Assembly: GCA_038850515.1 (NCBI GenBank)
Contig: JAWCLV010000003.1
Location: 1,620 to 65,619, forward strand
DNA: 64,000 nt
Source of the DNA: Candidatus Bathyarchaeia archaeon
GTDB taxonomy: Archaea; Thermoproteota; CALKCG01; B24; JAGTQN01
Reading direction: 5' to 3'
Position 1 is the first letter of the stretch, and each line of letters starts with the position of its first letter. Both the position numbers and the translations under genes were made by a program. The notes beneath the pieces were generated by a model. The model saw only the letters and a list, made by a program, of their open reading frames with translations. It was not told the origin of the DNA and did not search any database. Shown here in pieces: positions 1-64,000 of this stretch.

Positions 1-1060
1 TGCTCCTGCCTTCATAGCCTTCATAGTCCCCAAAGTAAACGATCTCCTTTCCCCCAGGATTCCAGATAGTCTTTGGGTACCAGGCTTCGATGCTCTCGTA
101 ACTCCAGCTAGAGGGAATCATCAGTATCTCAAAGCGATTGTCAAGATTGTCGTACTCGTAAAGTCTATATTCATTTATGATGGGAAGGTCCCTTACCCTC
201 TCCATAAGGGCGCTGCTGATGATGCTATCGACAGCTGTGATGCTCCATCTTGTTGGGACAAGCCTTCGATGGGGCTTTAATCCGAAGGCTCCTATGCTAA
301 AGGCCCTCTGAATCTTGGTTACGAGGATGCCCTCCCTATAAAGCGTTAAGACAGCCTCCGAAGCCTTAAGGTCCGTGTCAGCATAGACTTTCTCAACGCT
401 CCTATCCCATTTGGCATTTCCCACCTTCATCTTCTTGACGATGGCTGAGGGACCGAAGGGCTGGACCTCATCGTCGAGAAGCATAGATCCCCTTGGGGGC
501 CTATCGAAGGTCAGCTCCAGATCGACGGGCCTCGATGCCAAAGCAAGCTCTGTGATGGATTCGAGGAGCTTTCCTCCGATTCCTACATCCGAGACCTTAG
601 CCCTCGTCTTTCCCCTTACTAGCATAGACCTGAAGGCTACGATCTCCTCTATTTTTCTACCTATCCAAAGCTCCGGAAGGTCTAGGAGGGCCGTATCGCC
701 TAGGATTGGGGGTGTAAGGGGGCCCACATAAACATGGGGATAGCCTATGCGCCCTACGAATACGCCTGGTGGCGTTGAACCTGCCATGGTTTCGGAGCTG
801 ATTTTTGGGGCTACTTGGAAGAATGAGGAAACTCTAAGTATAATAGGGCATCGAGCTTTTCCACAGAGCATCCGGGCCCCTTTGCAGGCGACGCAACGGT
901 AGGCCCCTTCTCCTGCTTGAAACCTTAAAAAGCCCTCCCTTATTGCCAGATCCGATAGGATGGCTGGCTCTTCTACAATCCTAGCCAGTTCAAGACCGAA
1001 GGTAGAAGGGTCTAGGACTCTTGATCTCTTCGGAGGAGGGATGGGGCCTCCAGGATTCAT
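1..1060 (-). CDS. Nre-family (NreA-like) DNA repair protein; the 3' end runs off the window
   Basis: Absent from the ORF track because it is open to the window edge. My translation of the minus strand from ATG 1060 gives MNPGGPIPPPKRSRVLDP...YRCVACKGARMLCGKARCPIILR...PPGVFVGRIGYPHVYVGPL... This Cys-cluster plus GYP layout is what I associate with archaeal Nre (DUF650/DUF651) proteins. Confidence 0.55.
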   Translation of the reverse strand, partial: MNPGGPIPPPKRSRVLDPSTFGLELARIVEEPAILSDLAIREGFLRFQAGEGAYRCVACKGARMLCGKARCPIILRVSSFFQVAPKISSETMAGSTPPGVFVGRIGYPHVYVGPLTPPILGDTALLDLPELWIGRKIEEIVAFRSMLVRGKTRAKVSDVGIGGKLLESITELALASRPVDLELTFDRPPRGSMLLDDEVQPFGPSAIVKKMKVGNAKWDRSVEKVYADTDLKASEAVLTLYREGILVTKIQRAFSIGAFGLKPHRRLVPTRWSITAVDSIISSALMERVRDLPIINEYRLYEYDNLDNRFEILMIPSSWSYESIEAWYPKTIWNPGGKEIVYFGDYEGYEGRS

Positions 1061-1111
1061 GCGATTCGGTTAAATAGCTATGTATCCTTCGATTTATTTC
1101 TTCTTAAGGAA

Positions 1112-1760
1112 TTATGGATTAGCCTTCAAGGGACCTTGCTCCTTCTGGACGTCTTCAACCTTCGCTTCAAGGGCTGGTGTGAAAAGGAGCTTCGATTTGC
1201 TAATCCCTACATGCCTCAAAGGTGCAATCTTCTTGGCTTCGTTGTATATATCGGAAGCCAGTTTTCCGAGGACTGCCTCTTGAACGAGTTGCTCGAAATT
1301 CAGGACCTGAGACCTCTCCTCAAGAATTTTCCCCATGATTCTCCTTATGGCGCTACCTTGGGCCGAGTTGATTCGGCGTAAAGTACAGGCGAGAACAGAG
1401 AGGCGAAGGCCATAGCCATCCTTTGTCTTCACGTTAAAGATTCCATCAACCCTTTTGCTCCCACGCCTAATGAGGGTTCTAAGATAGTCCCTAGCATATT
1501 CATGGCCCTTGAAGATGGTTTTGGCTTTGTTACCATCCACATCCGTTATCTGAAAGGTTATCACTATGTTCATATGGGATGGATCCTTTGTCACATCGTA
1601 GAGGGAAGTCTGAACACTCCTGCCAAGGAGACCCTTTCCTTCGTTGGCTGGAATATCCCCAAGCTCTACTTCTCCGAAATATGGTGGCGAATAGACTGAG
1701 AACCATGCCTTGGCTCGCCACTTATCCCTTACCCTTCTTCCCTTGGAAGACAGACACCAT
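1112..1760 (-). CDS. rps3ae: 30S ribosomal protein S3Ae (eS1); frame interrupted by an apparent 1-nt frameshift near 1722-1728
   Basis: Track ORF 1112..1594 (...HMNIVITFQITDVDGNKAKTIFKGHEYARDYLRTLIRRGSKRVDGIF...) is S3Ae without its N-terminus. The same frame stays open upstream and reads DKWRAKAWFSVYSPPYFGEVELGDIPA, the canonical DKWK.KKWY..P..F block. The only start (ATG 1760, preceded by GGAGGT) is in another frame: MVSVFQGKKGKG then TAA. Confidence 0.85.
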
Positions 1761-1853
1761 ACCTCCCAACTTTTCTTTTCTAATCCCTTTGGCTTAACCT
1801 AATCTGACTGTATCGGACCTTATCTTACCTTGTATTACCCTCCTTGGCCTCAC

Positions 1854-2111
1854 CTATCCAAGAGCCTCTAAGACCCTTTCCGCCGCTTGAAGGCACCTCA
1901 TTAGGTCATCTAAGGTGGCTAAAAAGGTTTCAAGTCTTAAATTCGACTCTATGGTGATCTCGACGCTTGGCCCTTCATTCCTCGTATTGAGACTCAAGCC
2001 CCTAGGAGAGGTGGCATTATCGGGGGTCAAGGCCAAAGCTATGGCCCTAGCCTTTTCAGGGGCATCATATTCGATCCTTATGAAGGCCCTATCCAAGAAC
2101 TTTTCCTCCAA
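1854..2111 (-). CDS. pcc1: KEOPS subunit Pcc1-like protein
   Basis: 85-aa ORF with the Pcc1 pattern (FIRIEYDAPEKARAIALALTPD...VEITIESNLRLETFLATLDDLMRCLQAAERV). It overlaps the recJ-like stop, as in the conserved archaeal S15-RecJ-Pcc1-S3Ae neighbourhood. Confidence 0.6.
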   Translation of the reverse strand: MEEKFLDRAFIRIEYDAPEKARAIALALTPDNATSPRGLSLNTRNEGPSVEITIESNLRLETFLATLDDLMRCLQAAERVLEALG

Positions 2112-3564
2112 TTTGTAGACCTATCCTTTCGTCTATAGCGGCTACGAACGCGTCCCGTTTTTCCGAAGGGATGGTGGCCCCAGCCGCTATGGCATGGCCT
2201 CCTCCCCTTCCTCCCACCTCCCTCGCAGCCCCCTCCATGATGAGACCTAGGTTTAAACCCGCATTTACTAGGGCACCCGTAGCCCTTATAGAGACCTTGA
2301 GCCTTTCCTTCCCTCCACCGCTATAGCTCATGGCCAAAACTGGTTTAGGCTTTGGAAACCTCCCTAGGAATTGGAGGAGCCCAAGGATAGGACTCAGCAA
2401 CCTTTCATCTACGATTTCCTCGCTTCTCACAACATAAAGGTTCTGAAGCTCTAGGATCCTATCCTGGCTCTTCTCTAAGGCTTCCAATTGTTGCGTCAGC
2501 TTACGCCTGTATAAGGCTAACGCTTCATCGGCCTCCTGAAGGACCTTCTCCCTACGATCACCCAAGCCCAAGGCTAGAGCAAGACCTGCCTTCCCCACCC
2601 TTCCGCAAGCATTGAGGAGGGAGGCGAATTCCCTCGCATCCCGGAGGGGGGTAAATCGCCCCTCCTCCGATAAAATGTAAACCTTTCCAATGAGGCGCTT
2701 GGCTTCAGATGCTTGAAGGCCCCTCGTAACCAAGTATTCGACGAGACCGCTGTAGAGGCGTTTCTTCTCTTCTTGATTTAGGTCCGCGGGGACCCTCCAT
2801 CTATCGCCATCTTTTACGGGTATGCCAAGGCTGTTAAAAAAGCCAAGGCATTGGTCTTCCTCCCCACTTAAGCCAGGAAAAAGGGGGCTCATAGTGGTTG
2901 CTAGAGCCTTGTGGAGCGGTCTCGTTTCCCTTCCGAACAGGAGGAGGTCATGATTGACCTCCACTTGCCCCTTCTGCAGAGCATCATCGAGGATCTGAAG
3001 ATTCAAGCCCTTGAATTCCCTTTCTTCGGAGCGATCTTGGAGGTCACCAAGGGCTCCTATGAGACCAAGGTATGCGAGGCTTATGTTCATATCATCCATA
3101 GCCTTTGCCACAAGATAAGCGAGGCCTGAAGCGCTCAATTCCTCGCCCCCATCGAGGCCAAAGCGACAAGGGTTGACTTCCAAGAGATTCTCCCTTTCTT
3201 GGATAGCCAATTCTTGAGGCTGGTGATGGTCGAGAATGAGGCATGTCCTTCCGTTCTCCTTGAGGGCGCTAAGAACCAAATCCAGGTTACCGCTCCCAAG
3301 ATCTGTAAAAACGATGAAATCCGGCTTTCCGGAAAAGGCTTCTTGGATGCTTTCCTCATCTATTTGCTGGAGGATCCTCACATGGAACCCGACTCCGAGT
3401 CTCGCGAGGGCCCTTGCCAAAATGCTGGCAGCTGCAAGGCCATCGGCATCCAAGTGGGAAACGATCCTCACAGGATTCTTGGCTAAAGCATTTCGGGAGA
3501 GGAAAACGGAAGCCTCAGAAATCCTTTGGAAGAATTCTTCGAGGCGTTTTGGCTCGCCAGTCAA
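2089..3564 (-). CDS. RecJ-like DHH/DHHA1 phosphoesterase (archaeal RecJ/GAN family)
   Basis: The N-terminal DHH region (VRIVSHLDADGLAAASILARAL, ILDHHQP) and the C-terminal DHHA1 motif (GGRGGGHAIAAGATIP) are present. The position between the S15 and S3Ae genes is typical for archaea. Confidence 0.8.
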   Translation of the reverse strand: MTGEPKRLEEFFQRISEASVFLSRNALAKNPVRIVSHLDADGLAAASILARALARLGVGFHVRILQQIDEESIQEAFSGKPDFIVFTDLGSGNLDLVLSALKENGRTCLILDHHQPQELAIQERENLLEVNPCRFGLDGGEELSASGLAYLVAKAMDDMNISLAYLGLIGALGDLQDRSEEREFKGLNLQILDDALQKGQVEVNHDLLLFGRETRPLHKALATTMSPLFPGLSGEEDQCLGFFNSLGIPVKDGDRWRVPADLNQEEKKRLYSGLVEYLVTRGLQASEAKRLIGKVYILSEEGRFTPLRDAREFASLLNACGRVGKAGLALALGLGDRREKVLQEADEALALYRRKLTQQLEALEKSQDRILELQNLYVVRSEEIVDERLLSPILGLLQFLGRFPKPKPVLAMSYSGGGKERLKVSIRATGALVNAGLNLGLIMEGAAREVGGRGGGHAIAAGATIPSEKRDAFVAAIDERIGLQIGGKVLG

Positions 3565-3598
3565 TTATCCCTCGCCAGGTGTCTGGATTCTTTGAAGC

Positions 3599-4048
3599 CT
3601 ATTTGGCGGAAAGCACGATGGCCCTATATTCCCAAGTCTCCGGCAGTTTTCCCGTTCTCTTGTAATAGCGGGAAAGGTTGTGGATCTTAGCTTCCAAGAG
3701 CTGAAGGGAGTGCTTGTTTTTCGAATCTGCCTTGTGGCGGTCTAGATGCCTTGCAAGTTTAACGGCCTTGGCCACGAGGCTTGATAGGTCGCTGGGGATG
3801 GAGGGGGCTAGGTTATTCTCCTTAAGGATCTGGGTTACAGACTTGCCTGTAATCTGCTTGACAAGGGGTATGCCATATTGGTCCCGGAGAATAGTTCCTA
3901 TGAGGCTTGGAGGAACCATATCCTTCCCCAGTTTAACGACGAGGGCTTCAACCTCTTCGGGTTCAAAGCGACACCATGGAGGCGCCTTCCTAGAAATCGG
4001 CCTAACAGAATGGGACTTTCCATGGGCGTGGGCCCTTCTCTTAACCAA
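3599..4048 (-). CDS. rps15: 30S ribosomal protein S15 (uS15, S13e type)
   Basis: 149-aa ORF: MVKRRAHAHGKSHSVRP...PPSLIGTILRDQYGIPLVKQITGKS...HLDRHKADSKNKHSLQLLEAKIHNLSRYYKRTGKLP. This matches archaeal S15/S13e along its full length. Confidence 0.9.
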   Translation of the reverse strand: MVKRRAHAHGKSHSVRPISRKAPPWCRFEPEEVEALVVKLGKDMVPPSLIGTILRDQYGIPLVKQITGKSVTQILKENNLAPSIPSDLSSLVAKAVKLARHLDRHKADSKNKHSLQLLEAKIHNLSRYYKRTGKLPETWEYRAIVLSAK

Positions 4049-4239
4049 TGGGCGCCTCTCCTATTTCCGGTTGTTTTTATCTAATGGGTTAGGAAGCCTT
4101 ATTTAAACTTGTTTTTCAAAAATTGAGAAAACATGGCTCCGAGTAGGATGGATGCCTAGAAATTTTTGACGCATAAGGCTTCGGAACCTGAACTTAATTT
4201 TCTTTTTTAACTTTAATGGCATCGAGGTAAAGCTTATTC

Positions 4240-5118
4240 TTGGATGGGGCTAAAGGAAAGGCTATGACCATGACCACGACTATGACTAGGTTCCTCATTG
4301 AGCTTCAGAGGGTGCAGAATGAGAAGGATTCTGTGCTATGCGTTGGCCTAGATCCGGCCCTTCCATCCCAGCGTTCTAAGGATGTCATCCCTCAATCCTA
4401 TGCCATCCTCAAAGACGAGAATGATGCCAGGCTGAAGTTCTGCATCCACATCATCGAAGAGACGAAGGAGTATGCCTGCGCCTTCAAGGCTAATCTTCAT
4501 TACTTATCCGGCTTCAGAACGGAGGATCACCAAGCCCTAACGGAGGCTATCAAGGCCTCGGGATGCGTTTCCATATTAGACTGTAAGCTGAACGACATAA
4601 GTGAAACCGTTCAAGCGGCTATCTTCCATTTCAGGCGCTGGGGATACGATGCCATTACTTTCAACCCATTCCTCGGAAACCTTGAGGCAGTCCTTCTAGC
4701 GAGTCGGCAAGAAACTCCAGAGCTTGGAGTCCTAGTCTTGACCCTTACTTCGAATCCTGAGGCTCGAAGGTATATGAAGGAATCTTATTATATTAGCCAA
4801 GGCAAGCCCCTTTTCCTAGCGATCGCTGAAGAAGTGAAGGCCTTAGGAGCTGATGGTTGCATTGTCGGAGCCACGGGATGGGTTTCGGAAGAGGATATAA
4901 GGGCTGTGAGGAGGACCATAGGAACCGATAGGGCAATTCTCTTCCCAGGTATAGGAGCCCAAGCAGGCGATCCGGAGAAGATTGTAAGGGCTGGAGGGGA
5001 AGGACCCCTCATCGTAAATGTCGGACGAAGCATCATGTACGCACAGAGCCCAAAGGAGGTTGCCAAGCATTATGCAAAGAGCCTTAATGCCCTAAGGAAG
5101 GACCTGAGCTTTGCTTAA
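4240..5118 (+). CDS. pyrF: Orotidine 5'-phosphate decarboxylase (type 2)
   Basis: SVLCVGLDP near the N-terminus, FKANLHYL, and the ILDCKLNDISETV substrate-binding motif. The true start may be the ATG at 4264 rather than the TTG at 4240. Confidence 0.8.
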   Translation: MDGAKGKAMTMTTTMTRFLIELQRVQNEKDSVLCVGLDPALPSQRSKDVIPQSYAILKDENDARLKFCIHIIEETKEYACAFKANLHYLSGFRTEDHQALTEAIKASGCVSILDCKLNDISETVQAAIFHFRRWGYDAITFNPFLGNLEAVLLASRQETPELGVLVLTLTSNPEARRYMKESYYISQGKPLFLAIAEEVKALGADGCIVGATGWVSEEDIRAVRRTIGTDRAILFPGIGAQAGDPEKIVRAGGEGPLIVNVGRSIMYAQSPKEVAKHYAKSLNALRKDLSFA

Positions 5119-5413
5119 TTGTTTCCTTTACTTTTCTTCAGATCCTCCTTTCTGAACTTTAGCCTCTTCCCGATGATCGAGACGACTCTTCCTGGAAGAG
5201 GGCTAGGACTCCGGGTCTAAATTAGCCTTTGTATCCTATGATAGAGAGCCAATACTCTACTCTATATCCAAACCTTCCTTAAGGCTTTTCCTCAAATCCG
5301 TAGATAGGCTTGATGGAGGAAAGGGTATAAAATCCCTTCTGAATTCTGAAGGTATGGTTTAGGCCTAATCTGAATGTATAGTCGAAAACCTTCTAATCCT
5401 TATTAAAGCTTCC

Positions 5414-7210
5414 CTAAGTTTCGGATTCCACGCGCTTCAGTTGCCTTCTGTACATTTCGATTATTTCGTCAACGGTGGTGGCATCCTCAGGAGCCCTCTC
5501 TTCCCTGAATTTCACGAGCCTAGGAAAACGAATCGCCAGGCCACTTCCCTGACGGATGGCGTTGAAACCGCACGTATGGAGGGGGCTTAGGGTAATCTCA
5601 TCTCCTATGACCTCTAGGACCTTTGTTGGCTGAAGCCAAAAGTCTGGTTTTATGAGGGCATTCACCCTTGGGGGTTTATGGTCGATGATAAAGGGCTTGA
5701 AGATTTCAGGAAGCCTAGCTAAGTCCTCATCCGTAAAGCCACTTCCAAGCTTGCAAACCGTATCGAAGACTTCATCCTTTGGATTATAGGCAGCCATGAG
5801 GAGGGCTCCATAGCTTCCAGCCCTCCTTCCCCGACCTGCGAAGGCTCCCACAGCCACAAGATCGACTGTATCGACCATCTCGGATCTGTAGGAGCGTTTC
5901 CATTTTATCCATAGCCATCCACGCTTTCCAGCCTCGTAGAGGCTGTTGGGTCCGATGGCTTTACAGACGAGGCCCTCCGTTCCTTCTTGGACGGCCTTAT
6001 GGAAGAAGGCTTCGATTTCCTTAGGATCTTCGCTTACGATCTTCTCGGCAATTCTTATGCGTTCCGTTTCTTGAAGGATGGCTTCTAGAGCCTTCCTCCG
6101 CTCAAGATAAGGCTTCAGGGTAAGGTCCTCGCCGTCTACATAAAGGGCATCGAAGAGGAATAAGACGACAGGAATCTCCCCGATCATCTTCTCGATATCG
6201 TACTTGCGCCCCCTTCTCTGGGAGACGACTTGGAAGGGAAGGAGGTCTCCGGTGTTTGGATCAACGGGGACGCACTCGCCATCTACTATGGCTTCCTTAG
6301 CCCTTATGGCGTTTCGTAGGGCATCCACGAGGTCGGGAAACTGGGAGGTGATGTTTTCCTGTCGCCTGGAGAAAAGGATGACGGAGCTTCCCTGAATATG
6401 GGCCTGGATCCTTAGCCCATCGTACTTGTACTCGGCGCTGCACTTGCCTCCCAGTTTTTCTAGGATTTCCTCAAGGCTGGAGAGGCGCTCCGCCAATTGG
6501 GGTTTTATTGGGCGACCGAAGGTTACCTTCACCTGCCTGATGGCATCGATTCCTCCCTTGGCGAGGATTTCTGCCACGTAGCCTATATCCGATGTGAGGT
6601 TGTACGCCCTCTCTATCGCCTCCCTATACTCCTTCCCGCCTCCGAAGGCTATGGCGAGGGCGTCGAGAAAAGTCATATCAGCAACCCCAAGCCTGAGCTT
6701 CGAGAGGGCCATCCGAACGATGTAGCGGGCCTCCTTCGGATCCGCGTCGGATAAGAGCCCTGCTAGATGGGCAATCTTAGCCTCCTGAGCCCCAGAGCCA
6801 TAGGCCTGGCTGATCTTCTCAAGGGTTCCATAGACCCTATCAAGGGTGAGGGGTCTATGAAAAAGAGTCTTTATAGCCTTCTTAGCCAGTAAGTCCTCGG
6901 CTGTTTTCCCAAGGTCCCCGCTCTTTTTATAGTCTTCCTCGACGATTTCCTCCCTAAAGCCTGTGGCGATGGATATGGCTTTCTGGCATAACTTATCGGC
7001 AATCCCGAGTTCTATTCCCATGAAGGGAGGATAAAGGGTACCTGTCGTGAGATAGGCAACCTTTCCAATAGATTCTTTGGGCGTAGCCTTTATGAGCTCA
7101 ACTAGATAGTCCGTCATCTCGAGACGCTTGGTAGTAGCCTCGATCTTTTCGAAGACATCGGCGAGGACCTTGAAGAGCATCCTTGTCGCCTCATATCTTG
7201 AAACGCCCAA
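5414..7210 (-). CDS. lig: ATP-dependent DNA ligase
   Basis: 598 aa with adenylation motif I (AEYKYDGLRIQAH) plus the later ligase motifs (EGLVCK, WLWIKWKRSY) and an OB-fold C-terminus. Confidence 0.95.
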   Translation of the reverse strand: MGVSRYEATRMLFKVLADVFEKIEATTKRLEMTDYLVELIKATPKESIGKVAYLTTGTLYPPFMGIELGIADKLCQKAISIATGFREEIVEEDYKKSGDLGKTAEDLLAKKAIKTLFHRPLTLDRVYGTLEKISQAYGSGAQEAKIAHLAGLLSDADPKEARYIVRMALSKLRLGVADMTFLDALAIAFGGGKEYREAIERAYNLTSDIGYVAEILAKGGIDAIRQVKVTFGRPIKPQLAERLSSLEEILEKLGGKCSAEYKYDGLRIQAHIQGSSVILFSRRQENITSQFPDLVDALRNAIRAKEAIVDGECVPVDPNTGDLLPFQVVSQRRGRKYDIEKMIGEIPVVLFLFDALYVDGEDLTLKPYLERRKALEAILQETERIRIAEKIVSEDPKEIEAFFHKAVQEGTEGLVCKAIGPNSLYEAGKRGWLWIKWKRSYRSEMVDTVDLVAVGAFAGRGRRAGSYGALLMAAYNPKDEVFDTVCKLGSGFTDEDLARLPEIFKPFIIDHKPPRVNALIKPDFWLQPTKVLEVIGDEITLSPLHTCGFNAIRQGSGLAIRFPRLVKFREERAPEDATTVDEIIEMYRRQLKRVESET

Positions 7211-7306
7211 GTTTCCTAAAGCCTTTTGCCCAGAGCATTCTTAGGACGAAAAGAGTAATCCGAATCGCTATTCGGGCAATTTATCGATCGATCCGAACGA
7301 AAAAGC

Positions 7307-7408
7307 CAATCAATCAACGCTCTTAATCACGGGATTGTTGGTGTCCATCCAATCCATGGACGAGTTCTCCATCGCCAACAAATTCCCCGATTAAGAGCGA
7401 CAATCAAT
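7307..7408. repeat. MITE-like palindromic element: about 24-bp imperfect inverted repeats flanked by the 8-bp direct repeat CAATCAAT
   Basis: Left arm 7318-7341 (cgctcttaatcacgggattgttgg) and right arm 7375-7399 (ccaacaaattccccgattaagagcg). The first 11 bp are perfectly complementary. The spacer has its own gtccat/atggac stem. CAATCAAT occurs at 7307-7314 and 7401-7408. Confidence 0.5.
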
Positions 7409-7555
7409 ATCGATACCTTCGATATTACATCATATCATGCCATACAGTATAGCCAACGCAAGTTCCAAGGCTTCCCAGGATTAAGACGAGGTACATCGAT
7501 TCGATCTCTTTTATTTTCTTTACCTTACTTTACTTTACCTTCCTATCCTTCGCCT

Positions 7556-8395
7556 TCAAACCTCAAGATAATGAAGCGCCTCTTGGATATTAGCGACTTC
7601 GATGACCTCTATCTCGAAACCCTTATCCCTCAAGTAACCCTGTACCTCCACAAGCTCTGGAACGTACTCTATGATCCTGAAAGAGCCCAACTGAGTAACC
7701 TTTTCCTTCCAAACAACAACCTTCGACTGCCCCTTAGGGACTAGGAAGGTCTTCGCCCCTATCTTTGCGGCCGCCATGGCTTTCTCAATGATTCCTCCCA
7801 CGCTACCGAGGCTTCCATCGCCTTGAATGGCTCCTGTGATAACGGCATCCCTCCGGATACCTTTCCCTTGGAGTATGGAGGAAAGGAGGGCAGTTATCGC
7901 CGCTCCAGCTGAGGGACCATCAACTACATCGATGGTTCTGTTAGCCGAAACGGTTAGAATACAGTCTAGTAAGCTGGCATTGACGCCGGTAAACCTTTGG
8001 GCCACTTTAAAGGCCGTTTCGGCGGCGATCTGAAGATCTATGCCTATCTTTGGAGTCGTTCCTATGAATACTTTCCCGGAACCTTCAACGAAGCGGGCAT
8101 AAACTCTAAGGATTTCTCCTCCATAGCCTCCATCCGTCGTTATAACGCCAGCAATGTATATCCATTCTCCCGAGAGTGAAACATTTGTTGGGTGATAAGG
8201 AAGGCTTCTCTTTAGAACTTCTATACTTTCCTTCAACATGGCATTCTCTGAGCTTAAAGTGTTAACTTTTGTCTGAAGATTTTTCAAGTATCCATCGTAC
8301 TCTATGACTTTGGTGTAAAGGTAAGTATTAATCAAGAAGCTAAGAAAGAGAAGGGTGCAAAGTATTACTATTGCATACTTTTTAAAATCAATCAT
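7556..8395 (-). CDS. Membrane-anchored Lon-like (S16 family) serine peptidase domain protein
   Basis: An N-terminal hydrophobic helix (YAIVILCTLLFLSFLINTYLY), then the Lon proteolytic-domain motifs DGPSAGAAITALLSSILQG (catalytic Ser) and GSVGGIIEKAMAAAKIGAKTFLVP (catalytic Lys). Confidence 0.7.
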   Translation of the reverse strand: MIDFKKYAIVILCTLLFLSFLINTYLYTKVIEYDGYLKNLQTKVNTLSSENAMLKESIEVLKRSLPYHPTNVSLSGEWIYIAGVITTDGGYGGEILRVYARFVEGSGKVFIGTTPKIGIDLQIAAETAFKVAQRFTGVNASLLDCILTVSANRTIDVVDGPSAGAAITALLSSILQGKGIRRDAVITGAIQGDGSLGSVGGIIEKAMAAAKIGAKTFLVPKGQSKVVVWKEKVTQLGSFRIIEYVPELVEVQGYLRDKGFEIEVIEVANIQEALHYLEV

Positions 8396-8643
8396 ACAAA
8401 AATTCCGAAACTCAAAAGAATATATAAGGTTTACCCATTTTCCAGTTAAATTTAGTCTCCATGAACCTTACCTATGGCAGCTTTTTCATCCATTATCGTC
8501 CATTGCCTTTCAGTTTGGCATTCTATGTTCGTAAGCTTCGCCTATAGCCTTTCTGGCAGACGCTAGCTTCCCGATCCACCCTCGGCTCCAATCCTTGCTT
8601 CTTTAAGGCTGAAGTTTCTAGGAACTTGTAGAGCCGTAATTCT

Positions 8644-8958
8644 CTAGGGCATTTTACTGAGGGCCTCGTTGATCGCCTCTGATTGGAAGTGATTCCTTAC
8701 AGTCACATGGACTTCTTCTATGCCTTCGACTTCCATAGCCATTCTTTTTATTTGCTTTCCTATGTGCAGGGCGAAGACTGGGGGGCAGAAGGGGGCTGTC
8801 AGGTGATAAGCGATCCTAGCAACCTTCCCTTCGACCTTAACCTCATCTATCATTCCGGCTTCCGTCACGCTGAAACCGAACTCCGGATCTTTAACCTCCT
8901 TAAGCCTTTCGTAGACCTCCTTCTCCTTCTCGGTAAGCTTTTCGGGATCAAGATCCAT
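8644..8958 (-). CDS. DUF59/MIP18-family Fe-S cluster assembly-related protein
   Basis: 104 aa: EVKDPEFGFSVTEAGMIDEVKVEG...YHLTAPFCPP...GIEEVHVTV. This is the typical DUF59 signature, including the conserved Cys-Pro. Confidence 0.7.
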   Translation of the reverse strand: MDLDPEKLTEKEKEVYERLKEVKDPEFGFSVTEAGMIDEVKVEGKVARIAYHLTAPFCPPVFALHIGKQIKRMAMEVEGIEEVHVTVRNHFQSEAINEALSKMP

Positions 8959-9183
8959 ATCGCATCACCTAAAGTATCGGGTTTCGACTCTAATTCCTTA
9001 AAGTTCGTAGAAGTCCTATAAAGTCCTTTCCTATTGGGCGTAAGAATCTTTTGAATCCTAGGACCGACTTTGCCGAACGTATGGAAGGCGGTTTATCACC
9101 CACAGCTACCATGTTCCGATCCCCTTAGCCGCCATCTTTTTCGAGATGTTTAAATCTAAGTTCTCGACAAAATTTGGGAGGCC

Positions 9184-9558
9184 ATGGAGTTGAAGATCGT
9201 CGAGGAATCCTCCAACAGGCTCCTAGGAAGGATGGAGGTGCGCTTCAACCTCCTTCACCCAGGGGCTGGCACGCCAAAAAGATTCGAAGTTAAGGAGAGC
9301 CTTGCATCAAAGTTTGGAAGAAAGCCTGAGGAGATCTACATAATTCGCTATGAGACTAAGACAGGCACCCAGGTTTCTGAGGGAATCTGCCATATTTACG
9401 AGAGCAAGGAGCTGGCAAGGCTTTTACTACCGAAACATGTTTTTTATAAGAACCTACCACCCGAGGAAAGGGAAGCCATGAAGGCGAAGGAGGAAGGAGA
9501 GAAAGAGAAAAAGAAGGGAAGTCCCCAGAGCCAAAAGGGTGGAAGCTCTAAGGAATGA
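9184..9558 (+). CDS. rps24e: 30S ribosomal protein S24e with a Lys/Glu-rich tail
   Basis: MELKIVEESSNRLLGRMEVRFNLLHPGAGTPKRFEVKESLASKFGRKPEEIYI...GICHIYESKE. A GGGAGG Shine-Dalgarno-like sequence lies just upstream. Confidence 0.9.
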   Translation: MELKIVEESSNRLLGRMEVRFNLLHPGAGTPKRFEVKESLASKFGRKPEEIYIIRYETKTGTQVSEGICHIYESKELARLLLPKHVFYKNLPPEEREAMKAKEEGEKEKKKGSPQSQKGGSSKE

Positions 9559-9575
9559 TCCTTTCTGATAAATGA

Positions 9576-9785
9576 GTGGAAGGGTGGCGAGGCGTTCTTA
9601 TGGGCGAGACGGATAAGAGGGAAAGGGGAATTTGGCATCTCTATGATGTGGACTATGCAAAGCGCATCGTCAAGCTTAAGAATAGGAAGTGTCCCCGATG
9701 CTCTAAGATTATGGGATTTCATAAGGAGCCTAGACCCCGTTGGACTTGCGGAAATTGTAAATTTACCGAATATGTGAGAAAATAG
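9576..9785 (+). CDS. rps27ae: 30S ribosomal protein S27ae (zinc ribbon)
   Basis: CPRCSKIMGFHKEPRPRWTCGNCKFTEY is a C4 zinc ribbon. Its position immediately after S24e matches the conserved archaeal pair. Confidence 0.85.
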   Translation: MEGWRGVLMGETDKRERGIWHLYDVDYAKRIVKLKNRKCPRCSKIMGFHKEPRPRWTCGNCKFTEYVRK

Positions 9786-10183
9786 AATAGAATAGAATAA
9801 AAGGAAAGGAAAACCTTTCCTAAAGCCCCTTCCCTTCAGCGTTTTCCCGGTCTTTCCTCTTTAGAAGCCTAAATCCGATTCGATTTCCCTATCGAAAAAG
9901 CTGGAGTTCATCTCAGGAGTTGGAACATAGTTCCAATCGCTGTTCTAAAATATAGGATTAATAGCTCGAAATACGTCCTTTTCTCGAGGCCCATGGTCTT
10001 GAAGAGGCCAAGGCTCAAGATTATCCTTATGCTTATCGCCATCGTAGTCTTGTTCTCCATCGCATCCTTTCTATTGGGTTTTGCCTTATACCAAATCAAC
10101 CCGGGGGCGCCTTCAAACGCCTTCCTTCATTAACCATAGGTAACATCAGGGAAGTTCCATCATCCTATGAATCGACAGACAGG

Positions 10184-10867
10184 ATGGTCGTGAGGACGGC
10201 CTCCGTTTCTTTAGAGGCTCCCGATGTCGTTTTGGCTGTGCGCCAGATCGAGGCTTTGGCAACGTCCTTCGGGGGCTATGTCGTCCAGTCGAATTTGGGA
10301 AACCAGAGCGGAAGTAGATGGGGATATGTAAGCTTTAGGGTTCCTGCAACCCGCTTCCTCGAAGCCCTAGAAGCCCTGAAAGCCTATGGTTCCATCAAAG
10401 AAAGGAGGATACAGAACCAAGATGTTACGGAGCAGTACGTGGACCTTGATTCGAGGCTAAGGAATCTTGAGAGGCAAGAGGGTAGGCTTCTTGAAATCCT
10501 AGCCATGGCAAAAACCGTTTCGGAGGTTCTCGAGGTCGAAAGAGAGTTGGAAAGGGTTCGGGGCGAGATCGAGAGGCTTACGGGGCAGATGAATTACCTA
10601 AGGCAAAGCGTTGAAATGTCCCTTATACAAGTCTACCTTACAGAGCCACCTACATTAAAGATACCGACGATGTACTGGGAAGATCCCATCGAAATCGGGA
10701 TCTTAGGCTGGCAATATATGGCTAAGGGTGCCATCATCCTAGGCATGTGGGCAATTCCCTTCCTGATTCTTGGAATCCCTACCTACTATGCCTACAGGCA
10801 CCTAAGGAGGGGATCGAAGGCCCCTCAACCCTCGCCTCAGGTCTCTGCCCAAGTCACGGGGACCTGA
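10184..10867 (+). CDS. DUF4349 domain protein (C-terminal TM helices); the N-terminal signal-anchor appears to be encoded in a different frame upstream
   Basis: DRMVVRTASVSLEAPDVVLAVRQIEALATSFGGYVVQSNL, a coiled-coil middle region and two C-terminal TM segments fit DUF4349. See the finding on the 9993..10133 mini-ORF. Confidence 0.7.
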   Translation: MVVRTASVSLEAPDVVLAVRQIEALATSFGGYVVQSNLGNQSGSRWGYVSFRVPATRFLEALEALKAYGSIKERRIQNQDVTEQYVDLDSRLRNLERQEGRLLEILAMAKTVSEVLEVERELERVRGEIERLTGQMNYLRQSVEMSLIQVYLTEPPTLKIPTMYWEDPIEIGILGWQYMAKGAIILGMWAIPFLILGIPTYYAYRHLRRGSKAPQPSPQVSAQVTGT

Positions 10868-11907
10868 TCAACGCGCCATCGAGGCTTCACGAGGCTTTCC
10901 TCGATTTCGGTATGGGTTCCAGAACCGTAGGCTAGCAGGCCCGTCCAGGCGATCATGGCTCCATTATCGGTGGCAAAGTCTCCTTGAACAACATGGAGCC
11001 TAGCTTCATGCTCAGATGCCATGGATGCTAGCATCGATTGAAGGCGCTTATTCCTTGCGAAGCCCCCTGTTAGAAGGATCTCTCGCTTTCCTGTGTGGGC
11101 TAGGGCCCTCTCAGCAACCTCCGTTACCATGGCCAAGGCAGTTTCCTGAAGGCTATAGCATAGATCCTCGAGTCTATGCCCACCTTCCCTATACTTCCTC
11201 AAGGTAGCTGTCAAAAGCCCCGAGAACTGGAGATCCATTCCCTTCACCGTGTATGGAAGGGGGATGTAGTTCTTTCCCTTCGAGGCAACTTCATCAAAGA
11301 TGGGCCCTGGCCATGGAGCCTTTGGATCATAGAGCCCCACCTCCCTAGCGAAGACATCGAAGCAATTGGCTATCGTTATATCGAGGGTTTCTCCAAAAAC
11401 CCTGTAACGCCCCTCAGCCAAGGCAAGGATCTGGGTTGTTCCTCCGCTCAGGATGAGGATGAGGGGATCCTTGGCTCCCGTGCTAAGCTTCCCCATCTCG
11501 ATATGGGCTACGATATGGTTGATGCCAATGAGGGGGACCTCAAGGAAGGTAGCCAAGGCCCTTGCAGCCGTAGCGACTGTCCTGAGGCATGGTCCTAGAC
11601 CGGGACCTTGGCTAAAGGCGATTAAGCTCAAATCCTTGGGCTTTATTCCTGCCTCCTCCAAAGCCCTCCTCAAGACCTTTCCGGCTACTAGGCTATGATG
11701 CTGGGAGGCCTCCCTAGGATGGATGCCCTTTCCAGGAGGTGGGATGAGGGAATCCTTAATGTCCGCAAGGATCCTTCCTCGGGAGCTTACGATTCCTACC
11801 CCTAGGGTATGGGCTGTCCCCTCGATTCCGAGACAAAGGATCTCTTGCTCCCCAAAAGCCAAGATAGGATCCCTTTGGCTTTTAGCCGTTATAGGACTGT
11901 ACAACAA
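10837..11907 (-). CDS. kae1: tRNA N6-adenosine threonylcarbamoyltransferase Kae1 (KEOPS catalytic subunit; not fused to Bud32)
   Basis: ILCLGIEGTAHTLGVGIV, IGINHIVAHIE and ILSGGTTQI are Kae1/TsaD motifs. The listed N-terminal extension is probably an over-extended ORF. The gene overlaps DUF4349 by 31 nt in convergent orientation. Confidence 0.9.
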   Translation of the reverse strand: MLYSPITAKSQRDPILAFGEQEILCLGIEGTAHTLGVGIVSSRGRILADIKDSLIPPPGKGIHPREASQHHSLVAGKVLRRALEEAGIKPKDLSLIAFSQGPGLGPCLRTVATAARALATFLEVPLIGINHIVAHIEMGKLSTGAKDPLILILSGGTTQILALAEGRYRVFGETLDITIANCFDVFAREVGLYDPKAPWPGPIFDEVASKGKNYIPLPYTVKGMDLQFSGLLTATLRKYREGGHRLEDLCYSLQETALAMVTEVAERALAHTGKREILLTGGFARNKRLQSMLASMASEHEARLHVVQGDFATDNGAMIAWTGLLAYGSGTHTEIEESLVKPRWRVDQVPVTWAET

Positions 11908-12094
11908 CCTCGATTTTTTCTTTTTATTTATTTTTATTTTTATTTTATCCCTTTTATTTTTAAAGACCCTTTAGGGGTTCGGAAAGGGCTTCTAAGGCTT
12001 TTAAGGAAGCTATTTTGGAGATTTATGCGATGTTATCGATGGAAGGAGGCTAGAAGCCAAATTTTGGCTGCCTATTTCCTTTCAAAATGTGAGG

Positions 12095-12436
12095 CTATCT
12101 ATCCTTATTGTAATACTTATGGAAATAATAGCCGGGCTCCTTCTTCTCCCCGAAGCTTGATAGACCCTTTTCTTTCAGCTGCCTCCTAAGCCTTTCTGCA
12201 TAATCCTGAGAAATCTCTCCTTTGCCCTCGAGATAGGCGATGATTTCTAAGGCTTGGGCCTCCGTATTGCATCGCCTTAAGAAGGCGATGGCATCAGGAT
12301 TCCTTAGCTCATCATAAGTCTCTGCTCCCTCCCATCTAACTCCACCAATAGCTTTAGCCATAACCCTGGCTTCCATCTCTGCAGCCAAGTGGGGGAACTT
12401 CTTCCTGAATTCTTCCTTGGACATCTCTATACCCAT
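12095..12436 (-). CDS. Small conserved hypothetical protein (family not confidently recognised)
   Basis: 113-aa ORF with protein-like composition (KEEFRKKFPHLAAEMEARV...NTEAQALEIIAYLEGKGEISQDYAERLRRQLKEKG). No competing ORF. Confidence 0.5.
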   Translation of the reverse strand: MGIEMSKEEFRKKFPHLAAEMEARVMAKAIGGVRWEGAETYDELRNPDAIAFLRRCNTEAQALEIIAYLEGKGEISQDYAERLRRQLKEKGLSSFGEKKEPGYYFHKYYNKDR

Positions 12437-12621
12437 GGGTCAGTGCACCGAAAGACAAGGCTTCAAGCCTAGAGCTATGTGGGCTTCTCGGATAAATAAC
12501 TTTGGAAGGGCGCAAATATTGGAATCTTCAAAATGGAGAATCCTTAAGAAGATCCTACAGGAAGGAAGTATAAAAGGGAAAGCCTCAGACGAAGATCGAA
12601 AAGGGAAGGGTCGAAGGAGGA

Positions 12622-13158
12622 ATGTGTGTAGTCGGAAAGGATAGGCTTTTAAAGCTCATAGAAGAGTATGCGTGCATCCATCCCTACGATCAAGGGCTTC
12701 TGGACGGGGATGGATATGTCCTCACGGTCCAAAAGGAGACTACGCTCCATTATCTTGAGCATCGGAACATCATAAGCCATGAGATCGTCTTTACGCCACC
12801 GGACTATGTAGCCCACTTGACAGCGAAGAGCCGCTTTGGGCGCATGGGTCTCTCATTCCTTAACGCTGCGAAGGTCCATAGCGGTTTCGTTGGAAGGCTT
12901 GCCCTAGAGGTAGTAAACCTCAACAATGAACGCCAACCTATTACGATCAAGAAGGGGGAGCCCTTCATGCACATCGAGTTCTTGAGCCGGGTTGGAAATC
13001 CCTCCCCCTATACGGGTGATTATATGTTTCAGTACCTTACCGATGAGGAGGTTGCGATGTATCAAAGAATCCTAAGGGAAAGGTTTCCTAGCCTCTTCGA
13101 GGAAGGATTCATCGAAAGGATGGCCGTTAGAAGAATAAAAAATATGGAGGAAGGCTGA
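12622..13158 (+). CDS. dCTP deaminase/dUTPase-superfamily protein
   Basis: N-terminus DRLLKLIEEYACIHPYD, and the core SGFVGRLALEVVNLNNERQPITIKKGEPFMHIEF matches the dcd/dut beta-barrel motif (G..G.L.LE..N...P..L..G..I.Q..F). Confidence 0.7.
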   Translation: MCVVGKDRLLKLIEEYACIHPYDQGLLDGDGYVLTVQKETTLHYLEHRNIISHEIVFTPPDYVAHLTAKSRFGRMGLSFLNAAKVHSGFVGRLALEVVNLNNERQPITIKKGEPFMHIEFLSRVGNPSPYTGDYMFQYLTDEEVAMYQRILRERFPSLFEEGFIERMAVRRIKNMEEG

Positions 13159-13322
13159 GGAGGAAATTAAAAGACGAGGGGAAGGCGAGGGGAATAAGAA
13201 TAAGAAAAAGAAAAAAGAAGTCCTCATCGCTTCCTCGGAGAAAAGCCTAGAAGCTATTTCCTTCCCTCCCCAAAATCACACTTATTTTACCTTAGATCAG
13301 GTTATATTCATGGCGAAGGGCC

Positions 13323-13643
13323 ATGTTAGAGTTTAAGCTTCAGCCCGTGAAGATTGGCGATGTTGAAGGAATTTGGGTCAAGGTACAGGGGCCCTTTGGC
13401 TCCTTCATGTTTGCCGTAGCCAAGGATGCCATTTTGACCTGTGGAGCTTTCGATGCTGAGGTCTTAGATCATTTTGGCTTTCTTATGGCAAGGGTCAGGG
13501 GTACGGAGGAGCGCCCCCTAAAGGAATTTGAAGATATGTTATGCGCCAAGGTTGACCGTTACACAACGAAGGCTAGAGCCCTAGGCGTCGTGGAGGGAAT
13601 ATCCGGTCTTGAAGCCCTACGGCGGATGCTGGGGAAGGCTTAG
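13323..13643 (+). CDS. DUF1805 (YunC-like) protein
   Basis: 106 aa. AILTCGAFDAEVLDHFGFLMARVRG...ARALGVVEGISGLEALRRML parallels B. subtilis YunC (GYIMCGALDV...AGRAVGV...GIKVGMSGREALLKML) as I recall it. Confidence 0.65.
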   Translation: MLEFKLQPVKIGDVEGIWVKVQGPFGSFMFAVAKDAILTCGAFDAEVLDHFGFLMARVRGTEERPLKEFEDMLCAKVDRYTTKARALGVVEGISGLEALRRMLGKA

Positions 13644-13804
13644 GGGGCCTAGGCAAAGATTCCGTTCCTTTGGAGAGGCTTCCAAGCTTTACGGATGCCT
13701 GAAATTTTATGCTCAGAGGCTTAATTTTAAGCTTAAGGAAGCCCTTTTAATCCTTCTTTATTTTTAGCCTTTATCAGGGAGGCTATTCGAAGGGGTGCAC
13801 CGAT

Positions 13805-14614
13805 TTGATCGATACGGGTTTGATCTTGGCCGCCGGAAGGGGGACTAGGATGGCACCCTACTCCGATGCCGTTGCGAAGGAACTCCTTCCTATAGGGGAG
13901 CGACCTGTCATCGAATATAGTATTCGCTACATGTGCGAGGCTGGAATAAAGAGGGTTTATGTAGTCCTTGGAGAAGGAAAGGAGCAGATCGTAGAATATA
14001 TCAAGGACGGAAGGCGTCTGGGCGTCCATGTAGCCTATCTCTTCCAAGATCTGAAGGCGGGTATGGGAACGGCTAAGGCTGTCGAAACCGCGAAACCATG
14101 GATCCATGAATCCTTCGTGGTCTTCTATGGAGATACTTTCTTCTATCCTGGGGATTTTCTGAAGGAGATGCTCCAATTTCATGAAAAGCTGGACTCCCAA
14201 GCGACTATGGGTGTCTATAGGGTAAAAATTCCCATCGGCTTTGGCATAGTCAGGCTCGGCCCTAGGGACGAGGTCATGGATGTGAAAGAGGGTCCGAGCC
14301 TTGAGGCGGCCGAGAGCCTGAGAACTGATGGAGAGTATCTAGCCAACTCGGGGCCCCTCATCTTTACATCCAAGGTCTTCGAATATATCGAAAAGACTGC
14401 CCCCTCGCCCAAGGGGGAATACTGGATAACGGAAACCATAAGGCTTATGGTAGAGGATGGACTTGGGGTATATGGCTTCAAGATTCCTAGCAAAGTCTTT
14501 TGGAGGGATGTAGGTACGCCTAGGGCTAGGCTTGAAGCCGAAGAATTTGCCTTGAGAACCTTTGCCTTAGGGGAACCTAGTGGTTCGAAGGATCCATTAG
14601 TTAGGCGCTCCTAA
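13805..14614 (+). CDS. Sugar-phosphate nucleotidyltransferase (glucose-1-phosphate thymidylyl/uridylyltransferase family)
   Basis: N-terminal LILAAGRGTRMAPYSDAVAKELLPIGERPVIEY (G-x-G-T-R-x motif) and FYGDTFF. Uses an alternative start codon. Confidence 0.8.
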   Translation: MIDTGLILAAGRGTRMAPYSDAVAKELLPIGERPVIEYSIRYMCEAGIKRVYVVLGEGKEQIVEYIKDGRRLGVHVAYLFQDLKAGMGTAKAVETAKPWIHESFVVFYGDTFFYPGDFLKEMLQFHEKLDSQATMGVYRVKIPIGFGIVRLGPRDEVMDVKEGPSLEAAESLRTDGEYLANSGPLIFTSKVFEYIEKTAPSPKGEYWITETIRLMVEDGLGVYGFKIPSKVFWRDVGTPRARLEAEEFALRTFALGEPSGSKDPLVRRS

Positions 14615-14886
14615 AAGACTAGACGACCCTTCTTAAGATTCCCTATCCTTTCCATCCCTACTTCAATCCATCCTTCATTCCTTTCCATCCTTTCCGTTAC
14701 GTTCTAAAAAGCTATTCCAATACTCCGATGAAGGCAATTTTTACCATGGATAATGGAAGGCTAGAAGAGGTTGAGGATCCTCCGATCATTTCGATTATGG
14801 TCCTTGGCTCGGGGCTTACTTCATATCCTTCTTCTTTTCTTAACCTATACGCGTTGAGAGGAAATACAAGCCCAGAGTATGAGGGC

Positions 14887-15564
14887 TCAAGCCCCTTGGG
14901 GCTCAGGCATAGCTCGATAGAGTTCAAGGGCTTCCCTTTTCTTCTCCTCCGTGACCCTAACGACTACTAAGCCCTTTCTGGGTTGTCCATAAAGAACGAG
15001 GCTATCGATAGGGGCTAGGATGACGGCTGGAAGAACCAAAAGATCCTCCTCGCCATCGACCTCGATCCTAACGGGATCGGGGCTTCGAAGGGCATTATCG
15101 ATTGCTTGAAAGGCTTCGGCCATCAACCGACCTGGGGGATTAAAAACCCTCAGGACTTTCATGGATTCCAAGCCTTCAAAGTCTAAGGGCTTTATTCTTT
15201 CCCTCATAACCTTATCATCAGTAACGTATAGATTTCCTTTGATCCCGGCTTCCCTTAGGGACCTAGTAACCACATCGCCTACGGCAATAATTTTGGAAGC
15301 CTTTTCCTCGGATAGAAGCTTTCTGAGGATGGAGATGGTAACCTCAGGGGGACCGGGGATCAGAAGGCCGAAGGGCTCCTTGAACTTCGGCATAAGTTCT
15401 GCGGATAGAAGCTTTTCCCTAGCAGGTGCTATTTCAGCCGCTTCTTCCTTTAATCCATGGTTTTTAGAGGCGCCTCCCTTCATTTTGATACCTTTTTGGC
15501 TTTTTGCGATTTTGCCACAGATGGCTTTCTGAAAGCCCAGATATCGGACACCTTCATGATTCAT
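14887..15564 (-). CDS. GTP-dependent dephospho-CoA kinase (DUF359 family); the likely true start is ATG 15483
   Basis: IIAVGDVVTRSL, YVTDDKVMRERI, EVDGEEDLLVLPAVILAP and LVLYGQPRKGLVVV are the DUF359/archaeal DPCK motifs. The first 27 codons of the track ORF look like over-extension. Confidence 0.75.
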   Translation of the reverse strand: MNHEGVRYLGFQKAICGKIAKSQKGIKMKGGASKNHGLKEEAAEIAPAREKLLSAELMPKFKEPFGLLIPGPPEVTISILRKLLSEEKASKIIAVGDVVTRSLREAGIKGNLYVTDDKVMRERIKPLDFEGLESMKVLRVFNPPGRLMAEAFQAIDNALRSPDPVRIEVDGEEDLLVLPAVILAPIDSLVLYGQPRKGLVVVRVTEEKKREALELYRAMPEPQGA

Positions 15565-15725
15565 ATGCTTCGATGCGATTTAAGCTTAAGGATCAACCTT
15601 TAAGAATGGCCGCCTCAGTAGACTGATTAAAGTAGAGCAACGACCAGAAGTAGTTTCATTTTAAGTTATGCCATGAAAGGAAAAAACCATATTAGAGAGT
15701 ATTCTTTCTTCATTATGGATAAGCC

Positions 15726-16166
15726 ATGAGCAAGCCTGTAGATGCAGGTTCTTTGAAGGTAGGCATGACCATCCTCCTCGATGGGGAGCCCTCTAGGATC
15801 ATCGAGGCCGAAAAGTCCAAGCCAGGGAAAGTAGGCTGAGCTTCCCTCGCCGCCCCGAAGCATGGATCCGCTAAAGTTCGGATCGTGGCTGTTGGACTTT
15901 TCGACGGCGCTAAGAGGAGCTTCGTTGGTCCAGCCGATGCAAGGGTCGAGATCCCTATAATCGATAAACGCGTAGCTCAGGTAATCGCCATAACGGGAGA
16001 AAGCCTTCAGCTGATGGATATGGAGACCTATGAGGTTTTCGAGGTCCCCCTTCCCCAAGAGGAGGATATCAGAAAGAGGCTTGAGCCATCCATCGAAGTA
16101 GAGTATTGGCGATCCATGGGGAAAAGTAAGGTCGTAAGAGTGCGGGGGACTACCACTAAAGCTTAA
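15726..16166 (+). CDS. eif5a: Translation initiation factor 5A (aIF5A), interrupted by a 30-nt stop-containing insertion at the hypusine Lys codon
   Basis: My translation from ATG 15726 gives [35 protein letters not shown], then VG and a TGA stop. The same frame resumes at 15861 with [21 protein letters not shown]...[18 protein letters not shown]. The track shows only the GTG-started 3' part (15885..16166). Confidence 0.85.
15830..15859 (+). other. Candidate bulge-helix-bulge (BHB/BHL) intron within aIF5A (boundary ambiguous within 15828-15861)
   Basis: Removing 30 nt restores ...[12 protein letters not shown]... in frame. A central GGG/CCC helix, AAA and AAG 3-nt bulges and an inner 5-bp helix can be drawn (see finding). 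Confidence 0.5.
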
Positions 16167-16198
16167 GTTTAAGTAAGAAAAAGGAAGTCGTGAAAGGT

Positions 16199-16314
16199 GG
16201 GCCGGTAGCTCAGCTTGGTGGAGCGTTCGGCTGATAAGCCCTGAACCTCTCATGCCCGGAGACCGAAGCCCTTGGGGGCGGGAACGGTCGAGAGTTCAAA
16301 TCTCTCCCGGCCCA
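16199..16314 (+). tRNA. tRNA-Ile(GAU): tRNA-Ile (anticodon GAU at 16233-16235) with two insertions: a canonical 37/38 intron (about 16237-16261) and a second 17-nt insertion (about 16268-16284)
   Basis: Acceptor stem GGGCCGG/CCGGCCC. D arm GCTC-AGCTTGGTG-GAGC. Anticodon stem TTCGG...CCGAA with loop CTGATAA once 25 nt are removed. T arm GAGAG-TTCAAAT-CTCTC. Discriminator A. No encoded CCA. Confidence 0.85.
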
Positions 16315-16652
16315 CTAATTCAGGAGTACATTTATATAGCCCTGCCTAAGCTCCTCCTTTTCTCTAGACCTCCATGGGCTCCGATACGCCAAGGCCCTAG
16401 GAAACCCTTCTAAAGGTTCGTGGCTGGGAAAGCGAATATGCTAGCGTTGAAAGGCTTCCGCGGCATCTGAAGCGCAAGACGGGGAGCGAGGGCTCTAGGG
16501 CTATGTACCTGAAGACCCTAGCCCAGCTTGTCGCCTTACCTAAGAAGAGGTCGAGAAACTGGTCCAAGAGTTCTGCGATCAAGCTAGGAATACCGTGAGG
16601 TATGCCTTGCGATAAAAACCCTACGAGCCCAGATGAGCTTAGGACATTAGGT

Positions 16653-16874
16653 CTAAGGGGCTGGATAGTCGAGGATGTCTGGATCGATAAGTATGAGGGA
16701 TGGAAGCTTTGGAGAAGGAGCTTCCGTAAGGATCGCCTTTGTAGATCCTTCGCCTATAATCAAGCCAAGGATCCATGCCAATACTAGCTTCTTCCGTGGA
16801 GCCTTAAGGGATTCAAGTTTACTCAAGGCATCGCACCTATAACGTATCTTCCCAAGGCGTGGATGTCTATTCAA
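16653..16874 (-). pseudogene. Hypothetical ORF with a LAGLIDADG-like motif; possibly a fragment of a decayed gene
   Basis: KKLVLAWILGLIIGEGS resembles the LAGLIDADG dodecapeptide. TTG start, and a neighbouring out-of-frame ORF at 16397..16582 on the same strand. Coding status is uncertain. Confidence 0.3.
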
Positions 16875-17452
16875 GGTATCGAAAATGTCGCAGGCCAGTA
16901 TAATGGTACAGCGGGCCGGACGAAAACCTCTAGTTCCTGTGCCTTTCTTTCCATCTTTGGGTTTGTTTCCTATTTAGGGGATCTGTATGTATCTTAATTG
17001 GGCAAAAGTTAAAGTTTTCTATGGTTTTGTCGTTGTGATTTTAAATATCTTTGGCAGGAGTTATTATATTCGATCCTGAAACCTATAGCCTAAGGAGTTT
17101 TCCATCCTAGGTGAAGGGTCCTTTCGTAAACTTTTCCTTGATCACTCCCATAGCAAACAAATTTAGAGGTTACATGGAATGAAAGCTTCTGTCTATACTT
17201 CGTCAGTTACTTTTTAAGCTTTAATGTACTGACTAAATATTAATTTTGGACTTCAGCCTGCATTTAAATTTTCAGGTTATGAAGATAAAAGTATGGTTTA
17301 AGCTGGGAATAGAAGAATGAGTAGGTTTTTCTCGTAACATTTTAAATGAAGTTTCATATAACATGAGAATGGAAAAATAGTAGCTAATGAAGATAAACAT
17401 TTAATACCCTATTTGCCCATTATGTGATTGGTTTAGTGGGCTGTGGCATCGT

Positions 17453-17677
17453 ATGGGAAGCGAGTATAGGATTAGGTATGAGCCGGATGCTGATGCGCTT
17501 TACATATGGATTCGTGAGGGTAGGGTTGCAGATAGCGATGAGGTTAGTGACGGCGTAATAGTTGATTATGATGAGGATGGTAATGCCCTCGGGATCGAGA
17601 TTCTAGAGTTCTCTAAAAGGAAAATAGATCTAAACGAGCTCGTAATCAAGGGCTTTAGAGTCCCGGTGGAAGCTTGA
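17453..17677 (+). CDS. DUF2283-family protein (putative antitoxin partner of DUF4258)
   Basis: YEPDADALYIWIREGRVADSDEVSDGVIVDYDEDGNALGIEILEFS is the DUF2283 pattern (D.LYI.....vD.d.dG...GIEIL). Confidence 0.7.
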   Translation: MGSEYRIRYEPDADALYIWIREGRVADSDEVSDGVIVDYDEDGNALGIEILEFSKRKIDLNELVIKGFRVPVEA

Positions 17678-17946
17678 CCATACTCTTCACATTACATGCG
17701 CTTGAGCGTATAAAACACCGAAAAATTGGCAGAGAGGAAATTATTGCTTGCATAATAAATCCTGATAAGATTAAGAGATCTGAGGAGATAACAAGAGCAA
17801 TAAAGAAGATTAACGACCAGGAAAGCCCTAATGAAGATCCTAAGAAGATTGTGAGGGAGGAGGAGCTTGAAGAATATCTAGCCGATAAACGGGAATTCCT
17901 GACTGTTTTGCCTTCTGGGCGAACCCTTCTGAGAAGGAGCCAATAG
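17674..17946 (+). CDS. DUF4258-like putative toxin; the C-terminal half departs from the family consensus
   Basis: The N-terminus ILFTLHALERIKHRKIGREEIIACIINPDKI matches DUF4258 (HA..R...R.I). There is a 4-nt overlap with the upstream gene. After about residue 48 the sequence turns acidic and unrelated. Confidence 0.55.
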   Translation: MTILFTLHALERIKHRKIGREEIIACIINPDKIKRSEEITRAIKKINDQESPNEDPKKIVREEELEEYLADKREFLTVLPSGRTLLRRSQ

Positions 17947-18052
17947 ACCTGCCGATCCGTTGGAGCCCTGCTTGAGGCTCTTCCACATCGGCGGCTGCAT
18001 GAAAGGGATGGGATGGAGAAAGCGTTAGAGGAGAGGAGGCTAAAACAGCCCC

Positions 18053-18448
18053 TTAACCTTCCTGTAACCGCTTAATTAGGTCTAGGACTTTGGCTTTTAT
18101 GGCATCTCTGATTTTTCTCGCCTCATCCAGCGGTATTTTGGCTGGATCCGGCATATTCCACTCTTCCACATGCTTCGTATAGACTACTGGGCAGAGGGAG
18201 CCGCTGCAAACGATTATGGCTACTTCAGCCTTTTCCTGAAGCTCCCTAGTCATGATCTGAGGCTTCTTTTGGCTTATGTCTATGCCCTCCTCGAGCATGA
18301 GCTCGACGGCGTTTGGATGAACCTTTTCCGCTGGTTTTATGCCCGCGCTTACGGCTCTCCAGCCTTCTGGGGCATATTCGTTGAAGTAAGCCTCGGCAAT
18401 TTGGCTTCTGAAACTATTTTCAACGCAGACGAATAGGACTGTCCTCAT
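18053..18448 (-). CDS. arsC: Arsenate reductase / low-molecular-weight phosphotyrosine phosphatase family
   Basis: VLFVCVENSFRSQIAEAYF (C-x5-R-S P-loop), with additional Cys residues in IIVCSGSLCP consistent with the thioredoxin-coupled ArsC type. Confidence 0.8.
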   Translation of the reverse strand: MRTVLFVCVENSFRSQIAEAYFNEYAPEGWRAVSAGIKPAEKVHPNAVELMLEEGIDISQKKPQIMTRELQEKAEVAIIVCSGSLCPVVYTKHVEEWNMPDPAKIPLDEARKIRDAIKAKVLDLIKRLQEG

Positions 18449-18452
18449 GGCT

Positions 18453-19745
18453 CTAGCCTTCCCAGTCTAGGAGTCGTTTCTCGCCCTCAATCTTCTTTAT
18501 GTCCGTTATGTCCTGGGAAACCTCCATCGTTCCTAAATATTTGCCGTCCTTGTCCTTCACGGCGAAATATCTTATATGGATTAGGCGTCCGCCTTTCTGG
18601 ATCCAGAATTCCGCCACGTCTTTCTCGCCCCTCTTAAAGGCTTCAAGGATCCTATTGACTACGTGGATGCTTTTTTGAGGGTGGCAAAGTTGAACTTTTC
18701 GACCGAGCACAGCTTTTGTCCTTACGAACAAGCGTTTCTCAGCTTTATTGAAGTATTTTACATAATCGTCCTTGTCCACAAAGGTTATGTCAACTGGTAG
18801 CGTATTCAAAAGCCCCTCAATCTCCTCCTTTGATAAGGAGCCCGTTTCAAATTCAAATTCGAATCCGAATTCGGATTTTAAGATGCCTTCAGGGGCTGCT
18901 GGCTCCTCAGCCTTCGGTCTTTTAACGGTTTCAGAGACTGGCTTCGCTACGAAGTCTCGGGGGGTGAAGCAGCAATATCCTATCTCGTCGAATTCCATCC
19001 TCATTTCTTTCCATTCTTGCTCCGTAATTACGCGTAAGGCAGTAGGGAATAAGATGTTATTTTCTTTGAAGATGTGGCTTGAAAGGATCCTTGATATCGA
19101 GCTTGCTAAATCGCCAAGCTGAGTTTTAAACTCCCGGAAGTCCATCCTATCGTGGTTTTCGATTAGGCTTTGCAATAGCTTCTTCTTTTCTCTGAGCTGG
19201 TTGTGTTCCATCCACATTATTGCCGGCGGCTCCGTGATACCATGCCTTTCAAGGATTGGAAATAGGGCGTTTTCCTCCCTCAAATAATGTTTTTCCGCAT
19301 CCAAAAGTTCTGCTGAAACTTCCTCGAGCCCTCGGATTTCATCCATCAATAAGCTTGAATCCTCGGTTTTCTGAACCTTATCGACTAAAGCCGTTAGATT
19401 TTCTAGGAGCCTCTTGAGGGCTTTATGCTCTTCGAGGAGAATGCTTACTGGATTTTCCGGAGCTATCTCAACTGGCTCTTTCTGAAGCTGATCCCTAAAA
19501 ATTTCTAAGTGTAAATCGCAAAGTCGCTGGATTTCTTCCCTTGGAATTCCTTCCTCCACGAGTCCCTGCTCGATCTTCGCGATTTCCAGGGAACTTACTC
19601 CTTCCAGAAGCCGCTTAAACTTTTCCTTAACCTCCTGTGGGGGCATACCTGCGTGAAGCTGTTTAATAACCTCCCTCAGAAGGTTCTTCCTATCCTCTTC
19701 TGAAATTCCACCCATCAACGCGTCCTCCAATAAATTCCGTGCCAT
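18453..19745 (-). CDS. DUF438 / hemerythrin-like / PAS domain protein
   Basis: 430 aa. The N-terminus REVIKQLHAGMPPQEVKEKFKRLLEGVSSLEIAKIEQGLVEEGIPREEIQRLCDLH (DUF438), then H-rich hemerythrin-like helices (LLEEHKALK, MWMEHNQL), and a C-terminal PAS-like region (ITFVDKDDYVKYFN...CHP...). Confidence 0.7.
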   Translation of the reverse strand: MARNLLEDALMGGISEEDRKNLLREVIKQLHAGMPPQEVKEKFKRLLEGVSSLEIAKIEQGLVEEGIPREEIQRLCDLHLEIFRDQLQKEPVEIAPENPVSILLEEHKALKRLLENLTALVDKVQKTEDSSLLMDEIRGLEEVSAELLDAEKHYLREENALFPILERHGITEPPAIMWMEHNQLREKKKLLQSLIENHDRMDFREFKTQLGDLASSISRILSSHIFKENNILFPTALRVITEQEWKEMRMEFDEIGYCCFTPRDFVAKPVSETVKRPKAEEPAAPEGILKSEFGFEFEFETGSLSKEEIEGLLNTLPVDITFVDKDDYVKYFNKAEKRLFVRTKAVLGRKVQLCHPQKSIHVVNRILEAFKRGEKDVAEFWIQKGGRLIHIRYFAVKDKDGKYLGTMEVSQDITDIKKIEGEKRLLDWEG

Positions 19746-19816
19746 CTGTTATAAAAGCTAATTATATTGCTAGCTGGCAAAGGTTTTAGGCCGATGTCCT
19801 ATTAAAGTAAGATAAA

Positions 19817-20152
19817 TTAGAGTACTATGTAGATGTCTCCGTTTTCCTCGATCCTTACATTCAGCTTTTTCAGAGGCTCCTTGGGATGGCCCATGAAGGG
19901 CTTTCCAGTCTCTGCTTGATAAAGGCCATCATGGAGGACGCACCATATCATCCCCGTATAGCGGTTCCATTCTAATTCAGCTTGCATGTGGGTGCATAAT
20001 CCATCGTAAGCCACAAAGCCCTCATTAAGATGTATGAGCAAACCAGGCCTTGCAGTACCCTTAGCATCTCCGATGGGATAAAGAAACTTTTTGGCTTCAC
20101 CTACAGGCAACTCTCTTACATTTCCTACGTAAATCATTCTTTGGCTTTTCAT
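19817..20152 (-). CDS. Rieske [2Fe-2S] domain protein
   Basis: CTHMQAELEW...WCVLHDGLY gives the C-x-H ... C-x-x-H Rieske ligand spacing in a 111-aa beta-rich protein. Confidence 0.65.
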   Translation of the reverse strand: MKSQRMIYVGNVRELPVGEAKKFLYPIGDAKGTARPGLLIHLNEGFVAYDGLCTHMQAELEWNRYTGMIWCVLHDGLYQAETGKPFMGHPKEPLKKLNVRIEENGDIYIVL

Positions 20153-20399
20153 GGGGACCTCATTTTTATAAAATATAGTTTCTTCTATAAATTTTTATGT
20201 TTATGTATGTATAGCCTTCGTCCTATAGACCTGAGGCAACTAACACGATTTCTAAAGAGGATATTTCACAAATCGATATTTCGATAAATAGACCCATCAA
20301 GAACGGGGAAGTATCCCTTGTAAGATTGCCTCCAAGCTTTCAGATAGCTCACAAGGGCTTCCATAGTAACGAGAACTGAAGTTTCTTTTCCTATCTATC

Positions 20400-22550
20400 C
20401 TATTCCAAATATTTCCTTGGATTCTTCTTAAAAGCTTCCTCACAGGCTTTGGAACAGAAATAGACCAAACGCCCTCCATGCTCGATTTTGCTGTAAGCCA
20501 TTTCAGGATCTATTCTCATTCTACACACGGGATCTGTAACCAAGCGTCTTTCCTCCATGATTTTCACCTCCTTCGGCTCATATTTTCTTAAAGCCTGGCT
20601 GTTAAAGGCAACTATAACGGTGCTTAGAGACATTATTAGTGCTCCTATCGTGGCTGGTAAGTTTATGCCAAGCCCTGATAAAGCCCCAGCCGCTACTGGT
20701 ATAGTTATGATGTTGTATCCAGCAGCCCACCAAAGGTTTTGAGCCATTTTTGAGTAGGTTTTTCTGGAAATATCTATAACCCTTGTAACATCCCTCGGAT
20801 CGTTCTTCACAAGGATTATGTCCGCACTTTCTATGGCTATGTCAGTTCCAGCGCCGATGGCTATGCCCACATCTGCCGTTGCAAGGGCCGGCGCGTCGTT
20901 TACGCCATCTCCAACCATGGCAATCTTAAGGCCTTTTTCCCTGAGGAGTTTTATCTTCTCCGCCTTTTTATCCGGAAGGACCTTTGCGAAGTACTCGTCC
21001 ACCCCGAGTTCCTTTGCAACCCATTCCGCAACTTCTTCTGAATCACCAGTGAGCATGTAAACCTTCAACCCCTTTTCCTTCAAATTTTTAACAGCCTCGT
21101 AGGATTCCGATCGTATCGTATCGGATAAGGCAATGGCGCCAGCAGGTTTTCCATCCACAACCACGAAGACGAGGGTCTTGCCCTGCTTTTGTAGTTCCCT
21201 TATTTTGGGATCGTCAAAGCGAATCTTCAGTTCGTCTAAAAGATTTGCACTTCCAACATAAACTTCCTTTTTTCCAACCCTTCCATAGGTGCCCCTTCCA
21301 GGTAAAGCCTTAAACTCCTTAACTTTCAGAATTTTTACCCCTCTATTTTTCGCATATTCCACGATCGCCCTAGCTATGGCGTGCTCTGAGTTAAGCTCTA
21401 GGCTTGCAGCAAGCCTTAGAAGCTCCCGCTCTTGGATGAGGGAGATCACATCGCTTACTCCAAACCTTGCCATCGTCAAGGTGCCAGTTTTATCGAAAAC
21501 CACGGCATCTATATCTTTAATCCTTTCGAAGGCTCGCCTGTCCCTTATGAGGATTCCACTTTTGGCTGTTATGGATGCGGAAATAGCTACGACTAACGGT
21601 ATGGCTAAACCAAGGGCATGGGGACAGGCGATTACAAGCACAGCGACAGTCCTTTCAAGGGCAACGTCATAGCCTTCTATAGTGAACCAGGCCGCGAAGG
21701 TGACTATCCCAGCAACTATCGCTACATAGAACAGAAGGGCCGCTGCTTTGTTAGCCAAATCTTGGATGCGCGACCTGCTTTCTTGAGCCTGCCTAACCAG
21801 CTTTACAACCTGAGCCAGATAGGTTTCTTCACCCGTCCTTTCTACCCGAACTTTCAGAATTCCCTCGCCATTTATGGTACCACCTATAACCCTATCCCCA
21901 GCCCTTTTTTCCATGGGTTTCGATTCGCCCGTCAGTAAAGCTTCATCAACCGAGGATTCGCCCTCTAAAACGATTCCGTCAGATGGGATTTTTTCTCCTG
22001 GACGGACTAGGACTATATCATCCCGACATAGCGATGAAACCGGAACGTCCGATATTTCGCCGTTTTTCAGGAGGTGGGCCTTCGAGGGCATTATCCGGAC
22101 TAGCCCTTCTAAAGCCTTGGAAGCTCCAAGAACGCTTTTGGCTTCAATCCAATGCCCAAGAAGCATAATATCGATGAGGGTTGCAAGCTCCCAAGAGAAA
22201 TCCCCTCCGTTTGATGCGAAGGCCGATCCAAGCGAATAGAACATAGCTACGGATATCGCCGTACCTATCAAGGTCATCATTCCAGGCTGTTTGGCCTTTA
22301 CCTCCCGACGCAAGCCCTTAAGGAATGGAAAACCGCCGTAAAGGTATACAATCATGGATAGAAAGGATAGAATCTGTTTCTGATAGGGAACCCTTATCCA
22401 ACCCAGACCAAACCACATCTGAACCATTTCAGAAAGGAGCAAAATGGGAACAGTTAGAATCAGCGAGGCGAAAAATCTTCTCTTAAAATCGCTTATATGA
22501 TGGGCATGATCGTGAGCATGACTGTGATCCTCCAACTTCTCAAGCCCCAA
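20400..22550 (-). CDS. copB: P1B-type heavy-metal (copper) translocating ATPase, CopB-like, with a His-rich N-terminus and a C-terminal YHS/TRASH domain
   Basis: [11 protein letters not shown]-terminus, CPH in TM6 ([13 protein letters not shown]), DKTGTLT phosphorylation site, [16 protein letters not shown]. The C-terminal [39 protein letters not shown] is a YHS-type metal-binding domain. Confidence 0.9.
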
Positions 22551-23580
22551 GTTTAAAAAACGATTAAGACCGTTTTATGCATTCGCACATCAAGTTAGAG
22601 GAAGAATTACCGCCCAAGATAGGAATGATCGTTATAAGGTCGTCATCCCTAAGTCTAGTCTAGTTTCAAGTTGCTCAAGATGTTTTCTTCGTTTACCATT
22701 CAAAGAAGAAGTTGAAAAGTCAAGTATCTTCGCAAAGGGGGAGCGCATGGTTTGGGGCCTTAAAGGCCGACAAGCAACTAAAACAGAAAGGAGAAAAAAT
22801 AACCGAGACCATCCTCCTTAAAGACCTAAATTAGCCCAAATTCGCGCAAAATATATCCTAAGCCATGAGGAAGGACGAACCCTATGGTAAGAGAATTAGG
22901 GTATTCAGACAAACCATCAGCGCCGCGAGTTAGCTTAGAAATTTATATTGCGATACTCCAGAATTCCAAAGAAAGGAAATAGTTGAAACCTCTCCCAGAT
23001 CAATTTTTCGCAAACCTCTCTTTTCCCTCCCTCCCTTCCTTCATTTCTGCCTTCTAAACCGAAGAGCTTGACTGCGCCTTTTTGATGTTTCAAATAACTG
23101 AAGTGAAAGTGAAAGTGAAAGTGGGGTCAATTCAGCCTCCCCTCCTACCCTAACCTATCCCTCCCTTCTCATTCTATTTCCTTTCCTTCCCTCCTTCATA
23201 CGCCCTTCGCTGCTCTCCCGGCATTAGCCATCGGACATCGGAGGCATATCTTCCGAAAGGGCTTTGTGGAGGCTCTTGGCTCGTAAGCCTTAGCTCATCC
23301 ATCAGCCCATTATCTAAAACAAAAACAAAAGGCAGAAGGATCAAATAATAGTAATGTGTCTACTTCCCACCAATAGACTTTGGTATTTTATATGCTCTAA
23401 GGTTCCTCTGACGAGCTTAAGCTTTTTCAATCCCTGCTCAGAAAAAAGCGTACGATCCACGAAAAGGGGAAACGAATAGTTAACCTTGAGGCTCTTGCAG
23501 GAGAAAAAGCGATATAGACTAGACTAGATGAGATGAGATGAAACATCGATTCGAGTCTAGGACAATTACTGAGGCATGCC

Positions 23581-24693
23581 TTATAACAGCGCACCGTAGG
23601 CATTCACGACCTCAGTAATCGTCTTCAGGTTTCCGACGAGGGGCGGAGGCAAATCCTCTGTTACGCTAAGAATCATTCTCCCATGGGCTACGCCTTGCTT
23701 GACGAGCATAATGGCATATTCCCGTAGCTTCTCTAGTCCAAGAAGGCATACGGATCCTGGAAAATTCACCCAGATGGGGAAGTCATCACCCCATGTAGCC
23801 CAGGCCTCTTCTAAGGATAAGTCGCCCATGGGTGGCGGAGTGAAAGCCTCTACAGCCGTGAAACCTGTCTTCGCAATCAGGTCCTTCAGAACTCTGAGCT
23901 TTCCGTCCATGTGGGCCATAACGATCTTTCCCTTGGCTCGAAGCATATCCGTCCGCCTTTTGTAATACGGTAGGCAGTACCGTTCGAATAGCTCAGGGCT
24001 AGTGAAGACGCTATTGGTATTCTCAGGGAGAAGGACTACCTCAGCTGGCGATTCGGCGACGATATGATAGAGCTCATCCTGCTTCCTTGCAATGACCTCC
24101 ATGAGGGCCTCGAGCTCTCGGCGGTAACGGTAAATCCCTAGGGCTAGATTCCGATAGCCCATCAAGTCCTTCATCAATTTCTGGAAGGGACTCGGCTCCA
24201 CCCGCACATAAGCAAGGCCGTCCCCGCCTAGGTTTCTCTCCGCCTCCATGAAGGCCTCGTAATCCGGCGAGTAGACTGTATCCTTTATCATGAATTCGGC
24301 AACTTCGTAGTCCCGAAGGTCCTTCACTAAGGGCTCGATAGCCCAGACGCCGCCGGCAAAGCTTCTAAGTCCAGTCCTCAGCCTAGTTGAAACCTTTCCG
24401 AGAGGCGTGATATAGATCCGCTCACAGATGTTTCCGATCGTACGCTCTTTTACGATGACATTTGGCATCTCTTCGCGCCAAACCCTTAGCCTCAAGACCA
24501 GACCCAATCCCATGTTTCGAAGCATTCGCTCTGCTGAGCCGACAGGGGGCATGAGAAAGCTGTAGGCGAGCCAAGGCAACTTGTCAGGCTTCTCGCCCCG
24601 AAGAACTGCAAGGGTTCGCTCCCTCACATCCATCCTTTTCACCCTTGCGCCATTGAGTAGATGGCTAATCGATGGCTTCTTAAGGCTTATCAT
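23581..24693 (-). CDS. Uroporphyrinogen decarboxylase (URO-D) superfamily protein, MtaA/CmuA-like or HemE-like (paralogue 1 of 3)
   Basis: 370 aa. N-terminal VRERTLAVLRGEKPDKLPW and the C-terminal HMDGKLRVLKDLIAKTGFTAVE pattern are typical of the URO-D fold. Confidence 0.6.
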   Translation of the reverse strand: MISLKKPSISHLLNGARVKRMDVRERTLAVLRGEKPDKLPWLAYSFLMPPVGSAERMLRNMGLGLVLRLRVWREEMPNVIVKERTIGNICERIYITPLGKVSTRLRTGLRSFAGGVWAIEPLVKDLRDYEVAEFMIKDTVYSPDYEAFMEAERNLGGDGLAYVRVEPSPFQKLMKDLMGYRNLALGIYRYRRELEALMEVIARKQDELYHIVAESPAEVVLLPENTNSVFTSPELFERYCLPYYKRRTDMLRAKGKIVMAHMDGKLRVLKDLIAKTGFTAVEAFTPPPMGDLSLEEAWATWGDDFPIWVNFPGSVCLLGLEKLREYAIMLVKQGVAHGRMILSVTEDLPPPLVGNLKTITEVVNAYGALL

Positions 24694-25212
24694 TATGGGA
24701 TTGAAAAGAGGGACTTAAGGAAAAATTATCTTGAAGAAAAAAATATCTGTTTATAGGGTGCATTCTTCTATACAAAAATAAGGCAAATGATTTAGCATTA
24801 ACGCGATTAATAGAAAGGGAATTTATCCAGTTAATTAGGCATTATATTTTTATTTTTCCTAATGAGTATAAATGAAAGAATTCTGAGATATTCACCTCTA
24901 TTTATCTGATAGTCCTTTGATTTAGCAAGGATGTTTATAGATCAGTATGTAGTGAGAAAGGTTTCCTTCCTTATATAGGGACCGCCTTAATTAAATAAGG
25001 ATCGTAATAATAAATCATTCAATTGACTTTATAGATAAAAATTTGAGTGAAGAGCTTAAAAAAGACTTCTAAAGACTATATAGAAGGTGATTACAAATTT
25101 TAGAAAGTAACTTCATAAAGATAAATAAACAATTTTGATTTAAGTAGCCATCTACTTTCAATATATGGAATAAATTTTTAAAGAAATCTTTTGCCAATCG
25201 TTGAGTAGTATT

Positions 25213-25923
25213 TTAGATCTTCGAAAGCAGACTTGAGTATTTCTCCATCCTCATTATTTTTCCCTCTGGCTGAATAAGCCAAGTCATCCAGCAAAGCTCT
25301 ATTGGTCTATATCCGCATTTTATAGCAATTTCCTCAGATTTCTTTATGAATTCTAGATCATCCTCTACGGGCTCTAAGCCGGCTTTAACCAAAATCTCAT
25401 TAATTACTCGCTTAACAATTTTGTCAGGCATTACAGTATCAATCCCTCCCATCATTCTTAGATATTGAAAGGTAATTAAGCCTACACCTTTTATTCTTCC
25501 AATAGGATCTTCTCTCCAATTCTCAAGGGTTGCATTTCTTGCCCAATTTCTTAAAGCCACTTTATCATCATCGCTCAGGGTTGATAAGTAAGAAGAGATT
25601 TTCTTGGCGATAATCCATGAACGCCTATTTCTCCAAACTTTTCTCAATTCATTACTATCTGCTTCGGCAAGTTCTTTTAGGTTTCTTATTCTTCCGCTTT
25701 GTACATACTTTTTATAGAATTCCTCAACCTTTGGAACTACGGCAGTAAAATAGTTTAAGCCTATAGAAGTGAAGGCTGCATCAACAACCATTAAGACAAC
25801 GCTTCCTCCCCATCTCTCTGTTCTAAGGCATCTTGAGCAAAGCTCCTCTAAGCCAGAAACTTTTTGCATGTAACTATCAACTACGCTCTTTAATAGAGAC
25901 AATTTTCTTTCTTCACCTCCCAA
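25213..25923 (-). CDS. Hypothetical protein with a helix-hairpin-helix, HhH-GPD/EndoIII-like layout (possible DNA glycosylase-like protein); AT-rich gene
   Basis: IKGVGLITFQYLRMMGGIDTVMPDKIVKRV resembles the HhH plus G/P-D loop of EndoIII-superfamily enzymes. Upstream helices (VVDAAFTSIGLNYF, NLKELAEADSNELRKVW) fit the same fold order. Base composition is clearly more AT-rich than the flanking genes. Confidence 0.4.
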   Translation of the reverse strand: MGGEERKLSLLKSVVDSYMQKVSGLEELCSRCLRTERWGGSVVLMVVDAAFTSIGLNYFTAVVPKVEEFYKKYVQSGRIRNLKELAEADSNELRKVWRNRRSWIIAKKISSYLSTLSDDDKVALRNWARNATLENWREDPIGRIKGVGLITFQYLRMMGGIDTVMPDKIVKRVINEILVKAGLEPVEDDLEFIKKSEEIAIKCGYRPIELCWMTWLIQPEGKIMRMEKYSSLLSKI

Positions 25924-25949
25924 ACTCGGTCGAGGAGGCTTTGGAGACC

Positions 25950-26144
25950 CTAAAGGCTTCCTCGGCCGCCAAAGTCCTTAGTAAAAACACGGCACCCTCT
26001 TTTCTTTTCTGTATTGGCTAAATCCAAGATCCATTTTAAGCTTCTAATCGTAGCTTCCTTTTGTCTCGTAATACTTCCTTCCAAGAACATGAACCAACAA
26101 ATCGAAGCTTTATTGCCCTTGATCCGATGCGATGGTTTTCCCAT
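25950..26144 (-). CDS. Small hypothetical protein upstream of the HhH-like gene
   Basis: 64-aa ATG-started ORF on the same strand, 26 nt upstream of the next gene. No recognisable motif. Coding status is uncertain. Confidence 0.25.
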   Translation of the reverse strand: MGKPSHRIKGNKASICWFMFLEGSITRQKEATIRSLKWILDLANTEKKRGCRVFTKDFGGRGSL

Positions 26145-26252
26145 TTACGAGTTTTGTAGATCTGAGATCATCTATATAGGTTATAGATAAAAATATAGAT
26201 TTTATAGGAAATATTTATATAATTAGCAAATTTATGTATTTTTGGTGAAAAA

Positions 26253-27209
26253 ATGGTAAGGATCTCTCACCTCGCCATATCCCTTATTGCTCTGGTAATC
26301 GGTGCAGGGATAGGCTATACTGTGACTCTTGCGATGGGTTCAACCGAAGCCAAGGCCCTTAGAAGCCAACGGCAAGCTCTGGAAGCCCAGCTGGCCGACT
26401 TACAGCAACAGCTTATAAAGGCAGGAGGTACCCTTCAGCCCAATTCCATAGTCATTCAGGGCTCGGATACGATGCTAATCCTTGCCCAGCGATGGGCTGA
26501 GGAGTACTTGAAGACGCATCCTGAGCTGAACATAGCTGTAACTGGCGGAGGATCAGGAACGGGCATCGCTGCCCTTATAGACGGACGAATTGATTTAGCG
26601 ACTGCATCTAGGCCGATGAAGCAGAGCGAAATCGATGCCATGAGGAGTAAGGTGAAGACGCCCGTCCAGTTCTCTGTAGCCCTTGATGGAGTTTCCATCA
26701 TCGTCCATCCGAGCAATCCCGTGAAAGAACTTACGATAAAGCAATTGGCATTGATATATACAGGCAACTACACGAACTGGAGCCAAGTCGGCGGACCTGA
26801 TCTTAAGATAACCGTCTACGGAAGACAGTCTACCTCCGGGACCTACGCCTTCTTCAGGGAGCACGTTATGGGAAACAAGGACTATAGGGCTGATATGCAG
26901 TCGCTACCAGGAAACTCAGACCTCGTCCAAGCGGTATCCCAAGATCCTAGTGGCATAGCCTACGTGGGCGTAGCCTATGCTGAGAGAAGAACAGATGTAG
27001 CCATTCTGGCGATCAAGAAGGATGCCGCTTCGCCAAGCGTTAAGCCTACCATAGCCACGATAAAGAGTGGGGAATACAGCATTTCGAGACCCCTCTACAT
27101 CATAACGGCTGGTTACCCGGAGGGCAAGCTTGCCGCCTTCATAGCCTGGATCCTCAGCCCAGAAGGACAGGGAATCGCGGCCGAGGAGGGCTACGTTCCT
27201 ATAGTCTAG
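26253..27209 (+). CDS. pstS: Phosphate ABC transporter substrate-binding protein PstS
   Basis: N-terminal TM/signal anchor, then IQGSDTMLILAQRWAEEY, GGGSGTGIAALIDGRIDLATASRPMK and GRQSTSGTY, which are PstS motifs. Confidence 0.9.
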   Translation: MVRISHLAISLIALVIGAGIGYTVTLAMGSTEAKALRSQRQALEAQLADLQQQLIKAGGTLQPNSIVIQGSDTMLILAQRWAEEYLKTHPELNIAVTGGGSGTGIAALIDGRIDLATASRPMKQSEIDAMRSKVKTPVQFSVALDGVSIIVHPSNPVKELTIKQLALIYTGNYTNWSQVGGPDLKITVYGRQSTSGTYAFFREHVMGNKDYRADMQSLPGNSDLVQAVSQDPSGIAYVGVAYAERRTDVAILAIKKDAASPSVKPTIATIKSGEYSISRPLYIITAGYPEGKLAAFIAWILSPEGQGIAAEEGYVPIV

Positions 27210-27222
27210 AGGTAAGTGTCCG

Positions 27223-28131
27223 ATGAAGCTCAAGGAATCAACCCTTCAGAAGGCGTTCCTCAAAGATTCCCTAACCGAGAGGCTTGCGAAGGGCCTCTTC
27301 CTTCTATGCGCTTTTGCGGTAATATTTGTTACACTCCTCATAACGATTTTCCTCTTCAAGGAAGGCATACCCGCCCTTATTCAGGTGCCCCTATGGGAGA
27401 TTTTCTCAGGAACTGTATGGCAACCCTCAGCCCAGGTTCCCAAGTTTGGAATTCTCCCCCTCGTCACTGGCTCGACGGTCATTACTGTTACAACCCTCAT
27501 CCTAGCAACTCCTATAGGCGTTGGTATTGCTTTGTATCTATCCGAGTTCAGTCATCCCCTCGAAAGGGAGGTCCTGAAGCCCCTTGTGGAACTCCTCGCA
27601 GCCATTCCTTCCGTGGTCTTCGGTTTCTTCGCCCTCACTGTAGTGAGCGGTTGGATACATAGCCTCTTTCGCATGGGGACGAGGCTAAATGCCCTGAATG
27701 GGATCCTTGTCCTCAGCTTGATGGTGCTTCCGACAATAGCGAGTATCTCAGAAGATGCCCTGAACTCCGTGCCTAGGGACTTGAAAGAGGCTGCCTATGC
27801 CCTTGGAGCTACGAAGCTACAGGTCCTCAAAAGGGTTGTCCTGCCCTACTCCGGAAGGGGCATTCTCGTAGCGATCCTGCTGGCCTTTGGCAGGGCAATC
27901 GGAGAAACGATGGCTGTCCTTATGGCTACGGGGAACGCAGCTGTCATAAGCCTCAACTTACTCACCTCGATGGAGACGATGACGGCCGCCATAGCCATTG
28001 AGATGGGCGAAGTTGTCTTCGGCTCGCTACACTACCAGATGCTCTTCCTTTTGGGAATAATTCTCTTTCTCATATCGACTGCTGTGAACCTTGTAGCCGA
28101 CTACTTAGTGACGAGAGGTAAGGTAGATTGA
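27223..28131 (+). CDS. pstC: Phosphate ABC transporter permease PstC
   Basis: Multi-TM protein with the EAA-loop region [33 protein letters not shown]. Confidence 0.9.
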   Translation: MKLKESTLQKAFLKDSLTERLAKGLFLLCAFAVIFVTLLITIFLFKEGIPALIQVPLWEIFSGTVWQPSAQVPKFGILPLVTGSTVITVTTLILATPIGVGIALYLSEFSHPLEREVLKPLVELLAAIPSVVFGFFALTVVSGWIHSLFRMGTRLNALNGILVLSLMVLPTIASISEDALNSVPRDLKEAAYALGATKLQVLKRVVLPYSGRGILVAILLAFGRAIGETMAVLMATGNAAVISLNLLTSMETMTAAIAIEMGEVVFGSLHYQMLFLLGIILFLISTAVNLVADYLVTRGKVD

Positions 28132-28132
28132 C

Positions 28133-28990
28133 ATGAATATGAAAGATAGGCTTCAAGAAGCCCTCGTTGTCCTCGCCTTGAGGCTGACAGTCGGCATCGC
28201 CCTTCTAGGGCTCCTCGCAGTGTTCTTCGATATCGCATACAAGGGTGCAGGCGTCCTCAGTTGGGAATTCCTCACGGAACCCCCAAGGCAAGGAATGATG
28301 GCCGGCGGAATCTTTCCGGCTATCATAGGCTCCGTATACCTGGTAGGGCTTTCCCTTGCCGTCTCCGTTCCCTTAGGCATCCTATCAGCCATTTACCTAG
28401 CCGAGTATGCGCATCATGGGCGCCTTACCCGAGCTGTGGATATCTCGATCCGTAACCTAGCGGGGACGCCCTCCATCGTCTTCGGCCTCTTCGGCCTAGG
28501 GCTTTTCGTTAACTTCTTAGGCTTCAGGCAATCCCTCCTATCAGGCGCCCTGACCTTGGCATGTATGTCCCTACCTGTGACGATCACAACAAGTCGAGAG
28601 GCGCTATTGGCTGTACCGAATGAGTTCAGAGAGGCTGCCTATGCCCTTGGAGCTACGAAGCTACAGGTCGTGGGCAAGGTTGTCCTACCAAACGCCCTAT
28701 CGGGCATACTGACAGGCATCGTCCTTTCCTCATCTAGGGTCATCGGCGAGACAGCACCCATAATGTTAACCGCTGCAGCCTACTATGCGCCATCGCTTCC
28801 ATCCTCACCCTTCGACAGGGTGATGGCTCTACCTTTCCATCTCTTCGTAATGGCAACCCAGTCACCGAATCCTCTGAAGACAGCCCCTATCCAGTATGGC
28901 ACTTCCCTAGTTCTATTGCTATTAGCCGTTGGGCTGAACTCCGTAGCCCTTCTCATAAGGGCAAAGCGTAGGAGGCTTAAGGCATGGTGA
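28133..28990 (+). CDS. pstA: Phosphate ABC transporter permease PstA
   Basis: The second permease, with [33 protein letters not shown]. Start is 2 nt after the pstC stop. Confidence 0.9.
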
Positions 28991-29745
28991 TGGATCCTAA
29001 GATCGAAGTTAAAGACCTATGCGTTAGTTACGGCAGCAAGCCCGTACTGAAACATGTATCCTTAATTATTCCGAAGAACGAGATCACGGCCATAATAGGG
29101 CCTTCAGGCTGTGGAAAATCCACTTTGATAAAAGCGCTAAACAGGATGATTGAACTCGTCCCTGGAGCAAAGGTTACTGGACGAGTACTTCTTGACGGTC
29201 AAGATATCTATGCGCCTAGCATCGATCCAGTGACGATCCGGAGAAGGATAGGAATGGTCTTCCAAAAGCCTAACCCCTTTCCTGCATCGATATACGATAA
29301 CGTCGCCTTCGGTCCGAGGATTCTGGGAGTAAGAGATCGGAAGAAACTGGATAAAATCGTCGAGGAGAGCCTCGTTAGGGCGAACCTATGGGAAGAGGCA
29401 AAGGATAGATTGAAGGAGAATGCCCTAGCCCTCTCGGGCGGCCAGCAGCAGAGGCTCTGCATCGCCCGTGCCTTAGCTACACATCCAGAGGTTCTTCTGC
29501 TTGACGAGCCAGCTTCAGCTTTGGATCCAATAAGCACGGCGAGGGTGGAGGATCTCCTTAAGGATCTCAAGGATGAGGTCACGATCGTCTTGGTGACGCA
29601 TAACATGCAACAGGCCATAAGGGTTTCGGATAGGACGGCTTTCATGCTCCTAGGTGAACTTATCGAGTTCAACTCTACCACGGAACTCTTCGAGCATCCC
29701 AGCAGCGAGAAGACGGAGGCTTACATAACTGGTAAATTCGGCTAG
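28984..29745 (+). CDS. pstB: Phosphate ABC transporter ATP-binding protein PstB
   Basis: Walker [10 protein letters not shown], signature [15 protein letters not shown], Walker [12 protein letters not shown], and a PstB-type C-terminus ([10 protein letters not shown]). Confidence 0.95.
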
Positions 29746-29766
29746 GTTGGACTAGGTATAGGAGAT

Positions 29767-30474
29767 ATGATGCGTATGGGAAAGAAGCACTATGTAAAGG
29801 AGTTTGACATAGAACTCGAGAAGCTCAAGTCTTCAGTTTACCGGATGGCTCAGATCGCGGAAACGCAACTCCAAGACGTTATGGAGGCGCTCAGAAGGAT
29901 GAGCCATAAGGGGGCGGAAGGCATAATCGCCGCGGATGAGGGGGTTGACCATATCGAATATTCCCTAGAGAACCTATGCGTCGAGCTTCTTGCTAGGATG
30001 CAACCCCTCGCCAGCGACCTAAGGCTGATAACGACGACCCTCAAGATCATCACGGATCTAGACCGAATAAGCGATTATAGCGTCGACATTGCCCTTAGGA
30101 TCCAGCAATTGACATCGACGCTTCCTGAGCCGGTTTTCAAAAGGTTATACGAAATGAGCAAAATTTCGCAGGAAATGCTGAAGTTTGCCATTCAGGCTTA
30201 TGTCTCCGGAGCCCTTGAAGGCTTGGAAGACAATGTAAAGAAGAGGGAGGAGCGTGTCGATGACCTCTTCCATGAATTCATTTCCAAACCCCTACTAGGG
30301 TTTCCGGAAGAAAATGTAGGCCATCTTCCTGTCGTGAGCACAGTCCTCATTTCGAAGTACCTTGAAAGGATCGCCGACCATTGTACAAACATAGCCTCAA
30401 GGGTTTACTACATGGTTGAGGGACGGAGGGTAAACCTAAACCTTAGAACTAGACCTGAGCTCGTAAGGGGCTGA
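29767..30474 (+). CDS. phoU: Phosphate uptake regulator PhoU
   Basis: Two PhoU repeats (ASDLRLITTTLKIITDLDRISDYSVDIA and VLISKYLERIADHCTNIA). Confidence 0.9.
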   Translation: MMRMGKKHYVKEFDIELEKLKSSVYRMAQIAETQLQDVMEALRRMSHKGAEGIIAADEGVDHIEYSLENLCVELLARMQPLASDLRLITTTLKIITDLDRISDYSVDIALRIQQLTSTLPEPVFKRLYEMSKISQEMLKFAIQAYVSGALEGLEDNVKKREERVDDLFHEFISKPLLGFPEENVGHLPVVSTVLISKYLERIADHCTNIASRVYYMVEGRRVNLNLRTRPELVRG

Positions 30475-30479
30475 TGTAG

Positions 30480-30511
30480 GGTTTATGGAGTTTCGTCAAG
30501 ATCCATAAACC
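30480..30511 (+). terminator. Perfect 10-bp stem hairpin 6 nt after the phoU stop (possible operon terminator or stabiliser)
   Basis: ggtttatgga (30480-30489), a 12-nt loop, then tccataaacc (30502-30511). Confidence 0.35.
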
Positions 30512-30693
30512 TCGCATCCATTCTTCCTACCTTACGCTGCAAAGGGATTCATTCTAAAGCTTTAGAATGGTTGCGATATCTCTCTATCTTTCTCGTATCA
30601 TTAGTTCAAGCCCAAGGTTACTCGCGTTGGCCCTTACCCTTTGCACGATTTTCTCTAGCTTCTCTTAAGTAGACCTATGCTAAAGATCTCGTT

Positions 30694-31035
30694 TCAAACG
30701 GACATTCCCTTCTCCTGACGATGCTGGGCTTCTTCAGGCGTTGGGATCTTTCCAAAGGTTCTTTCGTATTCAGCTATATGGCCTGTAAGCCATTTGGCGA
30801 TGCTTTTAGCTTGGACAGGATCCATTAGCAGTCTGCATTGAAGAGTGCGGCGAATACGGACCTTGGATGGATCCCCCCTTAGGGTCGCCAGAGCATCCTC
30901 AGCCACCATCTCGTCCGTGTATACAATAGCTTCGAAGAAACCAGGTCTATGGCCACCGAAAAGGCCATTTACTAAGATCGTGCGGTAGTTTGGGTCCTTT
31001 GCCACTTCAACCTTCGGCTCCAATTGTCCTGACAT
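30694..31035 (-). CDS. DUF3467-like small protein
   Basis: 113 aa. YRTILVNGLFGGHRPGFFEAIVY...RLLMDPVQAKSIAKWLTGHIAEYERTFGKIP resembles the DUF3467 pattern (..P..AK.L...L...I..YE..FG.I). Confidence 0.5.
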   Translation of the reverse strand: MSGQLEPKVEVAKDPNYRTILVNGLFGGHRPGFFEAIVYTDEMVAEDALATLRGDPSKVRIRRTLQCRLLMDPVQAKSIAKWLTGHIAEYERTFGKIPTPEEAQHRQEKGMSV

Positions 31036-31794
31036 TTGCCTTCGTTAAATCCTTTGCCTCGGCATCTTAAGGCTTTGCCCCTGGCTTATTAGGAAAACAA
31101 TTGAATTAGAATCTTTCGTTATGGTAAAGGGTTAGGATCCTTCTTTTTGATGAGTTTGTTAGTATCTATTTTTAGGTGAATTTATTGTATTATCTTTTGA
31201 CGATTTTTTATTTTCTCTATGGTTTTTAGGGCTCCCTTTCTTGGGCTAGATTGTGCCTTCTTATGGATGTTCAGAGTGAATGCGTAAAGTAGAGCCAAAG
31301 GTTGTACCGGACTTGGCTACTTCCCTATGGACTGCCATGAAGGGTCTAAGGATTGAGAACCTAACCCCCTCACATTCTTTCACATGAGCCTTTCATCTCC
31401 CCTTACGTACGTCGAAAGAATAGTTGAAGACTTCATGCCTGAACAGAGGCCAGCCTTCCCGAGGCATCGGTGGGACGGGTAATCGTCGCTATAGATGTAG
31501 ATGGTACTTCCCTCGCTGCGCCTATATATCCCATCCTTACCTTAACAACCTCCAAAACCGTATTGGCCTTGGAATTGATGGACCGAAAGCCTCCCCGAAC
31601 TTTCCAAGAACCCGATTTGCTCCGTATATAGTTCCATCGATACCGCATTCACTGCTGTTGCAGGCTTTTTATTTCACTTCCTTCATCGAAGCGCCAGAGC
31701 CCCAAAGCTCGGATGAGTGAAAGCGAAGAACGGAAAGTTCCAACCTTTAATAAATTTAAGTAACGTGGGTACTTTCTTTCTGTGGTTGGCGTCC

Positions 31795-32151
31795 ATGGGC
31801 TTCATTAAGGTTAGATTCGGGGTTTTCAATCCCCGATCGCCTGATAAAACCTTGGAGGTCGAGGGCATCGTCGATACAGGCGCCATATACAGCGTCATCC
31901 CACGAAAGTCCCTCACGGATTTGGGCATCAAGCCCCTTGAAAGGAGGAGGTTCAGAACCTTCGGCGGATACATCGAGAGGGACCTGGGAGAGGCTGGAAT
32001 GGAACTTCTAGGAAGGAGGAGAACGGTGACCGTAGTTATGGGCGACTTGGAGGATCAGGTCGTCCTGGGCGTGACGGCCTTGGAGTCCTTCGGTCTTGAG
32101 GCCGATCCTGTAAGGGGAACGCTGAAAGAGGCAGAACTTTTACTTCTGTAG
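31795..32151 (+). CDS. Retropepsin-like (clan AA) aspartic protease
   Basis: EVEGIVDTGAIYSVIPRKSL carries the D-T-G-A active-site motif and LGVTALESFGL is C-terminal. The ATG at 31795 is preferred over the GTG at 31717 listed in the track. Confidence 0.65.
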   Translation: MGFIKVRFGVFNPRSPDKTLEVEGIVDTGAIYSVIPRKSLTDLGIKPLERRRFRTFGGYIERDLGEAGMELLGRRRTVTVVMGDLEDQVVLGVTALESFGLEADPVRGTLKEAELLLL

Positions 32152-32678
32152 ATGATTTCAAGTAATCGCAGAAAGCCTTCCTTAGCCTTCCCTAGCTTCC
32201 CACTTCCATGGTAGCTTCCATCGTCCCCGAAGGATACTTCCTATGGCTATTCCTTTAGAAAGGATCCCTTGGAATTGAGGACCAGAAGGTTCGAGCCTCA
32301 GGAGGTCCCTGGAGGTTCTCCATGGGCTTCCTCGGAGGGCCTCGATGTCCCCTTGGAGGAGGAAGCGAAAGGGGGTCTACGGTCTCCATTCTTCGTTCAG
32401 ACTTCAAGGCCATAGGAATTTGAGACTTAGTCAGAGTATCTTTGACTATACCTAAAAAGGACTTAGAATTGGCTCGTAAGTATAGAATAAACCTCTTTCT
32501 CATTAATTAGAAAAGGTTTAGAGACCTTCCTTCGTTCAGACTTAAAAAGAAGGGCAAAACAAATGCCTATTCCAAAAATAATGAGCGCGGGGCGTGGGAT
32601 TTCAGTATTAATTTACTGGTAAATGTTGCTTTATAACACAATTCCAGGTCGAACAGGAACATGAATTGATATAAGCAT

Positions 32679-32993
32679 CTAATCTTTCGCCTTTCTGAAA
32701 TCACAAAAGTAAAGGTGATACGCTGAAGGGAAAAGAGTGTTTATATCTATTCTGGCGTAGTGTAATTTGAAGTTTCTTTTCACCTTAATACCTTCAAGAA
32801 ACGTCTCCAATAAGTTAAATGAACGATTATTATTAAAACCATATTTCTCATTGTATTTTATTTCGTACTCGCTCCAACATATGTATTCCATAGGCAAATC
32901 ATGCACTTTCTTTCTCAAATCGCGAGACAAAATTGTCAAAATGAAAATGTCCGGTTGCTTGTTAAACACATCTTCGAGTATAGATAGCGTCAT
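32679..32993 (-). CDS. Hypothetical protein (possible 3' half of a frameshifted nuclease-like gene)
   Basis: 104-aa AT-rich ORF (…KQPDIFILTILSRDL…). Its frame is open upstream and overlaps the end of ORF 33023..33367. Confidence 0.35.
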   Translation of the reverse strand: MTLSILEDVFNKQPDIFILTILSRDLRKKVHDLPMEYICWSEYEIKYNEKYGFNNNRSFNLLETFLEGIKVKRNFKLHYARIDINTLFPSAYHLYFCDFRKAKD

Positions 32994-33022
32994 ACTCCAA
33001 CTATAAGACTTGTGCTCCCTTT

Positions 33023-33367
33023 TTAAGGAGTTAAGCGTGAATAGAGCTTATCAAGGTCCCATTGGCTCTTATTCATCTCTTTTTCAAGTCTATTTCTAAG
33101 ATCACACTCGTAATAGAATTTTATTTCAATTGTAGTTCCATTTACAACTAAATCATACCAATAATTCTTTTCTTGAGATTTTTCAAGAATAACATTGGAA
33201 CCCTGTTTGTACAAATGTTTTGCCAAAATATAGCACATAGGACGCTCTTGTTTGATGTGCACACCATAACAGCTCAATTCCTTAAGTTCTTCTACGTACG
33301 AGTCAGAAAGAAAAATCCTTTTTAAGTCATCGATCTCTAGCCACTTTTGCCCCTTCACTCCTTCCAT
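33023..33367 (-). CDS. Hypothetical protein with a PD-(D/E)xK-like motif
   Basis: YWYDLVVNGTTIEIKFYYE fits the D...(D/E)-x-K core of restriction-endonuclease-fold nucleases. AT-rich. Confidence 0.4.
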   Translation of the reverse strand: MEGVKGQKWLEIDDLKRIFLSDSYVEELKELSCYGVHIKQERPMCYILAKHLYKQGSNVILEKSQEKNYWYDLVVNGTTIEIKFYYECDLRNRLEKEMNKSQWDLDKLYSRLTP

Positions 33368-33496
33368 AGACTTGCTCCACTCAATAACATTGGCTTATAA
33401 TAAGGTTGGACTACATTAAAGTTAAGTATTTTCCGGCACTCTATTTCGATATCTGGTGACCAGTGTGGTGTTTCATGGATACAGCACGTAAATTAG

Positions 33497-33617
33497 TGCG
33501 GGGGGTGGGATTCGAACCCACGAAGGGCTACCCCACGGGATCTTGAGTCCCGCGCATCTGGCCATCGAAATGTTTAACGTCGCATCGATCGTTTCGACCT
33601 GGCTCTGCTACCCCCGC
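33497..33617 (-). tRNA. tRNA-Leu(CAA): tRNA-Leu (anticodon CAA, complement of 33543-33545) with an insertion of about 36 nt in the D-arm
   Basis: The reverse complement gives GCGGGGG-TA-GCA-GAGCCAGGTC[...]AGA-TGC-G-CGGGA-CTCAAGA-TCCCG, a long variable arm (TGGGGTAGCCCTTCGT), GTGGG-TTCGAAT-CCCAC-CCCCCGC-A. The gene is 121 nt against about 85 expected. Confidence 0.85.
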
Positions 33618-33711
33618 TCAAAATCAAGTTCGAAGAAGCCTCTCATAAAGTTTGACGTTCTGCTCCCAACGCCTATCTGTGCCAAGCTCCAAAGCCCATA
33701 AGCCTTAAAGG

Positions 33712-34491
33712 CTAGGCTTCTTCGACCTTCCTTTCGGCCTTAGTCTCGAAATCCTCTATGGAAACGGGAAGGTCCTTATCTTCTGGTAGCTCCTTCCGAT
33801 TCCTCAGAACCTGCCTAGCCAGAAGCCAAAATATGGTAGCCAAGGCTCTCCTTCCTTTGTTATTGCATGGAATTACCAGATCAACATTGCTTATTATGTT
33901 ATCCGTGTCGCAAAGGGCTACCACAGGCACGCCCATCTCCGATGCCTCCTTTACGGGCTGTTCATCAGCCCTTGGGTCCGTGACTACCACAACCTTCGGT
34001 TCCACATAGGTTTGAAGCAGGGGGTTCGTAAAGGTTCCCGGCATGAAGCGCCCAGCTATTGGAATGGCGCCCGTAAGTTCACAGAACTTCTGAACTGGAC
34101 CCTGCCCATAGAGCCTTGTCGAAACCACAACGATTTCCTTAGGATCGAACCTAGCCAAAAAGGATGCAGCAACTTTGATCTTTTCGTTGATCTTGGCGAT
34201 GTCTAGGATGAAAAGGCCATCCGGGCGAACCCGGAAAATATAGGGCTCCATATCCCTCGTTTTCATCCTCGTTCCGATCTGGATGCCCGTTCCAAGGAGG
34301 GTATCCAAAGGAAGGAGGAGCCCCGGAATTTCTTGGGCTAATTCCCTTTCCTTTGTAGTTGCCTCTGGTTCTTGTTCGGGCTCTGAGCCCGATTCTGATT
34401 CTGATTCTGGGTCTGGGTCTGGCGCTTGATCTGGATCTGGATCTAGTTCAGATTCCAATTTCGTTTCTTTGTTCATCTTGACACCTATCAT
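33712..34491 (-). CDS. rps2: 30S ribosomal protein S2 (uS2) with an acidic low-complexity N-terminal extension
   Basis: LLLPLDTLLGTGIQIGTRMKTRDMEPYIFRVRPDGLFILDI...VVVTDPRADEQPVKEASEMGVPVVALCDTDN...IPCNNKGRRALATIFWLLAR. The track ORF is over-extended into enolase. The likely start is ATG 34491 or 34476. Confidence 0.9.
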   Translation of the reverse strand: MIGVKMNKETKLESELDPDPDQAPDPDPESESESGSEPEQEPEATTKERELAQEIPGLLLPLDTLLGTGIQIGTRMKTRDMEPYIFRVRPDGLFILDIAKINEKIKVAASFLARFDPKEIVVVSTRLYGQGPVQKFCELTGAIPIAGRFMPGTFTNPLLQTYVEPKVVVVTDPRADEQPVKEASEMGVPVVALCDTDNIISNVDLVIPCNNKGRRALATIFWLLARQVLRNRKELPEDKDLPVSIEDFETKAERKVEEA

Positions 34492-34514
34492 TCCGTATAT
34501 TGATCCTTTTTCTT

Positions 34515-35774
34515 TTAGCCGATCCTTAGCTCCGCAAGGCGAGCTTCCTCGCCCAGGAACTCCTCGATCCTGAGGAGCTCGTTGATTTTCGCTATCCTTT
34601 CCCCTCCTAAGACCCCCGTCTTCACAAGGGGACAACCAAAGGCTATAGCCAGATGGGCCAGATGCGTATCCGTCGTTTCCCCGGAGCGATGGCTGAAGAT
34701 CGGAACATATCCCCTTGCCTTCGCAAGATCCACCGTTTCCTTAGATCTGGTGATCGTCCCCACTTGGTTTGGCTTGATGATCAAGGCGTTACAAGCCTTC
34801 GATTCAATGCCTTTCTTAAGCCTATGGACATTCGTAACGAAGAGATCGTCGCCACAGATGAGGCAGTCCTTTGCCTTACGAGTGAGCTCGGCGAAGCCTT
34901 CAAAGTCCTCCTCGTGGAGGGGATCCTCTACATAGAAAAGTTTGTATTCCGATATTTTTCCGAGGATATAGTCTATCTGCTCACCGGGGCTTTTGGACCT
35001 TTCATGATTGTAAACGTAAACGCCTGATTTCTCATCCCATAGGGAGGAGGAGGCCACATCGACACCAAACCTAATCTCGAAGCCCACTTCCTCCGATACG
35101 AGTTCAACAGCCTTCGAAACTAGCTCAAAGGCCTTTTCGTTGCTAAGGGCTGGAGCCCAGGCTCCTTCATCTCCCCTACCGCCAAAGAAGGGGATGTCCT
35201 CCTTCTCCAAGAGGCTTCTTAGGGTTTTATGGACCTTTATATTGGCTAAGGCTCCTTCCCTGAAGCTCTTTGCGCCTAAGGGGCTTACTAGAAATTCTTG
35301 GATGTCCGGAGCCCCTTTTCCTGCATGCTTCCCACCTCCTAGAACATTTCCAAGGGGGAAGGGGAGCCTCCGCGTGAGGGCTCCGGAGAGGTGCTGGAAG
35401 AGGGGAATAGCCAAGGATGTGGAGGCCGCTTCAGCAACAGCTAAGGAAACAGCATAGGCGACGTTCCCTCCGATCCTGGAGAAGTTATCCGTTCCATCGA
35501 TTCGGATCAGGGTTCTATCGATGGTTTCTTGCTGGATGGTATCCAAGCCTATAAGCTCAGGGGCCACCTGTTCCCTGAAGCGTTTAACAGCCTCAGAGAT
35601 TCCCCCTGGAGGATAGGATACGACCTCCCAGCGTCCCTTGCTAGCCCCAGCGGGAGCTGCCGCTGATCCGAAGCCACCCGGAGTATCGATTTCAACTTCG
35701 ACGGTTTCATTCCCTCGGCTATCGAAGACGATTCGGCACCTAGCTTCTTCGATTATCGTATATCCTTCTGCCAA
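34515..35774 (-). CDS. eno: Enolase (phosphopyruvate hydratase)
   Basis: SHRSGETTDTHLAHLAIA, IIKPNQVGT and GDDLFVTN are enolase signature regions. Confidence 0.95.
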   Translation of the reverse strand: MAEGYTIIEEARCRIVFDSRGNETVEVEIDTPGGFGSAAAPAGASKGRWEVVSYPPGGISEAVKRFREQVAPELIGLDTIQQETIDRTLIRIDGTDNFSRIGGNVAYAVSLAVAEAASTSLAIPLFQHLSGALTRRLPFPLGNVLGGGKHAGKGAPDIQEFLVSPLGAKSFREGALANIKVHKTLRSLLEKEDIPFFGGRGDEGAWAPALSNEKAFELVSKAVELVSEEVGFEIRFGVDVASSSLWDEKSGVYVYNHERSKSPGEQIDYILGKISEYKLFYVEDPLHEEDFEGFAELTRKAKDCLICGDDLFVTNVHRLKKGIESKACNALIIKPNQVGTITRSKETVDLAKARGYVPIFSHRSGETTDTHLAHLAIAFGCPLVKTGVLGGERIAKINELLRIEEFLGEEARLAELRIG

Positions 35775-35809
35775 GGAAAACGCCTCCTACCCCACCCTAA
35801 ACAACCAAC

Positions 35810-36064
35810 CTAACCTAAGCTTTCTCCTTCCTTTTCTCCTTCCTTTTCCCTTTTATCTACCATGGATTTAGTGAAGTACTTAAGGACATCGTCTATGACT
35901 TCCACATGGCTTAGGAGGGTTGATCGACAACAATACCTTCGCACGCCAAGATCGTCCAAAACCTTTCCGGCATCCTCTCCGTCTTTAATCCTTCTTTCAA
36001 ATTCCTCCCATTTGTGGCCCACGAGGGCACCGCAAGAAAAGCATCTTACTGGTATCATTCCCAA
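35810..36064 (-). CDS. rpoN: DNA-directed RNA polymerase subunit N (Rpo10) with a Glu/Lys-rich C-terminal tail
   Basis: [20 protein letters not shown]...[20 protein letters not shown]. Confidence 0.9.
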
Positions 36065-36098
36065 TCAGATCACGCTTCCCGATTAAGCCTTTCCGGAA

Positions 36099-36512
36099 TC
36101 ACCTATAGCTCTTCTGCCTCCTCCGCCTAGCCCCCCTTCCTCCGAATTTCTTCGGTTCCTTGAATCGAGCATCTCCAGAGAGCATTGTCTTATCGTATTT
36201 TCTGAAAAGATCCTTTAAGGTCGAGCTCTTCATCCATTTCACGAGGCCTCGGGCAATAGCCATCCTCACGGCTTCGGCCTGACCCATGTAGCCCCCTCCC
36301 CTAACGTTTACATCGATGTCCACATCGGAAATGGCATCCTTTCCGGCTATGAGGATAGGCTCCTCCATCACGTTCTTCGCCATGGGAGGCTGAACGAATT
36401 CGAGCAAAACCTTGTTCACCCTAATCGTTCCACTTCCAGGTTTCAAGACTGCCCTAGCTATGGCAGTCTTCCGCTTTCCAACGGCTATTACGGTCTTCTG
36501 GGGGGGCATCAA
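36099..36512 (-). CDS. rps9: 30S ribosomal protein S9 (uS9)
   Basis: GGGYMGQAEAVRMAIARGL...DARFKEPKKFGGRGARRRRQKSYR. Confidence 0.95.
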   Translation of the reverse strand: MMPPQKTVIAVGKRKTAIARAVLKPGSGTIRVNKVLLEFVQPPMAKNVMEEPILIAGKDAISDVDIDVNVRGGGYMGQAEAVRMAIARGLVKWMKSSTLKDLFRKYDKTMLSGDARFKEPKKFGGRGARRRRQKSYR

Positions 36513-37000
36513 TCCTCACCTAGGGGCTTCCAGCCTATTTCCTTAGCCAAATCTCCAAGGACGAAACGAGGACCCTGTAGCCTAGAGGCATCGGCTTCCA
36601 TGGGGATTTCTATCGCGGCGTTCTTGAAGCCCTCTGGAGTCCCTATATAAACCTTAAGCCTCTTAAGGGCTTCGATTCCCCTGGGCTTCCTCCTTGGGAG
36701 CATCCCCCTTATGGCCCTTTTTACGATCCTATCAGGCCGCCTTGGATGATAGGGACCCTTCCGATAAGCACCTATTTCCAAGAAGCCCTTCGCCTCCTCC
36801 ACATGGGGCTGCCTTCGTCCTGAGAGGACCGTTTTTTCGGCGTTGAGGATTACGATCCGATGGCCGCTAAGAAGTTTTTTCGCTGCATAGCTGCACATCC
36901 GCCCAAAAATGAGCCTAGAAGCATCTAGGACGATAGTCTTTCCTCCTTCAGCCTCAGCCTTCGCCTTCGGCTTCGCTTTCGTTTTGGAGCCTTCAGGCAA
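36509..37000 (-). CDS. rpl13: 50S ribosomal protein L13 (uL13)
   Basis: IVLDASRLIFGRMCSYAAKKLLSGHRIVILNAEKTVLSG...YHPRRPDRIVKRAIRGMLP. Confidence 0.9.
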   Translation of the reverse strand: MPEGSKTKAKPKAKAEAEGGKTIVLDASRLIFGRMCSYAAKKLLSGHRIVILNAEKTVLSGRRQPHVEEAKGFLEIGAYRKGPYHPRRPDRIVKRAIRGMLPRRKPRGIEALKRLKVYIGTPEGFKNAAIEIPMEADASRLQGPRFVLGDLAKEIGWKPLGED

Positions 37001-37352
37001 GGATCTTCACCCCAGAGCCCTTTGGGTTTTCCTCCATGAGGGATTTTATGAATACGCAACGACCGCCGTTTTCCTCGATGCGCCTCTTGGCTTCCTTAGA
37101 GAAGGATAGGGCTGCCACCGTTACCCTATGGTCCAGCTTTCCGGTACCTAGGACCTTGCCAGGAATCAAGAGGGTCTCTCCTTCCTTGGAGAGACGGTTA
37201 ATCTTCGAAAGGTTCACTTGAGCCCTGAGCCTTCGAGGTGCCTCTATCCGTTCGGCTATGGAATCCCATATGGGAGCATCGTTAAGCTTTGCGGCCCTTC
37301 TTAGCTCCTTCACCATATCTAAAAGGATGGGATTACTCTTCCTTCCCTTCAT
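36993..37352 (-). CDS. rpl18e: 50S ribosomal protein L18e
   Basis: NPILLDMVKELRRAAKLNDAPIWDSIAERIEAPRRLRAQVNLSKINRL...LIPGKVLGTGKLDHRVTVAALSFS. Confidence 0.9.
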   Translation of the reverse strand: MKGRKSNPILLDMVKELRRAAKLNDAPIWDSIAERIEAPRRLRAQVNLSKINRLSKEGETLLIPGKVLGTGKLDHRVTVAALSFSKEAKRRIEENGGRCVFIKSLMEENPKGSGVKILA

Positions 37353-38244
37353 ATCCTTCCCCTTCCTCTTCCTTCTCCTCCTTCGCTTCCTCTCCTTTGG
37401 CTTCCTCCTCTGCCTTCCCTTCCTCCCCTAGAAATTCCGAAAGGGACTTCTTGAAATCCTCAGCCTTCTCCATGAGAATCTTGGCTGCTTCAAGGACTAT
37501 CCTCCGATTGGGCAAGCCTCCCAAGGTTTCCAGCGTATAGATGAAGCTTGAGCTATCATAGGCTACATTTATCGCTCCGACTGGGCATGCCTTCATGCAA
37601 TCGCCGCAGAGGGTACAATCCATGAGCCTTTCAACCTTCAAAGCTCCCTCCCCTAGGCTCAAAACCTTCCTATGGCAGATATCTACGCATTTACCGCAAT
37701 CCTTCCCTACGCACTTTGTTCGATGAATGGATATCTTGGGCATGAACTTGTAGGCACAAAGGCTTAAGGGCTGCCACTTGGCATGCATTTCACCCGTTCC
37801 CAACCTTGCATAGGCTTCGAGCTTAACCCTCTGACCTTGGGCCAGCTTTACGATGGGGATGTCGCCATTCACAACTTTTATGGAGGGATTCGAGGGATCC
37901 GTGGCTAGATCCCTTGAATAGACCGTTTTCACATCTTCCTCCGCCTTCACCTCAAGGGTGAATACTACCCGGCATTTGCTGCATCCGAGCTCGCTCTTGC
38001 AAGAACATTCTTCGGGCATCACATATGTATCGAGGTCCGTAATCAAGGGGATGAGCCCAAGTCGATGAGCTAGAATTTCATCATACATTACGGAAGTGTT
38101 CTCTATTATAACAACATCGTCGATGGCCATGGTTGGGACTTCCGCTAGCATAGTCCTCCTCAGGGCGCTAGCGAAAGGGATGGATGAACCGCTCAATAAA
38201 AAGCGAAGGGTATTCCCATCCTCGCTTAGGATTTTTACCTGCAC
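37333..38244 (-). CDS. rpoD: DNA-directed RNA polymerase subunit D (Rpo3) with a 4Fe-4S ferredoxin-like insertion and an acidic tail
   Basis: FASALRRTMLAEVPTMAIDDVVIIENTSVMYDEILAHRLGLIPL, plus Cys clusters CGKCVDIC and CTLCGDCMKACP. GTG start at 38244. Confidence 0.9.
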   Translation of the reverse strand: MQVKILSEDGNTLRFLLSGSSIPFASALRRTMLAEVPTMAIDDVVIIENTSVMYDEILAHRLGLIPLITDLDTYVMPEECSCKSELGCSKCRVVFTLEVKAEEDVKTVYSRDLATDPSNPSIKVVNGDIPIVKLAQGQRVKLEAYARLGTGEMHAKWQPLSLCAYKFMPKISIHRTKCVGKDCGKCVDICHRKVLSLGEGALKVERLMDCTLCGDCMKACPVGAINVAYDSSSFIYTLETLGGLPNRRIVLEAAKILMEKAEDFKKSLSEFLGEEGKAEEEAKGEEAKEEKEEEGEGYEGKEE

Positions 38245-38282
38245 TTCCGGGCCCTCTTTGGCGAGAGAAACCTCACCAAGGA

Positions 38283-38290
38283 TATTTAAA
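38283..38290 (-). promoter_or_regulatory. Candidate TATA box for rpoD (TTTAAATA on the minus strand)
   Basis: AT-rich octamer about 40 nt upstream of the GTG start, in the divergent rpoD/rps11 spacer. Confidence 0.35.
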
Positions 38291-38387
38291 GATTAAGAAG
38301 GGAGGAGGTAAAAAGAAGGCAGAAATCTTAGCTTTAAGCTTACACCCATAAGGTTCAAAAATTTTGCCTACGCATTTAACTTAAACC

Positions 38388-38395
38388 TTAAATAA
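38388..38395 (+). promoter_or_regulatory. Candidate TATA box for the inverted rps11 gene (TTAAATAA)
   Basis: Lies 34-41 nt upstream of ATG 38429, consistent with a short leader. Confidence 0.35.
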
Positions 38396-38428
38396 CATCT
38401 CTTATAGTTTCCTAGCCAGGTTTTCCGG

Positions 38429-38827
38429 ATGGCTTCAAGAAAGGCTGAAAGATGGGGAGTTGCCCATATATACAGCTCCTCAAACAACACCATAGTCCAC
38501 ATCACAGACCTCTCAGGCTCGGAAACCATAGCCATCGGGACGGCTGGCATGTTCGTGAAGCAGGATCGCTTAGGGGGTTCCCCCTACGCGGCAATGCAGA
38601 ACGCAAGTCAGGTGGCTTCCATCGCTAAGGATAAAGGCATTACGGGGCTTCATATCAAGGTAAGGGCACCTGGAGGGCCAAAGGCAAAGATACCGGGACC
38701 TGGAGCCATGGCTGCGATAAGAGTCCTTTCGAGGGCCGGTTTTAGGATAGGAAGGGTTGAGGACGTTACCCCCATTCCCCATGATGGCACGAGACGGCCA
38801 GGTGGAAGGAGGGGAAGGAGGGTCTAA
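38429..38827 (+). CDS. rps11: 30S ribosomal protein S11 (uS11), encoded on the opposite strand to the rest of the operon
   Basis: [27 protein letters not shown]...[33 protein letters not shown]...[44 protein letters not shown]. Confidence 0.95.
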
Positions 38828-38908
38828 AGCCCTATCAGGTTTTCGAGAAGGGGCTTAAAGAATCGAAAGGAATTGCGAAGAAGGAAATCCTCATTTGGGG
38901 ACGAGGCT

Positions 38909-39472
38909 TTAGAACTCTGCCTCGGCCTCCTTAATTTTCTGGCTGGATTGGATGGCTTCTATCGATACGCGAAGGGGATGGTCTTCTTTGGCTAGAGGAC
39001 TTGAGGGCGCATAGCCTATAATGCCCTCCTCTTCAACCGTCACATGATAGGAGGGGACTCGAACAATCTTGGGACCAATGGCTATGTGCCCATGGGTTAT
39101 GAGCTGCCGGGCCTGCTGGATGGTCTTTGCAAAACCCTTTCGAAATACCAAGGTCTGAAGCCTTCTTTCAAGAATATCGTTAACCGTCAGGTCGAGGACG
39201 TCATCCAAGGTTGCCCCCTCGGAAACGAGGCCCTCCCTTCTGAGCTTATCCAGAAGGGTCTTCTCAGCCTTCGCCCGTTCTTCAGCCGATTTTCCTAAGA
39301 GGCTTCTCGCCAGTTTCCTATACCGCGAAACCTTCGTTTTATGCCTCCAAAGCTCCCTTTTGTTTCGGAGCCCATACTCTCCTAAAAGTCTCAGTTCACT
39401 CTCCAAGGTTTGCAATGACCATGGAACCCTGGGCGTCTCATATTTCTTCCTGTTACGCTTTGGATCTCCCAA
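38909..39472 (-). CDS. rps4: 30S ribosomal protein S4 (uS4)
   Basis: MGDPKRNRKKYETPRVPW...LLGEYGLRNKRELWR...LERRLQTLVFRKGFAKTIQQARQLITHGHIAIG. Confidence 0.95.
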   Translation of the reverse strand: MGDPKRNRKKYETPRVPWSLQTLESELRLLGEYGLRNKRELWRHKTKVSRYRKLARSLLGKSAEERAKAEKTLLDKLRREGLVSEGATLDDVLDLTVNDILERRLQTLVFRKGFAKTIQQARQLITHGHIAIGPKIVRVPSYHVTVEEEGIIGYAPSSPLAKEDHPLRVSIEAIQSSQKIKEAEAEF

Positions 39473-39474
39473 GG

Positions 39475-39939
39475 CTATCGACCTTCGATGCGCTTCTTTC
39501 TCACGCCTACAGCCCTTCCTGTTCTTCCCGTCGTCCTAGTTCTTTGTCCCCGGACCTTCAAGCCAAGGCTATGCCTTATGCCCCTCCAGCTCCTTATCTT
39601 TTTCATATTATCGATGTCGGCCTTAGTTTGAAACTCCAAATCGGGTCCTATAAGATGAAGGTCCATGCCCATTTGTAGATCCTTCGGGCGATTGCACATC
39701 CAGCCTGGAAGCCCATGGGCAGGAAGATTTTTCAAGGCCGTTTCAATCCTATGGACCTCCTCATCGCTGAGATACCCTATACGCTTTGTAGGGTCGATCC
39801 TCAATACCCTCAAGAGAGCCCTGCCCATTCTAATCCCTATGCCCTTTATCTTCGATAGCCCATAATCGATTCGCATAGTGCCATCTAGATCGACACCTGC
39901 GATCCTGACTATGTAACGGTATTCCTGCAACGATTTCAC
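39475..39939 (-). CDS. rps13: 30S ribosomal protein S13 (uS13)
   Basis: YIVRIAGVDLDGTMRIDYGLSKIKGIGIRMGRALLRVL...IRSWRGIRHSLGLKVRGQRTRTTGR. Confidence 0.95.
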   Translation of the reverse strand: MKSLQEYRYIVRIAGVDLDGTMRIDYGLSKIKGIGIRMGRALLRVLRIDPTKRIGYLSDEEVHRIETALKNLPAHGLPGWMCNRPKDLQMGMDLHLIGPDLEFQTKADIDNMKKIRSWRGIRHSLGLKVRGQRTRTTGRTGRAVGVRKKRIEGR

Positions 39940-40397
39940 CGACGGGGTTTTGAAGGCATATTGTTGGCAAAAAGAGAGATTCTAAAACCTATTTAAGGAT
40001 ATTGATGACGAAAGCCCGCCAACGGAGGGGGGAGCTTTTGGAGACGAGGAGAATTTGATATTGTATTTGAATGTAACGAAGAAAAACGAAACGAAACATA
40101 AAGGTAGACGTTCTGGGGAAGGTGCTTCCTTCTCTTTCTTCGATCCTCCTTCCCTTCTTTCTTCCTTTCTTACTTTCATACTCTCAGAAAGTCCCTTCCA
40201 AGCTCCATGGTTTCTTTTAAGGCCTTATCATGTTTCTTTATCGAATTCGATGCAAAATGAGAGACTATGTAAGGGATCGATTTAGCCTAGGATTCGGTTT
40301 TTATGTTTTGGATTCAAATTTTCGATACAATTCATGTATCCTTTCCTAGCTATCGCAACATTTAACTTTCAGTTAACCACGAATTATAGTCTCAACA

Positions 40398-41267
40398 TTA
40401 TATTTCTATGTTTAAGAATATCCTGATAAAGAATCCTATGATAAAGGTTAGGCATGCTATCCCAAGACTTATCATCGTCATCTCAAGAAATCTCTTTTTA
40501 AAAGAAAGGTCCCTTGCTATTGAAATGTAGAAAGTGAATAGGAAAATTATGATGATCGCATTCAATAACGATAAGCCTAAACATGAATAAAGGTTGGTGA
40601 GGAGTAAATATGGAATTACTAGGAATAAAACTGTAAAAACGTAGGCTATGCCTGTATAAAGCGCTGCCTTGAAAGGGTTTTTCGAGCCAAGCTCCGATTT
40701 TGTCGATAGGTATTCTGAGGTGGCCATGGACAAGGAGCCTGCGACCCCTGTGATCAGACCCGTTATGGCAACCAAACGGGTTTCTTGGAGGGCAAAGGTA
40801 AAACCGGCGAGGGCACCAGTAAGCTCAACAAGGGCGTCGTTCAATCCTAAAACCATAGAGCCAACGTATCTTAGCCTCTCTTCATCAATTAAATTAATTA
40901 GTTGTTTTTCATGTTCATTCTCATCTTCGATTATTTCTTGGGCATCTTGAATGGATTTAGATATCTTTTCATATAGAATCTGAGCCTTTTCTTCCCCTTT
41001 TTCCATCAGCTTTATTCCAAAAGTTATTCCAAAAATTTTTGAAATTAAAAAATATTTCCAAACAATGATTTCATTTGGCTTGATATCTTTATACGTATAT
41101 TTTCTCCAAAATTCATAATGTTTAAATTCGTCATTAGAAATTCGCTTTAAAACTTCCTTAGTATTAGGATCCTTTATGGATTTGGATAACTTATCATAAA
41201 TATAATGTTCAGTAATCTCGTTTCTTTGGGCAACTGAAACTATCTTTTCAACTTCCTTATCTAACAT
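40398..41267 (-). CDS. VIT1/CCC1-family iron/manganese transporter with an N-terminal ferritin-like domain; AT-rich gene
   Basis: The N-terminus NEITEHYIYDKLSK...EFKHYEFW (ferritin-like), RYVGSMVLGLNDALVELTGALAG and SMATSEYLS, followed by C-terminal TM helices. Confidence 0.8.
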   Translation of the reverse strand: MLDKEVEKIVSVAQRNEITEHYIYDKLSKSIKDPNTKEVLKRISNDEFKHYEFWRKYTYKDIKPNEIIVWKYFLISKIFGITFGIKLMEKGEEKAQILYEKISKSIQDAQEIIEDENEHEKQLINLIDEERLRYVGSMVLGLNDALVELTGALAGFTFALQETRLVAITGLITGVAGSLSMATSEYLSTKSELGSKNPFKAALYTGIAYVFTVLFLVIPYLLLTNLYSCLGLSLLNAIIIIFLFTFYISIARDLSFKKRFLEMTMISLGIACLTFIIGFFIRIFLNIEI

Positions 41268-42260
41268 TTTTCATCCCAGATCGATGATTATATGATGGCT
41301 TATGAGACATAAAAATTTGTCCCAAAAATTGAAGGAAATCGAAGACCCCAAATCCCTACCAACGCAGGGATGCCAGAGATGCTAGAAAGGGAGCCACTAA
41401 ACTATGCCTCTCCTTATGGATCTCATGAGGAGCTTATCATGACTAGAGTTAACAGCTCCACGAAAACAAGAAGAAAGGAAGGCGTTAGGTTTCATCTCGC
41501 AATTCTGAGTTTTTAGAATTGTTGATTTTTTGTTTTTGACAAGACAAAAAATCTTTTGCTTCGGAAACATTTTATGGTATGATACAGTGTCCATCTGGAT
41601 GAGAAAAACATATTTTGATGTTCAGGGAAGGAAATATCTGAATAATTCAGGATTATGTCCTAGGTCTAATTACAAGGTAAAATTCGATGAAATTATTCGG
41701 TTACTTTTTCTCCACCATTATAGATTTTCGGAGACGTAAAGAAGGCCCAAGGTATCGGGTTAGGCTTTGGGAACTATGTTTCTGCCACAGTATATATAAA
41801 GGATAAGAGATAAGAATCTTGCTTAAAAATTAATATGCATGACTAAGAAAACCATTTCCATGTGATAGTCGAAGGAAGATATCATTTTTATAAGGTCGTC
41901 ACTTGCTAATTAATATAATCATGAAATGCTTAAGAGGCTTTGTTCCACTCCGATTTTAATTTTGTATTTGATAAAATGATTTAGAGATTCAATATTGAAA
42001 AATATGAAGAATGGAGATTTAGAGAAGGCTTGTGAATAGAGACCTCAATCTATTACCATTCTTAAAGCTTCCGAGGCATTTCTATCCCACTGTTTCTCTC
42101 CATAAGATCTTACTAAGTTTCTTTCTAATTCTATATGTTTCAGTTATTTACCGCATTCTTATAAAATATTACGAAAATTTAAAAAAAAAGAAGTTTAAAT
42201 GTAAGTATATAGGTTTTTGATATGTTGCCTTGGAGATAGACTTTGAATATTCATCCGTCA

Positions 42261-42560
42261 CTATGCCTTAGTTTTTATGAAAGTTTCTATCGCTTTAGAA
42301 CTTTCGATTAAAGGTACGAACTTGATTTTGAACTCGGGCGTTACTGCAAGGATATAGTTGATTAGTTGATCCTCATTGTCGGCCTCCATAATGCTGATTC
42401 CTTTAAACACTTCTCCTATTCCGTGTGGTGGAACGAGGTATTTTGGATACTTGTTTGGCACCTTTTTCATTTCTTCAAGGAGCTTCAGAAACTTCGGAAT
42501 CCCCTTATCGATATCCTCTGGACAGATCTCCCAGAATTTTACAAACTTCATTTTTTTCAC
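42261..42560 (-). CDS. Small hypothetical protein (DUF3303-like?)
   Basis: 99 aa: MKFVKFWEICPEDIDK...GIGEVFKGISIMEADNEDQLINYILAVTPEFKIKFVPLIES. The alpha/beta dimeric-barrel-like pattern is reminiscent of DUF3303, but the assignment is tentative. Confidence 0.4.
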   Translation of the reverse strand: MKKMKFVKFWEICPEDIDKGIPKFLKLLEEMKKVPNKYPKYLVPPHGIGEVFKGISIMEADNEDQLINYILAVTPEFKIKFVPLIESSKAIETFIKTKA

Positions 42561-42878
42561 CTCCTTTTCGACTATAGCTTCCTATGCTGAACGATGCCTT
42601 CACCAGCAAGTAAAGAAAGCTACCTTCGGCCCACTTCACAAGCTAGCGAAAACTTCGATCAAGCAATATAAGTGTAAAGTTCTTCCTAATAAGGTTATCA
42701 TGATGTAATAACGACTACGGAGACTCACTGGTCGTAATCCACGAACTTTGAAGGTTAAGTCATCGCTAGAGGAAGGAAGCGATGGTTCGGCGCATTAAAC
42801 TTTAAATAAAGGTCCTAGATGGTAACTTTAAACCCGCGCCCTAAGGGGGTTCTGGGAGGTCGTACCAACCTTGCAGGA

Positions 42879-43020
42879 GCCTGAGGAAGAGGAAGTAGAG
42901 GAATGGGAAGAAGAGGAATGGGAGGAGGAGCCTGAGGAAGAGGAAGTAGAGGAATGGGAAGAAGAGGAATGGGAGGAGGAGCCTGAGGAAGAGGAAGTAG
43001 AGGAATGGGAAGAAGAGGAA
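42879..43020. repeat. Perfect 51-bp tandem repeat, about 2.8 copies
   Basis: Unit gcctgaggaagaggaagtagaggaatgggaagaagaggaatgggaggagga at 42879, 42930 and 42981 (the third copy is truncated after about 40 nt). The period is 51 nt (17 codons), with an internal agaggaatggga sub-repeat. Confidence 0.9.
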
Positions 43021-43146
43021 GAATGGTAGAGGGGCTCTCCAGACTTCTTCATTCCTTTCCCTCTCGCCTTTCCCCCTTTCTTTTCTTTTTAGATTAAAAT
43101 TAATCTAAATAAGATTGGACCGGGTTGCCTTTAGAGGAAGATTCTC

Positions 43147-44982
43147 GTGGTAAGGGTTGCTGTCCTCGATAAGGAGAGATGCCGGCCGAAGAACTGTAGC
43201 TTCATATGCAGACGATTCTGTCCCCCTGTAAGGAATAGAATAGAAGCCATCAGGATCGGTGATGATGGGAAGCCCCTCATCATCGAAGCCCTCTGCGTCG
43301 GATGCGGCATATGCGTTCGAAAATGCCCCTTTCAAGCCATATCCATCGTAAACCTTCCCGATGAAATAGGGAAGGATTGCGCCCATCGCTTTGGCATGAA
43401 TACTTTCAGACTTTACAGGCTACCGATACCTATTCCCTTCCATGTAACGGGTCTCCTAGGAAAGAATGGTGTGGGCAAGACGACAGCCTTAAACATTCTA
43501 GCAGGCATCATCAAGCCCAACCTAGGAAGCTGGGATAGCCCTCCTGAATGGCCTGAGATCGTGAAGCATTTTAGCGGCTCAGTCTTGCAGGACCACTTCA
43601 AACGTATTATGGAGAAGAGGCTCAAGGTAGTCTACAAGCCCCAGTATGTCGATAGGATTCCCTCAGCCATCAAGGGCAAGGTCCAAGAACTTCTAGATAG
43701 GGTTGACGAAAGGAGATCCCTGAAGGACGTGGTGGAGAGGCTGGAACTGAAGTCCATCTTAGACCGAGACTTGGAAGTCCTGAGCGGTGGGGAGCTCCAA
43801 AGGGTTGCAGTGGCGGCCGTAAGCCTCAGGGAGGCTGACCTTTATTTGTTCGATGAACCTTCGAGCTATCTAGACGTTCGTCAGAGGTTGGCCGTGGCAA
43901 GGCTTATAAGGAGCCTTGCTTTGGAGGGAAAGACCGTCGTCGTCAGCGAGCACGATATTGCTGTTTTGGACTATTTATCGGATCAGATCTGCATTTTCTA
44001 CGGCATCCCTGGAACCTATGGCATCGTTAGCACCCCCCATGGCGTAAGGGAGGGTATCAACCTCTTCCTTGAGGGCTACCTACCCGATGAAAATGTACGC
44101 TTTAGACAAGAAGCCATACGCTTCCACTTGAAGCCTCCCAGGGAAGCCTTGACGAGCGGAAGGATCCTATACAGCTGGGAAGAATTGGAAAAAAGTCTCG
44201 GAAACTTCCACTTGGCAGTGAGCGCCGGGGACGTTCAAGTAGGAGAAGTTATCGGAATCCTAGGACCCAATGGAATAGGGAAGACGACTTTCCTAAGAAT
44301 GCTGGCGGGCTTGGAAAGTCCGGATAAAGGAGCCATCTTAAAGGGTCCAACGAAAATCAGCTATAAGCCCCAGTACATATCAGCCGAGTACAGCGGAACC
44401 GTAGAAGCCCTTCTAAGATCCATAGCTGGTGAGAAGTTTGAATCCAGCTTCTTCAAGACCGAAGTTCTAGAGGCCCTATCCTTGCAAAGACTCCTCGATA
44501 GAAGCGTCGATTCGCTGAGTGGAGGAGAGCTTCAAAAGACTGCCATAGCTGCCTGCCTCGCCAGGGATGCCGATCTATACCTCCTAGACGAGCCCAGTGC
44601 TTACTTGGATGTGGAAGAGAGGTATGGGATGACGAGGGTTGTGAAGCGAATCGTGGAGGCCTTTGGAAAGGCTGCCATCGTCGTGGAGCATGATATCGTC
44701 GTTCAGGACTTTCTAGCTGATAGGCTTATGATCTTCAGCGGAAAACCTGGCCTCGAGGGGTTTGCAGGAGCCCCAGTTTCGCTAAGACTCGGTATGAACA
44801 CCTTCCTCAAGGAATTGTCCATTACTTTCCGGAGAGATCCCTCAACGGGAAGACCAAGGGTGAATAAGGAAGGATCTAAGTTGGACAGGGCTCAAAAAGC
44901 CAGCGGAGAATATTACTACTTAGTCGAGGCTGAGGAAGATGAGAAAGGGCAGGGGGAGAAGGAGGGAAGGGAGGGAGGATAG
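43147..44982 (+). CDS. abce1: ABCE1 (RNase L inhibitor homologue), ribosome-recycling ATPase
   Basis: N-terminal Fe-S region (RCRPKNCSFICRRFCPP...ALCVGCGICVRKCP), two ABC cassettes (GKNGVGKTT / GPNGIGKTT; LSGGELQR twice) and a GTG start. Glu/Gly/Lys-rich tail. Confidence 0.95.
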   Translation: MVRVAVLDKERCRPKNCSFICRRFCPPVRNRIEAIRIGDDGKPLIIEALCVGCGICVRKCPFQAISIVNLPDEIGKDCAHRFGMNTFRLYRLPIPIPFHVTGLLGKNGVGKTTALNILAGIIKPNLGSWDSPPEWPEIVKHFSGSVLQDHFKRIMEKRLKVVYKPQYVDRIPSAIKGKVQELLDRVDERRSLKDVVERLELKSILDRDLEVLSGGELQRVAVAAVSLREADLYLFDEPSSYLDVRQRLAVARLIRSLALEGKTVVVSEHDIAVLDYLSDQICIFYGIPGTYGIVSTPHGVREGINLFLEGYLPDENVRFRQEAIRFHLKPPREALTSGRILYSWEELEKSLGNFHLAVSAGDVQVGEVIGILGPNGIGKTTFLRMLAGLESPDKGAILKGPTKISYKPQYISAEYSGTVEALLRSIAGEKFESSFFKTEVLEALSLQRLLDRSVDSLSGGELQKTAIAACLARDADLYLLDEPSAYLDVEERYGMTRVVKRIVEAFGKAAIVVEHDIVVQDFLADRLMIFSGKPGLEGFAGAPVSLRLGMNTFLKELSITFRRDPSTGRPRVNKEGSKLDRAQKASGEYYYLVEAEEDEKGQGEKEGREGG

Positions 44983-45156
44983 CGAGGAGGAGGGGCGAAG
45001 GGAAGAAGGAGGGAAGGGGGGGAAGGCGCGAGGGTGTAGATCCTTGGCATACAAAAACTTTTTCGCATCCATGAGGCGGGTTTCCTTTTTGAAAAATAGC
45101 TGAAAAGCCTTGGATTAGATTTTAAACTAGTTTGCTTTAATAATGGAGGAGAAGGG

Positions 45157-46101
45157 ATGTCGCACGTCTGGATAAAACCTGGGGAACCATTTCCGAGGGG
45201 GAAGGGCCCCGTGATCGTCGATGAATTCACTGAAATGTTTCCCATGTGGGTTTGCAGGGTCCTTATAACGGCCGATGAAGAGGCATGGGCGAAAAGGGCG
45301 GCGGAGGTTGCCACAGGCTTCGCTACATCGATCATCGGAGCACCTTTGGAGGCAGGCATCGAAGGGATCGTTTCTAAGGATGAAACGCCCGATGGTAGGC
45401 CTGGCGCCATGCTTCAGATGTACCATATAGATCGGGTGCTCTTGAAGGGTCAGTTGACAAGCCGTTTGGCCCAATGCGTCTTAACATGCCCAACGACTGC
45501 TGCCTTCGATGGGCTTCCAGAGGCAAAGCGCAGAGCCAAGGTCGGTAGAAGCATTGCCAAGTTTGGGGATGGCTTCGAGGCCCAGGATAGCCTCGCAGGC
45601 CGAATAGTATGGAGGATCCCTGTCATGGAGGGCGAATTCATCATCGAAGACTCCTTTGGCATAAAGCGGGGGATAGCCGGGGGAATGTTCCTCATCCTAG
45701 CTTCTGAAGGGAAGGCGGGTCTTACAGCGGCCGAGAAGGCCATCGAAGCCATCAAATCGGTTCAGGGGGTTATAACCCCCTTCCCAGGAGGCATATGCCG
45801 ATCGGGATCGAAGGTAGGCTCCGAGAAGTATAAGCTCAAGGCTTCCACAAACCATCCCTTTTGTCCGACTTTAAGGGGAAAAGTTGCCAATTCCCTTGTT
45901 CCGGAAACCGTTTCCACGATATACGAAATCGTCATCAACGGTCTCAACCTTAAGGCTGTTGGAAAAGCCCTAGGGAAGGGCATTGAAGCTGCCCTTGAGG
46001 TCCCAGGCATAGTAGGGATAACCTCGGCCAACTATGGCGGCAAACTAGGCCCGTATAGGATTTCCTTGCGGGAGGCTTTGGAGGCTCTTAAAGAAAAATA
46101 A
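45157..46101 (+). CDS. ftr: Formylmethanofuran--tetrahydromethanopterin N-formyltransferase
   Basis: DEFTEMFPMWVCRVLITADEEAWAKRAAEVATGFATSIIGAPLEAGIEG...ETPDGRPGAMLQMYH closely follows the Ftr N-terminal consensus (..AE.FPM...R.LITA...A..AA...TGFATSVI.CP.EAGIE...TPDGRPG). Confidence 0.9.
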   Translation: MSHVWIKPGEPFPRGKGPVIVDEFTEMFPMWVCRVLITADEEAWAKRAAEVATGFATSIIGAPLEAGIEGIVSKDETPDGRPGAMLQMYHIDRVLLKGQLTSRLAQCVLTCPTTAAFDGLPEAKRRAKVGRSIAKFGDGFEAQDSLAGRIVWRIPVMEGEFIIEDSFGIKRGIAGGMFLILASEGKAGLTAAEKAIEAIKSVQGVITPFPGGICRSGSKVGSEKYKLKASTNHPFCPTLRGKVANSLVPETVSTIYEIVINGLNLKAVGKALGKGIEAALEVPGIVGITSANYGGKLGPYRISLREALEALKEK

Positions 46102-46181
46102 AGCCTTTCTAAGGAAGGCTTAAGAGTCCAAGAATCCTTTAGAACCTAGCTTAGAAGCGAAGGAGTTTAGGGTGACGGTAT

Positions 46182-47276
46182 TTGACCCCTAGGGAACGAA
46201 TGCTCGCAGTCTTTAAGGGGCTTAAGGTCGATAGGATCCTTTGGCAGCCAAGGCTCCATCATTGGTATGATGTGAACAAGAAACTCGGAACCCTTCCAAG
46301 CCGGTATAGGAATGCGAGTATCATCGAGATCTACGATGACCTAAGGGCAACCCCCCGATCCTACCATTTTTTCAATCCATGTATCCGAACCCTTCAAGGA
46401 GGAAAGGTCGAAGTCGAAACCTGGGAAGACGAGATGACGATCAGGAGAAAGTATAGAACGCCTAAAGGAGTTCTAAGAGAATCCATAAGGAAGACGGAGT
46501 ATGGGACTGCTACCTATCACATCGAATATCCTGTGAAGAGCATCGAAGACCTTCGGGTTCTAGCCTACATAGTCGAAGGCCAGGAGTTCGAATTCGATAA
46601 AGAAGCCTATCTTAGGGCGATGGAAGAGGTTGGCGAAAGGGCTGAGTCCATCGTAGGGGTCCCCCATCTACCCATCATGAGGCTTATCGTAAGCTATATG
46701 GGCTTCGGGGCGACGGTAAAGGCCCTTTGGAAGCATCCTAGGGAGGTTGAGGACTTTCTTAGCCTCCTCGATGCATCGGATGATCGGCGATTCAAGGTGA
46801 TAAAGGAATCTCCTATAAGGATCGTAAACTTTGGCGATAATATTCATCATGACCTCGTTTCCCCACCTTGGTTCAGGAAATACGTTCTACCTTACTACCA
46901 GCGTAGGACCAAGGAGCTCCACGAAGCTGGAAAGTTCTGTACTTCCCATTGGGACGGTAATGTTGGGAAGGTCCTTCCCTTCGTTCGCCAGACGGGTTTG
47001 GATGGTATCGAATGCCTAACACCAAAGCCCCAAGGAGATGTTACCCTTGAGGAGATTAAGGAAGCCCTCGGAGACAAGATCCTCATCGATGGGCTTCCCG
47101 CCACCCACTTCCTACCTAGCGTTTCGAGGGAGGAACTTAGAACCTTCGTCGAGAAGGTCCTAAAGATGTTTTACCCGCACCTCATACTTGGCATATCGGA
47201 TATGCTTCCGCCAGGAGGGGATATCGAGAAGGTGCGCTTCGTTTCGGAGCTCGTGGAAGCCTTTGAACCTCCTTAA
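46182..47276 (+). CDS. URO-D superfamily protein (paralogue 2 of 3; methyltransferase-like or decarboxylase-like)
   Basis: TPRERMLAVFKGLKVDRILW...SPPWFRKYVLPYYQRRTKELHEAGKFCTSHWDGNVGKVLPFVRQTGLDGIE. Confidence 0.6.
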   Translation: MTPRERMLAVFKGLKVDRILWQPRLHHWYDVNKKLGTLPSRYRNASIIEIYDDLRATPRSYHFFNPCIRTLQGGKVEVETWEDEMTIRRKYRTPKGVLRESIRKTEYGTATYHIEYPVKSIEDLRVLAYIVEGQEFEFDKEAYLRAMEEVGERAESIVGVPHLPIMRLIVSYMGFGATVKALWKHPREVEDFLSLLDASDDRRFKVIKESPIRIVNFGDNIHHDLVSPPWFRKYVLPYYQRRTKELHEAGKFCTSHWDGNVGKVLPFVRQTGLDGIECLTPKPQGDVTLEEIKEALGDKILIDGLPATHFLPSVSREELRTFVEKVLKMFYPHLILGISDMLPPGGDIEKVRFVSELVEAFEPP

Positions 47277-47387
47277 GCCCATCATTGAAGGCTGGAAATA
47301 CTTTATCCTATAGCCTTTTTCTTATTATTTTCTTACCTTATTCTTTCCTAGCCAAGAGCTTCCCCAAGCTTCAAAGGTGCTCTTCCT

Positions 47388-48455
47388 ATGAATCCCAAGG
47401 AAAATTTTCTCAGGGCTGCTGAGTTCCGAGGACCCGAATGGATTCCATGCTCCGTCTCCCTATCCCCTCCTATCTGGCATATCTATCGAGAAAAACTGGA
47501 GGAAGTGATCCTAAGGCATCCATCGATCTTCGGGAACTATAGAAAAGGAAGCGTCAATTTTGATGACTTTGGAATCCGACGTCGAGGAAATATCGTAGAG
47601 GATGAATGGGGATGCCTCTGGAGCTTTCCCATCGATGGGCTCCAAGGACAGGTAATAAGGCATCCTTTAAGCGATTGGAGGGCTTTGGAATCCTATCAGC
47701 CCAAGGATCCTATAGCCTTGAATGCCCTTCCTGCTGAGGGCTATCCCTTGGTTCCCGGCAGCTTCGAAGCGTCTAGGAAAGCCTTAGAGGAGGCTAAGGC
47801 TTCGGGAAGGCTGGCCGTGGGTTCCTGCCCCCATGGCTTCGTTTTCCAAAGGCTCTACTACCTCCGCGGCTTTGAGAACCTTATGAAGGATCTTATCCTA
47901 GAGCCCCCAGAGCTTAGAAGGCTTTTAGGCATCATACTTCGATACAATCTAGCCCTTGTCCAGAGATGGCTTAACCTTGGAGTCGATGCGATCTTCTTTG
48001 GCGACGATCTTGGAGCCCAAGACAGGTTGACCGTTAGCCCCCAGACCTTTCGCAAATGGATCTTACCTGTCTATGAGGCGCTCTTTAGACCTGTGAGGGA
48101 AGCCGGAGCCCATGTCCACCTCCACAGTGATGGGCATGTCCTCGAGGTTGCGGAGGACCTTGTTAAAGCCTTTGTGACGATCCTCAACATCCAAGACCTT
48201 GTGAACGGCATCGAGGCCATCGGAAGGCTTCTGAAGGGAAAGATATGCGTAGACCTGGACATCGATAGGCAGAGGATCCTCCCCTTCGGAAGACCGGAGG
48301 AGGTTAGGCGGCACATATCGAAGGTTGTTTCAGAATTGAACTCCAAGGATGGGGGGCTCATGCTAACCATAGGTATCTATCCCCCGACTCCCCTCGAAAA
48401 CATCGAGGCCCTATGCGAGGCCCTTGAAGCCTCGGGGGCAGGAATAAAGTACTAA
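47388..48455 (+). CDS. URO-D superfamily protein (paralogue 3 of 3)
   Basis: NPKENFLRAAEFRGPEWIP...SPQTFRKWILPVYEALFRPVREAGAHVHLHSDGHVLEVAEDLVKAFV. Confidence 0.6.
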   Translation: MNPKENFLRAAEFRGPEWIPCSVSLSPPIWHIYREKLEEVILRHPSIFGNYRKGSVNFDDFGIRRRGNIVEDEWGCLWSFPIDGLQGQVIRHPLSDWRALESYQPKDPIALNALPAEGYPLVPGSFEASRKALEEAKASGRLAVGSCPHGFVFQRLYYLRGFENLMKDLILEPPELRRLLGIILRYNLALVQRWLNLGVDAIFFGDDLGAQDRLTVSPQTFRKWILPVYEALFRPVREAGAHVHLHSDGHVLEVAEDLVKAFVTILNIQDLVNGIEAIGRLLKGKICVDLDIDRQRILPFGRPEEVRRHISKVVSELNSKDGGLMLTIGIYPPTPLENIEALCEALEASGAGIKY

Positions 48456-48496
48456 TGCCTCGATGCATTTTCTAGGCTGTCTTACGGCGAATTAGC

Positions 48497-49306
48497 ATGG
48501 AAGCGATAGTTGAATTCTCCGATGTCTGGAAGGCCTACGACGGGACTCAAGCCCTTCAAGGACTATGGCTAGAGGTTCGAAGGGGGGAGATCTTTGGACT
48601 CATAGGTCCTAACGGCGCCGGAAAGACAACAGCTTTGAAGATAATCGTAGGGCTTTTGAAGATGGATAAGGGCTTCGTGAGGGTTAATGGCTACGATATA
48701 ACGGCGGAGCCCTATGAATACAAGCGCTTCATAGGCTATGTCCCCGAAGCCATCTCGCTTCCCGAATACTTGACGGTTGAGGAGTTCCTCATATACTCTG
48801 GAATGATAAGGGGTGTTGAAAAGGAGAAGATCCAGAGGCGTATCCAAGAGTATCTTCGGATCTTCAACCTAGAGGATAAGAGGAGATCCTTGATTCTAAC
48901 CCTATCCAGAGGCATGAGGCAGAAAACCGCCATAGCTTCGGCCCTCATCCATGATCCAGACCTTCTCATCCTAGATGAGCCCTTCATAGGAATCGACCCT
49001 GAGGGGCAGCATAGGATCAAGGAACTCTTTGTGGAGAGGGTGAAGGAAGGGAGGGCCGTCTTCGTATCGACCCATATGCTCGATACGGCCGAGAGGCTCT
49101 GCGATAGGATTTCCGTCATCCATAGGGGCAGGAACGTTGCTTCAGGAGATATGGAGAGTCTTCGAAGGCTTTCAGAGAGGGGGGAAGGGGCTACCTTGGA
49201 GGAGGTCTTCCTTAAGCTGACGGAAGAAGCCTCCAAGCCTTACGAGGAGGAGCCTTCCGTTAAAAGAAGATCAAGATTCTCATGGCTCTTAAGGAGGGGA
49301 GCTTGA
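48497..49306 (+). CDS. ABC transporter ATP-binding protein (ABC-2/exporter type)
   Basis: Walker A GPNGAGKTT, signature LSRGMRQKTAIASAL, Walker B LLILDEPFIGIDP. Confidence 0.9.
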   Translation: MEAIVEFSDVWKAYDGTQALQGLWLEVRRGEIFGLIGPNGAGKTTALKIIVGLLKMDKGFVRVNGYDITAEPYEYKRFIGYVPEAISLPEYLTVEEFLIYSGMIRGVEKEKIQRRIQEYLRIFNLEDKRRSLILTLSRGMRQKTAIASALIHDPDLLILDEPFIGIDPEGQHRIKELFVERVKEGRAVFVSTHMLDTAERLCDRISVIHRGRNVASGDMESLRRLSERGEGATLEEVFLKLTEEASKPYEEEPSVKRRSRFSWLLRRGA

Positions 49307-49310
49307 TCCC

Positions 49311-50864
49311 ATGGGACTCCTCCTCGACCTTTATAGGATAAAGGTTAAGCTCTTCCTAGGAGCCTTCAGGGCTTCAAAGCTAAGCCTTCTTCTTCTTTTT
49401 CTATACACCTTAGGCTTCCTCCCAGGAACCATAGGAATGTCAACCCTTTTGGCGGCTTCCATAAAGGAAGGCATGGACCTTATGGTTTATGTGAACCCCC
49501 TCTCAACCGTAATAAGCGCCCTATTAGCCCTCATCCTCCTCTCCACCTTCAGGGGCTATGTATGCTTCGAGTATGAGCAAAGCTTCATCTTCACATCACC
49601 CATAACCCCAAGGCTTTTCTTAGCCGCTAGCCTACTATCAGACCTTACCATCCTTTCGCCCTTTCTCTCCCCCCTTTTCCTTATGCTTGGCATCATATCG
49701 GTCTCCTTAAGCCTATCGCCCTTTACGATCCTTTCCATGGTTTTTTGCCTTCTTCTCTTCGCCTTTTTCATCCAGTTCCTTAAAGCGTCCCTTTCGATCT
49801 TTTTATCGGCTTACAAGGGTCTTGGACCGAGGATCCTTACGATCCTTCTGATGGCGATCCTCCTCCTTCCGGCCTTAGGAGCCATAAATCGCCTTCCTTC
49901 GACATTGAGCTACAGGGAACTCCCTTATCCTTCGACGGCCATGGCCTTAGTTATCATCGACTTCATCTATGATAGGGTTCCCCAAACCTATTCCCTTATC
50001 CTCCTCCTTTCCTATTTCTTCGCCTCCCTAGCTCTTTTCTTATTCTCCTCCCAGAAGAACCTCTTCCAGCTTGCCAGAATCGTTCCCTTTGTTTCCCCCT
50101 TCGATACCTCCATGAGGGTCCAGGAGATAAAGATGGGGAAGAACATAGCCTTCTTCTCAAGGATAGGTTTGGGGCTTACTCTTGATCTTCGATCCCGGAA
50201 CCTTCTAAGGTTTCTCATGAAGAAAGAACTCATTCGCATGGTTAGGGATGGAAGCCTCTTCGCAGTCTTTTTCTTCTATGCGATTGTGCTCTTCATCTTC
50301 GCCTTGGGAGGGAGAAGCTCAGGCGATATGCCCATGGAAGTGCCTTCCTTAATGCTTTTGCCCTATACCTTCATCACCCCTCCAATGCTCATCAGCAATT
50401 GGAGGATCGGAGAATTGAATAACCTTTGGATCCCCATGACTACGAGTATGGGTCTCGAATATGTCCTTAAATCCCTCCTTTACGATCTGACTTTGATTAC
50501 GATCGCGGTTCCGACTTTGGTCGTGGGGATTCTCTTCGTCCTTGGTGGGATGGATCCTATACTTCCCTTGGCTTTAGTGGCTTCGAATGCCATGATAGGT
50601 TGCTCAATAAATCTTTACATGACGATAAAGTTCCTGGGAACGAAACGAAGGGCTACGCCGTCCCTCATGATAATCTATGCTGCCATGCTCCTATCAGTCC
50701 TTCTTATGATGCCCCCCTACATTCTTTTTATGGTCAACCTATTTCTTAAGCTAGGATTAGAAATGGAGCTTCTTCTATCCGTTCCTATGATTCTCTATTC
50801 AGCCTACATCTTTCGATACATCTCAAGGAGGATTGGCAAGAAAGTTCTTGAGATCGAGTTATGA
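49311..50864 (+). CDS. Large polytopic membrane protein, presumed permease partner of the upstream ABC ATPase
   Basis: 517 aa made almost entirely of hydrophobic helices. Starts 5 nt after the ATPase stop. No recognised family motif. Confidence 0.6.
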   Translation: MGLLLDLYRIKVKLFLGAFRASKLSLLLLFLYTLGFLPGTIGMSTLLAASIKEGMDLMVYVNPLSTVISALLALILLSTFRGYVCFEYEQSFIFTSPITPRLFLAASLLSDLTILSPFLSPLFLMLGIISVSLSLSPFTILSMVFCLLLFAFFIQFLKASLSIFLSAYKGLGPRILTILLMAILLLPALGAINRLPSTLSYRELPYPSTAMALVIIDFIYDRVPQTYSLILLLSYFFASLALFLFSSQKNLFQLARIVPFVSPFDTSMRVQEIKMGKNIAFFSRIGLGLTLDLRSRNLLRFLMKKELIRMVRDGSLFAVFFFYAIVLFIFALGGRSSGDMPMEVPSLMLLPYTFITPPMLISNWRIGELNNLWIPMTTSMGLEYVLKSLLYDLTLITIAVPTLVVGILFVLGGMDPILPLALVASNAMIGCSINLYMTIKFLGTKRRATPSLMIIYAAMLLSVLLMMPPYILFMVNLFLKLGLEMELLLSVPMILYSAYIFRYISRRIGKKVLEIEL

Positions 50865-51391
50865 TTATTAAGGATATAGGAAACCCCTGGTTAAAGGGCT
50901 GCTATGCAAAAATCCTAGCTTATCGTTTAGCCTTCGATGCATTGACTTTGATATTCTTGTGGTCGAATCGATTCAATCATTCATCATCTTTTGCGGCATA
51001 TCAACTCAACGCCAAACTCGCTGGATGAACGTATATATTTTCTGGTCTTTTTGCCTTGGAAGGCTTCGACTTGGGCTTCCTTCGCTCCGTTAGGCTTGGC
51101 ATGGCAAGGGGTTCAAGCCAAGCCTAGTATTAAAGGCTATAATAGGAAGACTTCTAAGCTGGAAGGGTCTTCGGCTGAGAATATTTGTCAGGCTTTTGCC
51201 AAGATCAAAGCCATGTTTTCCGATCAGGGATAAGCTCAAGCATTTTCGAAGGGTGAATTTAGTTCTCACAAGGCATAGGGTTTCAGAAACAGATTATATA
51301 ATTTGTATTATACAAAGTTTCTTTCCAGATGCCTTTAGGAGTGCGATCCGAGTTGTTGGAATTTCCTTCAAAGCCTCTTAAACGCCTTTTT

Positions 51392-52213
51392 ATGCCAGAG
51401 CTGACGAGCGAAGAGCTGGGAAACCTCCTTCCAGAGATTAAGGCGGCCATCGTTCCTGTAGGAAGCATCGAGTGGCATGGTCCCCACCTTCCCTTAGCCC
51501 TAGATCAGCTGACATCCTTGTACATTTCCCTTAGGGTTTCTGAGAAGATGTATCCGAGGGTCCTCGTAGCGGCCCCAGTATTCTACGGGGTCGTGAGGGA
51601 TCAGATGCGTTACCCAGGAAGCGCCACCATCGAGCCCCATGTTTTCATCGACTTGATGGTGAGCGTATGCCAAAGCCTCCAGGTTCGGGGTATCGATCAT
51701 ATCGTCATACTAAACGGCCATGGAAGCAATAGGCCTGCCGTCCTTGGAGCTGCCGTGAGGGCATCGGGAGAACTCGGAATTAGAGTCGTTCCGGCATGCT
51801 ATTGGGACTTCATACCACCGGAGGAGGGCATCAAGGTTCTTGAAAGCCCATTAAAGGGACCATACGTTCCTGGGGAGCATGGATATCCTGGCTATCCTAT
51901 ACCAGCCCATGGAGGGGAATTCGAAACTTCCATCGCCCTAGCCCTGTTTCCCGAACTCGTTCGCAGGGATAGGATGAAGGATTACAGGGATCCTGGAACC
52001 ATTTTCTCTACGGCTGAGAAGGGCGAAAGGTTGGTCGAGCTTGCCGTTGAAGGGATAAGGGCATGGCTCGAGGAGTTCATAGCCGATAAAGTGAAGGAAG
52101 CCAAGTATGTATACGAGATAGATGGATGGGGGCCAGACCTTCTGGGCGTAAACCTCTGGTACTTCCTTACGAGGCGATGTAGGGAGTTCATAGAAGGGCA
52201 TAAGATAGGATAG
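51392..52213 (+). CDS. Creatininase-family amidohydrolase (creatinine amidohydrolase / ArfB-like deformylase family)
   Basis: AAIVPVGSIEWHGPHLPLALDQL, ILNGHGSN, GEHGYPG...HGGEFETS. The ATG at 51392 is preferred over the track start at 51329. Confidence 0.8.
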   Translation: MPELTSEELGNLLPEIKAAIVPVGSIEWHGPHLPLALDQLTSLYISLRVSEKMYPRVLVAAPVFYGVVRDQMRYPGSATIEPHVFIDLMVSVCQSLQVRGIDHIVILNGHGSNRPAVLGAAVRASGELGIRVVPACYWDFIPPEEGIKVLESPLKGPYVPGEHGYPGYPIPAHGGEFETSIALALFPELVRRDRMKDYRDPGTIFSTAEKGERLVELAVEGIRAWLEEFIADKVKEAKYVYEIDGWGPDLLGVNLWYFLTRRCREFIEGHKIG

Positions 52214-52645
52214 GTTAGATAGGATTAGATAAGGCATCCAGAAGAAAGGGGAATCCATAAAGTCCCTAAGGGCGATTACTCGTATCGAAAGAGATGCCGT
52301 ACTCTATGGATGTTTGGGCGGCTTAGCCTTGCCACCTTTTTCATAGGAAGGGCTTCTGGCTTTGTGGCGCCTATCCTATGCTTTGTAGGACCTCATCGTG
52401 AAAGGATCTGAATTCATTGATCGCAAGATATCGAAATGTATGAAGGGGGGCGAAACATTTTCGTGGCTTAGCTTGGCGTGCAGTGTAGTTATAAGATAAG
52501 TTATAAGGCATACTCCCTCGGCCTCGTTTGTGCGGTATAACAACACAGCAGATGCGAAGGTAATCCTGAATAAAGTTGCACTAAGATTAAATGTAGCGTC
52601 AATATTGTTAGGTAATAATTTAATCCAAAGAAGAGGCGTTAGATA

Positions 52646-54466
52646 GTGATGAAGGATGAAATAATTATAGTTTTAGAGGGCGAGGCAAAGGCGATCATAG
52701 TAGCACCGAAAGAGGGGCCTCTAGCCTATGCCGCGAGCCAGTTGCAGCTTTACATAGAACGGATTAGCGGGGCAAGGTTAGCCATCCTTTCCGAGGAGCG
52801 AACGGAAGAAAGGACCCGAATCGTCCTCCGTTTGAGGGAGGGCGTTGCAAAACATGACGGTTACGTCCTTAGGGCTGAAGGCGATCGGGTGATGATAGAA
52901 GCCTCAGAACCGAGGGGATGCATCTACGGAGCTTATGGATTGCTGGAGGAGCTGGGTTGCCGATTCTATGGACCTGAGCCCCTAGGCATCATCCTTCCGA
53001 GGCGTAAAACCCTGAAGTTGCCATCCAATCTGAAAATTCTCCGCGAACCAGCCTTTGCCAATCGCATACCCTCTGGAGGGAGTCCTGAAGAGCAAGTACG
53101 GTGGGGCTTCAATTTCATAGGAATACGTCCAACACCAGAGCATGAAGAATTAGCCAGGAAGCTAGGAGTTAAGCAATATAGCTGGGGGCACATTTGGCCA
53201 AGGTTGATTTCCATGCAGTATTTTGCCGATGGTCGCCATCCAGAGAAGATGGATTATGAGGGGCGCGAGGACTGGCTCCCGGTCGATGAATATGGGGTTA
53301 GACGTTATAATCCGGCAAGCTATCGCCCTTGGGATGGGGGGCAATCCCTTTGTTTCTCAAACCGAGAAGCCTTTGAATGGTTTACGGACAACGCCGTGAA
53401 CTGGATCCTCTCCGAATGCCGGAATGCGGATTATGTAAGCCTATGGTCAGCGGATACGAGGGAACTGGCTCTATGCCGCTGTCCTCGTTGTAGGTCACAA
53501 TATTCCACGAGTGGATACATGTATCCTACAGACTGGTACCTTCATGTTCATAACGCGATAAGGCGTAAACTGAACGAACGTGGCTGGAGGGGGAGCTTCG
53601 GCTGGATCGCCTACCATGGTACTGAGAGCCCACCGGTTTATGTAAACCTCCATGAAGAAGGCCGAAATATGGACTTTCTATACGCGCCCCGTCCAAGGGG
53701 TGGCGGGCAATATGGACCCTTCACCAACGACCATCCCATCAATATTAGGTATCGCCAGAACCTGGAAGGCTGGCTCAGTTATTTGAAGGCTCAGGGATAC
53801 AAGGGATCAAAGACTGTCTTCGAATATTACTTCGACCTCGTCCTATTGGGTAACCTGGCCGCTGGCAGGGCTTTCCTAATCCCTAAGCACGAAACGATGC
53901 AAGAAGACCTTAAGTATTACCATCAGCAGGGCTTCGATGGCTTCTTCGACTGCAACCCTCCCAGTAACACCTATTTCCCAGATCCCCTTTCATGGTGGCT
54001 CTATACCCTTCTCCTATGGGACATAAACCTTGACCTAAAGGCTGCTCGGGAGGATTTCTTCATCAACTATTACGGTCCTGTAGCCGACGATGTGCGGAGA
54101 GTTAGGGAGGCTGTCGAGGACCTGATGTTCCAAGGACCTTCGCAAGAGATAATCGATGAACTCAGAAGCCTGAAAGCCCGATGTGAGGCTATCCTATCCA
54201 AAGTTGTTAATGATGATGCCCTAGCCAAGCGTGTCGAAGGTATGCGATTATGGGTTCATTACTGCGCTTTATGCAAGGAAAGCGAGTTCCATGAGAAGGT
54301 TACGATGGATAAAGAGAAAGGAAAGGCTGTCGAACGGGAGATACGGAAATGGCTTAACGATAACAAAGAATTCCTTGTAAGCCATCGATTCATGAGTGCG
54401 CAAGACTTGGCTTACATAGCTGGCCCTGTCGTGGAACGCCATCTAAGGCTCTTCGAGCTCCTCTAA
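52646..54466 (+). CDS. DUF4838 domain protein (glycoside-hydrolase-like)
   Basis: N-terminus AKAIIVAPKEGPLAYAASQLQLYIERISGARLAI...DGYVLRAEGDRVMIEASEPRGCIYGAYGLLEELGCRFYGP, which is the characteristic DUF4838 N-terminal module. Confidence 0.65.
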   Translation: MMKDEIIIVLEGEAKAIIVAPKEGPLAYAASQLQLYIERISGARLAILSEERTEERTRIVLRLREGVAKHDGYVLRAEGDRVMIEASEPRGCIYGAYGLLEELGCRFYGPEPLGIILPRRKTLKLPSNLKILREPAFANRIPSGGSPEEQVRWGFNFIGIRPTPEHEELARKLGVKQYSWGHIWPRLISMQYFADGRHPEKMDYEGREDWLPVDEYGVRRYNPASYRPWDGGQSLCFSNREAFEWFTDNAVNWILSECRNADYVSLWSADTRELALCRCPRCRSQYSTSGYMYPTDWYLHVHNAIRRKLNERGWRGSFGWIAYHGTESPPVYVNLHEEGRNMDFLYAPRPRGGGQYGPFTNDHPINIRYRQNLEGWLSYLKAQGYKGSKTVFEYYFDLVLLGNLAAGRAFLIPKHETMQEDLKYYHQQGFDGFFDCNPPSNTYFPDPLSWWLYTLLLWDINLDLKAAREDFFINYYGPVADDVRRVREAVEDLMFQGPSQEIIDELRSLKARCEAILSKVVNDDALAKRVEGMRLWVHYCALCKESEFHEKVTMDKEKGKAVEREIRKWLNDNKEFLVSHRFMSAQDLAYIAGPVVERHLRLFELL

Positions 54467-54585
54467 AGAAGGCGATGGGGCAAAGGAAGGAATCTTTTCC
54501 TCGCATCGATAATGGAATAGGGATTCGCTTCTAGGAGCTGATTAGCTTTGATTAGGTTTAGATTTATTGAATGGACTAGGCTAGG

Positions 54586-55590
54586 CTATGGCAATGATAT
54601 GACCTTTTTCTCGAGGGCCGCCTCGTTAGCCGCCAGAGTAACCTGAAGGGTTTTTAGGCCATCCTTGAATGGCGATCGTATGCCAGACTCGTCCCCCTTA
54701 GCGATGGCATTCAAGAATACCTTCGCCTCTTCAAAATAGGGATCGAGGGAGGGCCTGAACTCCCTGACCTCCGAGTCCGTATAGAGCTTTACATAGCCCC
54801 TATGACAGCCATGCTCCACCACAACATCCTTAGAGAAAATTCTCAGCTCCGTATAAGAAAGGGTCCTTTTGCTGGCGCAAGTGTTCACTATGACACCGAT
54901 GGCTCCGTTTTTGAAGCGCAGGGTCGTTATGGCTATGTCCTCCACATTCATTTCTGGTACCCAGGTCACGATGCGTCTGTCCATCTCGGTGTAGACACGC
55001 TCCACATCCCCAGCGAAGTACCTGGCCAAATCGAAAACATGGGTTGCCTGCTCCACAACTTGGCCACCTCCCTTTTCCTTTCTAAGCCACCAATGTCCAG
55101 AGGGAAACCAGAAGGGATCGACGTAATGTCCTTCAAGGAAGCCCATGGAACCGTTCCCTTCGATGGCTTCCTTCGCCCTATCCGTCGTATCGTAATAACG
55201 CCACATGTAGCCTACGGAATTGATGATTCCAGCCTTGGCTATGGCCTTTTCGATCGCCGAAGCCACTTGGAGGTTTAGGGCTACGGGCTTCTCGACGAAA
55301 AGGTTGATGCCCTTCTCAACGAACTCCACTTCAAAGCCCCTAGCGAAAGGAGGGACGCATACGAAGATGGCATCAAGCTTCTCATTAGAAAGCATATCCC
55401 TGTAGTCCCCATAGGCTCTTCCACCATATCTATCGGCAGAAGCCTTAGCTCTAGGATAGTCTATGTCGCAGAAGGCGACCATCTTGGCTTCAGGTATTTT
55501 GGCGATGCTTGACATATGCCTATTCGCTATTCCCCCACATCCAATAATGCCCACATTAATGGACAATGATGCCACCATTGGAAATAGCAT
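54586..55590 (-). CDS. Gfo/Idh/MocA-family NAD(P)-dependent oxidoreductase
   Basis: INVGIIGCGGIANRHM Rossmann motif, the EKP motif (LFVEKPVAL), and a C-terminal alpha/beta domain. Confidence 0.85.
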   Translation of the reverse strand: MLFPMVASLSINVGIIGCGGIANRHMSSIAKIPEAKMVAFCDIDYPRAKASADRYGGRAYGDYRDMLSNEKLDAIFVCVPPFARGFEVEFVEKGINLFVEKPVALNLQVASAIEKAIAKAGIINSVGYMWRYYDTTDRAKEAIEGNGSMGFLEGHYVDPFWFPSGHWWLRKEKGGGQVVEQATHVFDLARYFAGDVERVYTEMDRRIVTWVPEMNVEDIAITTLRFKNGAIGVIVNTCASKRTLSYTELRIFSKDVVVEHGCHRGYVKLYTDSEVREFRPSLDPYFEEAKVFLNAIAKGDESGIRSPFKDGLKTLQVTLAANEAALEKKVISLP

Positions 55591-56039
55591 CCTATGAATT
55601 CTTAAGCTTATCTATGATTCCAGGGGCATCATAAAGGGCTTAAGGAATTTGGAGCATGAGAAAAAGCCTTCTATAAGTAGAGTTTCTCCAGAAGGCTCGT
55701 TGCATTTATATAGCGATTCACGCGATTTTCGATCTGGAAGGAAGATATTGTTAGCAAAGGAAAAGTAGAGTTACCTTTAACAGGCGTAGCAAAAGCTTTA
55801 ATGACTATAACACTGAAAGAATCGACTTTAAGCAAAGATTTTTCATATAGCATAGGCGACATATAAGAAGGCAATGTTCGATATCTTAGAGATAGTGCTC
55901 AGTTCAATACTCTTTTAAATGATTGGGTTATTAAACGTTGTTAAAAAACAATTAGGATTTATCGAACATGCAATATCATGACAAACACAAACAATAACCC
56001 ATGAAGGATGGATGCCCTAAAACTTAGGCTTCCTTTTCC

Positions 56040-56300
56040 TCATGAAGAAGTATTTTTTCTATACTGCCTAAATCCAACCTCCTCATAAACATGGATAGCA
56101 AGACCATTCTCGCTCGATACTGTTACGTTTAGGTATTATGTCATCGCTGACGGCCCTCCTAGGGTTTGCCTTCTATTCCTATATTTTCAAAAAAGGGATC
56201 TAGGGTTTCCTGTAAGCTTCTTCCCCAAATGCCCGGATAGGAGATTTTCGTTCTTAAAAACGCAGGTATTGCGTTCAGAAATTTCAGGTGATTTCTATTA
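56040..56300 (-). pseudogene. Remnants of a GNAT-family N-acetyltransferase gene (multiple frames, stops)
   Basis: My minus-strand translation gives ...VTVSSENGLAIHVYEEVGFRQYRK (N..A..LYE..GF motif) ending at 56040. An upstream out-of-frame piece reads ...FKNENLLSGHLGKKLTG. No intact ORF exists. Confidence 0.35.
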
Positions 56301-56590
56301 AGTTAGGCGAGAGGCGGATGGAACGATTATAACTTAGTCCATTAATTAAAGCATGGAAGCCTTTAATTGCAACTATTCGATGGCTTCCCTTGAGCTGTAA
56401 CGTTCTTAGATTATTTCACTAACCAATTTTGCTCCTTTGACTTAAGAGTTTTCGAGCAGTTTTCCAAACTCTTTTGACCGAAGGTAAAAGGAAAGAGGCC
56501 ATGTCTCACGCCGCTTTGTAGACTCCTCCCCAGCTATCTAAAAAATAGGTGGGCCTGGAAGAATTTTTAGGTATGCTATTTTTAAAAAGC

Positions 56591-57031
56591 TTAATCTAGG
56601 CGCGTGAGGAACTCTTTTTCAGTTAAGGTTTTGATTTCTGCTATTCTCTTGAAATCCGCGTCGTCACTGATTACGGTTGAGCCTTCAAAGTATGCTGCAG
56701 CTGCTATAAACGCATCCGCCACTGGAACGTTATATTTTCCCTTAAACTCTCCTGCCTTGATTGCAACTTCCTCATTTATATTCAGTTTTTTAATATACAC
56801 GGCGTACCTGAGCCCTTCGATCCTTATCCTAGCCAAGTCCGCTCTTTTCTCCTGCAAATACTTGTAATAAATTTCCGTCAGCGTGACTACACTGATCGCC
56901 GCCTCTATTTCCCCGTCCTCTACGCTTGAAAGGATCCTCTGAACGGCTTCCCATCCTTCTTCTTTTGCAAAAAGCTTAATCAAAGGCTTTGTGTCCAAGA
57001 CTATTCTAGGCTTGCTGGACTCGTTTCTCAA
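56591..57031 (-). CDS. vapC: PIN-domain ribonuclease toxin VapC
   Basis: IVLDTKPLIKLF (first acidic residue), VVTLTEIYY, and STVISDDADFKRI (C-terminal acidic pair). Confidence 0.85.
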   Translation of the reverse strand: MRNESSKPRIVLDTKPLIKLFAKEEGWEAVQRILSSVEDGEIEAAISVVTLTEIYYKYLQEKRADLARIRIEGLRYAVYIKKLNINEEVAIKAGEFKGKYNVPVADAFIAAAAYFEGSTVISDDADFKRIAEIKTLTEKEFLTRLD

Positions 57032-57272
57032 ACTCCTTTGTCCACTCCTTCCTCATGACCTCAATCTCCTCTGAAGGCTTTCTTCCCCTGAACACATCTT
57101 CATCCACCCCAGCCAACTTTGAAAGCTTGGGAACCGGAACGAGTTTGATGGCATTATCCTCCTGAACAACTAAGAATCTCTCACCCTTCACAATCCTCAT
57201 CCGCTTCCTAAACTTTGAAGGGATCGTTACCTGTCCCTTCGAGGAAACCGTGACCACTTCCATTTCAGTCAA
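57006..57272 (-). CDS. vapB: AbrB/SpoVT-family antitoxin VapB
   Basis: VVTVSSKGQVTIPSKFRKRMRI is a swapped-hairpin motif. The gene overlaps vapC, and a TTTATAAA box lies about 45 nt upstream. Confidence 0.85.
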   Translation of the reverse strand: MTEMEVVTVSSKGQVTIPSKFRKRMRIVKGERFLVVQEDNAIKLVPVPKLSKLAGVDEDVFRGRKPSEEIEVMRKEWTKEFEKRVQQA

Positions 57273-57631
57273 ACTATTTCACCAACAAAATTATTAACCG
57301 TCTTACATTTATAAATCTGTCGGAAATTATCAAATCTTACGGACAAATTTCTCAAGATTTCCATGAAAGCTAGCAATAAAGCCCGACTTTTAGTCGTGGC
57401 CATAAGGTTCTTTGGGAGGCATAAGAAAGATATAGACGAGCCTTCGTATCCCTCGTACAGACCACCTGCGTCTGCAACTGGTCGTTTGCTGTCAGGGAAG
57501 GTCTGCAGGGCTATAACATCCTTAATTATCCAACCTGCTCCATATTTTGGCATTCTCCAATATGGAAAGCCTCTCAACTTGGTCCTTTGGACTTGGGTTC
57601 CATGATCATGGTCTGGGAATTTTTCCAACAA
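57269..57631 (-). CDS. Questionable hypothetical ORF
   Basis: 120-aa ORF with no recognised family. Its 3' end contains the likely vapB promoter and an antisense ORF of similar size exists, so it may be non-coding. Confidence 0.2.
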   Translation of the reverse strand: MLEKFPDHDHGTQVQRTKLRGFPYWRMPKYGAGWIIKDVIALQTFPDSKRPVADAGGLYEGYEGSSISFLCLPKNLMATTKSRALLLAFMEILRNLSVRFDNFRQIYKCKTVNNFVGEIV

Positions 57632-57671
57632 GGCTTCCCAAAGGCTATTAGGATGCGCATCTTTTGAAGCT

Positions 57672-57849
57672 TCCTAGACATACCTCCTCTAGGCCCTATC
57701 CTCTTGGGACCTAGAGGCCCATAGGGCCTCCTAGGACTTACGGATCTGATTTTCCTAGGAGAGGCCCCTTAGAGTTCACATAATGGGAGAGGTTTCCTAT
57801 GACTCGGATAGGACCTAAGGACCTAGGCTTAGGTTCCTAGAAGAGGCCC
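57672..57849. repeat. Cluster of at least 5 copies of a CCTAG(n0-4)AGGCCC motif, including one inverted pair that forms a hairpin
   Basis: ctaggccc 57689-57696; cctagaggccc 57710-57720; gggcctcctagg 57724-57735 (inverted); cctaggagaggcccc 57754-57768; cctagaagaggccc 57836-57849. Confidence 0.6.
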
Positions 57850-58163
57850 TTCCCGCAAACTTTTAGTCCATCCAGAGCCCCAGAAAGGGAATCTCCTCAT
57901 AGACGGATTTAGGAATTCGCGAACTTTTGGATGTATAGACCGTTGCGTTGTGCCACGTTTCGTCCTGCCTCTCAGTCCGGCATTATCCAATGTCTAATCA
58001 GACTCCTTTGAGGAACTGAGGCCTCCAGGGCTGGAGGTGCCAAGAGAAAAGAAACGAATTTAGAAAGCGTTCTTACGAAGCTACGCTCCACCTCCGCCTT
58101 TTTTGGTCTTGGATCTCAAGCCTAACCTTGGCTTAGGCTAGCCGGATGCGTTCGAATCGAAAC

Positions 58164-58679
58164 TCACCATAAGAAGTTCATTTTTTCGAGGATGTGGAAG
58201 GCCAAAGTAAAATAGAAAAGCACAGTCAGGGGTATGTGTAAGGTCCTCCAATAATCCTTTACAATCCTGACTTTCATGTATCGCCCCAAGGTTCCCGTTA
58301 CAACGATCACCACCATAAGGAGCAGGGCTAGAAAGCTAAGGAAGTATCCAGGCCTTGGAGCCTGTATCTTGTTGATGGCATGAAAAGCAACGAAGGCTAT
58401 GGAAAGGGTTCCCGTTACGCAGTGGGCGAGGAGCCAGGTTTTAATGCTTTTTGGGAAGCCCCTCTTAAGGGCTGAGTAGGAGACCGATGCTGCAAAGGTC
58501 AGGAAGCCGACCCATCCAAACCAGTGGGCAACATCCCTAGGGAGAATCCTGTAGGGCCCCCTTTGCTGACGCCTGGTCTCGGGTCCTACGTTAAAGGTTA
58601 TAAGGGCTGTCAACAACAGCAAAGCTTGGATAAAGACCATGAGAAAAAGAGTTTTCCTTAGGTTCATGCCCCCTTCCAT
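58164..58679 (-). CDS. Integral membrane protein with conserved His residues in TM helices (DUF4405/cytochrome-b-like?)
   Basis: 171 aa with 4-5 predicted TM helices and His residues within or near them (VAHWFGW, LLAHCVTG, FVAFHAINK, TLHIPL, LAFHILE). The family call is tentative. Confidence 0.5.
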   Translation of the reverse strand: MEGGMNLRKTLFLMVFIQALLLLTALITFNVGPETRRQQRGPYRILPRDVAHWFGWVGFLTFAASVSYSALKRGFPKSIKTWLLAHCVTGTLSIAFVAFHAINKIQAPRPGYFLSFLALLLMVVIVVTGTLGRYMKVRIVKDYWRTLHIPLTVLFYFTLAFHILEKMNFLW

Positions 58680-59101
58680 TAGGTTGCTTTGCTATAAGAA
58701 TTCTTGCTAGAAGGATTTAAGCCAGATTCCCTTTACTTTATGTTTCTCAGAATGAAGGAGAAATGGAAGCTCGAAGAATGGTATTCGAATCGAGGAGGGT
58801 AAGGAAGCGAATAGGGGGCTAATAGAGTACTAGAGACCTGGGATAGGGTATGGGCTTAAACGTATGGAGTTTCCGAAGGCACGATACGATGGGAAAGCCA
58901 TCAAAAAGCGGCCTACATCGAGGAAAATCCTCGATGGAAACTTTGAAGACGAATTGAAGAATAAGGAGAAGAAGGACATACGACATAGCTAGAATAGCCG
59001 CCTAAGGGATTATGAGAACAAAGAAAGATAGAATCCACGATGAAGCTCTAAGATGCTTGGCTATTCGTTCGACCTTGGAACATATCCATAATCTGTCCAA
59101 T

Positions 59102-60220
59102 CTATTCCTGAGCTTCTTCCCCTTCGTAGCCCCTGAGCTCTTTGGCCAATTCTTCTATAAGGCGTCTCTGCCTTGGCGTTAGGCTCGTGGGCGTTCTAAC
59201 ATGAATGTTAACAATCTGGTCACCACGCCCATAGGGGCTTGGCAGTCCCTTTCCCTTTATCCTGAAAGTGGTCCCGCTTTGGGTACCAGCTGGGATCTTA
59301 AGGTTTTCATATCCATCCAGGGTTGGAACACGGATCTTAGCCCCCAAGGCCGCTTGGGGGAAGCTTATATGGGCATCATATATGATGTCCCTCCCCTCCC
59401 TCCTGAAAAGAGGATGGGGCTTTATTCGGACGACAACGTATAGATCCCCTGGGGGCCCTCCATGACTTCCTAAGCTTCCCTCACCGCGAAGCCTCAGGTA
59501 AGCTCCGTCCTCTATTCCCTTGGGAACCTTTACAAGGATCTTCCGCACCCTTTCCCTCAACCCCTTCCCCATGCAACTGGGGCATGGGTTGTCCACGAAG
59601 GTACCCCTTCCCCCACAGGCATCGCAGGGGATTACCTGGATGACTTGGGCGAAGCCCGTCGATCTTCTGAACTCGAGGCGCCCGCTTCCATGGCATTTAT
59701 GGCAGGTCCTTGGGGATGTTCCAGGCTTCAGACCGCTTCCTCGGCATAGCTCACAGGTCTCCAGCCTCGGGACGAGGATCTCCTTCTGGACTCCTGAGGC
59801 TACCTCTTCCAGCGTTATTGAAAGCTCATACTGGAGGTCCTCACCCCTTGAGGGCCCCTCAGCCCTGAATCCTCCAAACCAGTCTTTAAAAAAACGCTCA
59901 AAGATGCTTTCGAAGCCCCCAAAACCGAAGTCCCTGAAGACCTCTTCGAAATCCGTTCTCCTGAAGAGATCCTCGGGCGTATAGCGACCTTCTATACCGG
60001 CCCTTCCCATGAGGTCGTACTGCCTTCGCTTCTCGTCGTCCGAGAGGACCGCATAGGCTTCCGAGATCTCCTTAAACCTTTCGGCGGCATCTGGAGACTT
60101 ATTCCTATCGGGGTGATACTGGAAGGCGAGCTTTCTGAAGGCTTCCTTTATCTCCTCCTTCGTCGCATTCCTAGAAACGCCTAGGATTTCGTAATAGTCT
60201 CGCTTACTCATCGATGGCAC
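59102..60220 (-). CDS. dnaJ: Chaperone DnaJ (type I: J domain, G/F region, 4x CxxCxGxG zinc finger)
   Basis: [33 protein letters not shown]; [32 protein letters not shown]. Confidence 0.95.
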
Positions 60221-60434
60221 CTCGACCTTCCGTTATACTTTATTTTTCTCCTTTCTACTTGGAAAGCTTCGCCTTCCTTCGCCCTTCTTCGCCCTTCTCC
60301 TTCCCTTACCTTACCTTCGCCCTCACCCTTGCCCTCGACGACGATTCATACAAGGCATTTCGATGAAATCTTATTTTTACTTATTATTTTTATTCCCTTT
60401 TCTTTTTTTTGTTTTATTCGAAAAATTCTAGGTA

Positions 60435-62306
60435 TTACTTCTTTTCCTCCCCTTCTACCTTGTAGTCCGCATCAACAGCCCTATCCTTTCCTTCCTTGGG
60501 AGGCTGTTGCTGCCTTCCCCGCTCCTCGGCGGCTCTCTGGTAGAGCCTTGCCCCAATCTCTTGCAAGTGCTTTGAAAGCTCATCCATCTTAGCCTTTATC
60601 TGTCCAATATCAGCCTTCTTGGCAAGGAGCTCCCTAAGCTCTTGGGCACCCTTCTCGACTCTATCCTTGGATTCCTTATCCACCTTGTCTCCAAGTTCCT
60701 TGAGGGTTCTTTCAGCCGTGTAGATGAGGCTATCTGCGGCGTTCCTGGTCTCCGCCTCCTCCCTAGCCTTTCTATCTTGTTCGGCGAAGCGCTCAGCCTC
60801 CCTTATCATTCGCTCCTTTTCCTCCTTCGATAGCCTTGTTGAGCCCGTTATGGTTATCTTAGCTTCCTTCCCCGTAGCCATATCCTTGGCTGTAACGTTA
60901 AGAATGCCGTTGGCATCTATGTCGAAGGTCACTTCTATCTGGGGAACGCCTCTAGGAGCCGGAGGGATGCCCGTCAAATGGAACATCCCCAAGGATACGT
61001 TGTCCTTCGCCATTGCCCTCTCGCCCTGTAGGACATGGATCGTTACGGCCGTTTGGAAGTCGGCAGCCGTCGTGAAGATCTGGCTCTGCCTTATTGGAAT
61101 CGGCGTATTCCTCTCGATGATCTTCGTAAAGACGCCTCCAAGGGTCTCGACGCCTAGGGATAGGGGCGTAACGTCGAGGAGGACTATGTCCCTGAGCTCC
61201 CCGGCTATGATGCCACCTTGAATGGCGGCTCCCATGGCGACGCATTCCATAGGGTCTATGCCCCGCTCAGCTGGCTTTCCCATCACATCCTCCACGAACT
61301 TCCTAACCAGAGGCATCCTCGTCTGGCCCCCTATTAGAATGATCTTATCGATATCCTTGGGCTCAAGCTTGGCATCCGCAAGGACGCGCCTTAGGGTTGC
61401 CTCAACCCTCTCGACGATCGGTAGGGCAAGTTGTTCGAGCTTCGCCCTCGTAAGGGTTACGTGCAAATGCTTGGGGCCTGAGGCATCGTAGGCTATGAAG
61501 GGAAGGTCTATATCCGTCTGGAGAAGGGTTGAAAGCTCGATCTTGGCCTTCTCTGCCGCCTCCTTAAGCCTCATCATCGCCATTCTATCCTTCCGGAGGT
61601 CTATGCCAGGATTCTGCCTTTCGAACTCTTGGATGAGATAATCGACTATGGCATTGTCGATGTCGGCTCCTCCGGTCTGGGTATCCCCGCTCGTGGCTAT
61701 GACTTGGTAGACGCCTCCTCCGAACTCCATGACCGTCACATCGTGCGTTCCGCCTCCAAAGCTGAAGACAAGGATCTTCATGCTCTTCCCTTCCTTATCC
61801 AAGCCGTAAGCTAGGGCGGCGGCAGTAGGCTCGTTTATGATTCTGACGACTTCGAGCCCAGCTATCTCTCCCGCATCCTTCGTCGCCTGCCTCTGGTTAT
61901 CGTTAAAGTGGGCCGGTACCGTAATTACGGCCTTCTTTATGGGCTCCCCTAGGAAGGTCTCTGCATCCCTCTTGATCTTCTGAAGGATGAAGGCTGAAAT
62001 CTGCTGGGGCGTATACTCCTTACCGTATATTCGGACCTTATAGTCCGTTCCCATCTTCCTTTTGATCTCCAGGACCGTTCCCTCGGGGTTTGTGAGGAGC
62101 TGGCGTTTTGCAGGCTCCCCCACGAGGATCTGGCCATCCTTCGTGAAGGCGACTACGGAGGGGAACATCTTACCTGCTATCGTAGGACCTTCGGCGCTTG
62201 GAATCGTAATCGGTCTACCAGCTTCGAGGACGGCTGCTGCCGAGTTGGTTGTTCCCAAGTCGATGCCTATGATTCTCTCCCTCTTTTCGCCCTTGGACTC
62301 ACTCAT
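60435..62306 (-). CDS. dnaK: Chaperone DnaK (Hsp70)
   Basis: [20 protein letters not shown]-like [12 protein letters not shown], and [13 protein letters not shown]. The likely start is ATG 62306 (MSESKGEK...) rather than the over-extended track start at 62330. Confidence 0.95.
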
Positions 62307-63045
62307 GGGAACCACCCACCTCCACCTCAACCTCTACCCCAGGCTTGCCCTCGCAAGAGGGAACCTTTGGGTTTAGGTTTGAGTTCTGGTTCTGGCCTGG
62401 GTTCTGGCCTGGATTCTGGTTCGGTTTCGGGTTCATGGCTACCTTGACAACACTGGGCCTGATAACCTTGCCCTTAAAGGTAAAGCCAACCCTTATCTCT
62501 TCGATGATCGTTCCCTCGGGGTAATCCTTCGTGAAAACTCCCTCGGCCGCCTCATGAAGCTGGGGGTCAAAGGTTCTACCTACGGCTTCGATCTTGGCCA
62601 GGCCTTCCCTGGAGAGGGTTTCATAAAGCCTTTTCAGCGTCATCTCAACCCCCTCAAGGATCGAATCGTTTCTCCCTTTTCCAAGGCCTTGTTTTCCTGC
62701 CTTTACTGCCATCTCGAGTTCATCTAGAACGCTAAGAAGGTCCTTCATGAGTTTCTCATTGCCGAAGGCAATAGCAGCCTCTATTTCCTTGGCTTGGCGC
62801 CTCTTTAGGCTCTCGTAATCGGACTGAAGATACTTGAGCTGAGTTAGGTATCTCTCAGCCTTTGCCTTCTCCTCCCTCAGCTCCCCCCGAAGGGCTTCGA
62901 TCTCTTCCTTCAGCTGTTCAAGGGAAGGCTCCTCGCTCCTTGACGAGGAATTCCCCTTTCCTTGGGCTTCGGGAACTTTTTCCGGGGGGAATTCCCTATC
63001 CGAGGGAGCCTTCTTGTCGATCTCCCCGACAGCCGCAGGAAGCAT
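62299..63045 (-). CDS. grpE: Nucleotide exchange factor GrpE with an Asn/Pro/Gln-rich low-complexity C-terminal tail
   Basis: Coiled-coil N-terminal half, then [35 protein letters not shown]...FDPQLHEAA...[16 protein letters not shown]. The tail overlaps the dnaK start. Confidence 0.9.
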
Positions 63046-63415
63046 GGAATCACCTTGAATTTAATTAAGGCTTGGGTTAAAAACCGAGTCAAGCTTTTTA
63101 TAAACCTTCTGAGCCGAGGGATTCTAAGCCTAAGAATCGCTTCTATAAATGAGGCGAGTCGAAGCTTCGGAGTTTTCCTATGAGGGCAGGATCCTTTTTC
63201 CATTATTGGATTTGAATGCCGGGAACATCCTCTCTAGCCCTCCATTTCATCCTTTGAACTTATCGTTAAAGCGTTTCTAGGGAGGTTCATGATTCAACTC
63301 GCAAGAATTGTCCATGCGATAGTCGACGATCTATCTATGGCGGGACTGAGTTTAGATTTAGAATGCTTTATTTCCAAATCCTTTAATCATTCGTGGCATT
63401 ACGCAAAATTCTTAT

Positions 63416-64000
63416 TTAAGAACGCTGCACCATTATGTCCGATATTCTGTATTCCCTTGAACCATCGTTCGAAGATTTTAACGAGGCTTCAAGGAAAGAT
63501 ACTATCTCAATCGTCTCTTCAGGACTGATGGGCATTCTTCGAGTTTGGAACATTTCAATAACTCTCTTGAGCAACTCCCTATAGATATATAGCGTATCTA
63601 TCCTCGATGAAACTATGCTTTTTTCATAGAAGGCTGTAAAGCCGTAGCCGTATGGACCTTTTCGCATACCTCTGAAAAAACCTATGCGACCGTCGCGCCA
63701 TACTCCGATGGCAACATCCCATCCATCCCTATGGAGGCATCTTACGGATTCGCAGCCAATTCCCATGATCGTATATAGCATTTCTACACCATGAATTCCA
63801 TAGTTGAAGAGCCCTGGATTCTTCGGATGCAAGGTCGCGGGCGAATATGTTTCGGCTCCTAAGACTTCGCCTAGATCCTTTCTAGCCTTCAAATCTTGGA
63901 TTTCAAGGGCATATCGCAGGGCCGAGGCTGAAAAAACCGGGACGTTGTATCGTTGGGCTAAATCGAAAATTTTCTTTGCATCGGATGTGCTGCATGTGAA
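63416..64000 (-). CDS. Gfo/Idh/MocA-family oxidoreductase; the 5' end runs off the window
   Basis: The track ORF 63416..63892 is the C-terminal domain. The frame stays open to the window edge (...TCSTSDAKKIFDLAQRYNVPVFSASALRYALEIQDLKARKDLGEV...). Confidence 0.65.
   Translation of the reverse strand, partial: FTCSTSDAKKIFDLAQRYNVPVFSASALRYALEIQDLKARKDLGEVLGAETYSPATLHPKNPGLFNYGIHGVEMLYTIMGIGCESVRCLHRDGWDVAIGVWRDGRIGFFRGMRKGPYGYGFTAFYEKSIVSSRIDTLYIYRELLKRVIEMFQTRRMPISPEETIEIVSFLEASLKSSNDGSREYRISDIMVQRS

Follow-up and report, generated by a model that had tools for sequence, protein, structure and literature searches.

How is aIF5A, an essential translation factor, made from a gene whose reading frame is closed by a stop codon within the hypusination loop? 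This question is raised by a locus in the window, that is, the whole 64-kb stretch of bathyarchaeial DNA that was analyzed. Translation of 15726–16166 in a single frame ran from the ATG at 15726 into an in-frame TGA at 15837–15839 and ended with ...TTTKA and a stop; excision of 30 nt (15830–15859) restored the frame and gave an aIF5A of 136 amino acids. The original prediction that a stop-containing insert splits the gene at the codon of the hypusine-modified Lys was thus borne out. Exon 1 (15726–15829, plus strand), delimited by translation and by IF5A-like_N and EFP_N matches of the joined protein, comprises codons 1–34 and the AA of the hypusine-Lys codon. The candidate intron occupies 15830–15859 on the same strand, and exon 2 (15860–16166, plus strand) starts with the G that completes the Lys codon, continues with HGSAKV, and closes with the TAA at 16164–16166. 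Because of a flanking G/A repeat, the start of the insert can slide over 15827–15831: a 30-nt deletion starting anywhere in 15827–15830 yielded ...SKPGK/HGSAKV..., and one starting at 15831 turned the Lys codon into AAA, which still encodes Lys. In the predicted spliced form, CCAGGGAA is joined directly to GCAUGGAUCC; CCAGGGAAGCATGGATCC spans this junction, and GGGAAAGTAGGCTGA belongs to the unspliced form.

The joined protein matched IF5A-like_N, eIF-5a, and EFP_N in Pfam (PF21485, PF08207, and PF01287) and has the architecture of aIF5A/eIF5A, with an N-terminal KOW/SH3-like domain, the S/T-K-x-G-K-H-G-x-A-K hypusination loop, and a C-terminal OB fold. It aligned without a gap across the junction with the solved aIF5A structures 8PUT, 1BKB, and 1IZ6 (E ~1e-42), SKPGKHGSAK included, which confirms the earlier reading of the joined text as the conserved loop. 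Gap-free alignment with these structures and with 159 orthologous loci was obtained only once the 30 nt had been removed; exact removal of this short insert restores colinearity with the orthologs. Gene callers annotate two ORFs of 37 and 93 amino acids in place of aIF5A, and automatic annotation and completeness estimates therefore miss the protein. The protein collection contained no spliced aIF5A of this lineage, and the best full-length match was 67% identical.

Conservation of the insert and selection on the exons

The insert was found in five assemblies that derive from four sequencing samples, namely, the window, one MAG of a Tibetan hot spring, and Logan contigs from SRR27730040, SRR28530380, and SRR28530381; SNPs within and around the insert distinguish them. 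A sequencing or assembly artefact is refuted by these independent assemblies with their differing SNPs; we found no point in its support and give it practically no credence. The insert is identical in locus L002 (0/30 differences) and differs by 1–2 SNPs in loci L001, L162, and L163. In the comparison with L002, it is more conserved than the two introns of the neighboring tRNA-Ile, which show 5/25 and 2/17 differences. A search for exact matches to the exon-1 peptide led to two more close strains with the insert, and a scan of species genomes and JGI metagenomes for more distant intron-bearing relatives returned intact genes only, except for L002. The insert is restricted to one narrow lineage (one genus- or species-level group), and its comparative power is therefore low. 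As a test for a mobile element, further copies of the insert were sought, and none was present in the window or in 160 fetched loci.

Between the window and L002, the exons read in the spliced frame showed a dN of 0.016 and a dS of 0.262 (dN/dS 0.06). Over all haplotypes, the exon variants were 26 synonymous and 5 non-synonymous changes, found on both sides of the insert, whereas the insert variants are non-synonymous in 3/3 cases if read in frame (S to F or C, and A to T; Fisher P = 0.009 against the exons). Purifying selection acts strongly on the two exons as read in the spliced frame, but not on the insert. The dN/dS value and the 26:5 synonymous excess indicate that the gene is not a pseudogene. 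As the analysis covered a 64-kb window, a second, working copy of aIF5A could lie elsewhere in the genome, and a broken copy of an essential gene would need such a backup. Against this stand the constraint on both exons, the conservation of the insert beyond that of the tRNA introns, the fact that the related MAG (JAGTQN...) is represented by a single aIF5A locus among the best 80 species-genome matches, and the intact state of the other housekeeping genes in the window, S3Ae excepted; a pseudogene is thus very improbable. As an observation in its own right, the frame break in S3Ae lies at 1720–1760 on the minus strand.

The insert could also be translated, the UGA being read through or recoded; the hypusine loop of aIF5A would then be longer by 10 residues (VGxASLAAPK). 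Indeed, the length of the insert is a multiple of three, and Lys-His-Gly still follows it. However, TGA ends 16/50 long ORFs, among them the neighboring gene and genes packed closely in operons, and UGA recoding was rejected because this usage marks TGA as an ordinary stop. Each of the three variants within the insert would alter the encoded residue, while those in the exons are overwhelmingly synonymous, and no insertion in the hypusine loop was found among ~160 orthologs or in solved structures. We regard translation of the insert as highly unlikely.

Separate translation of the 37- and 93-amino acid ORFs, followed by assembly of the two pieces, would agree with the gene callers, which annotate exactly these ORFs. 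Within exon 2, the GTG at 15885 is the earliest start codon in frame and the only one available to the second ORF, and the second piece would therefore lack HGSAKVRI. Exon 1 has only 3 variable sites over the five assemblies, all synonymous, and the HGSAKVRI stretch likewise has synonymous changes only; those at 15872 and 15875 lie upstream of GTG 15885, which indicates that this stretch is read from exon 1. There is no SD-like sequence before 15885, and such a division would cut one small beta-barrel domain in two at the tip of its modified loop. A two-piece protein is accordingly extremely unlikely.

Predicted fold of the insert and related tRNA intron sites

The local MFE structure is a relaxed BHB-like fold (−18.4 kcal/mol, 49% of the ensemble), as had been drawn in the original prediction. 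In its central helix H, the 5′ strand AGGG (15824–15827, plus strand) pairs with the 3′ strand CCCG (15854–15857, plus strand) through three G:C pairs and an A.G apposition. The 5′ splice-site bulge A-A/A (15828–15830, plus strand) lies between the central and intron helices and is unpaired with P ~1.0 in the local fold, the predicted cut falling after A15829. At the 3′ site, A-A/G (15858–15860, plus strand), the predicted cut follows A15859; A15858 and A15859 are unpaired, and G15860 is paired to C15822, which leaves C15823 on the opposite side without a partner. The intron hairpin h′ (15831–15853, plus strand; loop 15841–15845) has 8 bp in the MFE structure: G31-C53, U32.G52, G34-C51, G35-C50, C36-G49, G38-C48, A39-U47, and G40-C46 (numbers are 158xx). 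All pairings proposed earlier are present, namely, A24.G57, G25-C56, G26-C55, and G27-C54, the bulges A28–A30 and A58–G60, and five inner pairs, but the inner helix had been drawn too short and goes on with the last three pairs listed.

The original prediction saw no outer exon–exon helix; however, 15815–15822 pairs with 15860–15867 (both plus strand) at 7/8 positions. This local helix h is offset by one nucleotide from the strict register, C15823 being unpaired, and its A20xA62 mismatch is imposed by the Lys and His codons. A second, long-range helix connects 15807–15824 in exon 1 with 15886–15908 in exon 2 (both plus strand) through the core GAAAAGUCCA/UGGACUUUUC, which is Watson–Crick paired at 10/10 positions. 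Seven pairs in h are reached in only 3/159 intron-less orthologous loci, and at the positions of the long-range core the orthologs average ~5.8/10 pairs and none reaches 10. The exon–exon helices have the maximum complementarity permitted by the amino acid sequence and rank in the top ~2% of the 159 orthologs. With this outer helix, the earlier label of a relaxed BHL-type site holds as to relaxed but not as to BHL, and the site is nearer to a full hBHBh′. Each border of the insert lies in an unpaired site, the two sites being on opposite strands and separated by a helix of ~4 bp, and cuts after the second bulge nucleotide on both sides remove exactly 30 nt and regenerate GGG-AAG-CAT, the register proposed at the outset. 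The fold departs from a strict canonical hBHBh′, with only three G:C pairs and an A.G in H and a 1x2 or 2x3 internal loop at the 3′ site. As modeled, the aIF5A site belongs to the relaxed BHB class, as described for most cbf5 introns.

A loose BHB scan, in which H needed 3 or more pairs and the inner helix 2 bp or more, matched 1.3% of all (start, end) pairs, that is, 116,820 on one strand, and shifted-register controls gave nearly as many; the loose scan was therefore uninformative, and an MFE-topology test was used instead. The same in-register MFE topology occurred in 1/63,942 random 59-nt windows of the sequence. The lone random BHB-like fold (minus strand, 417–446) lies inside an uninterrupted Nre-like ORF and was attributed to chance. 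When the MFE topology was scanned on both strands for intron lengths of 12–80 nt, aIF5A was the sole match not explained by an intact gene; six other ORF-restoring BHB matches in the window were antisense to or within intact genes. The folding energy itself does not stand out (z-scores of −1.47 for the 59-nt window and −0.30 for the 86-nt window, which folds differently) and alone neither supports nor refutes the intron model. Mid-sized windows have competing folds, the probability of H being 0.14–0.42 depending on context and temperature, and in folds of longer transcripts the long-range helix is dominant (P 0.9–1.0), with the 3′ site then in a loop.

The natural variants respect the fold. 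At 15844, in the hairpin loop, C, T, and G all occur, and G15852A changes U.G to U-A and retains the pairing. Covariation of the paired bases, in contrast, speaks against the model: among the few close strains of this one narrow lineage, pair counting found a single one-sided change and no two-sided covariation.

Three tRNA insertions, two of them at noncanonical positions, had been noted in the window, and all three were recovered. The tRNA-Ile(GAU) gene (16199–16315, plus strand) lies 33 nt downstream of the aIF5A stop and was identified by Rfam, by ARAGORN (run both with its intron setting and on sequences with the introns removed), and by BHB registers; it provided a control for relaxed BHB sites from within the genome. 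Its first intron (16237–16261, plus strand) has 25 nt and lies at position 37/38, and the second (16268–16284, plus strand) has 17 nt and lies in the variable region, a noncanonical position. Both have 3/4 pairs in H, and both are kept in L002, with changes in loop parts. The tRNA-Leu(CAA) gene (33497–33617, minus strand), located by a T-arm motif search and by reading of the sequence, carries an intron of ~36 nt in the D-loop (~33593–33558), and ARAGORN found this tRNA once the insert had been removed; the best register has GGUC/GGCC in H and the bulges GA/A and AG/A. The variable-region intron of tRNA-Ile, ~400 nt from the aIF5A intron, shares with it a core of A.G plus a helix of 3 G:C pairs and AA/N bulges, the flanking pentamers being CCGAA/G and GGGAA/C in the tRNA and GGGAA/A and CCGAA/G in aIF5A. 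The variable-region and D-loop introns indicate that the host processes relaxed or noncanonical BHB substrates. A host of such introns would be expected to encode an RtcB ligase and an endonuclease of broad specificity, either (alpha-beta)2 or epsilon2 with the specific loop; no EndA or RtcB gene was present in the 64-kb window.

The geometry of these sites bears on the main rival to splicing, programmed translational bypassing. In that case the mRNA would keep the 30 nt, and a ribosome carrying peptidyl-tRNA-Lys would leave the AAA at 15828–15830 and land on the AAG at 15858–15860, giving the same protein. Bypassing is known from T4 gene 60 and from the byps of Magnusiomyces mitochondria, and aIF5A rescues stalled ribosomes. 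As in those systems, a short non-coding, stop-bearing gap with a compact hairpin interrupts the ORF between synonymous codons, here two Lys codons exactly 30 nt apart, and bypassing predicts the same selection pattern as splicing, with constrained exons, a non-coding gap, and conserved gap structure. However, gene 60-type bypassing uses identical codons with a stop directly after take-off, whereas here take-off (AAA) and landing (AAG) codons differ and the stop lies two codons past take-off; no SD-like element precedes the landing site. We know of no archaeal example of bypassing. This reading also leaves unexplained why the cut-site geometry equals that of the host tRNA intron sites and why the exon–exon helix is maximized, and we consider it improbable.

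The candidate splicing pathway and known systems

Conservation, selection, TGA usage, the MFE fold and its rarity, the variants, and the tRNA introns all favor the original proposal of an archaeal mRNA intron. Most probably, the 30 nt at 15830–15859 are a BHB-type intron of the aIF5A pre-mRNA that is cut by EndA and joined by RtcB, as in cbf5. The exon flanks and the intron of the pre-mRNA would fold into a relaxed helix-bulge-helix-bulge-helix, the exon–exon part being supplied by 15815–15822 with 15860–15867 or by the long-range pairing of 15807–15824 with 15886–15908. Its core would consist of the GGG/CCC helix with the A.G apposition, a 3-nt AAA bulge with the 5′ site, a two-adenine loop with the 3′ site, and the 8-bp intron hairpin. 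We infer that the host EndA would cleave 3′ of A15829 and of A15859, in each case the second nucleotide of the bulge; the same enzyme would also have to remove the noncanonical introns of the neighboring tRNA-Ile and of tRNA-Leu. Joining of the exons by an RtcB-type ligase would then regenerate GGG-AAG-CAU (Gly-Lys-His) and remove the in-frame UGA, leading to full-length aIF5A with its hypusination loop.

The closest known case is cbf5, whose pre-mRNA introns in Desulfurococcales and Sulfolobales were reportedly described by Watanabe in 2002 and Yoshinari in 2006. These introns have 16–44 nt and relaxed BHB sites, are cut between the second and third bulge nucleotides, and lie in the codon of the catalytic Asp (Yokobori 2009, PMC2738675). 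The aIF5A intron is similarly short (30 nt) and lies in an essential RNA- or translation-related gene, within the codon of a critical residue (the hypusinated Lys), with a relaxed, "unconventional" BHB at its borders and predicted cuts between the second and third bulge nucleotides; both hosts are rich in noncanonical tRNA introns. Unlike the cbf5 introns, to which it has no sequence relationship, it occurs in another gene and another lineage (hot-spring Bathyarchaeia rather than Thermoprotei), has a very narrow spread (one genus- or species-level group), and is in-frame with a stop codon; its splicing is predicted from the sequence.

The HVO_1309 mRNA of Haloferax volcanii was reportedly found to be cut by EndA by Schwarz in 2020. 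Like aIF5A, for which this is predicted, it has a BHB motif in an mRNA that serves as a substrate of the tRNA splicing endonuclease. It comes from a euryarchaeon, whose enzyme is of the alpha2 type; in aIF5A, by contrast, splicing is required to restore the reading frame. The earlier statement that EndA-spliced introns in archaeal protein genes are established only for cbf5 was too narrow, since a 2023 review also lists HVO_1309 as an EndA-spliced archaeal mRNA (PMC10485636). The same review concludes that more EndA-processed mRNAs remain to be found (PMC10485636). A search of the literature returned no report of an aIF5A intron. The insert is a strong candidate for an intron of an archaeal protein gene, of which very few are known.

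Noncanonical tRNA introns with relaxed BHB or BHL motifs, which are said to have been described by Marck and Grosjean in 2003 and by Sugahara in 2008, share the predicted enzyme and geometry. In aIF5A, unlike in tRNA, the substrate is a coding mRNA, and protein coding limits what sequence the exons can contribute to the motif. In eukaryotes, HAC1/XBP1 is spliced by IRE1 together with RtcB/Trl1. There, as predicted for aIF5A, a short intron is removed from an mRNA independently of the spliceosome by a structure-cutting protein endonuclease, and the ends are sealed by an RtcB-type ligase, with a changed protein as the result; HAC1/XBP1 differs in its endonuclease and recognition motif and in being stress-regulated.

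How the intron arose may be sought in the gene itself. On comparison of the orthologs, we hypothesize that the SKPGKHGS coding sequence, being inherently self-complementary, offers the exon half of a BHB ready-made. The original suggestion that splicing could gate aIF5A production is speculation and found no support in this analysis. It would be a long shot for aIF5A to harbor the first programmed translational bypass of an archaeon or, in a milder variant, for splicing to be regulated and intron retention to tune the aIF5A supply.

So far, EndA-spliced introns of archaeal protein genes comprise essentially the cbf5 family and one haloarchaeal mRNA. The aIF5A intron would add a new gene, the first translation factor, and a new lineage, the thermophilic Bathyarchaeia. 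It would be a young, narrowly distributed case with intron-less relatives available for comparison and, together with cbf5, the second case of an intron in the codon of a function-defining residue.

A stop-bearing insert in the aIF5A gene

The aIF5A gene consists of two plus-strand segments (exon 1, 15726-15829; exon 2, 15860-16166) separated by 30 nt (15830-15859). Translation of 15726-16166 in one frame ends in ...TTTKA* and meets an in-frame TGA at 15837-15839; the ORF listing gives a 37-aa ORF (15726-15839) and a 93-aa ORF whose sole possible start is GTG 15885, both on the plus strand. A 30-nt deletion starting at any of positions 15827-15830 yielded ...SKPGK/HGSAKV..., and one starting at 15831 yielded AAA, with Lys retained. 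The joined protein of 136 aa matched the Pfam families IF5A-like_N, EFP_N, and eIF-5a, and aligned with the solved aIF5A structures 8PUT, 1BKB, and 1IZ6 with no gap at the junction (E ~1e-42). The lysine at this loop position is hypusinated in aIF5A/eIF5A. Because the alignment is gap-free across the junction, the insert lies in the codon of the hypusinated lysine; translation, Pfam, and structure alignment thus confirm the original prediction that a stop-bearing 30-nt insert splits aIF5A there. An antisense ORF of 195 aa (15666-16253, minus strand) overlaps aIF5A over its full length together with part of the adjacent tRNA; it is almost certainly spurious, although the split in the true gene means that it could be mis-annotated.

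The exact 93-aa and 37-aa products were also encoded on the independent Logan assemblies L001 (SRR27730040), L162 (SRR28530380), and L163 (SRR28530381), and the chance of a sequencing or assembly artefact is negligible. A species-genome scan found the same additional 30 nt in L002 (JAGTQN010000105.1, Ca. Bathyarchaeota QZM_A2_bin_28), a metagenome-assembled genome from Tibetan hot-spring sediment at 57-83 °C assigned to Bathyarchaeia 'Family-1.1' (PMC8407382). Between the window and L002, aIF5A showed a dN of 0.016, a dS of 0.262, and a dN/dS of 0.06. Exon variants across all five sequences were 26 synonymous and 5 non-synonymous, whereas insert variants read in frame were non-synonymous in 3/3 cases (S to F, S to C, and A to T; Fisher P = 0.009). 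These selection data contradict a pseudogene with a second aIF5A copy elsewhere, which is highly unlikely; the insert is neither an artefact nor the mark of a dead gene.

The synonymous changes at 15872 and 15875 sit past the insert but ahead of any in-frame start codon, so translation must run on from exon 1 through this stretch. A two-piece protein would leave the HGSAKVRI stretch constrained yet without a start codon, and we regard it as scarcely credible. TGA terminates 16 of 50 long ORFs, including the neighboring gene and tightly packed operon genes, and is an ordinary stop in this genome. This stop-codon usage, the non-synonymous insert variants, and the lack of any such insertion among homologues all contradict read-through to give a 10-residue insertion, which is less probable than a pseudogene. 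Since the insert is conserved, the exons are under selection, and TGA is a stop, the 30 nt must be removed or skipped to make aIF5A. No insert was present in the remaining best 80 species-genome and best 80 JGI metagenome loci, which were at most 67% identical and all uninterrupted, and no further copies were found in the window and all fetched loci. The insert is thus restricted to a single narrow lineage and seems to be a recent acquisition.

Outside aIF5A, the window represents an intact locus of housekeeping genes for ribosomal proteins, RpoD, enolase, ABCE1, DNA ligase, Kae1, and DnaK/DnaJ/GrpE. A second broken translation gene encodes S3Ae (eS1; ORF 1112-1594 and upstream sequence, minus strand), with the break near its 5' end (1720-1798). 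Its ATG at 1760 directly follows the Shine-Dalgarno sequence GGAGGT and opens the frame MVSVFQGKKGKG*, which stops at 1724-1722; the conserved N-terminus (...DKWRAKAWFSVYSPPYFGEV...) carries on in the +1 frame without a start codon. This arrangement is common to nine assemblies (eight besides the window), two of which carry a TGA in the +1 frame immediately past the ATG; the frame change must therefore occur downstream of this TGA. S3Ae needs a skip of 3n+1 nt, which either +1 frameshifting near GGA-UAA-G or a very small intron could provide; no convincing bulge-helix-bulge (BHB) motif was found at the break. In addition, the S11 gene (38429-38827, plus strand) is opposite in orientation to S13 (39475-39939), S4 (38909-39472), and RpoD (37333-38244), all on the minus strand. 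These genes are normally neighbors in a colinear cluster, and the orientation of S11 points to a local inversion within it.

Predicted RNA fold of the putative splice region

The minimum free energy (MFE) structure of 15812-15870 had an energy of -18.4 kcal/mol and represented 49% of the ensemble: AAAGUCCAAGCCAGGGAAAGUAGGCUGAGCUUCCCUCGCCGCCCCGAAGCAUGGAUCCG / ...(((((.((..(((...((.(((.(((.....)))))))))))...)).)))))... With positions given as the last digits of 158xx, it comprises an exon-exon helix (G15.U67, U16-A66, C17-G65, C18-G64, A19-U63, the mismatch A20xA62, G21-C61, and C22-G60), an internal loop (C23 A24 facing G57 A58 A59), a central helix (G25-C56, G26-C55, and G27-C54; four positions when A24.G57 is counted), a clean 3-nt bulge (A28 A29 A30), and an intron hairpin (G31-C53, U32.G52, G34-C51, G35-C50, C36-G49, G38-C48, A39-U47, and G40-C46, with loop 41-45). 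All the pairs originally drawn are present, and so is the outer exon-exon helix that the original prediction had considered missing; the structure is therefore better than first described. By a published rule, introns of cbf5 and of tRNAs are cut between the second and third bulge nucleotides (PMC2738675); such cuts, after A29 and A59, take out exactly 30 nt and rebuild GGG-AAG-CAU. The fold departs from the strict hBHBh' form in that its central helix is one standard pair short (three instead of four), and in that C23 is unpaired and G60 pairs with C22, making the 3' "bulge" a small internal loop. When longer transcripts were folded, the local exon helix was displaced by a long-range exon 1-exon 2 helix (15807-15824 with 15886-15908; P 0.9-1.0) with the perfectly complementary core GAAAAGUCCA/UGGACUUUUC (10/10 pairs). 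In that arrangement, P at 37 °C was ~0.4 for the central helix and intron hairpin, with the 3' site in a loop, as in the relaxed BHL form. Either exon helix is possible, and co-transcriptional folding would favor the local one.

Folding energy alone gave little signal (59-nt segment, z = -1.47; an 86-nt segment with a different fold, z = -0.30), and a loose BHB definition was uninformative, as 1.3% of all position pairs matched it. We therefore scored a topology with an in-register central helix, a 5' bulge of three unpaired nucleotides, an intron helix directly beside it, unpaired nucleotides at the 3' site, and six or more exon-exon pairs. This MFE topology is very rare, occurring in 1 of 63,942 random 59-nt windows on both strands of the window. 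The sole match, a 30-nt segment at 417-446 (minus strand), is in frame within an uninterrupted Nre-like ORF; it was therefore taken as a chance hit and used as a false-positive control. A scan for introns of 12-80 nt whose removal must also reopen a long ORF that the insert interrupts gave seven matches, namely, aIF5A and six antisense to or inside intact genes.

Among the insert variants, position 15844 (C/T/G) lies in the hairpin loop, and G15852A (L162 and L163) converts U32.G52 to U-A. The three substitution events respect the fold and are consistent with the intron model, but they are not statistically decisive because no two-sided covariation was seen in insert pairs among the five sequences. 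Between the window and L002 the insert showed 0/30 differences, and the adjacent tRNA-Ile introns differed at 5/25 and 2/17 positions, all in loop parts. dS was 0.35 in exon 2 and an unusually quiet 0.043 in exon 1, whereas the 26 nt preceding the ATG contained 10 mismatches. This contrast between exon 1 and its upstream flank fits RNA-level constraint on the motif-forming region. A block of ~158 nt (15714-15871), made up of the intron with exon 1 before it and the initial 12 nt of exon 2 after it, carried one substitution against L002, which suggests that such constraint extends past the intron.

In the 159 orthologous loci that lack the intron, a mean of ~4.4 pairs formed across the eight local-helix positions; seven pairs, the number in the window and the maximum permitted by the Lys and His codons, occurred in 3 of 159 (two on the same contig). 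For the 10-nt long-range core the orthologue mean was ~5.8 pairs, and none reached 10; in part, this complementarity comes with the EKSK...G(L/I/V)F coding sequence that every aIF5A gene has, and it is maximal in the window. The sequence encoding S-K-P-G-K-H-G-S is therefore intrinsically self-complementary, with the intron-bearing lineage at the extreme, which would fit either pre-adaptation of the site or post-insertion selection.

tRNA introns and the proposed splicing of aIF5A

A tRNA-Ile(GAU) gene (16199-16315, plus strand) starts 33 nt past the aIF5A stop codon and contains two introns, both retained in L002. Intron 1 (16237-16261, 25 nt, position 37/38) has a central helix with 3/4 pairs. 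Intron 2 (16268-16284, 17 nt, variable region) is in BHB register, with a central helix of A62.G82, C63-G81, C64-G80, and G65-C79 (last digits of 162xx), bulges AA|G and AA|C, and a 3-bp inner helix. The "A.G plus three G:C" helix and AA|N bulges are common to intron 2 and aIF5A, and the cut-site pentamers are CCGAA|G and GGGAA|C in the former and GGGAA|A and CCGAA|G in the latter. These near-mirror cores may reflect a common origin or co-transcription. A tRNA-Leu(CAA) gene (33497-33617, minus strand), which neither ARAGORN nor Rfam (at either threshold) detected, has a D-loop intron of ~36 nt (~33593-33558) with central helix GGUC/GGCC and bulges GA|A and AG|A. Relaxed motifs at non-canonical positions must therefore already be cleaved in this host, as the original prediction had presumed. 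EndA, RtcB, and DHS genes were absent from the 64-kb window.

Selection, the rarity of the fold, and the match to tRNA intron sites make an endonuclease-type intron, as originally proposed, the best and a probable explanation of the 30 nt. EndA would cut the transcript at two points, 3' of A15829 and 3' of A15859, and the exons would then be joined by an RtcB-type ligase. Translational bypass from AAA to AAG predicts the same protein and the same selection pattern, but it would start and end on different codons, the stop does not directly follow the take-off codon, and the match to tRNA intron sites is left unexplained; we know of no precedent in Archaea and consider bypass very unlikely, although less so than a pseudogene. 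The original suggestion that splicing could "gate" aIF5A production is speculation.

Among known systems, the cbf5 intron found in Desulfurococcales and Sulfolobales comes closest; the aIF5A insert is not homologous to it. The original prediction held cbf5 to be the only established case; a 2023 review also counts Haloferax HVO_1309 among EndA-spliced archaeal mRNAs and expects more (PMC10485636). We found no report of an aIF5A intron in the literature. The candidate is well supported computationally and appears to have the structural and evolutionary features of the EndA-intron class in its relaxed form, departing only from the strict canonical motif. Although the mechanism itself is not new, the candidate aIF5A intron is of real interest for specialists in archaeal RNA processing.
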